In this document: piece by piece, positions 1-64,000 of the stretch
How the letters are laid out: each line of letters begins with the position of its first letter
Position numbering within the stretch: position 1 is the stretch's first letter
Source of the DNA: an uncultured Clostridia bacterium
GTDB lineage: Bacteria > Bacillota > Clostridia > Christensenellales > DTU072
Length of the DNA: 64,000 nucleotides
Reading direction: 5' to 3'
Assembly: GCA_944331875.1 (NCBI GenBank)
Contig: CALVJA010000006.1
Location: forward strand, 1,822-65,821
Translations under genes and position numbers: made by a program
The notes under the pieces: model-generated
Told to the model about the DNA's origin: nothing
The model's input: only the letters and a program-made list of their open reading frames with translations
The model's database searches: none

Positions 1-720
1 GCCGGTCAGGGTGCCGGTGACTTTGCCGAAAAGCCCGACGGGGAGATAGTTATACTCCTCGTCCTGCTCCAGATTCGAAATGCGCATTCCGGATATGACG
101 TAGCCGTTGCCGTCGAAAGAGCCCGAAAACTCCTCGCCCGCGGCAAATCCGCCGATGGGCTCCCAGCCCTTGTAGTTTCCGTCCGCGTCCGTTTCGCCCT
201 GCCAGGAGCTAAGATCTATGTTGTTGACCAGAACGTAGCTTGCCGAGGGCGCGAGGCGTATCGCGTCGAGCTCCTCCGCCGTAGATATCCTGATGACGTC
301 TGCGGACACCCACTTCGCGTATATGACGGTGTTCGCGGTCAGTCTGTCACCCACCGAAGCTTTGTCGCCGGTGAGCGAGGAATTGTAATACCATCCCTCG
401 AACGTATGCCCGTTAAGCCCCACGGGCGGCGCCGCAAGCATCTCGGCGGTCAGGCTGACGACCTCGGTATACGATGTGTCGTCGGGCTGTCCGTTGTTGT
501 ATACGCGCCTCAGGGAATACGTCACCTGTACGGGAGGGTCGGTATCGTTTAATTGCGTTATCCCCGGCACGTTGCCGACGGACGCCGTTTTAGTTGCGCC
601 GTCCGAAACGGATTTCGCGCAGCCGACCAGAAGCGCCGCCGCAAGCGACAGCACGGTAAGCAGTGCGATTATCGAGATTATGCCGCGTCTTTTGACGCGC
701 CCGTACGCGTGCTTTTTCAT
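1..720 (-). CDS. Cell-surface lipoprotein, partial (C-terminus lies beyond window start); Listeria-Bacteroides-type repeat plus GLUG-like region
   Basis: Manual minus-strand translation from ATG at 718-720 gives MKKHAYGRVKRRGIISIIALLTVLSLAAALLVGC (signal peptide + lipobox). This is followed by a GHTFEGWYYNS...VIYAKW repeat signature and FSGSFDGNGYVISGMRISNL / VGLFGKV GLUG-like motifs. I translated 301-720 codon by codon with no stop and read the remainder to position 1 as open. It is absent from the ORF track because no stop lies in the window. Confidence 0.6.
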   Translation of the reverse strand, partial: MKKHAYGRVKRRGIISIIALLTVLSLAAALLVGCAKSVSDGATKTASVGNVPGITQLNDTDPPVQVTYSLRRVYNNGQPDDTSYTEVVSLTAEMLAAPPVGLNGHTFEGWYYNSSLTGDKASVGDRLTANTVIYAKWVSADVIRISTAEELDAIRLAPSASYVLVNNIDLSSWQGETDADGNYKGWEPIGGFAAGEEFSGSFDGNGYVISGMRISNLEQDEEYNYLPVGLFGKVTGTLTG

Positions 721-794
721 ACGCGCATATTATAACATACGCCCCGGCGTTTGGCAAGGGGGAATTTTCCGGACAAAGGAGTTAAAATTCGCTA

Positions 795-823
795 TTGACT
801 GAACGGAAAATTCGTTTTATACT
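795..823 (+). promoter_or_regulatory. Sigma-A-type promoter for the transketolase operon
   Basis: TTGACT (795-800), 17-nt spacer, TATACT (818-823), about 85 nt upstream of the ATG at 910. Confidence 0.5.
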
Positions 824-909
824 TAATTCAGGCGTTAAACGGCGTCTTTATCGACTTTTGAAAGACAAAGCGTAATGCCGATAAGTAAAATTTTGGAGGG
901 CAAAGCAAA

Positions 910-1746
910 ATGCCGAAAGACATTTCCGTTTCCGAGCTTAAAAAGAAAGCTAAGGAACTGCGGCTGAATATCGTAAAAACAGCCAACTTCGCGGGTTCCG
1001 GGCATCTGGGCGGTTCGTTAAGCTGCGCCGACGTTCTGGCGGCTCTTTATTTCAAATATCTGAACGTCGATCCGCGCGACCCGGATAAGTTCGACCGCGA
1101 CAGATTCATCCTCAGTAAAGGTCACTGCGCGCTGGCGTATGTGCCGTGCCTGGCGATGGCGGGGTTCGTGCCGATGGATTCTCTGGAGCACTTCAACCAC
1201 TACGAATCGCCCTACGGCATGCACCCGGATTCCAAAAAGGTGCGCGGCTGCGACGCTTCTACGGGTTCCTTGGGACACGGGCTTCCTATGGGCGTCGGAA
1301 TGGCGCTGGGGCTCAGGTACCAGGGAAACCTCACATCCAAAGTCGTCGTGCTGATGGGCGACGGCGAGCAGGACGAAGGGAGCGTATGGGAAGGCGCCAT
1401 GTCTGCGCACCACTTCAAACTCAAAAACGTCATCGCGATAGTAGACCGCAACAAGATGATGATCGACGGCAGGACCGAGGACGTCATGAGCATTGAACCC
1501 ATCGACAAAAAGTACGAGGCGTTCGGCTTCGAGGTCATCGTATGCAACGGAAACGACATGGCGGAGGTGGACGCGGCTCTCGCAAAAGCCTGGGCGAACG
1601 ACACCGATAAACCGGTATGCATAATCGCGAACACCGAAAAAGGTTACGGGGTCAAGCGCTTCCAAGGCAACGTCAAGTGGCACTACGGAGCAATGAACTC
1701 CGATCTGTTCAAAGAAGCGGTCGCCGACATCGAGGCGATGGACTAA
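910..1746 (+). CDS. Transketolase, N-terminal (TPP-binding) subunit of a split transketolase
   Basis: 278-aa ORF with GHLGGSLS, ILSKGHCALAY and MGDGEQDEGSVWE motifs. RBS GGAGGG lies upstream, and the C-terminal-half gene follows directly. Confidence 0.9.
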   Translation: MPKDISVSELKKKAKELRLNIVKTANFAGSGHLGGSLSCADVLAALYFKYLNVDPRDPDKFDRDRFILSKGHCALAYVPCLAMAGFVPMDSLEHFNHYESPYGMHPDSKKVRGCDASTGSLGHGLPMGVGMALGLRYQGNLTSKVVVLMGDGEQDEGSVWEGAMSAHHFKLKNVIAIVDRNKMMIDGRTEDVMSIEPIDKKYEAFGFEVIVCNGNDMAEVDAALAKAWANDTDKPVCIIANTEKGYGVKRFQGNVKWHYGAMNSDLFKEAVADIEAMD

Positions 1747-1760
1747 AGGAGGGTACATCA

Positions 1761-2768
1761 ATGGCTGAAGGCACTACTTGGACAACTTACGACGCCAACA
1801 AAATGACGTCAAAGGAAATATACGGCAAAGTCCTGGCGGAGCTGGGCGAGACCAACGACAAGATAGTCGGCGTCACCGCCGACCTCGCGAAATCGACGAA
1901 TATCGGTAACTTCGGCGACAAATTCCCCGACAGATTGTTTAACGTGGGTATCGCCGAACAGAACCTGTTCGGAGTCGCCGCGGGGCTTGCGAAGACGGGG
2001 CTTATCCCCTTCGCGTCGACGTTTGCGATATTCGCGTGCCTTAGGGGCGGCGAACAGGTCAGAACGGATATAGCGTATCAGAATCTTCCCGTAAAGATAA
2101 TCGCGACGCACGGGGGCTTGAGTTTCGGCCCCGCCGGTACGACGCACCACTGCACCGAGGACTACGCGATAATGCGCGCCATAGCGAACATGACCGTGGT
2201 CATACCCGCGGACGGTTTCGAGACCGCAAAAGCGGTGCGTGCCTGCATAGACGTCCCCGGACCTTTCTATATGCGCGTCGGCAGAGGCTTCGAACCGCCG
2301 CTCCACGACGACGAGAATTTCGAATTCGTCATCGGCAAGGCGATGAAACTGCACGAGGGAAGCGACCTCACAATTATCACCTGCGGCACCCCCACGCTGC
2401 AGGCGCTGGAAGCGGCTAAGGACCTCGAGGCGGAGGGAATAAGCGTCCGAGTCATCAACATGCATACCTTAAAACCCATAGACAGGGACGCTATAATGGA
2501 AGCCGTCGTCGATACGCGCCGCATTCTGACGGTCGAGGAACACAACATAATCGGCGGGCTCGGAGACGCGGTCGCGGCGGTCATCGCCGAATCGGGAAAA
2601 GGATGCGCGTTCACCAAACTCGGCATACCCGACGAGTACGGCGTCATCGGCTACCCCGAGGACCTGTACGCCAGGTACAAACTGGACGCCACCGGCATCC
2701 AGGAGACCGTCAAGGAGCTGCTCGGCAAGGAAATAGAAGCCGACGAGGACTGGACGGACGAAGACTAG
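1761..2768 (+). CDS. Transketolase, C-terminal (pyrimidine-binding/regulatory) subunit
   Basis: The tracked ORF starts at 1617, but the ATG at 1761 (MAEGTTWTTYD...) is preceded by AAGGAGGG and lies 12 nt after the upstream stop. The sequence shows NVGIAEQN and a typical split-Tkt C-half. Confidence 0.9.
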   Translation: MAEGTTWTTYDANKMTSKEIYGKVLAELGETNDKIVGVTADLAKSTNIGNFGDKFPDRLFNVGIAEQNLFGVAAGLAKTGLIPFASTFAIFACLRGGEQVRTDIAYQNLPVKIIATHGGLSFGPAGTTHHCTEDYAIMRAIANMTVVIPADGFETAKAVRACIDVPGPFYMRVGRGFEPPLHDDENFEFVIGKAMKLHEGSDLTIITCGTPTLQALEAAKDLEAEGISVRVINMHTLKPIDRDAIMEAVVDTRRILTVEEHNIIGGLGDAVAAVIAESGKGCAFTKLGIPDEYGVIGYPEDLYARYKLDATGIQETVKELLGKEIEADEDWTDED

Positions 2769-2777
2769 GAGGCGACG

Positions 2778-3716
2778 ATGGTGAATATTGCAAACTCACA
2801 GGACGTTCTGGCTGCCGAATTGTATTTCCGCGCCGCGTTCCCCGCGATGAAAATACCGCTGACGGAGGACCCGAAACAGGCGGCGAAATTCGATAACATC
2901 AACGCCGTCGTCGAGTTCAAAGCGGCGGACGACGAACATCCGCTGGCGTGCCATATCGTCTTTTTGACGGAACAAAAAGCCGCGGAATTTACCGAGATCC
3001 TGCAAAAAGAGGATCCGGAGGCAAAACCCGTGCCGCGCTTCAAGGTGTATCAGGGCGAATACGACGGGCGCTACGAGGGCGTAGACAAAATAACGTTCGC
3101 TTTCAAATCCATAAAGAGCCTTCTCGGCGTTTTCAAGGGTAATTCTCCTCTCGAAATGCTGGGTATCGTCGCGCCGCTGATGAAAAACATATTCAAAAAG
3201 GCGACTCTTCCCTTCCTGTTCCTGATGCTCTCGCTGACGAAGATGATGCCGAACAACAATCCCGGGCCCGACGAGCCGTGGGAACAGTATCTGAAGGTCA
3301 AAATGTCGCTGTACATGATAACGACGGCGATGTCGCAGGCGAATAAACTCGGCTGGGAACCCCTGAAAAATTGGATGGCGAAGCAGACTGACAGGATATA
3401 TCAGTTCAAGGTGGGCGCCACCGCGGACGCGGCGGGAAAGGAGATATATCCCCCGATCGCCGCATACCTAAGGGTAAAAGCGGGAAAGTCCAAAGCGGGC
3501 AGAGGCGAATACACCAGAAAACGCCCCTTCGTTTTGTTCGATTTCCCCAATCCCGACGGCTGCCTGGCGGTGCTGTCGGGTAGATACGAGTTCGTGGAGG
3601 CGGCGACGAAAGGCTGTATCACCGTTATAGGAGCGGGCGACTCGTACGCGGTGCAGTTCAACAATCTGATGACACAGCTTCAAAACATGCTGATACCCTC
3701 GAAGTTCGTCAAATAA
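2778..3716 (+). CDS. Hypothetical protein, possibly two SCP2/sterol-carrier-like halves
   Basis: 312-aa ORF starting 7 nt after the transketolase stop, with RBS AGGAGG. The C-terminal segment FPNPDGCLAVLSGRYEFVEAATKGCITVIGAGDSYAVQFNNLM resembles the SCP2 fold. I recognise no catalytic motif. Confidence 0.5.
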   Translation: MVNIANSQDVLAAELYFRAAFPAMKIPLTEDPKQAAKFDNINAVVEFKAADDEHPLACHIVFLTEQKAAEFTEILQKEDPEAKPVPRFKVYQGEYDGRYEGVDKITFAFKSIKSLLGVFKGNSPLEMLGIVAPLMKNIFKKATLPFLFLMLSLTKMMPNNNPGPDEPWEQYLKVKMSLYMITTAMSQANKLGWEPLKNWMAKQTDRIYQFKVGATADAAGKEIYPPIAAYLRVKAGKSKAGRGEYTRKRPFVLFDFPNPDGCLAVLSGRYEFVEAATKGCITVIGAGDSYAVQFNNLMTQLQNMLIPSKFVK

Positions 3717-3744
3717 CAAAGCTCATCACTCTTTCCTTTTTTCG

Positions 3745-3777
3745 AACGGGCGACGCGATATGCGCCGCCCGTTTTTT
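3745..3777 (+). terminator. Intrinsic terminator after the transketolase operon
   Basis: AACGGGCG(a)CGC gatat GCG(c)CGCCCGTT stem followed by a T-run (3771-3777). Confidence 0.7.
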
Positions 3778-3906
3778 GTCCGCATTGATCTATTTTAAGT
3801 AGCTTTAGCTACACTTTAAGCGCTGAAAGCATCTGATGTACTCGCTTAACGCGTCCGACGTCGTAAAAGAATTTGTCACCGAAGTGGAATCGCTTATAAA
3901 TATACC

Positions 3907-3939
3907 TAAAAAATAGGCGCCGCGTTTTAATGCGGCGCC
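3907..3939 (-). terminator. Intrinsic terminator after the GH38 gene
   Basis: The minus strand reads GGCGCCGC attaaaac GCGGCGCC followed by TATTTTTT. Confidence 0.7.
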
Positions 3940-3965
3940 ACATCGATCTTTTCTTTTTTCCGTAA

Positions 3966-6926
3966 TTACGGTACTATCTTGAATGTCTTTATCTCGAAGG
4001 GTTTGAAAGTGACGTCCCTAAGCGACGCTTCGCCCGATACGTTTTCGAGAAGATCCGTTTCGTATACTTTCCCTTCTATAGCGCCTGTTATGCTTGCGGT
4101 GCGCTCCGAGCCGGAATCCTCGTATGCGCGCACGATAACGCCCTCGCCGTCCTCGGAGCGTTTTATCGTTTCTATCACTATATGAGTATCCGAGGATACG
4201 AAAACCGGGGGTATATCGAGTTTGCATTCGAATATGGCGGGTCGGTTGTTGTACAGGTACGCCTGCTTTTGGACCTCTGCGTCGTTGTAGGATCCCTCGT
4301 GCGGATAGAGCGCGTAGGATATGTTGTGCACGCCCTTGTCCGCGTCGGGCGCCGGGAACATCGGGCTGCGCAAAAGGTTCAGGGAGATGAGTCCTTCTTT
4401 GACCCTGTAGCCGTATTTACCGTCGGTGATGACCGCTATCCCCGCGTTTTCGCCGACGTCTATCCACTTATGCGCGCAAATTTCGAACTGCGCTTTTTCT
4501 ATCTTGGTCCTGTCGCCCGTGGAGCGTTTGATATTGCCCATCTGGATGTCGCAGGTCACCTCGGGCGAGAACACCGCGGGACGGAAATCGGCGCGGAGCA
4601 TCTTGTGCGTTTCCTGCCAGTCCACCGTCGTCACGAAGTCGATGAGGGGTTTGCCTAAAGTCAGCACCACTTTCTGGATTATCTGCGAGCGGTGGTAACG
4701 GTACACGTTTTCGCGCGTCACGGTGCAGTCGGTCACCTTTACCGACGAGTCCACCAGCTTGAATTCGCGCGGCGCGTGTTTAGTGTAGTTTATGCTGATG
4801 TCCCATGCGTTGTAATACAGGCGTTTGTCCCTGTAGACGTTCAATTTGTTCAGATAGCCGGCGCAATACTCCCTTCCCGATTCCTTTGCGATGAGACTTT
4901 TTATATTACCGTACGGGTCGAATTCTATTTTGTAAAGATCCGATTCGATATGGTTCGCTGAGGCCTTGAGCGGCGACTTTTGGGGCGGCGTATACGGCTC
5001 CAAAGCGCCCGCGGAATAGGGTTTTAATTTCAGTTTATACCACGCGTCCTTGTACAAAACGGGATATTCCGCTTCGTAAGAGGTGTAGTTTACGGCGCTG
5101 AGCCCCTCTTCCCCGTCGGACAGCACTTTGAGCGCTTCTTTTCTGATCTTTACAAGATCCTCGAGCATCTTCTCGTATCTTGCGACCGATTCGTCGTACA
5201 CCCTTGCGATGGACGAGCCGGGGATTATGTCGTGGAATTGGTACAACAATACCTCTTTCCATATCTCGTCCAGAGCCTCTTTCGGGTACTCCATTCCCTT
5301 TTTCTCGGCAAGCGCCAGCAAAAATTCGGTGTTGTGCAGCGAAAATTCGATCCTGCGGTTCAGCAGTTTGTTCTTCGCCTGCGTGGTATATGTGCCCTGG
5401 TGCTTTTCCAGATACAGCTCGCCTTTGTGCCTTACGAGTTTATCTTCGTCCTGTTTGAAGCGGTCGAAAAGCGTTATCGCCTCGGAGAATCTGACCTCGG
5501 GAAGCCCTTTCATCCTCTTTGCGCGCGACATCATCTCGATGTGCCCTTCGCCGGGTCCGCCGCCGCCGTCGCCCACGCCGTACAATACGCCGAAATAATT
5601 CAGCTTATCTTTTTCGGGATAGTTTTTGAGGGCGTTATGGAACGTCCAGGCGTTGCCCTCGGAGTTGTATGTTTCGTCGGGCGGCATGTGCACGATGACG
5701 GAGGATGAATCTATCCCCTCCCATATAAAGGTGCGGTGCGGGAACTTGTTATGTTCGTTCCAACTCAGTTTTATCGTCTCGAAATAGTCCATACCGCACT
5801 TTTTGAGTATCTGCGGCAGGTTCCCCGAAAATCCGAACACATCCGGCAGCCAGCACATCCGCATATCGCGCCCGAATTTTTCGCGCCAATAGCGTTTGCC
5901 GTACAGGTTCTGACGTATAAGGCTCTCGCCCGAGGGGACGTTTGTATCGCATTCGACCCACATGCCGCCCTGTATCTCGAGCTGCCCGGACTCTATCTTT
6001 TCCTTCAGTTTCAGGAAAAGCTCGGGGTATTTTTTCTCTATCCACTCGAACTGCTGCGGCTGCGAGGCGCCGAAGATGTATTCGGGATATTTGTCCATGT
6101 TGTAAAGCTGGTTCGTAAACGTCCTGACCGCCTTCCTCTTCGTTTCGCGTATCGGCCACAGCCACGCGAGATCGAGGTGCGCGTGCCCCGTCGAATATGC
6201 GGTAAAGGGAAGTTTTTCCCCGGTGTCCATTTCCTTTTCCGTCACCGCTTTCGCCGCCGCGGGGTCGTTCTCTTTCAACACGAGGCGTATAGCCTCTTTT
6301 ACGCTGCGCGCAATGCTCTTTTGCTTCGGATCCTGCTTTTGGGTCACCGATTGCTGGAATAATAGCGCCAAAACGTCGTAATATACGGCTTTTATCTCGT
6401 CGTTCACGACGACGATGTCCGCCTGGGCGAGCTTCGCGGTGATGACTTTGTCGGTGGGTTTATGATTGTTACCCGCGTCCATGAACCAATCGATCTCCTC
6501 GCCGCCCTCGGCGCGCTCCGCGATTTCGAAATAGCGTTTGCCGATATGCGGCTGCGCGAAGTCTATAAACGCGCCGATGTCGCTTATGCCCTTTACGGGT
6601 CTTCCTTCCTTGTCGTAGATGAGCCCTTCGCCCCTGTCGCCGATGAGAAGCGCCACTCTGCGCCCTGCGGCGGACTCGGGGATCTTTCCGGTGAACCTGA
6701 ACCACGCGGAGCCGTAGCACTCCGCCGACCATATCTGCCCTTTATGTACGGGGCGGTACTCGAGGGAGTCCTTTTCCTCGAACGGTACGGGTTCCGAACT
6801 CGGCGAATACACCGCGTCCAGACTGCCGACCTTGGTGTAGCAGGCGCTTCTCAGCTTCCTCAAGGAGCCCATTATGCCCATTCTAAGAGCGAATTTGATG
6901 ATGTTAACGACGTAATTTCTGTCCAT
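3966..6926 (-). CDS. GH38 alpha-mannosidase
   Basis: 986-aa ORF. The HAHLDLAWLWPIRETKRK and WLPDVFGFSGNLPQI motifs are typical of glycoside hydrolase family 38. Confidence 0.85.
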   Translation of the reverse strand: MDRNYVVNIIKFALRMGIMGSLRKLRSACYTKVGSLDAVYSPSSEPVPFEEKDSLEYRPVHKGQIWSAECYGSAWFRFTGKIPESAAGRRVALLIGDRGEGLIYDKEGRPVKGISDIGAFIDFAQPHIGKRYFEIAERAEGGEEIDWFMDAGNNHKPTDKVITAKLAQADIVVVNDEIKAVYYDVLALLFQQSVTQKQDPKQKSIARSVKEAIRLVLKENDPAAAKAVTEKEMDTGEKLPFTAYSTGHAHLDLAWLWPIRETKRKAVRTFTNQLYNMDKYPEYIFGASQPQQFEWIEKKYPELFLKLKEKIESGQLEIQGGMWVECDTNVPSGESLIRQNLYGKRYWREKFGRDMRMCWLPDVFGFSGNLPQILKKCGMDYFETIKLSWNEHNKFPHRTFIWEGIDSSSVIVHMPPDETYNSEGNAWTFHNALKNYPEKDKLNYFGVLYGVGDGGGGPGEGHIEMMSRAKRMKGLPEVRFSEAITLFDRFKQDEDKLVRHKGELYLEKHQGTYTTQAKNKLLNRRIEFSLHNTEFLLALAEKKGMEYPKEALDEIWKEVLLYQFHDIIPGSSIARVYDESVARYEKMLEDLVKIRKEALKVLSDGEEGLSAVNYTSYEAEYPVLYKDAWYKLKLKPYSAGALEPYTPPQKSPLKASANHIESDLYKIEFDPYGNIKSLIAKESGREYCAGYLNKLNVYRDKRLYYNAWDISINYTKHAPREFKLVDSSVKVTDCTVTRENVYRYHRSQIIQKVVLTLGKPLIDFVTTVDWQETHKMLRADFRPAVFSPEVTCDIQMGNIKRSTGDRTKIEKAQFEICAHKWIDVGENAGIAVITDGKYGYRVKEGLISLNLLRSPMFPAPDADKGVHNISYALYPHEGSYNDAEVQKQAYLYNNRPAIFECKLDIPPVFVSSDTHIVIETIKRSEDGEGVIVRAYEDSGSERTASITGAIEGKVYETDLLENVSGEASLRDVTFKPFEIKTFKIVP

Positions 6927-6944
6927 ATTCTCTCCTGTCCCTCG

Positions 6945-6987
6945 AAAAACAAGGCGCGTATAGTATTTTTATGATACCATACGCGCC
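6945..6987 (-). terminator. Intrinsic terminator after the pot operon
   Basis: The minus strand reads GGCGCGTAT (17-nt loop) ATACGCGCC followed by TTGTTTTT. Confidence 0.55.
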
Positions 6988-7061
6988 CGCGCATTACAAG
7001 ATTAAATTTTAAGGATCTGAAGTTATTCCTTATCCGAGTCGGTATCTTCGTCCGCGTCTTT

Positions 7062-8483
7062 TTACGCTTCGCCGTCGCTTTCCTCGTCCTCGCTTTCGTC
7101 GTCAGAGTCGGCGGCTCCGCCCGTTCCGGCAGCGGCAACAGAGCTTCCCGCCGATACGCGGCGTACGCTTCCTTTCTTTCTGACGATGAAGTATATGCCG
7201 ACTCCTATCGCCGCGGCGCCCACTACGCCTATGACTACCCAGAGTATCCACATAAGATCGGCGGCGTCTGGGCTCTTGACCCTTTCCCACATGGCGATAG
7301 CCGCTTCGTTCCTGTCGCCGAAGTCCTTCATGACGCCGAGATTCGCCTGGGAGATGTCGGGGTAGCGTATCGCGTCGCCGAAAAATTCGTCGGCGGTGTA
7401 ATCGTTCTCGGCGAGTATGCCCATAGCCGTTTCGTCATCTCTCAGAGAATCCGCGGAAAGCGCCGAGGTGTAGCCGATGAACATCGAATTCGCCATGGCG
7501 ACTTCGGGACGGCACAGATAATCGAGGAACAGGTACGCGTTATCCACGTTCGCGGCGTTTTTGGGGATCGCCCAGCCGTCGAACCAGATGTTGCCGCCTA
7601 TTTTGGGTACGAAATAATCGAGAGAGTCGGAGTCCTCCATCGCATAAAGCGCGTCGCCCGACCACGCGAGGTCCACATAGGCGGTGCCGTTCACCATGTC
7701 GGTTTTGCCGAAGTCTACCTCATATCCCGCGATGACTTCCTTTTGTTCCGTGAACACTTCCTCCGCCGCAGCAAGGAGTGTGTCGTCTATCGTATTGATA
7801 AGCTCCTCTATCGAAAGGCTCTCGTAGCCCGCGGGAAGTCTGTCGTTCTCCTTCAGGTACAGTACCGCCGCAACGAAAGCGTCGCGCACGGAGTCTTTCA
7901 TCAGGATCCTGCCGTCGAGCGCGTCGTTTTCCGCCGCGTTCCAAAGTATGCCGTAGCCCTCGGCAAGGTCCGCGTCCGTCACTACCTCAGTGTTGTACAG
8001 TATACCGAGCGTGCCCCACATATACGGAACGAAATAATCGCTCATGGATTCCGTTTCCCCTACTTCGGGAACCGAAATTCCGGTAAACACCTGATTGACC
8101 TTTTCGTATATGCGGGAATCGACGTTGCCGATGTTTGTTAGTCTCGTCATGTCGAGCTTCTGCAGAAGTCCCTTCTGCATCAGCCGCTGTATCGCGTATT
8201 CGCTGGGGCAGATGAGGTCCACCGCTTCGCTGCCGAGTTCGATGGTGGTCAGCATCACTTCGTTGGTGTCGTAGGTTGAGTACGTTACGTCGATGCCGTA
8301 TTCTTGTTCGAACGCCTCGATAATATCTTCGTCGATGTAATCGCCCCAGTTGTACACGACGAGCGTACCTCCCGCCGCCGAGGCGCTCATCCCGGCGCCC
8401 GTGCCGACGGCGCCCGTTACGAATACCGCCGCAAATACCGCGAGCATCATCGCCGCGGAAATAAGTTTACCTGCTCTTTTCAT
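7062..8483 (-). CDS. potD: Spermidine/putrescine ABC transporter substrate-binding protein with C-terminal TM anchor and acidic tail
   Basis: 473 aa. It has an N-terminal signal-like segment and a PotD-like body (LVVYNWGDYID, YFVPKIGGNIWFDGWAIPK). Extra C-terminal features are the hydrophobic helix MWILWVVIGVVGAAAIGVGIYFIV, then RKK, then the tail ADSDDESEDEESDGEA. Confidence 0.85.
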   Translation of the reverse strand: MKRAGKLISAAMMLAVFAAVFVTGAVGTGAGMSASAAGGTLVVYNWGDYIDEDIIEAFEQEYGIDVTYSTYDTNEVMLTTIELGSEAVDLICPSEYAIQRLMQKGLLQKLDMTRLTNIGNVDSRIYEKVNQVFTGISVPEVGETESMSDYFVPYMWGTLGILYNTEVVTDADLAEGYGILWNAAENDALDGRILMKDSVRDAFVAAVLYLKENDRLPAGYESLSIEELINTIDDTLLAAAEEVFTEQKEVIAGYEVDFGKTDMVNGTAYVDLAWSGDALYAMEDSDSLDYFVPKIGGNIWFDGWAIPKNAANVDNAYLFLDYLCRPEVAMANSMFIGYTSALSADSLRDDETAMGILAENDYTADEFFGDAIRYPDISQANLGVMKDFGDRNEAAIAMWERVKSPDAADLMWILWVVIGVVGAAAIGVGIYFIVRKKGSVRRVSAGSSVAAAGTGGAADSDDESEDEESDGEA

Positions 8484-9291
8484 TATTTTTCTCCTTTTTG
8501 CGCCCCTCCTTCTTGTACGAGCGCACGTTGATCAAAAGTACTATCCCCACAACTGCCACGATTATGATGGAGAAGACGGGGAGCCAATACGGCCGCATCC
8601 CGCCGGCGGTCCTCAGCGACGAATACAGATACGTCGAAAGGGTATCCACGCCCGAAGAAGCGCCCTTGGTGAGCTGCGTTATGATGAAGTCGTCCAGGGA
8701 TATCGTAAACGCCATCGCGAATCCCGACAGCACCCCGGGAAGTATGTACGGGACGACCACCTTTATCATCGCCTTTACGGGCGAAGCGCCGAGGTCCAGC
8801 GCCGCCTCGTAGATGTTGGGATCCATCTGCATGAGGCGCGGCATCACCGACAAAACGACGTACGGCGTGCAGAAGGTGATGTGACCGAGTATCAGTCTGA
8901 CGTAGGCGTTTTCTATCCGGAGCGTGGCGAAAAAGAGCATAAGCGACACCGCCATGACTATCTCGGAATTGATTATCGGGAGCTGGTTGACGTTCTCGAC
9001 TATGCGGCGGGATCTAGGCTTCATGTTGTAGATGCCTACCGCGGCGACGGAGCCTATAGCGGTAGCCGCCACCGAGCTCACCACCGCTATTATTACGGTA
9101 TTGACGAGGGAATCCCACAGCTTTTGCGGCGCGGCGGTGAACAGCTGGACGTAGGAATCGAATGTAAACCCGTCCGTAAACGTAAAGCGCGACGAACCGG
9201 AGAACGAAAACACGATGACCATGATTATCGGCAGGTACATCAGCGCCAGTATCAGGAATATATATCCTCTTTCGGCGATCTTTTTTACCAT
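8467..9291 (-). CDS. potC: Spermidine/putrescine ABC transporter permease
   Basis: 274-aa polytopic membrane ORF of the binding-protein-dependent permease type, overlapping both potD and potB. Confidence 0.85.
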   Translation of the reverse strand: MVKKIAERGYIFLILALMYLPIIMVIVFSFSGSSRFTFTDGFTFDSYVQLFTAAPQKLWDSLVNTVIIAVVSSVAATAIGSVAAVGIYNMKPRSRRIVENVNQLPIINSEIVMAVSLMLFFATLRIENAYVRLILGHITFCTPYVVLSVMPRLMQMDPNIYEAALDLGASPVKAMIKVVVPYILPGVLSGFAMAFTISLDDFIITQLTKGASSGVDTLSTYLYSSLRTAGGMRPYWLPVFSIIIVAVVGIVLLINVRSYKKEGRKKEKNNEKSR

Positions 9292-10099
9292 ACGTTTCTC
9301 GGCGCCTCCCCTTTATTCGCCCGGTTCATGAAGAAGTTCAATATCAGAACGAACGCGAGCATGATAAGACTCATGACGGAACCCGTGCCGTACAGCTGGT
9401 GCGTAAACCTGAGGTTTATCGAATCACCGAACATCAACACGGTGTTATTGGAGAGCATCCCCGATATCGCAAACGCGGAAATGGTCGGGATGAAAACCAT
9501 CGTGACTCCGCTGAGTATCCCGGGTATGGAGAGCGGCAGCGTCGAACGCAGGAAAGTCTGCACACTGTTGCAGCCGAGGTCCTTCGCCGCCTCCGCGTAA
9601 CTCGGGTCGATATTGGATATCGTCGTGTGCAGAGGCATTATCATATAAGGTATAAAGTTATATACCATACCCACTATTACCGTGCCGATGCCGAGCGTAA
9701 CGTCCAGGGAATCGAATATCGATTTCAGCGCGTACGTGCGTATCAGAAAGTTGACCCACATCGGCAGGATTATCAAAAGCACTATTATGCTCCCCGACGA
9801 CCATTTAGACAGGATATAGGCTACCGGATAGCCGATAACGAGGCACAAAACCGTAGTTATCACGCCTACCGCAAGGGACATACCGAGAACTCTCAGACTG
9901 ACGTCGTCGGTGAAAAAGGATTTGAAGTTGTCGAACGTGAAGCCGCCCTCGGTATCCAGAAACGCGTTGACCAACAGTATGATGAGAGGCGCCACGACGA
10001 ACGCCAGCATGAACAGCACATACGGGTAGGCGAAGACCCTTCTCGTCAGACGGAAGTTTTTGATCTTCGATATTCCTTTTCCGAAAAATTCCTTTGCTT

Positions 10100-10103
<4 letters not shown>
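9285..10103 (-). CDS. potB: Spermidine/putrescine ABC transporter permease
   Basis: The tracked ORF starts at 10241. I prefer the ATG at 10103 (MKAKEFFGKG...), which forms an ATGA overlap with the potA stop. The Arg-rich 46-aa extension looks non-coding. Confidence 0.85.
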
Positions 10104-11583
<1,480 letters not shown>

Positions 11584-11611
<28 letters not shown>

Positions 11612-12117
11612 ATTATCTTTGCGTCGCGCTGGAAGTCGTTGACGATCTTGTGCTCGTAAGCGCCGTCGATGTAAAACGCTTCCCCTCGTTTCGCGGTATA
11701 GCTTTTATCGTCGCATATAAGCGTTATCTTCCCCTCCAGAACGTAGCCGAATTCCTCCCCTTCAAAGGGCATCCTGACGTCCGATTCGCTCCCCGCGGGA
11801 AGCGTTAAAAGTATCGGTTCCATTTCGTTTTTCTGGGAATTCGGGATAAGCCAGGTGGCTTCGCCGCCCCCGTTCGGCGACACGAAAAAGTCGGATTTGC
11901 CGAACACCTTCTGCTCCTCTTTTTCCTCCGCGAAAAACGCCTGCGGCGTAACGCCGAGGACGTTCAATATATCTATCAAAGTTGCTATCGACGGGCTCGC
12001 AAGGTCGTTTTCGAGCTGGGATATGTACCCTTTCGTAAGCTCCGCGCGGAGCGCAAGCTCCTCCTGCGTGAGCCCTCTTCTGAGCCGTATCGATTTTATT
12101 TTTCCTCCGATGTCCAT
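11584..12117 (-). CDS. XRE-family HTH + cupin transcriptional regulator (PuuR-like)
   Basis: I prefer the start at 12117 (MDIGGKIKSIRLRRGLTQEELA...) over the tracked 12174. The protein has an N-terminal HTH_XRE and a C-terminal cupin (FGYVLEGKITL). Confidence 0.8.
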
Positions 12118-12282
12118 TGCCACTCCTTTTCGGGTATGCATATCATACATTACGGATAATGTTATGTCAAACAATTTGATTAAAATTATTAAACTTAATT
12201 TTGTTTAGTAGCACTAAACTTTTTGGTTATATGCGCCCTTCGGGCAAAAATCGGGGGCGCCTAACGTGCGTGCGTTTTTATG

Positions 12283-12320
12283 AAAAAAGCTCCCGAATAC
12301 GTTCGGAAGCTTGCTTTTTT
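12283..12320 (-). terminator. Bidirectional intrinsic terminator after the hydrogenase gene
   Basis: AGCTCCCGAA tacg TTCGGAAGCT, flanked by an A-run (12283-12287) and a T-run (12315-12320). Confidence 0.7.
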
Positions 12321-12353
12321 CCGGGTACTGCCCGGTCACGGGCAAATGCCGCA

Positions 12354-13796
12354 TTACTGTTTTTGCACGGGCATCACCAGTTGCGAGAGCGCGTCGTGGA
12401 TGTTCTTTTCGAGGGCTTCCTTGCCGTACACGTCCACTTCGGCTTTGTTTTTTATGCCGTGCGTGAGGCAGCCCGCGCCGCCTATACAGCCGTCCACGCA
12501 AGCCATTCCCTCGATGAAATTGTTGGGAAGAACGCCTTTCGACGCCCTTAGAAGCGCCGCGCGGCACTGCTCTATGCCGTCGCAGACGATGGGTTTGAAC
12601 TCGAAACCGTCGATACCGTTTTCCTTTATCGCTTGTCTCACGGCGTCGGTCACGCCGCCGGAGCGCGCGAATATCCTGCCGAAGTAGGAGGCGTTGTCGA
12701 GGTGCCCCTCGCTTAGCGCGGGCATATCGATGTCCTTTGAGTCGATGAGCGCCTGAAGCTCCTCGAACGTTATCACGGAATCGACATAGGGGCGCACTTC
12801 CTTTTTCTTGAATTCCGTCTTTTTCGCGGTGCAGGGCCCGATGAACACCACTTTGGAGGAGGGATCTACGCTCTTCATGTATTTTGCGATCGTCGCCATC
12901 GGCGAGAGGTTATGCGATATGTTTTTGACCATGTCCGGGAACTGCTGATGTATGTACATCACGAACGCGGGGCAGCACGAGCTTGTCAGAAATCCCTTTT
13001 CGGCGAGCTCCTTCGATTCTCCGTCCGCCACCATGTCGGCGCCGAGCGCCGCCTCGACGACCGCGAAAAAGCCGAGCTCCTTTATCGCGGACACCACTTT
13101 CCCCAGCGAAACGCCGGCGAACTGTCCCGCTATCGAGGGCGCTACCACGGCGTACACCTTGTATTTGGAGTTGTTTTCCGATTTTTTCAGGATATCGATG
13201 ACGTCCAGTATAAAGGATTTGTCGGATATCGCGCCGAAGGGGCACTGATATACGCACGCGCCGCAGGAGATGCATTTTGAGTTGTCTATCTCGGCGGCGA
13301 GGCTTTCCGACATCGATATTGCCTTTACCTTGCATGCGTTTTCGCAGGGACGTTTGAGGTTTATGATCGCGGAATACGGACAGACCTTGCTGCACATACC
13401 GCACTCTACGCATTTCGATTTGTCGATATGCGCCTTTTGATTGTGGTCGAAGGTTATCGCGCCGCGCTTGCACGCCTGTTCGCAGCGATGCGCAAGACAC
13501 CCGCGGCACGCGGTAGTCACCTCGTAGCCGCCCGACGGACAGTCGTCGCAGGCGATATCGATGACCTCTATGGCGTTGGGGTTTGACGGGTCGCCGCCCA
13601 TCGCGAGTTTCACGCGCTCGTTCAATATCGCGCGTTCCTTGTACACGCAGCAGCGCATCGTGGGCGTTTTGCCGGGCACGATCTCGGAGGGTATATCGAG
13701 TATCTTGTCGTAGAGCCTGTCCGTCCAGGCATAGCGCGCCACTTCGCGCAGCACGCGGTATTTCAGGTACTGTACTTTGGTATCGAATCTGTTCAT
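12354..13796 (-). CDS. hydA: Monomeric [FeFe]-hydrogenase (HydA2-like, ferredoxin-dependent type)
   Basis: 480 aa with N-terminal Cys-rich ferredoxin-like clusters and H-cluster motifs TSSCCPAF, GPCTAKKTE and MACVDGCIGGAG. Confidence 0.8.
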   Translation of the reverse strand: MNRFDTKVQYLKYRVLREVARYAWTDRLYDKILDIPSEIVPGKTPTMRCCVYKERAILNERVKLAMGGDPSNPNAIEVIDIACDDCPSGGYEVTTACRGCLAHRCEQACKRGAITFDHNQKAHIDKSKCVECGMCSKVCPYSAIINLKRPCENACKVKAISMSESLAAEIDNSKCISCGACVYQCPFGAISDKSFILDVIDILKKSENNSKYKVYAVVAPSIAGQFAGVSLGKVVSAIKELGFFAVVEAALGADMVADGESKELAEKGFLTSSCCPAFVMYIHQQFPDMVKNISHNLSPMATIAKYMKSVDPSSKVVFIGPCTAKKTEFKKKEVRPYVDSVITFEELQALIDSKDIDMPALSEGHLDNASYFGRIFARSGGVTDAVRQAIKENGIDGFEFKPIVCDGIEQCRAALLRASKGVLPNNFIEGMACVDGCIGGAGCLTHGIKNKAEVDVYGKEALEKNIHDALSQLVMPVQKQ

Positions 13797-14335
13797 AGTT
13801 CCGTTTTTAATACGACGTTGCCGTCCAGGTCTTTGATGGTCACAATGTTATCCTCTATCACGGCGTAGCTTTTGGGACAGCCCGATTTCGGTATCGAACA
13901 CGACGCCACGTTTATGTATTTCACGCCGTCCGAAACGAGGACGGAATTGACGTGTGTATGCCCGTATATCACGTCGTCGGCGTATCCGATGAGCGGGGGC
14001 GCCGCGGGATTTATACGGTGCCCGTGCGTGAACATGACGGACTTCGAGGCTATCTTCACTACGCGCCTTTCGGTAAACTCCGCGCCGAGTACCGCCTCGT
14101 CTACTTCGGAGTCGCAGTTACCCTTTATGTATATAACGGGTACCCGAAGTTCCTTTAACATACTGCATACCGATCTCGGAGCATATGTGTCGGGCGGGTC
14201 GTTTCTGGCACCCGAATAATTGACGTCGCCGAGGCTTACGACAACGTCCGGCTTTTCCGCGAGGATCAGCGCGGAAAGCCTTTCCATGCTTTCGGCGCTG
14301 CCGTGGAGGTCGGTGAACACGAAGTATTTAGTCAT
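13793..14335 (-). CDS. YfcE/MJ0936-family metallophosphoesterase
   Basis: 180 aa with the motifs DLHG, GDVNYSG, GNCD, THGH and GHTH. Confidence 0.75.
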   Translation of the reverse strand: MTKYFVFTDLHGSAESMERLSALILAEKPDVVVSLGDVNYSGARNDPPDTYAPRSVCSMLKELRVPVIYIKGNCDSEVDEAVLGAEFTERRVVKIASKSVMFTHGHRINPAAPPLIGYADDVIYGHTHVNSVLVSDGVKYINVASCSIPKSGCPKSYAVIEDNIVTIKDLDGNVVLKTEL

Positions 14336-15491
14336 AATAGACCTCCACCCGTTTTCCGGCGCGCTTCAGATAGTCCGAAAGCGTTTCGACTAGTTTCAAT
14401 TTCATCGTGATATCTATGGGAAGTCCCTGGTGCGCGGCGTTTATAGATTGTCCGACGAAGAATTTGACGTGGGTCGCTTCCTCGAACAGCATTTCCGCCA
14501 GAAGCGAGGCGCCGTCGCGTTTTCCCGTAAAAGTTTTGGGGGTGAGATCGGTGTGCGAAAGGTATTTTTCTCCGAGTTCGACGAGCTTTCTGAGCGTCAG
14601 AACGCCCTCGGTGGTCAGATCGATGCCGTCGATATGCCCTATCGGCGGGACGTCCTTGTCGGGAAAATCGAAATCCGCCTTGACGGTGGTGCCGAGGTGG
14701 CGCGCCACTATCGTCGAGGAAGTGCCGCCGCACACTATCTTTTTGGTATCGCCCTCCAAAAACCTGGAAATATAAAAATCGTCCTTCGATTTGTCCACGG
14801 GCGGACCCACCATTATGTTTACGCGCACGACGGGGCGTATCCTGACCGCCGCCACGGTGGTGTCGTCGCCGGGTTTGTCGAGATAGAGGTCGTTGCAGGC
14901 GGAAGCGAGCAGGCACGCCACCGCAGAGGCGCTCATATCGGGCTTTACGGCTTTGTCGAGATACTCCATCACGTCCTTTCTGAGCCAGCCGAAATTGAGT
15001 ATCATGCCGATACCCGCGTGAATGACTCCGTCCGACATCGTCACGATATAATCGCCCGCTTTCAGCTTCAGCTCGGTGATGTACACCGTTTTACCCTCGT
15101 ATTTATGGGGAACGCGTTCGAAATCGCGGCATTTGCCGTCCGTTATGTATATGGCTTCGGGGTTGTCGAACTCGAACATATACCCTTCGCCCGCGCGGTT
15201 GACGTGAATAACGGTGAACGTCGCGTACGCTACGCCCCTTTCGCGGCATACGGGAAGCGTCTGGATTATCGTATCCACGCACTCCTCTATCGAAACGCCG
15301 CCCGAGACCATAGTGCAAAGTATCGTGCTGGTGAGGGTGGAAAGGATATTCGCCTTCACCCCGCTCCCCAGCCCGTCGGCAAGCACCAGCGTGGTATATT
15401 CGCCGTCGTCGGAGACCTTTACGCGGTCGCCGCAAAGTTCTTCGCCCGCCTTGTTCAGCGACGTATAGCCGTTTTCGAGATAGAGTTCCAT
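14328..15491 (-). CDS. SpoIIE/PP2C-type serine phosphatase with uncharacterised C-terminal half
   Basis: 387 aa. The N-terminal half (ELCGDRVKV, LADGLGSGVKANILS, MSDGVIHAG) is PPM/SpoIIE-like. The gene overlaps its neighbours on both sides. Confidence 0.75.
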   Translation of the reverse strand: MELYLENGYTSLNKAGEELCGDRVKVSDDGEYTTLVLADGLGSGVKANILSTLTSTILCTMVSGGVSIEECVDTIIQTLPVCRERGVAYATFTVIHVNRAGEGYMFEFDNPEAIYITDGKCRDFERVPHKYEGKTVYITELKLKAGDYIVTMSDGVIHAGIGMILNFGWLRKDVMEYLDKAVKPDMSASAVACLLASACNDLYLDKPGDDTTVAAVRIRPVVRVNIMVGPPVDKSKDDFYISRFLEGDTKKIVCGGTSSTIVARHLGTTVKADFDFPDKDVPPIGHIDGIDLTTEGVLTLRKLVELGEKYLSHTDLTPKTFTGKRDGASLLAEMLFEEATHVKFFVGQSINAAHQGLPIDITMKLKLVETLSDYLKRAGKRVEVYYD

Positions 15492-17185
15492 TATTCCTCT
15501 TCCGCCCCGCTCAGCGTTTCCTTCAGTTTCAATAGCGCCACTTTCGTTTCCGCGGTGGTCTCGCCGAGAAGCGACGCTATCTCCTGCGCGACGCGCATCT
15601 GCTTTTTGATGACTTCGTCGGTGGTGGCGAGCGTTTTGGCGCGCACCTCGTCGAGTTCCTTCGAATATTCGACGTTGTCGGTCACGTCCTTCAGGACCGC
15701 GAAAAGCGTCTTGTGCTCGGGGAGCATTACGATATTCATATCGACGTAACGCTTCGTTTCCTCTATATATACCTTTTTCCTGTGGACGTTTTTACCGTCC
15801 GCGACGGCGCGGAAAAATTCCGCCGCGTTTATCGATTCATAAAGGTACGTCCCCTTGGGATCGCTCATCTCTATCCCCAGAAGTTTCCTGGCGAGGGCGT
15901 TCGATTCCGTGATCTTTAGGTCGTAATCCATCATTATGATGCCGTTCGGGCTGTTTTGGATGATCTCGAACGACATGGACTCGGCGCGCTTTCTCATGTA
16001 CGGTATGCACATATCGAGATCGGCGTTGCCGTTCAATACCGCTATCGCCTTTTCGCGGCATGTGGGATAGCCGCAGGCGCCGCAGTTCAACTCGTCCTCC
16101 GGCGTGAGCTTTCCCGTTTTCGCGAGAGTCAAGCGTATGTCGCGTTCGCTGGGAACGATGTTCCCCAAAGATATCCTCGGGTGCCCTTCGGCAAGATCTG
16201 TGCCCATCGCGTCTATGTAATCGCCCGCTTTGTCGTTTTCCAGCGAAGACAGCGCGTACCTTCTGACGTCCTCGTTCGCCTTCAGCGCGCCGTCGCGCTT
16301 CAGCGTGGCGGGCCCGTTTATGCAGGCGTATTCGCAGCAGTTTATCTCTATGAACATCCCCTCGAGCCCGTCGATGTCCTCCAGGACGTCGAAGCTTCTT
16401 TTCACGCCGTCCACGGCGACGTACTCGTAGCCTTTGGGAAGTTTGTTGAACGATTTTATGATGCCGCGGCTGATGGGATAATATTTGGAACGGTTGTTCT
16501 CGGAGGGGTGCACGGGAAGCGACGCGATCGCCGCGGGGTCTATGCCGCGCGCGTCGAACATCGTCTTCAGTTCGTTAAATGTGAGCACCGCGGAGATGAG
16601 CCCCGACTCCCTGCCCTCGCGTTTTTTCGCTATACAGGGTCCGATGAACACTATCTCCGCCTCGGGATAGCGCTTTTTCAGCAGTCTCGCGTGCGCGACC
16701 ATAGGGCTCGCGACGGGTGCAAGGTATTTCAAAGCCTTCGGATAATACAGCTGTATCATCCTGTTTATCGCGGGACAGGCGCTCGTTATAAAGTTTTTGT
16801 ATTCGCCCGTTTCCAGAAGTTTTTCGTATTCGGCGGTGACGATATTGGCGCCTACCGCGGTCTCCTCAGCCATTTTGAAGCCGAGTTTCCCGAGCGCGAT
16901 GCCCATCGCGGAAAAATCCTTCAGTCCGAACGCGGAAACAAAGCTGGGCGCTACCGTGGCTATGACGGGTCTTCCGGAGGCGAGAAGCGCCTCGACGGTA
17001 TCCGTTTCGCTGTGTACGCGCTTGGCGTTCTGGGGACAGACGACGGTGCATTTGCCGCACAAAATGCATCTGTCCTCTATTATGCGCGCCTCGTGATCGA
17101 CGAATTTGATGGCTTTAACCGGGCATTCGCGCAGGCACTTATAACAGTCCCTGCATTTGGAGCCCGTAAAATCGAGATACTGCAT
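15491..17185 (-). CDS. hydS: Sensory-type [FeFe]-hydrogenase-like protein with C-terminal PAS domain (HydS-like)
   Basis: 564 aa. It has two CxxCxxCxxxCP ferredoxin motifs and H-cluster-like motifs TSACPAI / GPCIAKKRE / CCEYACINGP. A Cys-rich linker and a PAS-like segment (FEIIQNSPNGIIMMDYDLKITESNALARKLLG) follow. Confidence 0.8.
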   Translation of the reverse strand: MQYLDFTGSKCRDCYKCLRECPVKAIKFVDHEARIIEDRCILCGKCTVVCPQNAKRVHSETDTVEALLASGRPVIATVAPSFVSAFGLKDFSAMGIALGKLGFKMAEETAVGANIVTAEYEKLLETGEYKNFITSACPAINRMIQLYYPKALKYLAPVASPMVAHARLLKKRYPEAEIVFIGPCIAKKREGRESGLISAVLTFNELKTMFDARGIDPAAIASLPVHPSENNRSKYYPISRGIIKSFNKLPKGYEYVAVDGVKRSFDVLEDIDGLEGMFIEINCCEYACINGPATLKRDGALKANEDVRRYALSSLENDKAGDYIDAMGTDLAEGHPRISLGNIVPSERDIRLTLAKTGKLTPEDELNCGACGYPTCREKAIAVLNGNADLDMCIPYMRKRAESMSFEIIQNSPNGIIMMDYDLKITESNALARKLLGIEMSDPKGTYLYESINAAEFFRAVADGKNVHRKKVYIEETKRYVDMNIVMLPEHKTLFAVLKDVTDNVEYSKELDEVRAKTLATTDEVIKKQMRVAQEIASLLGETTAETKVALLKLKETLSGAEEE

Positions 17186-17204
17186 AAGCTCTCCCCGATA
17201 TTTT

Positions 17205-17456
17205 TTACGCGTTGACCGCCTTTACGATAACGTCGTCGAAAAATTCCTCGACGGCGGCGGGATCCACCGAATAGTACTTTCCGTCTACGGTGACGGACAC
17301 GCCCTTTTCGGCGCATTTACCCATACAAAAAGCGCCGGACAACTCGACGTCTTCGCCGAGACCCTTGCGCTTTACGATGTACTGCAGCTCCTCTACGACC
17401 TGGCGGGAGCCCTTCAGATGGCAGGAACTGCCGATGCAAACGGTTACTTTTACCAT
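17205..17456 (-). CDS. Thioredoxin-like [2Fe-2S] ferredoxin
   Basis: 83 aa with four Cys in a C-x4-C...C-x3-C pattern (VCIGSSCHLKG ... FCMGKCAEKG). Confidence 0.7.
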   Translation of the reverse strand: MVKVTVCIGSSCHLKGSRQVVEELQYIVKRKGLGEDVELSGAFCMGKCAEKGVSVTVDGKYYSVDPAAVEEFFDDVIVKAVNA

Positions 17457-17500
17457 ATCGATATACTCCTAATCGTATTGATCTCGTATTCGTTTTAGGT

Positions 17501-17529
17501 GCCGCGCGGGGGTATACGCCCCGCGCGGC
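17501..17529 (-). other. 11-bp GC-rich hairpin without U-tract between the kinase-like gene and the ferredoxin gene
   Basis: GCCGCGCGGGG gtatacg CCCCGCGCGGC. No T-run follows on either strand. Confidence 0.5.
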
Positions 17530-17539
17530 ATAAAACGCT

Positions 17540-18295
17540 TTATTCGTAGTCCACGACGTCTATCCAGTGCAGGAGGAATTCGCGCTCGTTCTTCTTGCCC
17601 TTTACGAGCTGGGAAGCCGCAACGATGGGGATCCACTTCTGAACGTACTGCTTGGCGGTGTCGCTCTTTTTGCAGAACAGGTTCAGATATTTCTCCGCGC
17701 CGTCTATGTCGCCGGCGAGCCAGAACAATAGGTACGTCCTCGCCACGTCCGCCGAAGCGTTGCCCTGGGTCGCGTGCGACCAGTCGATGATGAACGGCGT
17801 GCCGTCCGGTCTGATGATGATGTTGGACGGGTTGAAGTCGCCGTGGCACACCTTGTCGTGCTTGGGCATGGAGTCGAGCCTCGTATGCAGATCGTAGCGC
17901 GTTGTCGCGTTCAGATCCGCCTGGGAGATCTTCCTGTTCATCTTGTCCTTCAGCTTGTTAAGGAGCGGGCTTTTTTTGGAGTGCACTTCCATCTGAAGGT
18001 CCACGAACAGCTCGAGGTACTCGTCCTTTTTCTCGGGGTTTTCCTTCATCAGCTGCTCGAGGGTCTTACCCTCGATATATTCTATCACGAGCGCCCATTT
18101 GCCGTCAATGGTAGTTACTTCCAGAAGTTTGGGGATATTGAGCCCCGTCTCCTCTACGCGCGCCTGGTTGAGCGCCTCGTTCAGGATATCCGCTTTCGAG
18201 AAAGATTCGTCGAATATCTTGATGACCTTGTCCTCGTGGCGGTAGATGGTCTTGGAGTTTCTGAGAGCTAAGATCTTGTCCTTGCCGAGTTCCAT
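17540..18295 (-). CDS. Protein-kinase-like (APH/choline-kinase fold) phosphotransferase
   Basis: 251 aa with catalytic-loop HGDFNPSNIII and an IDWSHA motif. Confidence 0.7.
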   Translation of the reverse strand: MELGKDKILALRNSKTIYRHEDKVIKIFDESFSKADILNEALNQARVEETGLNIPKLLEVTTIDGKWALVIEYIEGKTLEQLMKENPEKKDEYLELFVDLQMEVHSKKSPLLNKLKDKMNRKISQADLNATTRYDLHTRLDSMPKHDKVCHGDFNPSNIIIRPDGTPFIIDWSHATQGNASADVARTYLLFWLAGDIDGAEKYLNLFCKKSDTAKQYVQKWIPIVAASQLVKGKKNEREFLLHWIDVVDYE

Positions 18296-18307
18296 TTCGC
18301 TGCCTCC

Positions 18308-20911
18308 TTATTTTCCGTAATATGCGTTCAGGTACATCTGCTTTATTTCGCTCATCAGCGGGTACCTGGGGTTGGCGCCGGTGCACTGGTCGTCGAACGC
18401 CTGCTCTACCATTTCGTCCAGGGTGGAGAGGAATTTCTCCTCGTCTATACCGTAATCCCTGATGGTCTTTTTGATGCCTACCTTTTCTTTCAATTCGTCC
18501 AAAGCCTTGATGAGGTTTTTGAGCTTCTCGGAATCGTTCTTACCTTTGATGCCCAGGTAATCTGCGACTTCGGCATACCTTGCGAGGGTGTGCGGGTATC
18601 CGTATTGCGGGAAAGTACCCATCTTGGTCGGAACTTCCTCGGCGTTGAAGCGGAGCACTTCGTCTATCATCAACGCGTTCGCCACGCCGTGCGGCAGGTG
18701 GTGGAAGGCGCCGAGCTTATGCGCCATCGAGTGGCACACTCCGAGGAACGCATTAGCAAACGCCATACCCGCCATGGTAGCGGCGTTCGCCATCTTCTCG
18801 CGCGCCACGGGATCGTTCGGGCCGTTGTCGTAGGCTCTCGGAAGATACTCGAATATCATCTTCAAAGACCTCAGCGCCAAACCGTCGGTATAATCGGTAG
18901 CCATCATCGATGCATACGCTTCGAGCGCGTGGGTGACGGCGTCTATACCGGAAGCGGAGGTGAGCCCCTTCGGCGCGTTCATCATCATATCCGCGTCCAC
19001 TATCGCCATATTCGGCATGAGCTCGTAATCGGCAAGAGGATATTTGACGCCCGTCCTCTCGTCGGTGATGACCGCGAACGGAGTGACTTCGGAGCCCGTT
19101 CCCGCCGAGGTGGGTATGGCGATGAAGTATGCTTTTTCGCCCATCTTCGGGAAGGTGTACACCCTCTTTCTGATGTCCATGAAGCGCATCGCGAGGTCCA
19201 TGAAGTCCACTTCGGGATGCTCGTACATTACCCACATTATCTTACCCGCGTCCATCGCGGAGCCGCCGCCTATCGCTATGATGCAGTCGGGTCCGAACGC
19301 TTTCATCGCCGCGGTGCCCTCTTTGGCGCAGGCGAGAGTGGGATCGGGGGCGACGTTAAAGAACGTCGTGTGGGTGATACCCATTTCGTCGAGTTTGTCG
19401 GTGATGGACTTCGTGTAGCCGTTGTTGTACAGGAAGCTGTCCGTAACGATAAACGCCTTCTTTTTGCCCATAACGTGCTTCAATTCGTCCAAAGCAACGG
19501 GGAGGCAGCCCTTTTTGATATACACCTTCTGAGGCGCTCTGAACCAAAGCATGTTTTCTCTCCTTTCCGCAACCGTTTTTATATTGATAAGATGTTTGAC
19601 GCCGACGTTTTCGCTGACGGAGTTGCCGCCCCAGGAGCCGCAGCCCAGAGTGAGCGAGGGCGTAAGTCTGAAGTTGTAGATGTCGCCGATACCGCCCTGC
19701 GAGGAGGGAGTGTTGACGAGGATACGACAGGTCTTCATCCTTTCGAAGAATTTGTCCAGTTTCGCCTTTTCGGTGATCTGATCGATATATACCGAGGAGG
19801 TGTGGCCGAAGCCGCCGTCGGCTATAAGCCTTTCCGCCTTGTCGATGGCTTCGTCGAAGTCCTTGGCGCGGTACATCGCGAGCACCGGGGACAGTTTTTC
19901 GTGCGCGAACTCCTCGGAGATATCCACAGATTCCACTTCGCCGATAAGCACCTTCGCGGTGTCGGGAACGGTGACTCCGGCAAGAGCCGCTATCTTCGGA
20001 GCGCGCTGTCCGACGATCTTCGCGTTCAGGGCGCCGTTGATGATTATCGTCTTTCTGACCTTTTCGGTCTCCTCGGGGTTCAAAAAGTACGCGCCGCGCG
20101 CCTTGAATTCCGCCTTTACCGCGTCGTATACTTTGTCGAGCACGATGACGGACTGTTCGGAAGCGCATATCATGCCGTTATCGAAAGTCTTGGAATGCAA
20201 TATCGAGTTGACGGCGAGAATGACGTCCGCGGTGTCGTCGATTATCGCGGGGGTGTTGCCGGCGCCCACGCCGACGGCGGGTTTGCCGGACGAATACGCC
20301 GACTTGACCATTCCGGGACCGCCGGTAGCGAGGATAAGATCTGCTTCCTTCATCAAAAGATTGGTCATCTCGAGGCTCGGAATGTCGATCCAGCCGATGA
20401 TGTTTTCGGGCGCGCCCGCTTTGACCGCGGCGTCCAGAACGACTTTAGCCGCCGCTATCGTGCTTTTTTTGGCGCGGGGGTGCGGACTGATGATGATGCC
20501 GTTTCTGGTCTTCAGCGAAATAAGCGTTTTGAATATCGCCGTGGACGTGGGGTTCGTCGTGGGTATGACCGCGCATATAACGCCTACGGGCTCGGCGATC
20601 TTTTTGACGCCGTAGGCTTTGTCCTCTTCGAGCACGCCGACGGTGCGGGTGTTTTTATAGGCGTTATAAATGTATTCCGCGGCATAATGGTTTTTGATGA
20701 CCTTATCCTCGACAACGCCCATCCCCGTCTCCTCGACAGCCATTTTGGCAAGCGGTATACGCATTTGGTTTGCCGCCATTGCCGCTTCGAAGAAGATCTT
20801 GTCTACCTGCTCCTGCGTGTAAGTCGCGAACACGGCTTGCGCCGCCCTTACTTTCGCGATCTCCGTTTCGAGCTTTTCGACTGAGTCAACCGGTTCTCTT
20901 GTGAATTCCAT
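18308..20911 (-). CDS. adhE: Bifunctional acetaldehyde-CoA / alcohol dehydrogenase
   Basis: 867 aa: an N-terminal ALDH domain fused to a C-terminal iron-type ADH (GGGSAMDAGK, HSMAHKLG). Confidence 0.95.
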   Translation of the reverse strand: MEFTREPVDSVEKLETEIAKVRAAQAVFATYTQEQVDKIFFEAAMAANQMRIPLAKMAVEETGMGVVEDKVIKNHYAAEYIYNAYKNTRTVGVLEEDKAYGVKKIAEPVGVICAVIPTTNPTSTAIFKTLISLKTRNGIIISPHPRAKKSTIAAAKVVLDAAVKAGAPENIIGWIDIPSLEMTNLLMKEADLILATGGPGMVKSAYSSGKPAVGVGAGNTPAIIDDTADVILAVNSILHSKTFDNGMICASEQSVIVLDKVYDAVKAEFKARGAYFLNPEETEKVRKTIIINGALNAKIVGQRAPKIAALAGVTVPDTAKVLIGEVESVDISEEFAHEKLSPVLAMYRAKDFDEAIDKAERLIADGGFGHTSSVYIDQITEKAKLDKFFERMKTCRILVNTPSSQGGIGDIYNFRLTPSLTLGCGSWGGNSVSENVGVKHLINIKTVAERRENMLWFRAPQKVYIKKGCLPVALDELKHVMGKKKAFIVTDSFLYNNGYTKSITDKLDEMGITHTTFFNVAPDPTLACAKEGTAAMKAFGPDCIIAIGGGSAMDAGKIMWVMYEHPEVDFMDLAMRFMDIRKRVYTFPKMGEKAYFIAIPTSAGTGSEVTPFAVITDERTGVKYPLADYELMPNMAIVDADMMMNAPKGLTSASGIDAVTHALEAYASMMATDYTDGLALRSLKMIFEYLPRAYDNGPNDPVAREKMANAATMAGMAFANAFLGVCHSMAHKLGAFHHLPHGVANALMIDEVLRFNAEEVPTKMGTFPQYGYPHTLARYAEVADYLGIKGKNDSEKLKNLIKALDELKEKVGIKKTIRDYGIDEEKFLSTLDEMVEQAFDDQCTGANPRYPLMSEIKQMYLNAYYGK

Positions 20912-20947
20912 AGTATCGTCTCCCGATTTTTGATTTATTTTGTTGTT

Positions 20948-21595
20948 TTATTGTTTGTTTTCTTTGTTCAGTATTTCTCTCAGCTGCGCGCTCAATACCG
21001 CCAGCGACGACGCCATGTTCTCGTTCCTCACCGCGATGTTGTCGGGAACGGATATGTGCGCCGGCGTGAAGTTCCATATCGCGCGTATGCCCGCCCTGAC
21101 CAATACGTCCGCCATCGCCTGTGCGTGCTCGCCGGGTACGGTCAGTATCGCTATCTTGATGTCGAGCTTTTGTATCGCTCCCTCCAGCTTCCCCGTGGGA
21201 AGTATCGGTTTCGAATGCACTTTCTCGCCGATTATTTTGTCGTCAATGTCGAATCCCGCGATGATGTTCAAGCCGTAATCGGCAAAACCCGTATATCCCA
21301 AAAGCGCCTGACCGAGCTTGCCGCAGCCCACCAAAACGGCGTCCTTTGCGTTGTTGTAGCCTAAAAACTCCTCCAAAGCGCGTATCAGGTCGTCCACGGA
21401 ATAGCCCACTTTCGGTTTTCCGTCCTGCACCTTCGCCTGCGACAGATCCTTTTTGACGATGGACGGAGTCAGTTTCAGCACTTCCGCAAGCGTCACGCTG
21501 GACACGAATTCCCTGCCCTCTTTTTTGAGTTCGTATAGGGTCTTCAGATATCCCGGCATCCTGTGGAATGTCTGGATGGATACTTCGCCGTACAT
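20948..21595 (-). CDS. rex: Redox-sensing transcriptional repressor Rex
   Basis: 215 aa with a winged-helix N-terminus and a Rossmann fold (LVGCGKLGQALL). It lies 36 nt upstream of adhE. Confidence 0.9.
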   Translation of the reverse strand: MYGEVSIQTFHRMPGYLKTLYELKKEGREFVSSVTLAEVLKLTPSIVKKDLSQAKVQDGKPKVGYSVDDLIRALEEFLGYNNAKDAVLVGCGKLGQALLGYTGFADYGLNIIAGFDIDDKIIGEKVHSKPILPTGKLEGAIQKLDIKIAILTVPGEHAQAMADVLVRAGIRAIWNFTPAHISVPDNIAVRNENMASSLAVLSAQLREILNKENKQ

Positions 21596-21614
21596 CGTGC
21601 CTCCGTCGAATTAA

Positions 21615-21648
21615 ATCGATATTTTTTTATCGATATTATTTTATCGAT
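21615..21648. promoter_or_regulatory. Three ATCGAT-core palindromes at 14-bp spacing in the rex-adhE promoter/leader (candidate operator)
   Basis: ATCGAT occurs at 21615-21620, 21629-21634 and 21643-21648 (contexts AATCGATA, TATCGATA, TATCGATA). The last copy abuts the -10 element. Confidence 0.4.
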
Positions 21649-21667
21649 ACGCGATATGCGCTGTCAA
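21638..21667 (-). promoter_or_regulatory. Sigma-A-type promoter for rex-adhE
   Basis: The minus strand reads TTGACA (21667-21662), 18-nt spacer, TAAAAT (21643-21638). Confidence 0.5.
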
Positions 21668-21725
21668 GCGTTTTTCGCATATAAATAAATTTATTTTTTC
21701 GCGGCACGGAAAACCTTACCGGCAT

Positions 21726-21752
21726 GAAAACGCCGCCCTTACGGGGCGGCGC
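21726..21752 (-). terminator. Intrinsic terminator after the cysteine-synthase-like gene
   Basis: The minus strand reads CGCCGCCC cgtaa GGGCGGCG followed by TTTTC. Confidence 0.65.
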
Positions 21753-21788
21753 GGGATCGAGTCGCAATATATTATAAATAAATCCGTA

Positions 21789-22673
21789 TTATAATACGCT
21801 AAGATATCTTTCCCCGGTGTCCGGGAAGAGCGTAACGACGACTTTACCGGGGTTTTCCGCCTCCGCACGTTTCGCGGCGGCGAGCGCCGCGCCGGAGGAT
21901 ATCCCCACCAAAGTGCCGTACGTTCTCGCGGCGTAGCGCATATATTTGTACGCCTCAGCGGTCTTTACGGTATACACGTCGTCGATCACCGAGCGGTCGA
22001 TAAGCGACGGCAGGAAGTTCGCGCCTATCCCCTGTATGCCGTGTTTCCCCGCCGTGCCGCGCGACAAAAGCGGGCTTTCCTCGGGCTCTACGGCTATCGT
22101 CTTTAGCCCGGGATAACGCTCCTTCAATGCACGCGAAAGCCCGGTAAGGGTGCCCGCGGAACCGAATACGAGCACCAGAATATCGGGTTTTATGTCGCCG
22201 AGATCCTCTATTATCTCCTTTGCGGTCGTTTCGATATGCGCGGTTATACAATCGGGATTGGAAAACTGGTCGGGGACGAACGCGCCGCGCTCAGCGGCAA
22301 TTTCCGTTGCCTTTTCGACGGCTCCGTTCATACCTTTGTCCGCGGGGGTCTCGACCACTTCGGCGCCGAGGTGCCTTAAAAGTTTCTTCCTTTCCTCGGA
22401 CATATTCTCGGGCATGACGGTGACGAGTTTAAGACCTTTGCGCGCCGCGATGTACGCGAGAGCTATCCCCGTATTGCCGCTCGTCGCTTCGACGACGGTG
22501 CCGCCGGGGGCTAGCATTCCGCGCCGCATGGCGCCCTCTATCATATACAGCGCCGCTCTGTCCTTTACCGAGTGCAGCGGATTGAAGTATTCGAGCTTTG
22601 CGTAGATATTGCCGTCGTCCAGCTTCAGAAGCGGAGTTTTCCCTATAAGTTCGGTGATATCGTTTACGAGCAT
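21789..22673 (-). CDS. cysK: PLP-dependent cysteine synthase family protein (O-acetylserine sulfhydrylase-like)
   Basis: 294 aa with NPLHSVKDR (PLP lysine) and SGNTGIALA motifs. Confidence 0.8.
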   Translation of the reverse strand: MLVNDITELIGKTPLLKLDDGNIYAKLEYFNPLHSVKDRAALYMIEGAMRRGMLAPGGTVVEATSGNTGIALAYIAARKGLKLVTVMPENMSEERKKLLRHLGAEVVETPADKGMNGAVEKATEIAAERGAFVPDQFSNPDCITAHIETTAKEIIEDLGDIKPDILVLVFGSAGTLTGLSRALKERYPGLKTIAVEPEESPLLSRGTAGKHGIQGIGANFLPSLIDRSVIDDVYTVKTAEAYKYMRYAARTYGTLVGISSGAALAAAKRAEAENPGKVVVTLFPDTGERYLSVL

Positions 22674-22674
22674 A

Positions 22675-23610
22675 TTATTTGTCCGAGTCCTCTTTTTCGT
22701 CGGTTGATTCCTCTATGTCCGTATTCTCCTCGGCAAGCTCGAGTTCGTCCGAAACGGGGATATCCGCGCCTTCCAAAATTTCGTCCGCGGCTTTCTCCGC
22801 TTCTGTCATTTTAGGCGCGTCCGCCGCGACTGCGGCGCCCTTTTTGGCAGCGCGCTTTTGCGATATTTTATACACTGCGAACGTGCCGATTATGCTTATC
22901 ACCATACCCACGATGACCATCGTGGACTGGTTGTTGACGGTTTCGCCCTCGCCGATGAGGTTTCCGATAACGCAGATGAGTATGCATCCCACAAACGGGA
23001 TGACGGCTATCTTGTAATATTTCGCCATAAGCGCTATCGTCAGTCCGCCGAACACCGCGGGGATGACGTAGGGAGATACAGGCATCAGGAAATCGACTAT
23101 TTCGTTTTGGAATATCGCAAGGGGTATGAGCCCTATGACGATGATGAGCGTGGTGACTATGCTGCTCACCGCTATGGATATCGTGGATACGATCTCCTGT
23201 TCCTCGCTGCCCTGTTTGACTTTGGCGATGTTCTGCGAGTTCAGCGAACAGGGAAGTTTGAGGTTTGCGATGTTCCCCGTTATGAACGAAAGATACTGTC
23301 CGCCCGTCCCTAGAAGGGGGGCGTAGCTTATCGCCTCGATGAGTCCTACCGCCCAATATCCCGCCATGAACGGTATAGCCGTTCCCAGAGTTTGCCAGTT
23401 CGGCATGACGCCCTCCGCCACGCAGTACAGCACGGGCACCAGACATATAAGTCCCAGCGCGAACCATGTGAATATCCTGCCGAGGGCGTGCATCTGCGTC
23501 AGGTGCCCCTCGCGCGTGACGGCAGTTTTGAACAGCGCTTTGAATCCCGCCATCCCTTTCATCGGGACGGTCTCGACCGTTACGTTACCGTTTACGTTGT
23601 TATTGTCCAT
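22675..23610 (-). CDS. Polytopic membrane protein of unknown function with acidic C-terminal tail
   Basis: 311 aa with multiple hydrophobic helices and a tail ending ...ELELAEENTDIEESTDEKEDSDK. Its stop codon (22675-22677) directly abuts the cysK-like start at 22673. Confidence 0.6.
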   Translation of the reverse strand: MDNNNVNGNVTVETVPMKGMAGFKALFKTAVTREGHLTQMHALGRIFTWFALGLICLVPVLYCVAEGVMPNWQTLGTAIPFMAGYWAVGLIEAISYAPLLGTGGQYLSFITGNIANLKLPCSLNSQNIAKVKQGSEEQEIVSTISIAVSSIVTTLIIVIGLIPLAIFQNEIVDFLMPVSPYVIPAVFGGLTIALMAKYYKIAVIPFVGCILICVIGNLIGEGETVNNQSTMVIVGMVISIIGTFAVYKISQKRAAKKGAAVAADAPKMTEAEKAADEILEGADIPVSDELELAEENTDIEESTDEKEDSDK

Positions 23611-23622
23611 ACCGCCCTCCTT

Positions 23623-24357
23623 TTATGCGAACACGGGTACTACCGCAAGCGCTATCGCCAGCGAGCCCAAAATACTTATCGGCAGCGCGTACGATTCCAT
23701 CCATTTTTGTTTGCCGAATATCATTATCGCGCCGCATATGGCGGTGATGACGATGCTCGACGCGAGCGCGATGAGCGTGACCTCGCCGTAAGTGGTGATA
23801 CCGCTGTCGTCCGTTACGGGGCTGCCTATCGTAAAGCAGGCGCCCACTATGATGGCGCTCATGATACCGCTGAGCATACCGCCCAGCATCGCGCCGGTGA
23901 CGGTATCCATGAGTTTTTGGTTCTTCTGCTGCAGATCGTAAAGCTTGTTTTGGTATTTTTTATAGAAAATGGCGTTGAACAGCGGGCCCGTAAGGATGGC
24001 AAGCGTCATTATGACCGCCGCGGTGGCGATCGCCACCGCGTCGCCCGTGCCCGGAGCGACTCCCGCCTGGCTCATCGCGAGCATCTCGTATTGCAGCGCG
24101 CCGATTACCGTCAGGCGTATCCACGGTATCGCCAGTCCCAGGTACTGCATCATTATACCCACGCCTATGACGATGGGTATCGACGGCACGATGGAAAACA
24201 CGGCGCTGTTTTTTATCGTTTCCGTCACGATCTTTTTGTCCATGCCGATGGCTTTGGCGCGCCGAACGGCTTTGAACAAAAATACGAGCGACATCAAAAT
24301 TATGACCGCCGCTATGATACCGCCGATCACGAAAATAATTACGGGGCTTGATACCAT
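23623..24357 (-). CDS. Membrane protein (DUF5058-like)
   Basis: I prefer the start at 24357 (MVSSPVIIFVIGG...), which has GGAGGAA 9 nt upstream. The tracked start at 24390 overlaps the -10 box. Confidence 0.6.
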   Translation of the reverse strand: MVSSPVIIFVIGGIIAAVIILMSLVFLFKAVRRAKAIGMDKKIVTETIKNSAVFSIVPSIPIVIGVGIMMQYLGLAIPWIRLTVIGALQYEMLAMSQAGVAPGTGDAVAIATAAVIMTLAILTGPLFNAIFYKKYQNKLYDLQQKNQKLMDTVTGAMLGGMLSGIMSAIIVGACFTIGSPVTDDSGITTYGEVTLIALASSIVITAICGAIMIFGKQKWMESYALPISILGSLAIALAVVPVFA

Positions 24358-24388
24358 ATAACCGAATTCCTCCGAAGTTGATACCCAC

Positions 24389-24417
24389 ATTGTACTCTTT
24401 CAGAGCCCCATTGTCAA
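24389..24417 (-). promoter_or_regulatory. Near-consensus sigma-A promoter for the membrane-protein/cysK-like operon
   Basis: The minus strand reads TTGACA (24417-24412), 17-nt spacer, TACAAT (24394-24389). Confidence 0.6.
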
Positions 24418-24461
24418 TGTGTAAATAAATATTAGCTTAGCCGCTGCGGTACGAAATCCCT

Positions 24462-24483
24462 GCCGCCGCGGGCGCGCGGCGGC
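24462..24483 (-). terminator. GC-rich hairpin downstream of the aconitase-X genes (weak terminator candidate)
   Basis: GCCGCCGCG ggcg CGCGGCGGC. Only a poor U-tract follows on the minus strand. Confidence 0.35.
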
Positions 24484-24530
24484 TTTTCGGATTTTTTCTT
24501 CGCACTGCGTATCGCCCGGCGGGCGGTCTT

Positions 24531-24971
24531 TTATAATATACAGACCGTGCCGTCGCTTGTCACGCGGATACGGTCGCCCGTTTTGACTTCGGACAAAAAT
24601 TCCGCGCCCAGCTCGTCGACGGCGATGACGTCGGAGTCTTCCCATATCTTCGCCAGCACTATGCCGCTGGCGGCAAGCGGATCGATATGCTCGGAAAACA
24701 GGAAGCATTTCGGGTTTATCTTCATCTGACAAACCGTCTGGATGACGAGTCCGCCGGTGGTGGAGCCTATCGTTATAGGCAGGCATAACGCCTTGCCCGT
24801 GATGTTCCTGCCGTAAATATCGGGGTTGTTCTGATCGGAAGCGATCACCTCTTTTTTGTTCGCCATCGCGCTTTTCTGGAATGTAGCCAATGTGTTCACT
24901 CCGCCGCGCGACACCACGGCTTCGCCTTCCCAATCGCCGCCCGCTATGACTCTGCCTTTGAAAGTTTTCAT
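24531..24971 (-). CDS. Aconitase X swivel-domain protein (DUF126)
   Basis: 146 aa. The sequence (GRVIAGGDWEGEAVV, ALCLPITIGSTTGGLV) is typical of the DUF126 small subunit. It lies immediately after the DUF521 gene. Confidence 0.75.
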   Translation of the reverse strand: MKTFKGRVIAGGDWEGEAVVSRGGVNTLATFQKSAMANKKEVIASDQNNPDIYGRNITGKALCLPITIGSTTGGLVIQTVCQMKINPKCFLFSEHIDPLAASGIVLAKIWEDSDVIAVDELGAEFLSEVKTGDRIRVTSDGTVCIL

Positions 24972-24972
24972 G

Positions 24973-26262
24973 TCACGCCTCCCCGGAGATCACCTTCAAT
25001 ATCTCCTCGTCCTTGTAATAACGCGAAACGGAATACGTTCTGAGTTTGTTGCTGTTCGTGGCTATCGCCGTCGATCTCGTCAGCGGATTATTGGTATACA
25101 TCAACGGGCAGATACTGGATATACGCGCGCCCGAGGCATAAAGCTTCGCATACATGTCCGCGTTTTCGTCCCTGAACTTCCTGACCACGTACGGAGAAGC
25201 CGTCAGAATGGTCCTGACCGCGACTTTTTTTCTGCCTGCCGCCTCCAATGCCGCCGTTATGTCGCACGCCCAACCCACGAGCTGCGAGTATGTAAGGTGC
25301 GGGCATCCGATGAACGCGAGTTTTGCTTTCGCTCCCTCCTTCCACATTACGGGATAGGAGCGATAGACTCTTTCAAGCTCCGCGTCGTCGATAACATACG
25401 TTTCGGCGTCGGGCAGTATCAGGCTTTCCCCCTGCTTTTTCGCTTCGGGAGTCAGTTTATCGATGTGATACAATCCCACCGCGCCGTTTGAAGCGCTTGC
25501 CGCTCCGAAGTCCTTCAGATATGCTTTCGTTTCGTCGTCGAGATCCTCTCCGAGCCACCTGTCGAGCCCGTAAACGTATGGCACGTCTTCCATGACCCGC
25601 ATACCTATCGCCGAACCGAGTATCTGCGCTTCGGGTTTAGACGTGGTTTTCACATACACCTTCCATTTCGCTTTGCGCCCCTCGTCGGTCAACAGCCCGA
25701 AATACGGTACCTTACCGATGACGGAGCCGAACAGATCCAGCATCCCGGAATTGCGGTTGCACCTTGCGCCCAATACCGAATTCGCGTACACCACCGCCGA
25801 CGATTCCGCCCAGCTCAGGATGTCGCCCTCTTTCGGTATGTTGCCGACCTCGTTCAGGTAACAGGTACAGCTGAAAGCGTCGCTGTCCCTAAGCCCCGCT
25901 TTTTTGAGCTGTTCCTCGTAATCGGACTGTTTGGAGTACATGAATTTGTCGAATACAAGCCTCAGCAGAGGATTGCATTTTACGTTTTTGTAATCGAGCG
26001 GGCGCGGATCGACGGTAAATTTACCCTCAGCCGAAAGCCCGGCGCCTATGATCTCGTCCATAGTCCTGTAAAGAGGCTTCAACAGCCCTATGCCGAAACT
26101 CGTCACCAGGTGCCCCTGGGCGTGAGTCACGTCTACCAGCCGTTCCGCTCCGAAAATGTCGCCGAACATGACGAGCGTTTTCATTATTTTGGCTTTGACC
26201 TCGCCCTCGGCGCCCTCCATGATCCTGCGCTCTTCTTCTGTCAGACGCATCTTGTATTCCAT
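24973..26262 (-). CDS. Aconitase X catalytic-domain protein (DUF521)
   Basis: 429 aa. The N-terminus LTEEERRIMEGAEGEVKAKIMKTLVMFGDIFGAERLVDVTHAQGH is typical of the DUF521 large subunit. Confidence 0.75.
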   Translation of the reverse strand: MEYKMRLTEEERRIMEGAEGEVKAKIMKTLVMFGDIFGAERLVDVTHAQGHLVTSFGIGLLKPLYRTMDEIIGAGLSAEGKFTVDPRPLDYKNVKCNPLLRLVFDKFMYSKQSDYEEQLKKAGLRDSDAFSCTCYLNEVGNIPKEGDILSWAESSAVVYANSVLGARCNRNSGMLDLFGSVIGKVPYFGLLTDEGRKAKWKVYVKTTSKPEAQILGSAIGMRVMEDVPYVYGLDRWLGEDLDDETKAYLKDFGAASASNGAVGLYHIDKLTPEAKKQGESLILPDAETYVIDDAELERVYRSYPVMWKEGAKAKLAFIGCPHLTYSQLVGWACDITAALEAAGRKKVAVRTILTASPYVVRKFRDENADMYAKLYASGARISSICPLMYTNNPLTRSTAIATNSNKLRTYSVSRYYKDEEILKVISGEA

Positions 26263-26311
26263 GGTACCTCCTCCCCGGGACCGAATCTGCGGATCCCGGC
26301 TTTACGACTAT

Positions 26312-26340
26312 ATTATGACATATTCCGTCATCCGTTTCAA
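26312..26340 (-). promoter_or_regulatory. Sigma-A-type promoter for the aconitase-X genes
   Basis: The minus strand reads TTGAAA (26340-26335), 17-nt spacer, CATAAT (26317-26312). Confidence 0.45.
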
Positions 26341-26353
26341 GGGGGCAAATACG

Positions 26354-26380
26354 AAAAAAGCCCGCGGCTTCAGCGGGCTT
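26354..26380 (-). terminator. Intrinsic terminator after the gcv operon
   Basis: The minus strand reads AGCCCGC tgaagcc GCGGGCT followed by TTTTT. Confidence 0.7.
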
Positions 26381-26405
26381 TCCAGTGCGTTCGATCGGGG
26401 CGCTT

Positions 26406-27827
26406 TTACATATCCGCCGTAAGGCGCATATCCTTTGCCGCCGCCACCTCGTCGGGGCGGCCGACGGGGGTCGTAAGCGGGAATTTTTTGAACGCCTCGG
26501 GGTCTTTAAGCGCCACGGCGTATATCTCCTTCAGGCTCCCCGCGATATAGTCGAGCGTTTCCTTCGTTTCCGTTTCGGTGGGTTCGAACATCATCGCTTC
26601 GTGCACCGTCAGCGGAAAATATATCGTCGGGGGATGAATACCTTTGTCTATCATCGCTTTCGCTATGTCCGAAGCGGTCACGCCCGTTTCGCGTTTCAGG
26701 TTTTCCATGCTTGCCACGAATTCGTGCATACACAGCCCCGGCGCCGACGGATACTCCGCCGATATCAGCGCTTTCAGATAGTTCGCGTTCAGCACCGCCG
26801 TCTTCGCGCTGAGCGGTATGCCCTCTTTGCCGAGCGACAAAATGTAGGCGTACGCTCTGATCAAAACGGAGAAGTTGCCGTAGAACGCGTTGACTTTGCC
26901 GATACTTTTTTCGGGGCGTTCGAACACATACTCCTCCCCGCGCCGACCGACAACGGGATACGGCAGGAAGTCCTTCAAGAACGCTTTCACCCCCACGGGC
27001 CCCGCGCCCGGTCCGCCGCCGCCGTGCGGCGCGGAAAAGGTCTTGTGAAGATTCAGATGCACCGCGTCGAACCCCATGTCCCCGGGGCGCACCACGCCCA
27101 TCACGGCGTTCAGGTTGGCGCCGTCATAGTACATAAGTCCGCCCGCGCCGTGCACTATATTCGCGATAACGGAGATGTTTTTCTCGAAAAGTCCTAAAGT
27201 CGTGGGGTTTGTCAGCATAAGCGCCGCGGTATCGGAGTCCGCGAGGCGTTTCAATGCCTCTATATCCACGCCGTGGTCGGAGTCCGAGGGAACATTGACC
27301 ACCTCGAATCCCGCTATCGCCGCCGAAGCGGGATTGGTGCCGTGCGCGGAATCGGGGACCAATATCTTTTTCCTTTGCTCCCCCCGGGAGCGGTGGTACG
27401 CGTCTATTATCCTGAGCGCGGTATATTCGCCGTGCGCGCCCGCGGCGGGCGAAAGCGTCACGCCGTCCATGCCCGTTATCTCCTTCAGCGCTTCGCCGAG
27501 CCCGTACATAAGCTCCATGGCGCCGCCGAGATCCTTTGCTCTCTCCGCGGGATGTATATCGGTAAATCCCTCTAAAGAGGCGGCGTACTCGTTTATCTTC
27601 GGATTGTATTTCATCGTGCACGAACCGAGCGGATAGGCGCCGTCGTCCACGCCGAACGCCATGCGCGAGAGCGCCGCGTAGTGGCGCGCCACCACGACTT
27701 CGGCGAGTTCGGGAAGTTCGAGTTTTATCTCTTTGCCGAAATCGGGAACGGATATCTTCCCCTCCGCCCCCGAAGCGGGTATATAATCGTTTGCTTTAGA
27801 CGGGGCGTATTCGAATATTAGTTTCAT
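26406..27827 (-). CDS. gcvPB: Glycine dehydrogenase (decarboxylating) subunit 2
   Basis: 473-aa PLP enzyme (HLNLHKTFSAPHGGGGPG) that overlaps gcvPA. Confidence 0.9.
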   Translation of the reverse strand: MKLIFEYAPSKANDYIPASGAEGKISVPDFGKEIKLELPELAEVVVARHYAALSRMAFGVDDGAYPLGSCTMKYNPKINEYAASLEGFTDIHPAERAKDLGGAMELMYGLGEALKEITGMDGVTLSPAAGAHGEYTALRIIDAYHRSRGEQRKKILVPDSAHGTNPASAAIAGFEVVNVPSDSDHGVDIEALKRLADSDTAALMLTNPTTLGLFEKNISVIANIVHGAGGLMYYDGANLNAVMGVVRPGDMGFDAVHLNLHKTFSAPHGGGGPGAGPVGVKAFLKDFLPYPVVGRRGEEYVFERPEKSIGKVNAFYGNFSVLIRAYAYILSLGKEGIPLSAKTAVLNANYLKALISAEYPSAPGLCMHEFVASMENLKRETGVTASDIAKAMIDKGIHPPTIYFPLTVHEAMMFEPTETETKETLDYIAGSLKEIYAVALKDPEAFKKFPLTTPVGRPDEVAAAKDMRLTADM

Positions 27828-29131
27828 ATCGCCTCCTCCGCGGCGCCGGCCGCGCGCTCTATTTCATCTATCGTATTGAGTTCGGTAAAACACCACAGCA
27901 TCCTGTCCTCGTCGAGCCTGAGCCCCGACAAAATGCCCTCATTCCCGAGCGCTTCCTCTATGGCGGCGCTTTTCCCGGGAGTATACGTCACGAATTCGTT
28001 GAAAAACTCGCCGGGATATGCGCGTTTCATGCCCGCGCGCTCGAAGCGCTCGGCTGCATAGTGCGCGTTCAGATAGCAGGATCTCGCGACTTTTTCGAGC
28101 CCCGACGCGCCCGTCGCCGCGAGATATACCGCGACCCTAAGCGCCTGAAGCGCCTGGTTGGAGCAGATATTCGACAGCGCTCTCTCCCTTTTTATGTGCT
28201 GTTCGCGGGGCTGCAAAGTCAGCGCGAACGCGCGCCTGCCCGTAGAGTCCGAAGTCCTTCCCACAATGCGCCCCGGCATTTTCCTGACCAAAGACTTTTT
28301 GGTCGCGTAATACCCCACATACGCGCCGCCTAACGAAAGCGGTATCCCGAATGGCTGGGCGTCTCCCACCGCGACGTCCGCGCCCGCCTCCCCGGGGGAG
28401 GGTAAAAGCGCGTACGCGAGCGGATTTCCGCCGACGATATATTTCGCGCCTATGGCTTTTACCACGGCGCCTATCCCCTGCAGGTCCAATATACCGCCGA
28501 AGTACGCGGGCTGTTCGACATACACCGCCGATATGTCCGACGTAAGCGCGTTTTGCAATGTTTCGGGTTCCAAAACTCCGTTTTCGGTTTTCAAAACAAC
28601 GATATCTATGTTTTTAGATGACAGATACGTTTTCAATACTTCCATCGTGTCCGGGCGAATGCCGTCCGACGTCAATAGTTTTCCGCCCGGTCTTACGAGC
28701 TGCATCACCGCCTCCGCCGCGGCGGTGGCTCCCGAATACATCGACGCGTTCGCGACCTCCATCCCCGTTATGCGCGCCATATAGGTTTGGTATTCGAATA
28801 TGGCTTGCAAGACGCCCTGGGACATCTCCGCCTGATACGGCGTATACGCGGTCAGAAACGAGGGTCTCGAGACCACGTTGTCCACTATCTCCGGGATATA
28901 ATGCCTGTACGCGCCGGCGCCGCGCATGACTGTAGGGTATACCCTGTTTTTCGCCGCCAGCTCCTTCATCTTCCGCCTCACTTCGCTTTCGCTCATGCCG
29001 GGGGGAAGGTCTGGGGCAGCGCATTTCAATTCGTCGTCGATGTCCGCATACAGCGCGTCAAGGTTGCTTACGCCGATAACGGCGAGCATTTCCTCGACGT
29101 CTTTTGCGCTGTGCGGTATATACGCGCCCAT
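27824..29131 (-). CDS. gcvPA: Glycine dehydrogenase (decarboxylating) subunit 1
   Basis: 435 aa with the typical P-protein alpha subunit sequence (TAYTPYQAEMSQG). Confidence 0.9.
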   Translation of the reverse strand: MGAYIPHSAKDVEEMLAVIGVSNLDALYADIDDELKCAAPDLPPGMSESEVRRKMKELAAKNRVYPTVMRGAGAYRHYIPEIVDNVVSRPSFLTAYTPYQAEMSQGVLQAIFEYQTYMARITGMEVANASMYSGATAAAEAVMQLVRPGGKLLTSDGIRPDTMEVLKTYLSSKNIDIVVLKTENGVLEPETLQNALTSDISAVYVEQPAYFGGILDLQGIGAVVKAIGAKYIVGGNPLAYALLPSPGEAGADVAVGDAQPFGIPLSLGGAYVGYYATKKSLVRKMPGRIVGRTSDSTGRRAFALTLQPREQHIKRERALSNICSNQALQALRVAVYLAATGASGLEKVARSCYLNAHYAAERFERAGMKRAYPGEFFNEFVTYTPGKSAAIEEALGNEGILSGLRLDEDRMLWCFTELNTIDEIERAAGAAEEAI

Positions 29132-29487
29132 TATTTAAGCGAAGCGAGGTATTCCGCCTCGGTCATCAGCCCTTCGGGAGCGGCGCTCATCTCTATTTTG
29201 CAGATGAACGTGTTCTCGGGGTCGGATGAAAGCGTTTCGGGCGCGTCCTCCAATGCGGCGTTCACCTCGATTATTTTCCCTGCGACCGGGGAGTATATCG
29301 GCGAAGCCGCTTTCACGCTCTCCACCTCGGTCAGTTCGCCGCCCGCGGCGACCGTCTGTCCCGTTTCCGGAAGTTCGACGTAGACCACGTCGCCCAGCTC
29401 TTTCGCGGCGTATTCGGAAATGCCTATCGCGGCGACATTGCCGTCTATAAGCGCCCATTCATGCGTTTTCGAGTAAAATTTTGCCAT
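29131..29487 (-). CDS. gcvH: Glycine cleavage system H protein
   Basis: 118 aa with a lipoyl-lysine context (ESVKAASPIYSPV). Confidence 0.9.
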   Translation of the reverse strand: MAKFYSKTHEWALIDGNVAAIGISEYAAKELGDVVYVELPETGQTVAAGGELTEVESVKAASPIYSPVAGKIIEVNAALEDAPETLSSDPENTFICKIEMSAAPEGLMTEAEYLASLK

Positions 29488-29517
29488 CGTTCACCTCGCG
29501 TCGGCGCGGCGCGCCGT

Positions 29518-30606
29518 TTATTTGTTTCTTTTATAAAACGGGAGCGGAGTAAGCTCGAGTTCTACCGTTTTTCCGCGTATTTCGGCAAATATCCTGCCGC
29601 CGTACGCTTTTTTAAGCCTAAGCATCGCTACAGCCGTGCCGAGCGTGGGGGACATCGTTCCCGACGTAACCTCGCCTATCGTTTCGCCCATCTCTCCGAT
29701 GAGTACCGAGCCCTCTCTCACGATACCGCGCCCCTTGACGAGCGCGCCGACCCGTATGTATTCGGGCGCGCGTTCGGTGAGCGCCGCTTTTCCTATGAAA
29801 TCCGCCTTGTCGTATTTTATCGCAAAATCGAGAGCCGCTTCGCTAGCCGGATATTCCGCCTTCAACTCGTGGCCGTAAAGCGGCATCGCCGCCTCGAGTC
29901 TCAACGTGTCCCTCGCCCCGAGCCCCGCGGGGATCGCCCCGTACTCCGCGCCGACGGACAAAACATTATCCCAAAGCCGTCCCGCGTTTTCGGGCGAAAC
30001 GAAAATTTCGAAACCGTCCTCCCCCGTGTATCCCGTGCGGGAAACGGCGAGGACGTCTACGCCGAGCACCTTTCCGCCCTCTACGAAAGTATAATATTTT
30101 CGGGGAAGCTCGGCGCCCGGCAAAATTTTCTCCGCCGCTTTTCCCTGGAGCGCCAGAAGCGCCACGGAATCGGAAATATCATTGATCTTAACCTCGCGGT
30201 ATCCGCTTTTTTCGGCGGCGCTCGCGATCCACTCGAAATCTTTTTCCCTGTTCGCGGCATTGACGACTATCATAAATTTATCGGCGCCCCTTTTGTACAC
30301 CAAAACGTCGTCCACCGTGCCGCCCGAAGGATAGAGCATCAGCGAATACCGAACTTTGCCCGCGGGCATATCCGAAAAACGGTTCGTCAAAAGATACTCC
30401 AAAAACGCTTCCGCGCCGCTTCCTTCGAGAGTGATCTCGCCCATATGCGACACGTCGAACAGCCCCGCTCTCTCACGCACCGCGCGGTGCTCCGCGATAA
30501 TGCCGTCCGAATAGCGAACGGGCAGCATATAGCCCGCAAAATCGACCATAACGCCGCCCGCCGAAATATGTTGTTCATATAAAGGGGTCTTCTTCATATC
30601 CGTCAC
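29518..30606 (-). CDS. gcvT: Aminomethyltransferase (glycine cleavage T protein)
   Basis: 362 aa containing GLFDVSHMGEI and TGYTGEDGFEI. Confidence 0.9.
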   Translation of the reverse strand: MTDMKKTPLYEQHISAGGVMVDFAGYMLPVRYSDGIIAEHRAVRERAGLFDVSHMGEITLEGSGAEAFLEYLLTNRFSDMPAGKVRYSLMLYPSGGTVDDVLVYKRGADKFMIVVNAANREKDFEWIASAAEKSGYREVKINDISDSVALLALQGKAAEKILPGAELPRKYYTFVEGGKVLGVDVLAVSRTGYTGEDGFEIFVSPENAGRLWDNVLSVGAEYGAIPAGLGARDTLRLEAAMPLYGHELKAEYPASEAALDFAIKYDKADFIGKAALTERAPEYIRVGALVKGRGIVREGSVLIGEMGETIGEVTSGTMSPTLGTAVAMLRLKKAYGGRIFAEIRGKTVELELTPLPFYKRNK

Positions 30607-30711
30607 CGCTCCATGGTTTGATTATACTCCTGTGACTATTCAAAGTAAAGAGTTTTTGCGGTGACATTCACCGCAAAACGTTAAAATTTCCGCTGAGCCG
30701 CCACAAAAAAA

Positions 30712-31797
30712 TCAAACGTTGAACCTGAATAGTACTACGTCTCCCTCCTTAAACACATAGTCCTTTCCTTCGCTGCGCACCTTGCCTTTTTCCTTGGCGG
30801 CGTTGAAGGAACCGCACTCTATCAATGTGTCGTAGTCCACGACCTCGGCGCGGATAAAGCCGCGTTCGAAATCGGAGTGTATCTTGCCCGCCGCCTGCGG
30901 CGCCTTTGTCCCGACGGGGATCGTCCATGCGCGCGTTTCCTTTTCGCCCGCGGTCAAAAAGCTCATCAGCCCCAATAGCTTATAGGAGCTTTTTATCAGC
31001 TTGTCGAGCCCCGAGGTCTCTATGCCGAGTTCTTCCATGAACATCGCCCTGTCATCTTCGCCCAGCTCCGCGAGCTCCGCTTCGATGCGCGCCGAAAGTT
31101 CTATCACTTCGCTTCCCTCCGCCTCGGCGAATCGCCTGACGGCGGGAACGTATTTGTCCGCTCCCAGCCTGTTCTCGGAAACGTTTGCTACATATATCAC
31201 TTTTTTGCCGCTCAGTAGGTACAGCGGATCGATATACGCGCGCTCCTCGTCGCTTAGCTCAATGCCCCTCAGCGCCTTCCCCTCCGCAAGCGCCGAATAC
31301 ACCTTTTGCAGCGCTTCCATCTCGGGAATATATTTTTTGTCGCCGCTTTTCATGGCGGTCTTTGTTTTGTCGATCTTGCGCGTTAAGGTATCCAGATCGG
31401 CAAGTATGAGCTCCGTATTTATCGTTTCTATATCCCTGACGGGATCGACGGATCCGTCGACGTGGGTGATGTCGGGGTCGTCGAAACATCTGACGACGTG
31501 TACGATGGCGTCCACTTCGCGGATGTGGGACAGAAACTTATTCCCCAGCCCCTCGCCGTGGCTTGCGCCCTTTACGAGCCCCGCGATGTCGACGAATTCG
31601 ACGGTGGCGTACACTATCTTTTTGCAGTTGTACAACGCGGCGAGTTTTACGAGCCGTTCGTCCTTGACGGCGACTACGCCGACATTGGGGTCTATCGTGC
31701 AAAACGGGTAATTGGCTACTTCCGCGCCCGCCGAAGTCAATGCGTTGAACAACGTGCTTTTTCCGACATTGGGAAGCCCTACGATCCCTAGTTTCAT
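30712..31797 (-). CDS. ychF: Redox-regulated ATPase YchF
   Basis: 361 aa. The N-terminus MKLGIVGLPNVGKSTLFNALT and a C-terminal TGS-like region are present. Confidence 0.9.
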   Translation of the reverse strand: MKLGIVGLPNVGKSTLFNALTSAGAEVANYPFCTIDPNVGVVAVKDERLVKLAALYNCKKIVYATVEFVDIAGLVKGASHGEGLGNKFLSHIREVDAIVHVVRCFDDPDITHVDGSVDPVRDIETINTELILADLDTLTRKIDKTKTAMKSGDKKYIPEMEALQKVYSALAEGKALRGIELSDEERAYIDPLYLLSGKKVIYVANVSENRLGADKYVPAVRRFAEAEGSEVIELSARIEAELAELGEDDRAMFMEELGIETSGLDKLIKSSYKLLGLMSFLTAGEKETRAWTIPVGTKAPQAAGKIHSDFERGFIRAEVVDYDTLIECGSFNAAKEKGKVRSEGKDYVFKEGDVVLFRFNV

Positions 31798-32414
31798 TTT
31801 TTATCCTCCGTTTCAGAGTAATATCTGCGTATTTTTATTTTCGCGGCGGCGAGAGCGTTGTCCACCGCCTTTGCGGTTATACCCTGGCGCGCGGCGATTT
31901 CGGCATAGCTGAATCCGTCCAGATACAACCTCAGCGCCTCATACTGTCTGTCGCTCAATATCCCGCGCATTTTATCCATGAAGCTGTCGTCCGTCTCTTC
32001 GCGTATGAAATTGGTGACGGGATCGGGATAGTACGCCCCGGGGACATGCCGCTCGTCCTCCTCGCCCTCGTAATTCAGCGGCACGCTCGTGCGGTTCACG
32101 GCGTTAGCGGTGCCGAGGTCTTTCCGGACGATGTCCTTCAGGTGATTCTGAACGCACACGGAGGCGTAAGTGGTGAACGAAGCGTTTTTCGCGGGAGAAT
32201 AGCTTTTAGCCGCGTTATAAAAGGCGATCATTGCCTCCTGTATCAGATCGCTCACGTCGCCGCCGCCCGCGATGTAGTACGAACGCGCTATGCGGTTTAT
32301 CATCATGCGGTGCCTGTTATACAGCGTTTCGAACCACTTGTCGTCCTCGGCCATCCTGCCGAGAGTTTCGAGGTCCTCCGCCTGCGTGTTTTTTTTGTCT
32401 TTTGTCTCAGCCAC
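31794..32414 (-). CDS. Sigma-70 family sigma factor, SigH-like
   Basis: 206 aa with region 2 (DLIQEAMIAFYNAAKSY) and a region 4 HTH. The context mrnC-rlmB-sigma matches the Bacillus yazC-yacO-sigH neighbourhood. Confidence 0.7.
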   Translation of the reverse strand: MAETKDKKNTQAEDLETLGRMAEDDKWFETLYNRHRMMINRIARSYYIAGGGDVSDLIQEAMIAFYNAAKSYSPAKNASFTTYASVCVQNHLKDIVRKDLGTANAVNRTSVPLNYEGEEDERHVPGAYYPDPVTNFIREETDDSFMDKMRGILSDRQYEALRLYLDGFSYAEIAARQGITAKAVDNALAAAKIKIRRYYSETEDKK

Positions 32415-32415
32415 T

Positions 32416-33144
32416 TTATCCCCCCGTGCGCTGTCTGAGAGCCTCGTACGCCACGACCGCCGCCGCGACGGAGGCGTTCAGTGAATTGATCCTGCCGAAC
32501 TGCGGTATCCCTATCACTCCGTCCGCAAGGCGCATCGAGAGCTTGTGCACGCCGCCCCCTTCGCCGCCTATTATGAACGCGACGTCGCCGGTCATGTCCG
32601 CGTCGTACATTTTTTCGCCGCCAGCGTCCAGAGCGTATACCTTGACGCCCTCGTCCTTCAGGTAACGTATCGCGTCGTTTATATTGGTGACCTTTATGAC
32701 CTTTACGTATTGCACCGCGCCCGCCGATGTCTTCGACACGACGTCCGTAACGCCCGCGCCGCGGTGTTTGGGTATGACTACCGCAGTGACACCCGCGCAG
32801 TCCGCCACCCTTATCACGGCGCCGAGGTTATGCGGGTCTTCTACGCCGTCCAAAATGAGTATGAACAGCTCCTTCCCCTCGGCGCGCGTCTCGGCGACGG
32901 TCTCCTCGAGGTCGAAATATTTATACTCCGAAGTCACCGCGATGACTCCCTGATGCGCCGCGCCGCCCGCGTTTTTATCGAGCCACGCCTTGTCCACGAA
33001 CAGCGTTTTTACGCCGCGCGAGCGCGCTTTTTTCAATATCTTCGCGATATGCTCGGACCTTAGATCCTTCATCACGCAGAGCTTTTCGATGTTCGCTCCC
33101 GATTCCAGCGCTTCCGTTACCGCGTTTTTCCCTATTTGAAGCAT
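32416..33144 (-). CDS. rlmB: 23S rRNA (guanosine-2'-O)-methyltransferase RlmB (SpoU/TrmH family)
   Basis: 242 aa. It shows the SpoU substrate-binding N-terminus and methylase motifs (DPHNLGAVIRVADCAG, IGGEGGG, SLNASVAAAV). Confidence 0.85.
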   Translation of the reverse strand: MLQIGKNAVTEALESGANIEKLCVMKDLRSEHIAKILKKARSRGVKTLFVDKAWLDKNAGGAAHQGVIAVTSEYKYFDLEETVAETRAEGKELFILILDGVEDPHNLGAVIRVADCAGVTAVVIPKHRGAGVTDVVSKTSAGAVQYVKVIKVTNINDAIRYLKDEGVKVYALDAGGEKMYDADMTGDVAFIIGGEGGGVHKLSMRLADGVIGIPQFGRINSLNASVAAAVVAYEALRQRTGG

Positions 33145-33168
33145 GTTCCTCCCGTGTCCCGACGGACT

Positions 33169-33597
33169 CTACTTGTCCTCCGGCGCGTATGCCGCGTCCA
33201 GAAGCTCCTCCAGCCGTTCCGTTTTCCCCGCCAGATACAGATAGCCTATAAGCCCCTCCAGCCCGGTGGCGACTATGTAATCGTTGACGTCTATGCGCCT
33301 CGACGAAAACGTGTGCGTGTTCCGGGAACGCTTATATATGCGCGTTTCCTCCTCGGTCAGCATAGATTCTATGTGCCTGAACGCCTTCGCCTGCGCGCCG
33401 GCGGAGACTTCGCGTATCTGCGCGCGGTGCATCGCGCCGCTTTTCGTCCCCATGGTGACGGCGAGCTTCGTCCTGACAAAGAGCGTTTGCACCGCGTCGC
33501 CCACAAACGCCAAAACGCCGGCGTCCATTGCTTCCGCCTCTTTCGGCGTGAGCGGTTTTTTCAGCCGCGGCATTATAAGATCGGTATCCATATTCAA
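33169..33597 (-). CDS. mrnC: Mini-ribonuclease III
   Basis: 142 aa with the RNase III-like signature LAFVGDAV and a downstream ATGLEGLIGYLYL segment. Confidence 0.8.
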   Translation of the reverse strand: MNMDTDLIMPRLKKPLTPKEAEAMDAGVLAFVGDAVQTLFVRTKLAVTMGTKSGAMHRAQIREVSAGAQAKAFRHIESMLTEEETRIYKRSRNTHTFSSRRIDVNDYIVATGLEGLIGYLYLAGKTERLEELLDAAYAPEDK

Positions 33598-33698
33598 AGT
33601 ATACCACCCGCCGTCGTTTATTGCAACCTTTTACCGTCCGGCGCCGGGGATCCGGATACCGGGTCCCGCGACGAATTTTAAGTTTATCGGATAAAACG

Positions 33699-33728
33699 TT
33701 GCTTTTTGTCCTGCGCGCGTATTATAAT
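33699..33728 (+). promoter_or_regulatory. Candidate promoter for nfnAB
   Basis: TTGCTT (33699-33704), 18-nt spacer, TATAAT (33723-33728). Confidence 0.4.
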
Positions 33729-33790
33729 TTAGGAACATTCAAAACATACAAGGTTGCGCCGCACTTCGTGCGGTCTCGTTCGGAGGACAA

Positions 33791-34615
33791 ATGTATCGGA
33801 TCGTTTCAAAAAAACGTCTTGCCGCAAACGTAAACGAATATGTGATAGAAGCGCCTCTCGCCGCCGGAAAGGCGCGTCCGGGGCAGTTCATAATTTTAAG
33901 GGTCGACTCCGAGGGCGAACGCGTACCGTTCACCATTGCGGATTACGACTCGGAGGCGGGAACCGTCACTCTGTTGGTCCAGACAGTGGGCGCCACTACG
34001 GAACTATTGTCAAGGCTAGGTGCGGGCGACTCTGTCGCCGACCTTGTGGGTCCTCTCGGGAACCCGACAGACCTCTTAAAGTACGGAAAAGTACTGCTTG
34101 TAGGCGGCGGTATCGGCGGCGCGGTCATCCATCCGCAGGCGAAGCTTTTGTATTCCGCAGGCAAAGCCCCCGACGTCGTTCTCGGCGCCAGGACGAAAGA
34201 ACTGCTGTTTTACATGGACGAGATGCGCCGTTATTCCGATACTCTCTATCCGATGACCGACGACGGCTCCTACGGCGACAAGGGTTTCGTCACTAACAAA
34301 GTAGCCGAACTGATATCCGAGAAAAAATACGACGCCGTGCTCGCCGTGGGCCCCATGCCGATGATGCAGGCGGTCGCCGAAGTCACCAGGCCTTCGGGAC
34401 TGAAAACCATCGTTTCCATGAATTCGGTCATGGTCGACGGCACGGGGATGTGCGGCTGCTGCCGCGTTACCGTAGGCGGCGAAAGGAAATACGCATGCGT
34501 GGACGGGCCGGAGTTCGACGGGCATCTGGTCGATTTCGCCGAAGCGCGCGCCCGCGCCGGATTTTACCGCGAGCAGGAAAAAGAGCATTACTGCCGCATA
34601 AGAGGAGAAATGTAA
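33791..34615 (+). CDS. nfnA: NfnA-like FAD/NAD-binding [2Fe-2S] subunit (sulfide dehydrogenase / PyrK-like)
   Basis: 274 aa with C-terminal GMCGCCRVTVGGERKYACVDGPEF. It is paired with a GltD-like gene 1 nt downstream. Confidence 0.8.
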   Translation: MYRIVSKKRLAANVNEYVIEAPLAAGKARPGQFIILRVDSEGERVPFTIADYDSEAGTVTLLVQTVGATTELLSRLGAGDSVADLVGPLGNPTDLLKYGKVLLVGGGIGGAVIHPQAKLLYSAGKAPDVVLGARTKELLFYMDEMRRYSDTLYPMTDDGSYGDKGFVTNKVAELISEKKYDAVLAVGPMPMMQAVAEVTRPSGLKTIVSMNSVMVDGTGMCGCCRVTVGGERKYACVDGPEFDGHLVDFAEARARAGFYREQEKEHYCRIRGEM

Positions 34616-34616
34616 A

Positions 34617-35978
34617 ATGGCTGTCACCCCCCGTAACACACCCCCGTTCGGCGACCCCGAAACCCGAAGAAGGAATTTCGAAGAGGTAAACCGCGGCTTT
34701 GACGCGGAGACCGCCGTTCGGGAGGCGTCGCGCTGTCTGCAGTGCAAAAATCCGATGTGCCGCGCGGGCTGCCCCGTCGGAGTCGATATACCCGCATTCA
34801 TTCGCGAGATCAAAAACCGCAACTTCGAGGCGGCGCGTGACGTCATTGTCCGCGACAACAATCTCCCGTCCGTATGCGGCAGAGTCTGCCCGCAGGAAAC
34901 GCAGTGCGAGGCAAAATGCGTTCTTAGCAAGTTCGGCGCCGTCGCTATCGGCGCTTTGGAGCGCTTCGCAGGCGATTTTATCCCGGGCGGCAAAGCGGTA
35001 AAGACGACCGCTTTCAATGGGAAAAGCGTTGCTATAGTGGGCTCGGGCCCCGCGGGGCTAAGCGCCGCGGCGGATCTTTTGAAATACGGTTTTTCCGTTA
35101 CCATCTACGAAGCGTTTCATCTCCCCGGCGGAGTTTTGAGCTACGGTATCCCCGAATTCAGGCTCCCGAAACGGATAGTTTCTGCGGAGATAGCGTCTTT
35201 GAAAAAGATGGGCGCGGAGATAGTCACGAACGTTGTGATAGGGAAAAGCCTTACGCTTCAAGACCTTACCGAAGAATACGATTTCGTGTTCCTCGCAACA
35301 GGCGCGGGCTTGCCGAGTTTCATGGATATCCCCGGCGAAGGGTTGAACGGCGTTTCGAGCGCGAACGAGTTTTTGACCCGCGTCAACCTGATGAAGGCAA
35401 TGGACCCCGATTCCGTTACCCCCGTACAGCGCGGCAAAAACGTAGTCGTCGTGGGCGCGGGAAACGTCGCGATGGACGCGGCGCGCACCGCAATGCGGCT
35501 GGGCGCGGATACGGTCACCGTCGTATACCGCCGCTCCCGTGCCGAAATGCCCGCGCGTAAAGAGGAGATAGAACACGCCGAGGAAGAAGGCATACGCTTC
35601 GAGCTTCTGACCTCTCCCGTCGCCGTTTTGGGCAAGACGGAAGTCGAAGGGCTAAAGCTTATCAGAATGCGTCTCGGCGAACCCGACGAGCGCGGCCGCC
35701 GCCGTCCGATATCGGTGGAAGGAAGCGAATTCGAGATAACTTGCGACCAAGTCATAATGGCGCTCGGCACCTCCCCGAACCCTATACTGAAGCGCTCCGC
35801 TCCCGAGCTCGAAACGGACGCGCGCGGCGTCATCAAAGTGGACGAGAACGGCGCGACTAACATACCGCGGGTCTATGCCGGCGGCGACGCGGCTACCGGC
35901 GCGGCGACGGTGATACTCGCAATGGCAGCGGGGAAGCGCGCCGCTAGGTCGATTGATCTCTTTGCCGAAAAGATGTAA
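34617..35978 (+). CDS. nfnB: NfnB-like NADPH-dependent glutamate-synthase small-chain homologue
   Basis: 453 aa with CLQCKNPMCRAGCPV, VCGRVCPQETQCE and GSGPAGLSAAADL. The last 9 codons (IDLFAEKM*) are encoded by the left TIR region of repeat T1. Confidence 0.8.
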   Translation: MAVTPRNTPPFGDPETRRRNFEEVNRGFDAETAVREASRCLQCKNPMCRAGCPVGVDIPAFIREIKNRNFEAARDVIVRDNNLPSVCGRVCPQETQCEAKCVLSKFGAVAIGALERFAGDFIPGGKAVKTTAFNGKSVAIVGSGPAGLSAAADLLKYGFSVTIYEAFHLPGGVLSYGIPEFRLPKRIVSAEIASLKKMGAEIVTNVVIGKSLTLQDLTEEYDFVFLATGAGLPSFMDIPGEGLNGVSSANEFLTRVNLMKAMDPDSVTPVQRGKNVVVVGAGNVAMDAARTAMRLGADTVTVVYRRSRAEMPARKEEIEHAEEEGIRFELLTSPVAVLGKTEVEGLKLIRMRLGEPDERGRRRPISVEGSEFEITCDQVIMALGTSPNPILKRSAPELETDARGVIKVDENGATNIPRVYAGGDAATGAATVILAMAAGKRAARSIDLFAEKM

Positions 35979-36085
35979 ATTAATTGCTTTTTAAGGAACT
36001 TATAAGCAATGTAATGAAAAAGGGTTCATTCGTTTGAATGAACTTTTTTTCATAAGGTGGGATCGAATTCGTCAAAGAGATCAAT
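35952..36085 (+). mobile_element. T element copy T1 (MITE-like, terminator-carrying)
   Basis: TIRs are ATTGATCTCTTTGCCGAAA (35952-35970) and an imperfect right TIR (cGTCAAAGAGATCAAT) ending at 36085. HP1 is 35983-36010. The terminator hairpin GTTCATTC gttt GAATGAAC + T7 is at 36022-36050. The element overlaps the nfnB stop. Confidence 0.6.
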
Positions 36086-36271
36086 CACCGTCATCTTGCC
36101 GCATCTTTGCGGCTCTTTTCCGCAAAAGTAAACCCTCTGTTTGGGACCCAAACAGAGGCGCGGACGGGATATAGCCCGCTATTATCCCGCCCGCGTTTCG
36201 CGCAAAATAGCTCGCAAATCTACGACAATCTGCCGCCGAGTATGCTGTTCGTGGCGACAAAATACACATCA
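36086..36271 (-). repeat. S element copy S-a
   Basis: Its CACCG... end abuts T1. The P2 hairpin CCTCTGTTTGGG a CCCAAACAGAGG is at 36134-36158, and the element ends with GGCGACAAAATACAC. Confidence 0.7.
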
Positions 36272-36406
36272 ATTGATCTCTTTGCCGATAATATGTAATT
36301 GAATTGCTTTGTAAGGAGCTTACAAGCAAAGTAATGGAAAAGAGTGCATTCGTCCGAATGCGCTTTTTTTCATAAGGATAATGATTATTTCGGCAAAGAG
36401 ATCAAT
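36272..36406 (+). mobile_element. T element copy T2
   Basis: TIRs are at 36272-36290 and 36388-36406. The terminator hairpin GCATTCG tc CGAATGC + T7 is at 36344-36370. This is the only copy not adjacent to a gene end. Confidence 0.6.
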
Positions 36407-36806
36407 ACCACCGCTTTACCGCGTCTTTCGGGCTTTTGATACCGATTCAAACAAGTGCTCATATGGTTTTGAGGGGCAGATACGCCCAAATTCTACGCGC
36501 TGACCCACTAGCACGTACCGCTGCGGGTACGAGCGTCGGGGACATCGCTTGCCTTTGAACGTATCTGCCTCCTCAAAACTGCTACGCACTTCGGGAGGAA
36601 TGAAAGTCATTGCTCCCGAAGCATATTCGACTTGTTCTCATCGGTATTGACTTCCTAATATGCTTTTATTTTGGGGCGGCTCGGTCGAGTATGTTCATAC
36701 ACTACCCTCGCCGTTTCCCTCAAAATATCTCCGAAATCCACGGCAAATCGGTGCTATACACCTCATTCGAAAAAAACACTAGTACAAAGGAACTGCTGTT
36801 CACGGC
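36407..36806 (-). repeat. S element copy S-b, interrupted by element X
   Basis: It starts ACCACCGCTTTACCGCGTCTTTCGGGC. The P2 hairpin position is occupied by the 207-bp insert at 36440-36646. Homology resumes at GGGGCGGCTCGGTCGAGTATG. Confidence 0.6.
36440..36646. mobile_element. Element X: 207-bp highly structured insert with imperfect 25-bp terminal inverted repeats flanked by TTGA on both sides
   Basis: The ends are TACCGATtcaAACAAGTgctcATATG and CATATtcgACTTGTTctcATCGGTA. Internal stems are TTTTGAGGGGCAGATACG / CGTATCTGCCTCCTCAAAA and CTTCGGGAG / CTCCCGAAG. This is the only copy in the window. Confidence 0.45.
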
Positions 36807-36885
36807 TGAAGCAAATCGGCGCTATGCACGCTCTACATGGCGATAAAATACATAGTGAACTGTATTTTTCTTTCGTAGACTGCAC
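36807..36885 (-). repeat. S element fragment S-c
   Basis: GCAAATCGGCGCTATGCAC...GGCGATAAAATACATAGTGAACTGTA matches the 5' block of the S element in reverse orientation. Confidence 0.5.
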
Positions 36886-36891
36886 ACAAAA

Positions 36892-37131
36892 CCATGAACA
36901 GCAGTCCGCTTTTATTAGTGTTTTCCCTTACATATGTGTTTGGCACCGATTTGCAGACTATTTTAGCGCATTCGCGCCAGGTTTGCGTTCGCAAACTAGT
37001 GTCGTATCGCACGAAACGCAGGCGGCGCTATAGCGGGACTATGCGCCGTCCGCGCCCCGTTTTGGTCTCCAAAACGAGGTGATATTAAAGGCTTTAAGTA
37101 ATTTCGTGCGATACGGCGGGGGAAAAGACCC
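36892..37131 (+). repeat. S' variant copy S'-d
   Basis: It is the reverse complement of 48332-48547, apart from a ~30-nt insert at about 36988-37000 containing the palindrome TTTGCGAACGCAAA. P1 is GTATCGCACGAAA (37004-37016) / TTTCGTGCGATAC (37102-37114). Confidence 0.7.
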
Positions 37132-37350
37132 GTATATGTGTTTGCCCTTAAAGGAGACTACAGTCCACTGTGTATTTTGTCGCCGTGGTAAGCATACTTG
37201 GCGCCGATTTGCCGTGGATTTCGGAGCTATTTTGCGGGAAACGGCGAGGGAAGTGTATAGCATACTCGACCGAGCCGCCCCTGTTTGGTCTCCAAACAGG
37301 GGTCGGAGATTTCACGCAAAAGAGCCCGAAAGATGCGGTAAAGCGGTGGT
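37132..37350 (+). repeat. S element copy S-e
   Basis: The sequence runs GTATTTTGTCGCC...GCCGATTTGCCGTGGATTTCGGAGC...CCCCTGTTTGG tct CCAAACAGGGG...AAGCGGTGGT and abuts T3. Confidence 0.7.
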
Positions 37351-37486
37351 ATTGATTTCTTTGCCGAAAATCATTTAACCTTATGAAAAAAAGGCACATT
37401 CGGTCGAATGCACCATTTTTCGTTTCATTGCTTATAAGTTCCTTTCAAAGCAATTAAATTATCTTCTTTTCGGCAAAGAAATCAAT
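37351..37486 (-). mobile_element. T element copy T3
   Basis: TIRs are at 37351-37369 and 37468-37486. On the minus strand GGTGCATTCG ac CGAATGTGCC + T-run (37386-37414) acts as a terminator. The element abuts the permease stop codon at 37487. Confidence 0.6.
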
Positions 37487-38440
37487 TTATCTTTCCTCTC
37501 GGAAATAGGAGAGGCCCAGTGCCGCCGGCGGCTGGGATTCGCGGCGGTTGACGATACTCGTTATCACCAACACTATTATCGTTACCGCATATGGGACCAT
37601 CTTCACCAATTCCTGTATGGAGAAATTAACGCCCGCATAAGTCGGCAGAATATACAGCGCGCCGAACAATATCGAACCGAGTATTCCCCAATTCGGCTTC
37701 CACACGGAGAATATGACGAGTGCAACCGCAAGCCATCCCATGGCGTCTATGGAATATTCCCATGAGCCGTACAGATAGTCCATTATATAGAACAGACCGC
37801 CGAGCCCGGATACGGCTCCGCCAAGCACGCACGAAACATATTTGTATCCGGTAACGTTTATACCCGCGGCGTCCGCGGTGGCAGGGTTTTCCCCTATCGC
37901 GGTAAGGTTCAGTCCCGTGCGCGTTTTCTTCATCACAAAGGCCACTATAAGAGCCAAAACTATTGCGGAATACACCAAAACGCCGTGGGAGAGGAATATC
38001 GACGAAAACCAATCGGAAGCCGGGCTGATCGGAGCGGTATATTTTGCCGCAAGGTAGTTGAACCCCGTTCTGTCGACATAAGTAATGAAAAAGTTTGTCG
38101 CGCCGGCGCCGAAAGTTGTTATCGCGAGACCCGTTACGTTTTGATTGCACCTAAGCGTTATCGTCAAAAACCCGTACAGAAGCCCTCCGAGCCCTGCAAA
38201 TATCATTGCGAATATCACGCCCGTCATCACCGCGGAAAAGCCGTTGATGAGCGCGGGATCGCTCCCGATGGAATTCAGATAGATCCTGCTGCCTACGCAC
38301 CCGCCGAGTGCCCCCAGACACATGATACCCGGCGTTCCGAGATTAAGGTGTCCCGATTTTTCTGTGATCGTTTCGCCCGTCGAGCCGAACAGGAATATGG
38401 TCGAAAATCTGATGGCGTTCCTCAGGAAGGTTAGAAACAT
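37487..38440 (-). CDS. ABC transporter permease (BMP/simple-sugar-nucleoside type)
   Basis: 317-aa polytopic membrane ORF, contiguous with the upstream permease. Confidence 0.85.
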   Translation of the reverse strand: MFLTFLRNAIRFSTIFLFGSTGETITEKSGHLNLGTPGIMCLGALGGCVGSRIYLNSIGSDPALINGFSAVMTGVIFAMIFAGLGGLLYGFLTITLRCNQNVTGLAITTFGAGATNFFITYVDRTGFNYLAAKYTAPISPASDWFSSIFLSHGVLVYSAIVLALIVAFVMKKTRTGLNLTAIGENPATADAAGINVTGYKYVSCVLGGAVSGLGGLFYIMDYLYGSWEYSIDAMGWLAVALVIFSVWKPNWGILGSILFGALYILPTYAGVNFSIQELVKMVPYAVTIIVLVITSIVNRRESQPPAALGLSYFREER

Positions 38441-39562
38441 TTATTTGCCCTCCTTTTTTCTGAATTTGACCTTATAGTTGATAAAGAATTCGCAAGCTAT
38501 TATCAACAGGAAGAACAACCCCACAACAATGTCCTCGAAAGCGGCGGTGTCGCCCAAACGCATGGAGTTTGCCGCCTGCGACGAACCCCTTTCCAGGAAT
38601 ACGACCAAGAGGGTCACAAAGACCATTGCAACGGGACTGAACTTGGACAGCCATGAAACAAGTATCGCGGTAAATCCCCTGCCGCCGACGAGCGTTCCGT
38701 TGACCGTGGGCGTGGGGGAGCCGCCGACAAGCAAAAATCCCGCGAAACCGCACATCACTCCCGAAAAGATCATCGTGCGGATGATGACTTTTTTGACGTT
38801 TATGCCTATATATTTCGCTGTATTGACCGATTCGCCCACGACCTCGAGCTCGTAGCCGTGTTTGGAAAATTTGAGATATATGAAGACTATAACGGTAAGT
38901 ACAGTGACGAATACGACGTTTTGAATATATTCGAGTCCGAAAAGCCCGTCGAAACTGCCGTAGTTCAATACTCCGAGTGTACCGGATCCGTCCTTTGCCC
39001 AAGCGTTGACCGAAAACAGCACAAGCTGGGTCGCCACATAGTTCATCATCAACGTGAACAGCGTTTCGTTAGTGCCCCATTGCGCTTTGAATATCGCGGG
39101 AATGGCGCCCCAAACAGCGCCCGCCAGGATACTTGCTGCAAGCATTACGAGTATCAACACCGCATTCGGTACCTTGCCGCCGAGATACATTATAACTGTG
39201 ACGGAAGCAAGGGCGGCTATAAGGGTCTGCCCCTCGGCGCCGATGTTCCAGAAGCGCATCTTGAATGCCGGAGTCACCGCGAGGGAGATACACATCAATA
39301 TCGCCCAGCTTTGGAACAATACCTGTATCCTCCACGTCGATCCGAAAGCCCCGCGGAAAAGCTGTTCGTAGAAGCCGATAAAATTCGACCCGTCCGTTAA
39401 CACCGCGCAGACGATGCCGGATAGCAGCAATGCCGCCGCGACCGTGACTATGCGGATGAGCCATTTTTTCCATGTCGCGATATCCGTCCTTTTTACAAGG
39501 TGGAAAAGCGGCTCCTTATGATGTTTTACATTCCCGCCTGCGGCTGCAGTTTTCAAACTCAT
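38441..39562 (-). CDS. ABC transporter permease (BMP/simple-sugar-nucleoside type)
   Basis: 373-aa polytopic membrane ORF that overlaps the ATPase gene. Confidence 0.85.
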   Translation of the reverse strand: MSLKTAAAGGNVKHHKEPLFHLVKRTDIATWKKWLIRIVTVAAALLLSGIVCAVLTDGSNFIGFYEQLFRGAFGSTWRIQVLFQSWAILMCISLAVTPAFKMRFWNIGAEGQTLIAALASVTVIMYLGGKVPNAVLILVMLAASILAGAVWGAIPAIFKAQWGTNETLFTLMMNYVATQLVLFSVNAWAKDGSGTLGVLNYGSFDGLFGLEYIQNVVFVTVLTVIVFIYLKFSKHGYELEVVGESVNTAKYIGINVKKVIIRTMIFSGVMCGFAGFLLVGGSPTPTVNGTLVGGRGFTAILVSWLSKFSPVAMVFVTLLVVFLERGSSQAANSMRLGDTAAFEDIVVGLFFLLIIACEFFINYKVKFRKKEGK

Positions 39563-41265
39563 AGAGCCTCCTCCGTGGCGCCGTTTTCGCCGCCGTGTAA
39601 TTTCGTCATCATCAAACCTATTTCCTCTTTCTTAGCGCCTCTGCCGTCCACTATTCCGCTCACTTTGCCTGCGCAAAGCACCAAAATGCGGTCGCAAAGT
39701 TCTATAAGCACATCCAGATCCTCGCCCACATATATGACCGCGACGCCCTTTTCCTTCTGTTCGTTCAAAAGGCGGTAGATCATGTAGGAGGAGTTTATAT
39801 CCAAGCCCCTCACGGGATACGCCGCCATCAAGACCGTCGGCGCCGCCGCTATCTCGCGCCCGACCAATACCTTTTGTACGTTTCCGCCGGAAAGCCTTCT
39901 GACCGGGGTCCTGACGCCGGGGGTATTGACGTGGAGCCTTCCCACGATGTCCTCGGCGAGGTGCTTGGGATTTTTCCTGTCCACAAACAGCGAATGCCCC
40001 TTTTGGTAGGATCTAAGCATCATGTTGTCGACAAGGTCCATGTTCCCCACAAGCCCCATTCCCAGTCTGTCCTCGGGCACGAACGAAAGCCTGACGCCGA
40101 GGTCGCGTATCTCGACGGGCGTTTTTTGCATAAGGTCGACGGCGGCGTCCTCTTTTGCGGGATCGAAGTAGATTATATCGCCGCCCGCCGTCTTTTGAAG
40201 CCCCGCGATGGATTCGAGAAGTTCGCGTTGTCCCGATCCGGCGATACCCGCGATACCCAAAATCTCGCCGGAGCGCGCCGTAAACGACACGCCGTCCAGC
40301 GCCTTTATACCGTCGCGGTTGACGACCGTAAGGTCGGTCACGGTCAATCTGTCCTTGGGATCCACGGGTTCGGCGCGGTCGATGTTGAGGTCCACTTTTT
40401 CGCCGACCATCATCTCTGTCAGCGCCTTTTCGTTCGTTTCGGCGGTATTTACCGTGGCGATGTGCTCGCCCTTTCTTAGGACCGCGACCCTGTCGGATAT
40501 CGCCATGACTTCGTTTAATTTATGCGTTATGATGATAATGGATTTGCCGTCGTCGCGCATGCGGCGAAGGATAGCGAAAAGCTTGTCTATCTCCTGCGGA
40601 GTAAGTACCGCCGTAGGCTCGTCGAGTATCAATATCTCCGCGCCGCGGTACAACACTTTTATTATCTCGACAGTCTGTTTTTCGGAAACGGACATGTCGT
40701 AAATTTTCTTTTTAAGGTCTATTTCGAATCCGTATTTCGCGGCTATCGTCTCTATCCTGGCGGAGCGCGATTTGGAAAGATAATCGAATTTAATTTTTTT
40801 GCCGAGTTTTATGAAGGGAAGCGCCGTAAGTTTCAGCCCGAGCTTCAGCCCCCACAAAAATTTTTCGTTTCCTTTTACGGGTTTTATGCCGTTCGCTTCG
40901 GCGATGATTTTTTCGCCCTCTTCCTTTACGGAATACGGGGGCATATGCTCGCCCAAAATAATGTTGTCCGTCGCGGTAAACACGTCGACCAGCTTGAAGT
41001 GCTGGTGTATCATGCCTATCTTCAGCGCGAAAGCGTCCTTAGGCGAACGTATGACGACTTCCTTCCCGTCCGCAAGGATATGCCCCTCGTCCGGGAAATA
41101 TATGCCGCTAATCATGTTCATCAGCGTAGTCTTGCCGCTGCCGTTTTCCCCGAGGAGCGATAGTATCTCGCCGCGATACAGCTCGAGGTTCACGTCTTTA
41201 TTAGCCACGACTTCGCCGAACGTTTTTGTGATGTGCCTTAATTCCAGCGCAATTGTTTTGTCCAA
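39559..41265 (-). CDS. ABC transporter ATP-binding protein, duplicated ATPase domains
   Basis: 568 aa with Walker A GENGSGKTT, a second ABC half carrying signature LSGGNVQK, and a ~60-aa insert in the first half. Confidence 0.9.
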   Translation of the reverse strand: MDKTIALELRHITKTFGEVVANKDVNLELYRGEILSLLGENGSGKTTLMNMISGIYFPDEGHILADGKEVVIRSPKDAFALKIGMIHQHFKLVDVFTATDNIILGEHMPPYSVKEEGEKIIAEANGIKPVKGNEKFLWGLKLGLKLTALPFIKLGKKIKFDYLSKSRSARIETIAAKYGFEIDLKKKIYDMSVSEKQTVEIIKVLYRGAEILILDEPTAVLTPQEIDKLFAILRRMRDDGKSIIIITHKLNEVMAISDRVAVLRKGEHIATVNTAETNEKALTEMMVGEKVDLNIDRAEPVDPKDRLTVTDLTVVNRDGIKALDGVSFTARSGEILGIAGIAGSGQRELLESIAGLQKTAGGDIIYFDPAKEDAAVDLMQKTPVEIRDLGVRLSFVPEDRLGMGLVGNMDLVDNMMLRSYQKGHSLFVDRKNPKHLAEDIVGRLHVNTPGVRTPVRRLSGGNVQKVLVGREIAAAPTVLMAAYPVRGLDINSSYMIYRLLNEQKEKGVAVIYVGEDLDVLIELCDRILVLCAGKVSGIVDGRGAKKEEIGLMMTKLHGGENGATEEAL

Positions 41266-41355
41266 GGTCTCCTCCCCGCGGCAGCGCGCCTAGGTCGTAA
41301 AATAGTTACAAGACGGGGCGTGCCCGCCCCGTCTTGTATATCGATGTTGTTAGGA

Positions 41356-42597
41356 TTAGAATTTCTGGTTCAACAGGGTGATGCCGTCGATCCTGACATC
41401 GAAGTAAGGAGCCGAACGATATGCGCTCTCTTCGAATACGCCGTTTGCGACGACCTGGGTGTCGGCAGCGAAAGCTTCGTCATAGTTGACATCCGCCATA
41501 TAAGCCGTCAATACGCCATTATCAACGGTCGCGTTTACATTCAAGGTATCGGTCTTGGTGACCGTGAAATTCGCGGTGTTGAACACTTCCAACGTACCTG
41601 CGATGAGCTTCTCTCTGGCGGCGTTGATGGCGTCCTGTGTGCCCGCGGCTGCGGCGGCGCCCACATCGGTCAGAACTACAGCGCCGTTCTCGAGCGTTCC
41701 GGTCCAGTCGGCGGCGATGGCTTCACCGTTTTGTACCTGGGTGATCATATAGTTGAAGTACGGCACCCAGTTGATCCTCGAAGATACGATGAAGGTGTCG
41801 GGGCAGGACGCCTCGGTGCTTCCGTTATAGGAAACATTCGGGATATCCTCCTGCTCGCAAGCGGAAGGAGCGCCCATGGAATCGGCGTGCTGGCTTATGA
41901 GATTCGCGCCGCGGCTGATCAGAAGGCTCGCGCCCTCTCTTTCAGCGGTCTCGTCGTACCAGGAGCCGGTGAAGGTCACTTCCATCGTGACATTGGGAAC
42001 GATCGATTTGACGCCGAGATAGAAGGAGGTATATCCGGAGATAACTTCGGCATAGGTGTATGCGCCAACATAGCCGATCTTCGCCTCTTCATCGGTAAGC
42101 GCGTCGTTTTCATCCCCGTACATATCAACGAGTTTCATACCCGCGGCTATACCGGCAAGGTATCTGCCCTCATAAATGGAAGCGAATGCATTGTGGTAAT
42201 TAGCAACGCCCTCGGTGTGCGCCCTGGTACCGGTAGCGTGGCAGAACTGCACGTCGGGGAATTCACGCGCCGCCTGGAGCATATATTGCTCGTGACCGAA
42301 AGAGTCAGCGAAGATTATATCGCAGCCCTCGTCGACGAGGTCGCGCGCGGCGTTATAGCATTCTTCGGATTCGGGAACGTTGGTCCTGAAAAGTACCTGA
42401 GAATCGCTGAGTCCGAGAGCCGAGGTCGCCTCCCTCGCGGCGTCTATGAAGTTCTTGTCATAGGTGCTGCTTTCGTCGTGCAGGAAGATGAAGCCGACTT
42501 TGAACTCATCTTCGGGATCGCACGCGACGAGAGCAACTCCGACAGCCGCCAAAAGCGCCACGATCAGCACAAGTGCCAAAACCTTTTTAAGTTTCAT
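41356..42597 (-). CDS. BMP-family ABC transporter substrate-binding lipoprotein
   Basis: 413 aa with signal peptide + lipobox (LVAC) and a Med/PnrA-like body. Confidence 0.85.
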   Translation of the reverse strand: MKLKKVLALVLIVALLAAVGVALVACDPEDEFKVGFIFLHDESSTYDKNFIDAAREATSALGLSDSQVLFRTNVPESEECYNAARDLVDEGCDIIFADSFGHEQYMLQAAREFPDVQFCHATGTRAHTEGVANYHNAFASIYEGRYLAGIAAGMKLVDMYGDENDALTDEEAKIGYVGAYTYAEVISGYTSFYLGVKSIVPNVTMEVTFTGSWYDETAEREGASLLISRGANLISQHADSMGAPSACEQEDIPNVSYNGSTEASCPDTFIVSSRINWVPYFNYMITQVQNGEAIAADWTGTLENGAVVLTDVGAAAAAGTQDAINAAREKLIAGTLEVFNTANFTVTKTDTLNVNATVDNGVLTAYMADVNYDEAFAADTQVVANGVFEESAYRSAPYFDVRIDGITLLNQKF

Positions 42598-42822
42598 TTG
42601 GATTTACCTCCGTAAGTATTTTTGTTCGGCAAAGCCGTTTTTTCAAAAACGAAAAACGCCATACTCCGTTTGGGCGTATGACGTCGTTATGCGCGGTATC
42701 CCGCTCTCGAGGGCGCGGCACACTGATATGCCGTACGACCCTGAGACAAAGTAAAGCACAATATGAAATTAAATTGCTTCCCTGCTCTCACGGGCGTATC
42801 CTCCTCGAGTCGTATTATCGAT
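42598..42822 (-). promoter_or_regulatory. Long structured 5' leader of the BMP ABC operon (candidate riboswitch/attenuator)
   Basis: About 225 nt lie between the predicted -10 and the RBS. A closing helix CCTCGAG/CTCGAGG (42803-42809 / 42706-42712) encloses two hairpins. It is followed by ATACGCCC aaac GGAGTAT, then GGCGT and two T-runs (42640-42680). The ACGCC segment occurs twice, allowing alternative pairing with GGCGT. Confidence 0.4.
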
Positions 42823-42828
42823 ATACCT

Positions 42829-42857
42829 ATTTTAATGAAAGCGGAAAGTATTGTCAA
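42829..42857 (-). promoter_or_regulatory. Near-consensus sigma-A promoter for the BMP ABC operon
   Basis: The minus strand reads TTGACA (42857-42852), 17-nt spacer, TAAAAT (42834-42829). Confidence 0.6.
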
Positions 42858-42875
42858 ACATTTTGGGGGAGTAAA

Positions 42876-42943
42876 TTTTTTGTTCGCTATATGATAAGAA
42901 AAATATTTACTTTACATTTACGCATGGACTTTATTCTTTGTTC
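42876..42943 (+). repeat. Isolated partial copy of the 115-bp tandem-repeat unit
   Basis: 42882-42943 is identical over 62 bp to 43203-43264. Confidence 0.8.
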
Positions 42944-43025
42944 ACGCTGAAGCTCACGCCCATATTTATATAGATATGTATAAAATTTTCGCGAACAAAA
43001 AATTCGGCGCTCGGAGCGATATTCA

Positions 43026-43152
43026 GGCTCTTTTCCATGAAATCTGTGACCCTCGTTTGGAGACCAAACGAGGGCGGCTCGGTCGAGTATGCTATACACT
43101 TCCCTCACCGTTTCACGGAAAATAGCCCTGAATCTCATCCCCGATCGCCGCC
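43026..43152 (-). repeat. S element fragment S-f
   Basis: GGCTCTTTTCCATGAAATC...CCCTCGTTTGG aga CCAAACGAGGG...GGCTCGGTCGAGTATGCTATACAC...TTTCACGG. The terminal GCGGTGG block is missing. Confidence 0.6.
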
Positions 43153-43362
43153 ATACACCCCTTCCGCGCCTTTTTCCTTGTAAATTCTTCTCGTTTTATT
43201 TTGTTCGCTATATGATAAGAAAAATATTTACTTTACATTTACGCATGGACTTTATTCTTTGTTCGCCATACACCCCTTCCGCGCCATCTGCCTTGTAAAT
43301 TCTTCTCGTTTTATTTTGTTCGCCAAATAATGGAAAATTTATTTACTATACATTTACGCAAC
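43149..43362 (+). repeat. Tandem direct repeat, about 1.9 units of 115 bp
   Basis: The unit is CGCCATACACCCCTTCCGCGCC..CTTGTAAATTCTTCTCGTTTTATTTTGTTCGC + TATATGATAAGAAAAATATTTACTTTACATTTACGCATGGACTTTATTCTTTGTT. The second unit starts at 43264 and its second half is diverged. Confidence 0.8.
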
Positions 43363-43436
43363 AACCTTAAGTTGGTTCAAGCTCTATGCTACGCGCATTC
43401 TTTTTTTACATGGTAAATTAAATTCGGCGAACAAAA

Positions 43437-43696
43437 AATTCGGCGCTCGGAGCGTTGCTCCGCCGAATGGCGGCGCAGTGATATAATTCCGCAAGCGGAA
43501 TAGTGAAATAACGCGCCCGAATGGTAGGAAGTAAAGCCGTAACGGGCGCGTTGTGAAATAAATCGACACTATAAATTTATGAAGTTAAATCAACTTTCCA
43601 AAGTGTCGATTTGTGAAATAAAATCCGCTAGAAGTTTTACAGAATGCTCAAATAAAAAAATACAGCATATCCACTCATGCTATCGTCCGCGGATTT
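43437..43696 (+). repeat. Hairpin string with GTGAAATA linkers, copy B (candidate structured RNA)
   Basis: An extra 5' hairpin is ATTCGGCG...CGCCGAAT. Then follow GTGATATA-ATTCCGC aa GCGGAAT, aGTGAAATA-ACGCGCCC..GGGCGCGT, tGTGAAATA-AATCGACAC..GTGTCGATT, and tGTGAAATA-AAATCCGC..GCGGATTT. Confidence 0.55.
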
Positions 43697-43716
43697 TGTT
43701 CAGGGTCGCTACGCTC

Positions 43717-43892
43717 CGACTTTTTGTGTCGGCTCAGCTAAAATTTTACTATGCTACGGCGCGTCTCACGAATACATACATTGAAAAGCGGTTTGCTAAG
43801 ACCCTCCGGGTATTAGCGGCACCGCCTTTCTTCGTCTGTATCCGAGATCCATCACCGTATCACAGCAAAATTTTAGCTTCACCGACACTGTG
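43717..43892 (+). repeat. P element copy P-B
   Basis: The long-range stem is GTGTCGG..AGCTAAAATTTT (43725-43746) with AAAATTTTAGCT..CCGACAC (43866-43887). The interior carries CCC tcc GGG (43801-43809), TATTA, and GCGG ca CCGC (43815-43824). Confidence 0.6.
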
Positions 43893-43932
43893 CTTCCTAA
43901 TAATCTAATGCTGAAATGCATGAGCTGCCGCA

Positions 43933-43972
43933 ATCATTTAAGTGCCACAAGCCAAAAGCTTCCGACGGCGCC
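43933..43972 (+). repeat. 40-nt block identical to 62474-62513
   Basis: TCATTTAAGTGCCACAAGCCAAAAGCTTCCGACGGCGCCG is present in islands B and D, on opposite sides of the P block. Confidence 0.85.
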
Positions 43973-43987
43973 GTGGGTGGGCGGGGC

Positions 43988-44254
43988 TTCAATCTAAAGA
44001 CCGATTTACTATAACATTGAACAGCTGTTTGCTTATACTAGTGTTTTCCCCTAAAGGCGAATACAGTCCACTATGTATTTTGTCGCCATGAATAGCATAC
44101 TTAGCGCCGATTTGCCGTGGATTTCGGAGCTATTTTTTTCGAAACAAGGACAGCGCGTATAGCATACGCGCCGACGCTGCCCCCGTTTGGTCTCCAAAGC
44201 GGGGGTCGAAGATTTCGGAAAAAAGAGCCCGAAAGACGCGGTAAAGCGGTGGCA
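43988..44254 (+). repeat. S element copy S-g (long form with 5' extension)
   Basis: It is nearly identical to 49165-49432. P1 is TTTTTTTCGAAA / TTTCGGAAAAAA, P3 is CAGCGCGTAT agc ATACGCGCcgaCGCTG, and P2 is CCCCCGTTTGG tct CCAAAGCGGGGG. The element abuts T4. Confidence 0.7.
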
Positions 44255-44388
44255 AATTGATTTCTTTGCCGAATCAGATCCCACCTTATGAAAAAAGCGC
44301 ATTCGGTCGAATGCACTCTTTTTTACTACTTGGCTTTTTAGTTCCTTTCAAAGCATTAAATTATCATCTTTTCGGCAAAGAAATCAAT
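44255..44388 (-). mobile_element. T element copy T4
   Basis: TIRs are at 44255-44273 and 44370-44388. The minus-strand terminator is at 44290-44316. The TGA stop of the PfkB gene (44384-44386) lies inside the TIR. Confidence 0.6.
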
Positions 44389-45244
44389 AACATCCCGGGG
44401 TGCGTATAATATGGGTGCCTGCGCGGAGCGCCTGCTGTAGGCATTGTTCGGGGTCGAGCCCTTTCGCAACACCCGCAGCATAGCCCCCGAGGAACGCGTC
44501 GCCCGCGCCTGTTGCGTCGATACAGGTTGCTTTTTCGGCGGATACGGTTACCGAAACGCCGTTTTTAAGATACATCGCACCTCTTTCCGCCAGCGTTATG
44601 ACGGGATACGGCACTATGTCCGAAAGCCGTTTCAAAGCCTCTTCCGCGCTCTCGGCTAAAGTCAGAAGTTTTGCCTCGCGCTCGTTCGGGAAATAATAAT
44701 CCAAAACTGCAAGGGTATCACGATACTCACGGATATTCATATTCTCGTCGTAGCCGAAATCGCCGACTATGACGCTCCCCTCTTTTTTGAGCTTGCGGTA
44801 GACGTCGAGATATTTTCCGCGTTCCGCTATAACGACCGCGGAGCCGCTGAGAGCGGCATACACCTCCTTGGAGTCGGCGGTACACGGTTCGGAGCGCGTG
44901 ACGAACGTCCGCTCGTTCCCAACCGGCATGACCGCGGTGACGTTTATCCCCGAGCCTTCGCCCGTCATCAAATTTATAAAAGGTATCTCCTTCGCCGCAA
45001 GTTCTTTCAGAATGAAATCCGAAAAAAAGCTCTCCCCCAGATATCCCGCGAATTTTATATCGGCGCCGAAACGCTTCGCGGCATATAGAGAGGACGGCAC
45101 GCCGCCGCCGAGCCTGACCGAAAAATCGCCGGCGAACAGTTCCTCGCCCGCTTCGGGAAGCCTTTTGAGCCCCGAAAACACGAGGTCTACGTTTATCATG
45201 CCTACACCGGCTACCGTGTTTTTAATTATCTTCGTATTCGACAT
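44384..45244 (-). CDS. PfkB-family carbohydrate kinase
   Basis: 286 aa of the ribokinase-like fold with C-terminal DATGAGDAFLGG. Confidence 0.8.
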   Translation of the reverse strand: MSNTKIIKNTVAGVGMINVDLVFSGLKRLPEAGEELFAGDFSVRLGGGVPSSLYAAKRFGADIKFAGYLGESFFSDFILKELAAKEIPFINLMTGEGSGINVTAVMPVGNERTFVTRSEPCTADSKEVYAALSGSAVVIAERGKYLDVYRKLKKEGSVIVGDFGYDENMNIREYRDTLAVLDYYFPNEREAKLLTLAESAEEALKRLSDIVPYPVITLAERGAMYLKNGVSVTVSAEKATCIDATGAGDAFLGGYAAGVAKGLDPEQCLQQALRAGTHIIRTPGCY

Positions 45245-53384: not shown

Positions 53385-54915
53385 ATATTTCTCCTTTTTT
53401 CAGTTTTTTTATCCTCTTATATACCGGTCGGAGACGACGGTATATCGGACAATAGACTTTTTCGAATATGCGCGCGTATTTGGCGTGCGCGTCGGGGTCG
53501 GGCTCGAAGGTGCGGCTCACGCGCACCATTTTTTCGATAGCCTCGTCGTAACCGGGATACTCCTTGAGCCCCACGAACGCGCATATCGCCGCGCCCAGTC
53601 CGCTTGTTTCGTAGGTCTGCACCCGTACTACGGGTATACCGAACATATCGGCTGTTATTTTGCACACTTCGTCCGACTGCGCTCCGCCGCCCGATACCGT
53701 TATCTTTTTTATTTTGACGCCGGCGCGCTTTTCCATCGTCTTCAATCCTTCCATCAGCGCGAAGTTTATGCCCTCTATTATCGCGCGGTAAATATGGAAA
53801 ACGGTATGCCGCTCCCTGAACCCCACTATGGCGCCCAGCGCCTCGGTGCGCTTCAGCGACGGCGACCAGTACGGTTCCACCGTCAGCCCGTCCGAGCCCG
53901 GAGGTATCGTTGGCAGCATCCTGTCGAAGTCCTTTTCCGTCAATTCCTCGCCCTGGCGCCTCGCGAATTCGTTCAGGAACCATGTCAGCATCCAATATCC
54001 CCTGTACACTATCGTTTCGGGATTATACCGCCCGGGATAGACCGCGGGGTAGGCGGGAAGAAATTTATCGGGCTCGACGTATCTTTCGGTAGTAAACTGC
54101 ACCGTCGCCGTCGTCCCGAACGATATCGAGGCGGTCTCCCCGTCCACCGCGCCGGTGCCGAGCGTTTCCGAGCCCTTGTCGGAACCGGACGCCACGACGG
54201 GAGTGCCCTCTTTGATCCCCGTTTCCTCCGCCGCGGCGGCGCTCACTTTCCCTATGACGGCGCCCGGCTCCACCAACGGAAACAGTTTGTCGAACCCGAA
54301 ATCGCCGAATACCGGGCGCTGGATGTTATTCCGGGACATCCACCTTTTTTTCCTGTAATTAAAGGGGATATGCCCTATCATCGACGCCACCGAATCGACG
54401 ACCTCGCCCGTGAGCCTGTAATTAAGCCAGGTCGAGCACTGCAGGTATTTATATGTGTTTTTCCATATCTCCGGCTCGTTCTGCTGTATCCATACGCAGC
54501 GGCATTCCCTGGCGTGTTTTTCCGCCGCGTCGCGCATACCGGCGACATTGAAACAGAACCTGGATCGAAGCGGCAGCTTCTTGAAATCGAAGTCCGCTTC
54601 GCGCCGATCGAGCCACAGCAAAGCGGGTCTCAACGGCTTCATGTCCTTATCGACGCAAATACCTACGTCACGCATCGTGGCGACCGTAACTCCTATTACG
54701 GAATCCCAAATATCGGCGTTTCGTTCCTTGAGCGTTTTGCAAGCGGAGCACAGTTTCGCCCAATACAATTCGGCGTGCTGTTCGGCGTAGCCTTTCTGGA
54801 GTGAAAAGTACGGCTCGAATTTTTCCCTAACTTTATCGATGAGCACGCCGTTTTCGTCGAACAGCATCGCCCTTGTGGACTGCGTTCCGGAATCGACGGC
54901 GAGGATCGTTTTCAT
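53377..54915 (-). CDS. FGGY-family carbohydrate kinase
   Basis: I prefer the start at 54915 (MKTILAVDSGTQSTRAMLFD...), which has AGGAGGAT upstream. The tracked 628-aa version adds an Arg-rich, non-coding-like extension. Confidence 0.8.
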   Translation of the reverse strand: MKTILAVDSGTQSTRAMLFDENGVLIDKVREKFEPYFSLQKGYAEQHAELYWAKLCSACKTLKERNADIWDSVIGVTVATMRDVGICVDKDMKPLRPALLWLDRREADFDFKKLPLRSRFCFNVAGMRDAAEKHARECRCVWIQQNEPEIWKNTYKYLQCSTWLNYRLTGEVVDSVASMIGHIPFNYRKKRWMSRNNIQRPVFGDFGFDKLFPLVEPGAVIGKVSAAAAEETGIKEGTPVVASGSDKGSETLGTGAVDGETASISFGTTATVQFTTERYVEPDKFLPAYPAVYPGRYNPETIVYRGYWMLTWFLNEFARRQGEELTEKDFDRMLPTIPPGSDGLTVEPYWSPSLKRTEALGAIVGFRERHTVFHIYRAIIEGINFALMEGLKTMEKRAGVKIKKITVSGGGAQSDEVCKITADMFGIPVVRVQTYETSGLGAAICAFVGLKEYPGYDEAIEKMVRVSRTFEPDPDAHAKYARIFEKVYCPIYRRLRPVYKRIKKLKKGEIYV

Positions 54916-55283
54916 AATGTATCCTCCTTCATGTCTCCGGTGGCGATGAGCGCCGCTCCCGTCCCCAGCACGTTCTCCTCGATGACCTCGCCCGGGGAGT
55001 AGCGCCTGTCCAAAACGAGCGAATTGACGTATTCGGCAAGGCGCGCTATCTCTTTTATCTTCACGTCGCCAGAGGTCCTCACGGGCTCCACGGGGTGGTC
55101 CTTGAACGATGTCGCCGCCGTACCGGTAAAGGTCCTGACGGGGTCTATGATCTCGTCCCGCGCGAATTTGACGCCTTTCGGGCACATATTGCCGCCCACG
55201 TTCAGGGTGCCGTCGGGCGCCGCGTCGACCGTGAGTAAGCAGCCGTTGGGGCATACGATACAAGTCAGAGTCCTTTCGTTCAT
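54912..55283 (-). CDS. DUF1667 domain protein
   Basis: 123 aa. The N-terminus LTCIVCPNGCLLTV and the MCPKG motif are typical of DUF1667, a common partner of GlpA-like oxidoreductases. Confidence 0.75.
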   Translation of the reverse strand: MNERTLTCIVCPNGCLLTVDAAPDGTLNVGGNMCPKGVKFARDEIIDPVRTFTGTAATSFKDHPVEPVRTSGDVKIKEIARLAEYVNSLVLDRRYSPGEVIEENVLGTGAALIATGDMKEDTL

Positions 55284-56509
55284 ACGCCGTCCTCCTCCAG
55301 CACTATCCTGACGGAATCCTCCGCCTCGAAAGAAAAGGGTATCCTGAGCATTTCGGGCGGGCGGACGTTCGTAACGCGCTTCGTTTGTTTTAATTCGCCG
55401 TCCGCATACAGTCTGACGACGGCTTTTTTATAGTATTTCGGCGAACGCATATAAAATATCGTCTTTTCGCCGAGAGCGGAAGCGTCTATATATTGGGGCA
55501 CGACGTATTGCAGCCCCTCCGTTTCCGTTTTGATAAGGTTTCTTTCCCTTCTCTTTCCGACGTCCCTGCCCGCGGTAGCGGCGCTTTCGCTGACGTAGTC
55601 CACAAGGTCGTGCACGTGAAGCGCGTTACCCACGGAATAAAGCCCGGGAACGTCCGCGCTCATCATGTATTGATCGACGTCTATGCCCTTCGTCGCAGGC
55701 GCGGTTTTTAGCCCCAGACTCTCGTGGAGTTCGTTTTCGGGAATAAGTCCCACCGAAACCACCAGAAGGTCGCACGGCACTATCGTCTTTTCGCCTACAG
55801 GCGTCATGTTGTCGTCCACTGCGGAGACCGCGACCGCCTCCACCCTCTTTTGCCCGTAAACGTCGGTGACGGTGTGTTTCAGATGCAGCGGTATCCCGAA
55901 ATCGTCCAGGCACTGCCTCAAATTTCTCTCCAGCCCGCTCGGCGTGCTTTTGGCTTCGTATACCCCGATGACTTCGGCGCCCTCCAGCGTCAGGCGCCTC
56001 GCCATTATGAGCCCGATGTCGCCCGAACCGAGTATCACGACGCGTTTTCCGGGCAGCAGTCCCTTCAGGTTGACGAAATTCTGACATGCTCCCGCGGTAA
56101 GCACTCCCGCCGGGCGCGTCCCGTGTATATCCACCTGCCTCGGGGTACGCTCGCGGCAGCCCGTGGCGAGTATGAGGCTTAAGCTCTCGTCCGAAGCCAT
56201 GCCCGCCCGGGACGTCGTTTCCACCTTGAACCCGTCCGCCGTTTTGGAGATCTTCGTGACGAATGTGCCCGTTTTTATCTCGGCTCCCGCCGCCTTTGCC
56301 GCCGTTAGGGTGCGGTATGCGTATTCGGGTCCGGTCAGCTTCTCGCCGTAGCGTATGACGCCGAAACCGTCGTGTACGCACTGTTTCAATATACCGCCCG
56401 CGCGCGCCTCGCGCTCGATGACAAGGACGGTCTTCCCCGCTTCACGCGCCGCGCGCGCCGCCTCGAGCCCTGCGGGCCCCGCTCCTATCACGATGACGTC
56501 GTATCTCAT
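55280..56509 (-). CDS. NAD(P)/FAD-dependent oxidoreductase (pyridine nucleotide-disulfide family)
   Basis: 409 aa with two dinucleotide-binding motifs (VIVIGAGPAGLEAA and VVILGSGDIGL). Confidence 0.8.
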   Translation of the reverse strand: MRYDVIVIGAGPAGLEAARAAREAGKTVLVIEREARAGGILKQCVHDGFGVIRYGEKLTGPEYAYRTLTAAKAAGAEIKTGTFVTKISKTADGFKVETTSRAGMASDESLSLILATGCRERTPRQVDIHGTRPAGVLTAGACQNFVNLKGLLPGKRVVILGSGDIGLIMARRLTLEGAEVIGVYEAKSTPSGLERNLRQCLDDFGIPLHLKHTVTDVYGQKRVEAVAVSAVDDNMTPVGEKTIVPCDLLVVSVGLIPENELHESLGLKTAPATKGIDVDQYMMSADVPGLYSVGNALHVHDLVDYVSESAATAGRDVGKRRERNLIKTETEGLQYVVPQYIDASALGEKTIFYMRSPKYYKKAVVRLYADGELKQTKRVTNVRPPEMLRIPFSFEAEDSVRIVLEEDGV

Positions 56510-58215
56510 ACGCGCCTCCCCTTTTCGGAATAGGGCGCGACGGCACTGCCCGCTCCTTTTTTTGTCACTTCCTCGGGCGATATGCCCAGTTCTTTAGCTA
56601 TTATATCGACGACCAGCGGCTGACAGAATCCGCCCTGGCATCTGCCCATGCCCGCCCTGACGCGCCTTTTGACGGCGTCGACGGAATCGACTTTCAGGGG
56701 ACTGCGGACGGCGGCCAGGATCTCGCCCTTCGTTATCTGTTCGCAGCGGCACACGACTTCGCCGAAATCGGGATCGGAGCGTATCAGTTCTTCGCGCTCG
56801 GCGGGCGTCATTTCCCTGACGACGGGTATCCCTTTTCTCGTCGGATCGAAATTTTCGTTCGGTATCGCTTCGCCGCCCGATATCATCTTCGCCGCCCACA
56901 GCGCCACGTCCTCCGCTATCGCGGGAGCCGCGGTGACTCCGGGGGATTGAATGCCCGCCGCCTGTATGAAGTTTTTCGTGACGGGGCTGACCTCTACGAT
57001 AAAGTCCTCCTCGTAGGTTGCCGCGCGCGTGCCCGCAAAGTACGTTATGATATCGCTCCTTTTTATCTCGGGAGCGAGCGCGGTCTGCTTTTCGACCACT
57101 TCGTCCAGCTCTTCGCGTGTGGTCGCCTCGTTTTCCCTCTCCGGGCACTCGCGGGCGGAGGGTCCGAGCAAAAGATTGTGGTCGATAGTCACTATGACTC
57201 CGCCGCCCTTGGTGTGCCCCTTGCCGGAGCTTCCCGATATGCTGAACCTTCCGAGGACCGTCTTCGATTTGGGGTACGATTTTTTGTCAAGTACCGCTTC
57301 CACACCGCGCCGGGGGTGGATGGTGAAGTGTCTGTCCCGGGCCATTTCCGCGATCTTATCCGAAAAAACGCCCGCCGCGTTTATTACCACCTTGGGATAA
57401 ATAGTGCCGCGATTGGTAGCTACGGATACTATTTTACCCTCTTTAACTTCCATTCCGGTGACCATGGTATCGACGAAGAGATCCAGCCCGTTTTTAACGG
57501 CGTTTTCCGCAAGCGCCACGCTCATCAGGTACGGGCTCACCGCGCCCGCGGAGGGACACATGAATCCGCCGTAGTTAAATCCCGGCTCCCGGACGTATTC
57601 TTTTGCTTTTTCCCGTGACACGGGATATATCGGTATATCGTTTTTGGAGGCTCTTAGTTTGATAAGGGGATAAACGAGTTTCTGCCAGCGCGCGGTGTAG
57701 AAGACCAGCTGCCCCGTGCGCTCTATCGGCACGTCCAGCTCCCGCGACAAAACATCGTACAGTTTGTTGCCGCGCGTGTTGTATTTGACTTTCCGGCAAT
57801 TCGGTTTCAAGTCTATGCCGGCATGGATCATGCCGTCGTTTCTGGAGGACTGGGCGGTGGCGACGTCGTACTCTTTTTCGACGAGAGCCGCCTTCAGTTT
57901 GTAGCGCGTGAGCTCCCTCGCTATCGCCGTGCCGACTATGCCGCCGCCGATCACCAAAACGTCGGGCGCGTATCCGTCAAGCGAGTCGTCACGGGTATCG
58001 GGACGGCGCACCGGCTCGGGGGAATATCCCCTTAGGGTAATGTCGTTCACGACGCCGCGGGAGCGTTTTTTGTCGACCGCGAGCCTGCCGCATTCCACGA
58101 CGTCGTCCCATGAATCCAGCTCGCCGGTCAGTCTGACTCCGCCGTTAAACTCCTCCGCCCCGACTTCGAATCCGCGCTTTTTCAGGGCGCGTCTCACCCT
58201 CTGTATGTAAGTCAT
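56506..58215 (-). CDS. FAD-dependent glycerol-3-phosphate-dehydrogenase-like oxidoreductase with BFD-type [2Fe-2S] domain and N-terminal extension
   Basis: 569 aa. It contains VLVIGGGIVGTAIAREL, a DAO-type body, and a BFD-like segment (CRCEQITKGEI...GMGRCQGGFC). An ~85-aa N-terminal extension precedes the GxGxxG motif. Confidence 0.8.
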   Translation of the reverse strand: MTYIQRVRRALKKRGFEVGAEEFNGGVRLTGELDSWDDVVECGRLAVDKKRSRGVVNDITLRGYSPEPVRRPDTRDDSLDGYAPDVLVIGGGIVGTAIARELTRYKLKAALVEKEYDVATAQSSRNDGMIHAGIDLKPNCRKVKYNTRGNKLYDVLSRELDVPIERTGQLVFYTARWQKLVYPLIKLRASKNDIPIYPVSREKAKEYVREPGFNYGGFMCPSAGAVSPYLMSVALAENAVKNGLDLFVDTMVTGMEVKEGKIVSVATNRGTIYPKVVINAAGVFSDKIAEMARDRHFTIHPRRGVEAVLDKKSYPKSKTVLGRFSISGSSGKGHTKGGGVIVTIDHNLLLGPSARECPERENEATTREELDEVVEKQTALAPEIKRSDIITYFAGTRAATYEEDFIVEVSPVTKNFIQAAGIQSPGVTAAPAIAEDVALWAAKMISGGEAIPNENFDPTRKGIPVVREMTPAEREELIRSDPDFGEVVCRCEQITKGEILAAVRSPLKVDSVDAVKRRVRAGMGRCQGGFCQPLVVDIIAKELGISPEEVTKKGAGSAVAPYSEKGRRV

Positions 58216-58347
58216 ATATAGATTTTAACACAGTAAAAAAGTATTGTAAAGAGCGAACTTTTCCGCCCGCCGTTTCGCAGAAGGCGTAAAAGAGCGGTAA
58301 AAACTGCCCGGTGCATAATAATTTTAGGCGAATATTCACGCGAATAA

Positions 58348-58376
58348 TTGACTTGAAATATTTTATTAGATATAAT
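58348..58376 (+). promoter_or_regulatory. Consensus sigma-A promoter for PFOR
   Basis: TTGACT (58348-58353), 17-nt spacer, TATAAT (58371-58376). RBS GGAGG is at 58427-58431. Confidence 0.6.
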
Positions 58377-58435
58377 TTCTCTTGATGTTGTTTACATACG
58401 ACAAATACGACAAATAATCCGACTATGGAGGTTAA

Positions 58436-61936
<3,501 letters not shown>

Positions 61937-61955
61937 GCCAATATGTTACAAAAAA

Positions 61956-61983
61956 ACGCGCGCCTTGCGGCGTGCGTTTTTTT
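61956..61983 (+). terminator. Intrinsic terminator after PFOR
   Basis: ACGCGCGCC ttgc GGCGTGCGT (one G-U pair) followed by a T-run to 61983. Confidence 0.75.
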
Positions 61984-61987
61984 GTAA

Positions 61988-62186
61988 GTGAAATAATTCC
62001 TCTCCGAGGAATTGTGAAATAATTTTGCTCCGCAAAATTGTGAAATAAATCGGCATAATATATTTTTATCTTATAATCCACTTTCCGAAATGCCGATTTG
62101 TGAAATAAAATCCGCTAGATGTTTTATCGGTATGCCCGTATAAATAAAAACATCTTCCACACCCAATGTTCCCGTCCGCGGATTTT
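61988..62186 (+). repeat. Hairpin string with GTGAAATA linkers, copy D (candidate structured RNA)
   Basis: The units are GTGAAATA-ATTCCTC tcc GAGGAAT, tGTGAAATA-ATTTTGC tcc GCAAAAT, tGTGAAATA-AATCGGCA..TGCCGATT, and tGTGAAATA-AAATCCGC..GCGGATTT. Confidence 0.55.
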
Positions 62187-62473
62187 GTTGCGGTTTTTAG
62201 ATTTAAGATTTGTTTTTGTATTAAATCGGAGCGAAGCGACCTTTATGCCAAAATTTTTTCTTCACCGACACTATACTTCCTAATGGACTAAAATAATAAA
62301 CCGCATAACAACACCGCGCTCGCGCGGTGACTCGCCGAAAGAAATTCAACCAAGTATTAAAGGAATTTCTTTCGGCGAAAAAGGCGCCGGGAAGCGTAAG
62401 ATTGGGGCACACCCTCGACTTTATGTTTATTTATTAGTGGAGTGTCGCGTTGTAAGCCAATACCTCGCTGAAC

Positions 62474-62513
62474 TCATTTAAGTGCCACAAGCCAAAAGCT
62501 TCCGACGGCGCCG
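62474..62513 (+). repeat. 40-nt block identical to 43933-43972
   Basis: Same 40-mer as in island B. Here it precedes the P-type block instead of following it. Confidence 0.85.
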
Positions 62514-62514
62514 C

Positions 62515-62617
62515 AAGACCCTTCGGGTATTAGCGGCACCGCCTTTCTTCGTCTGTATCCGAGATTCATCACCGTATCACAGCAAAATTTTAGCTTCACC
62601 GACACTATACTTTCTAA
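62515..62617 (+). repeat. P element partial copy P-D (right half only)
   Basis: It is about 95 percent identical by eye to 43797-43900. It contains CCC ttc GGG TATTA GCGG ca CCGC and AAAATTTTAGCTTCACCGACAC. No left arm is present. A second right-arm-like copy lies at 62248-62285. Confidence 0.6.
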
Positions 62618-62689
62618 CAGGCTTTTCGGAAAAAGTTTGATAAGCAGTCAGTGGCGGTGAAAAATATTTTCCCGCCGAATTTACACTCT

Positions 62690-62865
62690 TACATAGTGTT
62701 TTCTTTGTCCTAGGTGTTTAGCGGCTGTCGGGGATGAATTTACGGATGATTTTTTGCGAAACGAGGACAGCGTGTATACCATACTCGCCGACGAAGTTTC
62801 GCAAAAAAGCGCCGTAAAGGCGCCCCGACAGGCGAAAAAAATTCGGCACTCTATCACAACCTTAT
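62690..62865 (+). repeat. Degenerate S element copy S-k
   Basis: P1 is TTTTTTGCGAAAC (62750-62762) / GTTTCGCAAAAAA (62796-62808), a perfect 13 bp. A P3-like GCGTGTAT acc ATACTCGC is present. The P2 hairpin is absent, and GCGCC gtaaa GGCGC replaces the GCGGTAAAGCGGTGG block. Confidence 0.5.
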
Positions 62866-62901
62866 AAAAAAAGCGCATATGGAGCATACAGTCCATATGC
62901 G
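62866..62901 (-). terminator. Intrinsic terminator after mnmG (T-element-like but without TIRs)
   Basis: The minus strand reads CGCATATGG actgtatgct CCATATGCG followed by a T-run. It is followed on the minus strand (preceded on plus) by the conserved CCTTATAAAAAAA context seen in T elements. Confidence 0.7.
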
Positions 62902-62929
62902 TACATACTCCTAAGGACTACCTTTCTTT

Positions 62930-64000
62930 TTATTTATTTGTGCCGAATTTTTTTAAGTATATGAGGAGGACGGTAATATCTGCCGAATTAACCCCGCTGA
63001 TACGCGACGCCTGACCTACGGTCATCGGGCGGACGGCGACGAGTTTTTCGCGCGCCTCTATCCTTAGTCCCCCCACCGCGGAATAATCGATATCTTCGGG
63101 TATTTTTGTGCCGTTCAGCCTTGCCTCTTCGCGGACGCGTTTTTCTTCTTTTTCGAGGTAGCCCGCATACTTTATATCGATTACGGCGGTAACGACAGAT
63201 TCCGTCATGAACCGTTCGAGTTCGGGTGCAAGCAATAATATTTGTTCGATTTTGACTCCCATTTTTATGAGTTCGGTCGCCGAAAACGAGGTTTTTTGAG
63301 AATCGCCCGGATTTATCCCCGCGCCCGAAACTACATCCGAAGTAAAGCGGAGAGCGGGAAGCAGCGCTTTGATTTCGGCGATTTCCTCTTTCTTTTTTAG
63401 GTATTTGACGTAACGCTTCTCGTCCGACATGCCGACGGAGTGCGCGAGGTCCATGAGGCGAATATCGGCGTTGTCCTGCCTCAGACGCAGTCTGTACTCC
63501 GCTCTCGAGGTCATCATCCGGTACGGCTCTTCAGTCCCTTTCGTCACGAGGTCGTCTATCAACACGCCTGTATACGCCGCGCCGCGCGTAAGGACGACGG
63601 GTTCCGCGCCGTCAAGGTATCTAGCGGCGTTTATGCCGGCAATGAGCCCCTGCGCCGCCGCTTCCTCGTATCCGGAGGAGCCGTTTATCTGCCCTGCTGC
63701 GTAAAGTCCGCTGAAGCCTTTGACTCCCAATGCGGCGTTTAAGCATTTCGGGTCCATGCAGTCGTATTCTATAGCATAGCCGTAGCGCGTTATCTTTGCG
63801 TGCGTAAGCCCTTTTACGGTGTGGAGCATCTGCTCCTGGACGTCGAACGGGAGCGACGTGGACATTCCCTGGATATACATTTCGCGCGTGTCGGTGCCCT
63901 CGGGCTCGACGAATATCTGGTGGCGCTCCTTGTCTTTGAAGCGCACGACTTTGGTTTCGATGGACGGGCAATACCGCGGCCCTATCCCGCTTATGTTGCC
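62930..64000 (-). CDS. mnmG: tRNA uridine 5-carboxymethylaminomethyl modification enzyme MnmG, partial (N-terminus beyond window end)
   Basis: The tracked ORF begins at an internal Met (63946), and the frame remains open to 64000. The C-terminal half matches GidA/MnmG (HQIFVEPEG, STSLPFDVQ, GYLEKEEK). Confidence 0.9.
   Translation of the reverse strand, partial: GNISGIGPRYCPSIETKVVRFKDKERHQIFVEPEGTDTREMYIQGMSTSLPFDVQEQMLHTVKGLTHAKITRYGYAIEYDCMDPKCLNAALGVKGFSGLYAAGQINGSSGYEEAAAQGLIAGINAARYLDGAEPVVLTRGAAYTGVLIDDLVTKGTEEPYRMMTSRAEYRLRLRQDNADIRLMDLAHSVGMSDEKRYVKYLKKKEEIAEIKALLPALRFTSDVVSGAGINPGDSQKTSFSATELIKMGVKIEQILLLAPELERFMTESVVTAVIDIKYAGYLEKEEKRVREEARLNGTKIPEDIDYSAVGGLRIEAREKLVAVRPMTVGQASRISGVNSADITVLLIYLKKFGTNK

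Follow-up and report, generated by a model that had tools for sequence, protein, structure and literature searches.

What kind of element is the palindromic repeat, here called P, that recurs in the window (the whole 64-kb stretch of DNA analysed here), and why is its fold kept while its sequence diverges? The sequence-only reading of this DNA had described P as an outer stem enclosing about 115-120 nt with two adjacent mini-hairpins, and had proposed that it functions at the level of RNA or single-stranded DNA (ssDNA). Intergenic hairpin repeats (REP/REPIN, ERIC, BOX, Correia, bcr1) are common; to our knowledge, the means of spread is mostly unknown for hairpin repeats outside the REPIN-RAYT pair. 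The analysis below shows that P is a previously undescribed, lineage-restricted and strongly structured family among bacterial intergenic hairpin repeats. We give about even credence to the reading that P is a selfish, non-autonomous, non-coding REPIN/MITE-like hairpin repeat that has multiplied across intergenic regions by a mobility that we infer.

Copies of P in the window and in the source genome

The first copy, P-B, the inverted and diverged copy P-C and a right-half copy were all found where the sequence-only reading had placed them, and a short fragment was recorded in addition. In the following list, R1 denotes a covariance model of P and A1 an alignment of full-length copies, both described below.

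43717-43892: P-B span, with the hairpin proper at 43726-43888
43726..43888, minus strand: full 163-nt hairpin of P-B (170 bits with R1; member of A1)
43889..43905, minus strand: unpaired 17-nt 5' extension of P-B, in sense orientation GATTATTAGGAAGCACA
43721..43725, minus strand: 3' A-run of P-B (TTTTT on the plus strand)
48735..48897, plus strand (sense): full 163-nt hairpin of P-C, a different subfamily (188 bits with R1; in A1)
48718..48734, plus strand: 17-nt 5' extension of P-C, GAATATAAGGAAGTCCC, with AAAA before it
48898..48903, plus strand: 3' A-run of P-C
62515..62605, minus strand: half copy of P comprising the sense 5' arm and apex (model positions about 1-95)
62245..62271, minus strand: P fragment comprising the first 27 nt of the hairpin, with its own 5' extension at 62272-62288

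P-C is inverted relative to P-B and shares about 72% identity with it; contig C7 of the source genome carries a copy identical to P-C. The half copy and the right half of P-B share 95-98% identity (98% over P-B positions 82-173; repeat D3); with R1 the half copy scores only 31 bits. It is fused at its apex to a module termed X, whose ..GGCGCCG end is at 62513, and the same junction between half copy and X is seen again on contigs C3, C12 and C9. The fragment at 62245-62271 is a BLAST match to P-C positions 1-27 and is part of the inverted repeat I6 with 48722-48761 (90% complementary). Weak R1 matches (27-31 bits, E about 1e-4) were obtained at 48330-48499 (minus strand), which falls on the S element, at 62717-62839 (plus strand) and at 36461-36582 (minus strand). 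These matches may be distant P relatives or may share only the shape of a long hairpin.

The source genome is a 1.96-Mb MAG of an uncultured member of the Christensenellales (38 contigs, 95.9% complete). BLAST searches with P-B and P-C matched 80 loci in this genome; 50 full-length copies were oriented by homology, and a search for the terminal motifs returned 55 units of 163-165 nt. Collecting homologues and building a covariance model, as had been advised with the first description of P, led to R1, which was built from these units and gives 57 strong full-length matches, each on a single strand. The total thus amounts to 55-57 full and about 25 partial copies. They occupy 42 intergenic regions of 0.4-3.8 kb each, in a genome whose median intergenic gap is about 55 nt, and no copy lies inside a gene according to the ORF-based gene call made in this analysis. 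Seven copies lie at most 2 kb from a contig end. As a side observation, 207 intergenic gaps of the source genome are longer than 500 nt; together they make up 224 kb, or about 11% of the genome. A self-BLAST of the genome returns repeat matches in the thousands.

P folds into one continuous hairpin

Alignment A1 comprises 48 distinct P copies from the source genome. Its consensus (RNAalifold) is a single hairpin of 61 pairs, in which the whole 163-165 nt of P form one 61-bp hairpin. Standard pairs account for 96.9% of the 2,928 pair cells, compared with 38-46% (about 43%) in a control in which the partners were slid by 1-3 columns. Changes on both sides are found at 39 of the 61 pairs (468 cells), and the covariation score of 0.489, against 0.196 in shuffles, was reached by none of 500 shuffles. 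All four helices of the hairpin are supported. The claim that structure is kept while sequence diverges is therefore borne out.

The architecture proposed for P needed revision in two places. The outer stem GTGKCGG../..CCGMCAC stood, being maintained across the 48 distinct copies, but the approximately 115 nt that it was thought to enclose are themselves part of the one continuous hairpin. The apical mini-hairpin (columns 82-84 with 90-92) is likewise kept across the 48 copies, in which it takes the forms CCC..GGG, CTC..GAG and CTC..GCGG with the pairing-preserving variants C-G, U-G and U-A. The second mini-hairpin (GCGG ca CCGC / ACG tcgc CGT) had to be given up: its four pairs form in 50% of cells, as in the shuffled and slid controls, and the bases assigned to it belong to helix 3, which joins the two arms (columns 63-72 with 101-111), is 98.6% paired and shows double changes at seven of nine pairs. 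P is a single long hairpin rather than a stem that encloses two mini-hairpins.

Three symmetric purine-rich internal loops, two with tandem G.A/A.G and one with AAG/AAA, are conserved in every subfamily:

Internal loop 1, in the outer stem: G12-A13 opposite G-A near column 159
Internal loop 2: G44-A45 opposite A130-G129
Internal loop 3: AAG in columns 60-62 opposite AAA in columns 112-114

The "middle two" internal loops are held in related genomes too, and the outermost loop is retained in the copies of G013, the second species of the genus in which full-length P was found (see below). The fold bears on two alternative readings. According to the first, P is a classical double-stranded TIR-MITE or a set of decayed IS ends whose DDE transposase was missed in the MAG, and the hairpin is a by-product of the TIRs. 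The palindromic ends GTGKCGG/CCGMCAC agree with this reading, but the pairing spans the whole element with conserved non-complementary loops and is not confined to the ends; we regard it as very unlikely. According to the second, the copies encode trans-acting small RNAs, or serve at the DNA level as a binding or cruciform site that a nucleoid or replication protein recognises. The large number of copies and the conservation of the internal loops and of AAAATTTT tracts would suit such a role, which we nevertheless judge highly improbable in view of the strand asymmetry, unit boundaries and distribution described in the following sections.

The fold is kept on one strand only

The sense strand, as defined by homology, folds better than its complement in every copy, with a margin of 14.6-36 kcal/mol under RNA parameters and of 2.8-16 kcal/mol under DNA parameters. 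For P-B, the better-folding strand is the minus strand, whose RNA minimum free energy is -95.4 kcal/mol (z = -12.7) compared with -66.6 kcal/mol (z = -8.0) for the plus strand. In a neutral DNA palindrome, transitions are expected to yield G:U and A:C equally. On the sense strand of P, however, 313 G:U cells are opposed by 17 A:C cells (A1), and if only those pair positions are counted at which the type is present in at least three copies, 21 positions have G:U and one has A:C. This excess of G:U over A:C on one strand indicates that the fold has mattered in single-stranded form on that strand. The active form of P is a single strand, with the fold kept on one strand only. The covariation and the G:U excess thus support the role at the RNA or ssDNA level that had been proposed from the sequence. 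The same asymmetry is unexpected for a double-stranded site, which speaks against both a TIR-MITE and a DNA-level binding site. The orientation of P shows no replication-strand bias when the local majority gene strand is used as proxy (21 copies agree, 22 disagree).

G:U wobble is a commoner trait of RNA than of DNA hairpins. Together with the conserved tandem G.A loops, which are also typical of RNA, the excess of G:U over A:C lends weight to a third alternative, in which P is a cis-acting RNA structure under host-level selection and read-through or 3'-UTR transcripts fold into the hairpin. The hairpin might then be a target of, or a barrier to, RNase III or exonucleases, or an insulator between convergent genes. 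We consider this alternative a serious competitor, though a rather unlikely one. For the reading of P as a selfish repeat, the one-strand fold suggests a single-stranded intermediate as the copied form, and REPINs follow the same logic (PMC3116915).

Unit boundaries and neighbouring genes

A 17-nt unpaired 5' extension with the consensus G-ATTGTTAGGAAGT-MYM is present upstream of most of the 55 units, often with an A-run before it, and in nearly all copies the terminal ..CCGMCAC is followed by an A-run of 2-8. About half of the P units have A-runs on both flanks, which could represent a preferred target or a duplication. If these runs, found beside many units, were target duplications, they would favour a TIR-MITE; the asymmetry of the unit caused by its 17-nt 5' extension points the other way. 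No unambiguous target duplication was found around P units.

The 5' side of P adjoins other repeat modules, and the 3' A-run faces unique DNA. Eight copies have this A-run 4-19 nt away from a stop codon, the gene in question reading towards P; in at least ten, a good -35/-10 pair (sigma-70-like) of a gene reading away from P follows shortly after the A-run. Near-consensus -35 boxes are located 2-4 nt past the A-run at C11:1-164 and C17:22178-22340 and 4-7 nt past it at C6:78179-78342 and C12:6445-6608; the location of the A-run upstream of the -35 box is roughly that of a promoter UP element. This arrangement may mean that P boosts the promoters concerned, or that it has a preference for A-tracts as targets.

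Of the 48 copies with a called gene on both sides, 19 are located between convergent, 24 between tandem and five between divergent genes. The gene on the 5' side of P is co-directional in 37 cases compared with 14 in which it is not. In addition, P(-)-X-P(+) composites of about 580 bp recur and take up the entire space between convergent genes (C5:45203-45772 and C8:50570-51142 are examples). The enrichment between convergent genes, with only five divergent cases, the co-directional genes on the 5' side and the composites that fill entire convergent gaps are all in line with a cis-acting RNA structure. The orientation of the individual copies is not: those nearest to stop codons are antisense, and therefore worse-folding, in the mRNAs of the genes concerned, the sense strand usually lies behind a terminator-like hairpin and is without a promoter of its own, and there is no U-run after the hairpin. 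The orientations at gene ends and starts rather indicate that P follows the island edge and not the direction of transcription.

The related genomes and one flank class of the source genome have the terminator-like hairpin immediately before the sense strand, which argues against routine transcription of the sense strand. A scan for promoter-like sites upstream of the sense strand of P-B and P-C found none, and behind the hairpin no terminator-like tail is present. We also considered a promoter within the 5' extension (TATAGT) and rejected it, as the motif is unconserved between flank classes and the scans gave no promoter upstream of the sense strand. A function of P as intrinsic terminator was rejected as well: on the sense strand the hairpin runs into A's, and the antisense strand has no T-run behind it. 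The same boundaries are unfavourable to small RNA genes, since the unit is not bracketed by a conserved promoter or terminator.

Subfamilies and partial copies

Outer, middle and inner stem types occur in about six combinations among the P copies, one outer stem type being combined with two different inner types. Such nested mosaics would result from conversion of the central segment, which in a contiguous hairpin alters both arms together. One copy, C5:71152-71314, is chimeric: its arms come from different subfamilies, are joined at the apex and give a poor fold (-60 kcal/mol), so that it looks like a recombination product. Partial copies take recurrent forms, in which the 5' arm and apex are fused to another module, the last 57 nt stand in tandem behind a full copy, or the first 55 nt stand in front of a full copy. 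A small ORF starting from the hairpin GTG behind AGGAAG was dismissed, because it is open for about 30 codons in one subfamily and meets a stop after seven in the others.

Distribution of P among related genomes

According to R1, the genus has full-length P in the source genome and in just one of its 21 other species (two of 22), and 20 of the 22 genomes scored lack it. The other carrier, G013 (a MAG of the same genus labelled "uncultured Clostridia bacterium"), has 5-8 copies. Their outer stem has been replaced (GUCGG/CCGAC to CUAAU/AUUAG) with pairing and loops retained, and this replacement of the terminal sequence itself is a further point against a TIR-MITE. A pattern scan for the conserved core revealed two more MAGs, an uncultured Christensenellaceae chromosome (OZ006985.1) and Candidatus Ornithoclostridium faecigallinarum, each with at least 10-12 copies of a 112-nt version without the outer stem. 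A terminator-like hairpin and a T-run precede each of the 112-nt copies inspected in both MAGs, and a convergent gene ends within about 50 nt downstream in at least seven of 20. From metagenome contigs, only this short 112-nt core form was recovered.

The alignment of the cross-species core (A3, 30 distinct sequences) has 34 consensus pairs, 27 of which show double changes; 97.6% of its cells are standard, and G:U cells again outnumber A:C cells (92 compared with four). A model of this core (R2), run over 81 genomes of the GTDB family, was positive in six genomes across four genera. The P family is patchy, with a burst of copy number in the species of the source genome. A patchy distribution is to be expected of a spreading element rather than of a host RNA gene. 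The absence of P from 20 of the 22 scored genomes of the genus weighs against a cis-acting RNA structure, and its patchiness in the genus argues against the core cellular role that small RNA genes or a protein-binding site would imply.

In the source genome and in G013, the same gene (about 90% amino-acid identity) is followed downstream by an island; copy number and orientation of P within this island differ between the two genomes. This common island fits long vertical persistence and possibly a host role, and as an orthologous island it is to be counted for the cis-acting RNA structure. The nearest relative of the source genome has about 75% nucleotide identity to it, and the two islands tested both coincide with a break in gene order. 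For 42865-44383 of the window, the operons for a BMP-type ABC transporter (with its leader) and a PfkB kinase are on separate contigs in this closest relative (G001), and the island between the two operons is without counterpart there. Breaks in gene order coincide with repeat islands.

Search for an enzyme and a parent element

A six-frame search for a Y1 transposase (PF01797) found none in the source genome, although in a 95.9%-complete MAG such an absence proves little, and none was found in the P-bearing genomes G041, G042 and G074. PF01797 does occur in G013, which carries P, and in G001, which is free of P. Y1 occurrence does not track P, and the link to a REPIN-RAYT system therefore fails. 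Within the same 95.9%-complete MAG, there was no match to the TnpB-type domain PF07282, to DDE_Tnp_1 or rve, or to the reverse transcriptase RVT_1 (PF00078). With both PF01797 and PF07282 absent from the source genome, P lacks there what would mark it as an IS200/IS605-derived (PATE) or a TnpB/IscB element. The 3' A-run is the only feature of P that resembles a retro-mobile element. Genes bracketed by P copies were considered as mobilisers and rejected, as they comprise only a Fic-domain protein, a GMP-synthase fragment and metabolic genes. The protein with the Fic motif (HPFSDGNGRMSR) has 359 aa and is encoded at C5:71391-72470, with P copies on both sides.

No parent element was found by structure either. 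In the source genome, no IS-sized pair of P termini (0.2-3 kb) surrounds an ORF, and termini 0.2-3 kb apart that do not stem from neighbouring or partial P copies proved to be chance motifs in ordinary genes (two inspected). The genome also has no multi-copy repeat longer than 1.1 kb. These results, and the lack of a DDE_Tnp_1 or rve match, reduce the probability of a TIR-MITE, for which it has to be taken into account that IS copies are often lost from MAGs and that seven P copies are within 2 kb of contig ends. Phage and plasmid collections contained no match to P. Rfam 15 gave no match to P in the window at gathering thresholds and no relevant match over 42500-49700 at E<=1. That P might turn out to be the end of a known IS, a possibility raised with its first description, received no support: an IS-sized termini pair, a transposase and an Rfam family were not found.

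When the two flanks of every copy were joined and used as query against the source genome, contiguous matches came up only at paralogous sites. On alignment these proved to be segment replacements inside the X module or inside hairpin strings, not clean insertions or cleanly empty sites. A comparison with genomes of the same genus gave no clean empty site either, with synteny broken at the islands tested.

Comparison with known hairpin repeats

REPINs are REP doublets that form hairpins and are associated with RAYT transposases (Bertels & Rainey 2011, PMC3116915). REPINs and P are both long hairpins dispersed outside genes, with conserved ends and a middle varied by compensatory changes, and for both, folding is predicted as ssDNA or mRNA. 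Both also have an asymmetric 5' tail, occur singly or in ordered clusters, and leave remnants in the form of singlets or halves (PMC3116915). The hairpin of P, with its 61 bp, its ends conserved within the source genome and its 39 of 61 double-change pairs, is what would be expected of a REPIN, whereas a cognate RAYT, a gene that as a rule has the repeats on its flanks, was not found in the source genome (95.9%-complete MAG). P further differs from REPINs in being about twice as long, in being paired over its full length and in having three conserved purine-rich loops. RAYT/Y1 is absent from G041, G042 and G074 as it is from the source genome, and P belongs to Clostridia, REPINs to Proteobacteria.

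The bcr1 repeat of the Bacillus cereus group (about 155 bp) is transcribed and resembles P in length (about 155-165 bp), in its occurrence in Firmicutes, in its intergenic location, in a position that is not conserved among relatives and in its compensatory base-pair changes (PMC3184786). It consists of two independent stem-loops with 5-bp direct repeats (PMC3184786), whereas P is one hairpin flanked by A-runs. ERIC, YPAL/RU-2 (about 127-168 bp) and Correia/nemis elements of Proteobacteria are similar to P in length (YPAL about 168 bp) and, like P, are long stable hairpins beside gene ends or starts; they fold at the RNA level and can influence neighbouring genes (PMC3184786). They have no sequence relation to P. 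Correia elements have defined TIRs, target duplications and IHF sites (PMC3184786), whereas the terminal sequence of P is unconserved between species. Host-level RNA roles have been reported for bcr1, ERIC and Correia repeats, and the known ability of MITE-type repeats to fold and act at the RNA level adds to the case for a cis-acting RNA structure (PMC3184786).

BOX elements and BIMEs share with P the organisation of modules in mosaic islands with recurrent module orders, and are likewise without a known transposase; their modules, sizes and host lineage differ from those of P. Gut-1 (RF01706) occurs in the same genome and the same islands as P, several of them side by side, but consists of short hairpins in arrays, whereas P is a 61-bp hairpin without RF01706 match. 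Among such repeats, P is an unusually clean case, with dozens of copies, diverged subfamilies, a near-perfect 61-bp fold, a one-strand signature and conserved loops, in the genome of an uncultured gut Clostridia bacterium without recognisable transposases. It is thus suited to asking whether a fold is selected for its own propagation or for host RNA control, and which protein recognises it. On the practical side, repeats of the P type break assemblies, mark synteny breakpoints, touch stop codons and adjoin promoters upstream.

A model for the propagation of P

Copy number, dispersal, orientation by island edge, decay and chimeras, patchiness and the position behind terminators fit a selfish repeat better than a host RNA gene. 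In the selfish-repeat model, one unit would consist of the 17-nt unpaired 5' extension, the 163-165-nt hairpin and the A-run, and a single strand of this unit would be needed for its own copying or mobilisation. This strand would most likely be an ssDNA intermediate, as in REPIN/IS200-type elements; an RNA form would also be possible. Copies losing the fold would stop spreading, and subfamilies would arise via compensatory change and via gene conversion of contiguous central segments between conserved blocks. The units would pile up with X, S, T and Gut-1-like strings into islands, with the A-run end facing outward. We infer the mobility, the nature of the single strand and the enzyme in this model. 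The "function" of P may be its own propagation rather than a service to the host.

It is also imaginable, albeit unlikely, that P, S, X and the Gut-1-like modules together form a structure-dependent replicator system that spreads without a recognised transposase. The single-stranded hairpin with its three purine-rich loops would then be recognised by a putative enzyme, possibly one of the host. If true, this would explain how repeat-filled islands came to make up about 11% of the source genome without a detectable IS, Y1, TnpB or RT gene.

Other modules of the islands

Islands with P also hold other repeat modules, namely X, S, T and Gut-1-like hairpin strings. The X module (about 240 nt) is found at 62350-62513 of the window and at C5:45367-45609 and C8:50734-50979 of the source genome. 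It contains two hairpins and a long-range GC stem, GGCGCCGTCGGAAGC ... GCTTCCCGGCGCC, after which TTTTT follows. X links two P copies head-to-head, and in some copies a P unit replaces the middle of X.

The Rfam family RF01706 (Gut-1) has 35 matches in the source genome, seven of them over the cut-off; several lie directly beside P and none on P. At 61986-62066 and 43540-43700 of the window, hairpin strings that contain the linker TTGTGAAATAA are full or near matches to Gut-1, and so are those at C24:20191-20281 and C26:7268-7367 of the source genome. Some Gut-1-like stems have GTGTCG../..CGACAC ends, as P does.

Follow-up and report, generated by a model that had tools for sequence, protein, structure and literature searches.

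The description of Gut-1 by Weinberg et al. (2010; Genome Biol 11:R31, PMC2864571) drew on 43 sequences from human-gut metagenomes. It rates the motif as 'RNA: Y' and 'cis-regulatory: n', and its sole comment is that the motif was seen nowhere but in gut metagenomes. The motif has remained an orphan since 2010, and our literature searches turned up no publication on it beyond that description.

The present study focused on two hairpin arrays, copy D and copy B, in a 64-kb stretch of clostridial DNA (the window, by which the whole stretch is meant). From sequence comparison, both loci very probably belong to the Gut-1 family (Rfam RF01706), as divergent members of half the usual length. Like Gut-1, they consist of consecutive short hairpins with GUGAAAU (or GUGAUAU) linkers and covarying stems, they are intergenic, as Gut-1 is in Clostridia-like bacteria, and they show the GTGAAATAAAAT junction leading into a closing stem. 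They differ in scoring below the Rfam gathering threshold, in missing the half that carries ATTTCAC, in the dimensions of hairpin 3 (a loop of 33–34 nt) and of the closing stem P4 (an interior of 62 nt) where the family has 3–5-nt loops or nested hairpins, and in their surroundings, since neither copy lies beside a tRNA or PF05635 gene and the terminator is found at the opposite end. The layout was thus already catalogued, but the half-size variant is new; added here are a correction of the family assignment, a probable strand, and more detail on the architecture and context of the family, which together define more sharply what RNA-seq and binding experiments could aim at.

Other described systems share parts of this layout. 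The REP, BIME and REPIN elements of proteobacteria are likewise hairpin-forming repeats, in which a short conserved motif lies single-stranded next to the stem; they occur in inverted arrangements and in mosaic intergenic islands at gene 3' ends, and action on single-stranded DNA has been proposed for them. However, REP stems are conserved genome-wide, whereas here the stems vary and the heptamer is fixed, and the copy number of the arrays per genome is apparently low, with one to a few per locus. Assignment to REP/BIME was rejected, as the stems differ among units and copies, whereas REP/BIME elements reiterate one palindrome throughout the genome, with a conserved GTAG-type tetranucleotide and a RAYT gene. 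The CsrB/RsmZ sponges, the TRAP and HutP sites, and the ToxI-type repeats likewise present a short motif at least four times per transcript with structure in between, but theirs lies in loops (GGA) or in identical tandem repeats beside the gene for the cognate protein, while the motif of the arrays lies between hairpins and full elements conserve its complement to the same degree. A further resemblance is to the mini-hairpins of the d(GCGAAGC) type in single-stranded DNA origins (reportedly the work of Hirao and colleagues), in which GNRA loops and C-G-closed GNA triloops likewise cap very short stems; exact GCGAAGC recurs in Gut-1 relatives. These mini-hairpins differ in being single hairpins in phage origins with no linker array, and the loops in the window are either GGA or long.

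Two hairpin arrays in the window

Copy D is flanked by the genes for PFOR and MnmG, and copy B by a gene for a pfkB-family kinase and a Bmp/PnrA ABC operon (Table 1). Both are situated inside intergenic islands of 1–1.8 kb that contain other shuffled repeat modules and lie mostly between convergent genes. No credible ORF overlaps either copy, the overlapping ORFs being without family matches, and a promoter scan identified no promoter for either strand of the arrays. The window contains no tRNA gene, and tblastn found no PF05635 homologue in it.

Table 1. Positions of the two arrays, their parts and adjacent terminator-like features in the window.
Feature	Position	Strand	Description	Basis
Terminator hairpin at copy B	43430–43468	-	hairpin ATTCGGCG...CGCCGAAT (43438–43468), then TTTTTTGTT on minus strand	sequence and scripted coordinates
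Copy B	43478–43697	.	half-size Gut-1-type array	sequence reading and scripted coordinates
Copy B linkers	43478; 43503, 43553, 43613		GTGATATA at the first; GTGAAATA at the others	
Copy B hairpins 1–3	43486–43501, 43511–43551, 43561–43611			
Copy B P4	43620–43628 with 43689–43697			
Weak hairpin near copy B	~43703–43727	+	GGTCG..CGACT and T5; comparable to that past copy D	sequence reading
Intrinsic terminator, bidirectional	61950–61983		GC-rich stem flanked by A7 and T7; separates the PFOR stop codon from copy D	
Scan call, PFOR terminator	61958–61977	+		terminator scan
Copy D	61988–62186	.	half-size Gut-1-type array	sequence reading and scripted coordinates
Copy D linkers	61988, 62014, 62040, 62100		GTGAAATA	scripted coordinates
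Copy D hairpin 1	61996–62012		ATTCCTC/GAGGAAT	
Scan call, terminator-like	62013–61995	-		terminator scan
Copy D hairpin 2	62022–62038		ATTTTGC/GCAAAAT	
Copy D hairpin 3	62048–62098		arms 62048–62056 and 62090–62098	
Copy D hairpin 4 (closing stem P4)	62107–62115 with 62178–62186		AAAATCCGC/GCGGATTTT; 62-nt interior	
Weak terminator-like hairpin past P4 of copy D	62176–62198	+	T5; 6 pairs with G-T	scan (62176–62193)

There are four linkers per copy, with the consensus GTGA(A/T)ATA, and each leads immediately into a perfect stem whose 3' arm abuts the next linker, so that the basic layout reported in the initial annotation, four linkers each followed by a perfect stem, was confirmed in both copies. 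The sequence GTGAAATA occurs eight times in the window against 1.5 expected, a number reached in none of 100 shuffles, and seven of the eight occurrences fall within the two arrays, on the + strand; on the minus strand of the window, GTGAAAT is found only at 13918 and 37309. Units 3 and 4 are 82% identical between copies D and B over 89 nt, and P4 is in both a 9-bp stem, AAAATCCGC/GCGGATTTT, around the interior already mentioned. Relative to shuffled sequences, the folding z-scores were -4.67 (+) and -3.20 (-) for copy D, and -4.85 and -4.51 on the two strands for copy B.

Several details of the initial annotation needed adjustment. Stem sequences were said to differ between the copies yet remain complementary, and this is so for stems 1 and 3, which show paired changes, all stems being perfect; unit 2, on the other hand, is a different hairpin altogether in each copy and not a case of point compensations. 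Copy B extends to 43697 and not to 43696, and the 2-nt loop ascribed to its hairpin 1 must open to 4–6 nt in practice. The extra 5' hairpin of copy B is present but reads as a terminator of the minus strand only, where it directly follows the array; the + strand is without a T-run at that place, and the hairpin is missing from the simple terminator scan because its loop exceeds 8 nt. Copy D had been placed 5 nt after the PFOR terminator, in agreement with the 4–5 nt seen here. That terminator can be read on both strands because of the A-tract upstream of its stem, and on the minus strand it comes directly after the last hairpin-TATTTCAC unit of copy D.

Membership of the Gut-1 family

The initial annotation knew of no described motif with this layout, and here it was mistaken, since the layout is that of Gut-1. 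Under permissive settings Gut-1 is the top Rfam match in the window, and copy D gives the sole family match, at 33.0 bits (E 2.3e-4; 61986–62066, + strand); the score for copy B is 20.7 bits (E 0.51). The gathering threshold of the Rfam model is 50 bits, a level that no Gut-1 match in the whole window attains, which is why the family was missed in a default Rfam search.

Relatives were collected from 185,579 genomes by a scan in which three GTGAAATA had to occur at comparable distances. Most matches were noise, which was removed by a script requiring a stem between consecutive linkers, leaving about 40 loci with the same layout, all of them in MAGs of gut Clostridia. When these were submitted to cmscan they were assigned to RF01706 at 50–82.5 bits, with matches on both strands of each element. 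Pattern scans recovered the same layout from metagenome contigs as well. Altogether, the family extends over cultured and uncultured Oscillospiraceae, Acutalibacteraceae, Christensenellaceae and Lachnospiraceae, from humans and ruminants. Its cultured carriers include Butyrivibrio crossotus, Roseburia sp. AF12-17LB and Christensenella (loci L260/L285, L204 and L099/L221/L269).

A covariance model (R1) was then built from 47 non-redundant relatives, taken from genomes and metagenomes and including none from the window, with an alignment spanning the first linker to GTGAAATAAAAT. In its stems 94.1% of cells pair, compared to 69.4% after shuffling and 36–45% after sliding, and there are 214 cells with double changes compared to 59 in the shuffles; across the 47 relatives, compensatory changes were seen in 17 of the 19 pairs of the three stems. 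This bears out the proposal of a real, conserved structured element with covarying helices and invariant linkers. Searched against the whole window with filters off, R1 detected copy D (61985–62111, +, 68.7 bits, E 4.1e-13) and copy B (43475–43590, +, 47.6 bits, E 2.7e-8), with all 88 model positions matched in both, and the next-best match in the 64 kb had an E-value of 0.9. As the model finds exactly these two copies, they are taken to be true, though divergent, members of the family.

The host is without a close sequenced relative (MnmG identity is 58% at best). An exact 18-mer of the most conserved block (TTGTGAAATAAAATCCGC) gave only chance matches in the 185k genomes, with no near relative among them, and a metagenome scan for spacing of the window type returned standard elements and unrelated tandem repeats only. 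A number of other assignments were considered and rejected. DnaA boxes, Rex/CRP half-sites, integron attC sites, Tn7 ends and CRISPR fail, on reading of the sequence, because of their geometry, a missing inverted half-site or missing spacers. The repeats of type III toxin-antitoxin systems, and CRISPR again, are set aside by a constant part of only 8 nt, a variable part that is palindromic, and neighbours that are metabolic genes.

Architecture of full-length relatives

Full elements are about 185 nt long and pseudo-two-fold symmetric. Read in the window + orientation, they begin with four GTGAAAT linkers that have three hairpins between them, followed by AAAAT plus an arm, then by three to four hairpins each succeeded by ATTTCAC, the exact complement of the linker, then by the complementary arm, and finally by a bidirectional terminator made up of an A-tract, a hairpin and a T-tract in that order. 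This intrinsic terminator belongs to the relatives as an integral end, also where no tRNA gene is nearby. The pair of arms that closes the element covaries, with the longest helix averaging 9.9 bp within elements and 5.4 bp between elements (40 distinct elements), and for the 3' arm an alternative local hairpin is possible. The Rfam model, at 77 nt, covers only half of such an element and matches both strands because the second half mirrors the first; its best matches in the relatives have the opposite orientation to those in the window.

A second subfamily has GTGATAT linkers and, in its second half, ATATCAC. Among GTGATAT clusters, 81 have at least one downstream ATATCAC and one has ATTTCAC, and the converse is true of GTGAAAT clusters, so that linker and complement switch together between the subfamilies; a single MAG carries both linker types. 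Of 183 internal ATTTCAC copies, 173 are exact, without ATTTCAC having been a selection criterion of the scans, and the last ATTTCAC of the relatives varies between CAC, CGT and CAT (26, 30 and 6 cases). Any comparison of variation between GTGAAAT and ATTTCAC is biased, as the scan patterns required exact GTGAAATA. In minimum-energy folds the linkers pair with their complements, giving stacked four-way junctions with no unpaired residues. In elements of mixed type, linkers that deviate at a single site show no compensation in the partner heptamer. In view of these uncompensated deviations and of the MAG with both types, pairing of the heptamers in cis, as modelled by folding, is plausible only.

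The relatives are multi-copy and occur in tandem, with shuffled hairpin modules. Half-size relatives without the second half also exist (L184, L096, L057 and L052), and the window copies belong to the same class, with the ATTTCAC cluster absent and the closing stem P4 present. They are homologous to that half of the full element which lies far from the terminator. The window copies show that one half can persist by itself, in a lineage that is deeply divergent and in other genomic surroundings, and such lone half-elements narrow down the minimal functional unit.

Genomic context of the relatives

The surroundings of 120 elements from 106 loci were surveyed. In 40 of 91 cases there is a tRNA gene no more than 330 nt beyond the fourth linker, on the opposite strand in all 40, which places the element 36–66 nt downstream of the tRNA (in the tRNA sense) with the terminator in between; at one locus (L010) the corresponding position is occupied by a gene for RNase P RNA. 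At the other end, 27 of 109 elements have a small gene of family PF05635, the 23S rRNA intervening-sequence protein, a four-helix bundle, and this gene points away from the element in 27 of 27. In the loci that were read, its TTGAAA-17-TATAAT promoter abuts the first linker. The orientation of ordinary protein genes shows a mild bias (43:31 upstream, 37:19 downstream). No element was matched in plasmid, phage or viral-contig collections, and the arrays thus did not turn out to be part of a larger known mobile element, which by the initial annotation's own account would have refuted its proposal.

Preferred strand

The folded strand in the window is probably the minus strand. Among 296 distinct array hairpins with loops of 3–4 nt, 266 are C-G closed, and their loop sequences are strongly asymmetric. 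On the strand where the hairpin comes first and AT(T/A)TCAC follows, GNA triloops make up 87 of 155 and GNRA tetraloops 45 of 141, compared to 1 of 155 and 0 of 141 on the strand where GTGA(A/T)AT comes first; about 6% GNA and 3% GNRA would be expected by chance. Each hairpin therefore has a preferred strand, full elements have one preferred half per strand, and the strand marked by the loops of the family is opposite to the catalogued one. Hairpins 1 and 2 of copy D conform to this, both being C(GGA)G on the minus strand, that is, a C-G-closed GNA triloop. Also on the minus strand, a terminator directly follows each window copy, and both copies are co-oriented with the gene upstream (mnmG for D, pfkB for B). 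The minus strand is the G-rich strand of the window, i.e., lagging-strand-template sequence. Non-Watson-Crick pairs lean 8:4 toward the strand with ATTTCAC after the hairpin, and counts of G-T against A-C mismatches were at first 0:6 and, with more data and false members removed, 3:9 among about 1300 pairs, numbers too small to call the strand; wobble pairs are nearly absent, at about 1% of those 1300 pairs.

Other indicators speak against the minus strand. The terminator of the relatives follows the array in the window + orientation, the CAC/CGT/CAT variation of the last heptamer stays wobble-compatible with the first GTGAAAT on the other strand only, weak terminator-like hairpins follow P4 on the + strand, and the + strand folds slightly better by z-score. 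The initial annotation left the strand undecided, and it is indeed difficult to call; its description of the hairpins as preceded by UGUGAAAUA probably refers to the wrong strand, as GNA and GNRA loops are found only where AUUUCAC follows the hairpin.

Possible mechanism and alternatives

Gut-1 is a modular array of short, sequence-variable, strictly Watson-Crick hairpins with an invariant heptamer between them, which reads GUGAAAU or AUUUCAC according to the strand. Taken as a whole, the explanation that we consider likely is that the window copies are members of this family in which the array acts as a folded single strand and the heptamer serves as a site. That strand would most likely be RNA. 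An RNA is somewhat favoured over an element working at the DNA level because of the integral terminator and the published 'RNA: Y' assessment; the near absence of wobble pairs is unusual for an RNA family and suggests that both strands, or the DNA, are constrained. On the minus strand, each hairpin would end in a GNA-type loop closed by C-G, with single-stranded UAUUUCAC(A) after the hairpin, and each array would form the 3' end of a minus-strand transcription unit, running into an intrinsic terminator. The hairpins may then be rigid spacers whose role is to expose the heptamer or to keep it in position, while the repeated heptamer would be the functional site; whether it is a recognition site is, in our judgement, evenly balanced.

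The arrays could instead act at the DNA level, as hairpins that form when the DNA is single-stranded, on the lagging-strand template or in the course of transfer, making them a selfish repeat of the REP/BIME or MITE kind or the substrate of a structure-specific enzyme. Recognition would then be through the hairpin and the adjacent ATTTCAC, with accumulation at gene 3' ends. We regard this as unlikely, but several observations would suit it. The C-G-closed GNA triloop, which dominates here, is a classic hyper-stable DNA mini-hairpin, wobble pairs are nearly absent, the favoured strand is G-rich lagging-strand-template sequence, and the two halves are inverted with the stable loops of each on its own strand. 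The modules are multi-copy, tandem and shuffled, their polarity is strict with respect to tRNA genes (40/40) and to the genes of PF05635 (27/27), a family otherwise known inside rRNA intervening sequences, and the window copies lie in mosaic repeat islands, mostly between convergent genes. What weighs against it is that the stems vary by unit and genome and the heptamer alone is conserved, the opposite of REP, that no transposase or RAYT-like gene was noticed beside the arrays in an unsystematic reading of the flanks, that viral contigs, phages and plasmids are without matches, and that the integral intrinsic terminator of the relatives points to transcription. A plus-strand RNA in which single-stranded GUGAAAUA linkers before the hairpins titrate an RNA-binding protein, in the manner of a sponge or of TRAP/HutP-like sites, is rather improbable, even though Rfam models the family linker-first, the terminator of the relatives follows the array in that same orientation, the + strand folds slightly better, and the variation of the last heptamer fits the + strand. 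Copy D begins so close behind a strong terminator (4–5 nt) that there is no room for a promoter, the GNA and GNRA loops are virtually missing from the linker-first strand (1/155 and 0/141), and the window encodes no candidate protein in the vicinity. A protein reading GUGAAAU would, moreover, leave unexplained the equal conservation of AUUUCAC and its co-switching with the linker, and the complementary partners that the linkers have within full-length relatives point at least equally to pairing or two-strand symmetry as to a sponge.

Two further readings carry less weight. The units might be a cis-acting transcription barrier, each a weak hairpin followed by a U-rich (AUUAUUUCAC) pause or termination site that reinforces the adjacent canonical terminator and insulates the neighbours against read-through; these would be tRNA genes in the relatives, and PFOR and the Bmp operon in the window. 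Every window unit does read as a stem then TTATTTCAC on the minus strand, one of them (62013–61995) was flagged as terminator-like by the scan, the array abuts a canonical terminator, and the relatives lie between the tRNA terminator and the next promoter. It is, however, a quite improbable reading, as the GTGATAT/ATATCAC subfamily has no U-rich tract, the bases of the stems are AT-rich, termination needs neither a strict CAC nor a heptamer of fixed length, the oppositely facing half of the full element would be purposeless, and palindromic spacers are given no reason. Least credible, and in our estimate very improbable indeed, is an array of binding sites on double-stranded DNA, such as iterons or ParB/Noc-like half-sites. 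The heptamer does occur in both orientations, which switch type together, and GTGAAATA is one base from the parS half-site GTGAAACA and one base from the Noc half-site GGGAAATA. Copy D adjoins mnmG, a gene that is usually origin-proximal in Bacillota (Firmicutes). Such an array would leave the covarying palindromic spacers unexplained; the spacing is irregular (24–60 bp), both linker types are found within one MAG, and the half-sites are never adjacent head to head, the heptamers being direct repeats separated by hairpins. Genuine parS or Noc sites were rejected, as the 16-mer palindrome TGTTTCACGTGAAACA does not occur in the window with up to three mismatches.

Returning to the folded single strand, probably RNA, with the heptamer as its site, the two inverted halves of full-length relatives would supply the four complementary heptamers in cis. 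The half-size version in the window is without such a partner, which would leave its heptamers free for a partner in trans, either a protein or a complementary RNA. More speculatively, and with little expectation that it will prove correct, Gut-1 could be a two-strand, two-fold symmetric device of two inverted half-arrays, with the complementary heptamers zipping it up into a ladder of perfect four-way junctions. Each half would then fold on its own strand into hairpins capped by GNA or GNRA loops and followed by AUUUCAC, and the candidate partner would be the PF05635 four-helix-bundle (Avd-like) protein, or else a structure-specific enzyme whose substrate is single-stranded DNA on the downstream side of stable-RNA genes. 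Were this two-strand arrangement to be true, the Rfam strand assignment would be only half right, and the half-size copies of the window would represent the minimal functional module.

Gut-1 elements and their neighbours

Of 109 cases, 27 have a PF05635 gene, of the 23S rRNA intervening-sequence protein family, adjoining the Gut-1 element (RF01706), and the orientation of the one relative to the other never varies; the protein is a four-helix bundle. At the two of these loci that were read, L091 and L109, a promoter (TTGAAA-17-TATAAT) contacts the first linker. At L010 (1-201 and 218-296), an RNase P RNA gene takes the place of the tRNA gene and lies 17 nt before the Gut-1 element. Tandem elements, in two or three copies, occur at L026, L104, L174, L161 and L140, and at L026 they alternate with repeated tRNA-Thr/tRNA-Tyr pairs. 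The hairpin sets, which can differ between copies of one locus, are drawn from a recurring repertoire, and a given hairpin type recurs across elements at a position that varies from one to the next.

The 77-nt Rfam model spans only one half of the pseudo-symmetric element of about 185 nt. In the Rfam orientation the loops are UUGC/UUC, and on the opposite strand they read GCAA/GAA, i.e., GNRA/GNA. One candidate, L028 (520-900, a Treponema MAG), was rejected: its tandem repeat of about 23 nt, GTGAAA(T/C)ACTTCCACAC..., is unrelated to Gut-1 and had been caught by the linker pattern.

Mosaic structure of the intergenic islands

The four long intergenic islands of the window, most of them flanked by convergent genes, are mosaics of common repeat modules shuffled in order and present in both orientations. 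These include a 278-nt module in three copies, a 119-nt module forming an inverted pair (96%), and the CCCCGTTTTGGTCTCCAAAACGAGG hairpin in five copies; none of these had an Rfam match. Islands B and D, which hold the two Gut-1-type hairpin arrays of the window, have three modules in common beyond the array, and since these are ordered differently, the arrays do not lie within a single long duplicated block. In island B, about 22 nt at 43727-43748 (GTGTCGGCTCAGCTAAAATTTT) are complementary at 19 of 22 positions to 43868-43889, 120 nt downstream, so that the two segments may form a further long hairpin element. This module is found again, inverted, at 48857-48902.

Intergenic islands, repeats and associated loci
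Feature	Position	Location	Remarks
Long island	35979-37486	window	1-1.8 kb class, lower G+C
Long island, with copy B array	42616-44383	window	1-1.8 kb class, lower G+C
Long island	48190-49539	window	1-1.8 kb class, lower G+C
Long island, with copy D array	61937-62929	window	1-1.8 kb class, lower G+C
106-nt AT-rich unit, starts TTTGTTCGC	42828-42933, 43149-43254, 43264-43369	upstream of Bmp operon	three copies
Start of minus-strand terminator hairpin, CGAACAAAAAATTCGGCGCTCGGAGCG	42991-43020 / 43426-43455		two copies
Near-consensus promoter TTGACA-17-TAAAAT	42857-42829	minus strand	between repeats and Bmp gene
Shared module	43798-43900 / 62515-62617	islands B / D	95%
Shared module	43866-43908 / 62249-62291 / 62583-62625	islands B / D / D	81-84%
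Shared module	43935-43975 / 62474-62514	islands B / D	near-identical
PF05635-adjoining Gut-1 loci	L109 (3355-3702), L091, L045, L066, L010, L020, L104, L105, L070, L030, others	other genomes/metagenomes

Host genome

The protein collection contains no close relative of the source organism: its MnmG is at most 58% identical to any entry, the best matches being from Clostridia MAGs, and its PFOR has no exact counterpart on record. GC skew of the + strand is negative over nearly the whole window, and the minus strand carries most of the genes.
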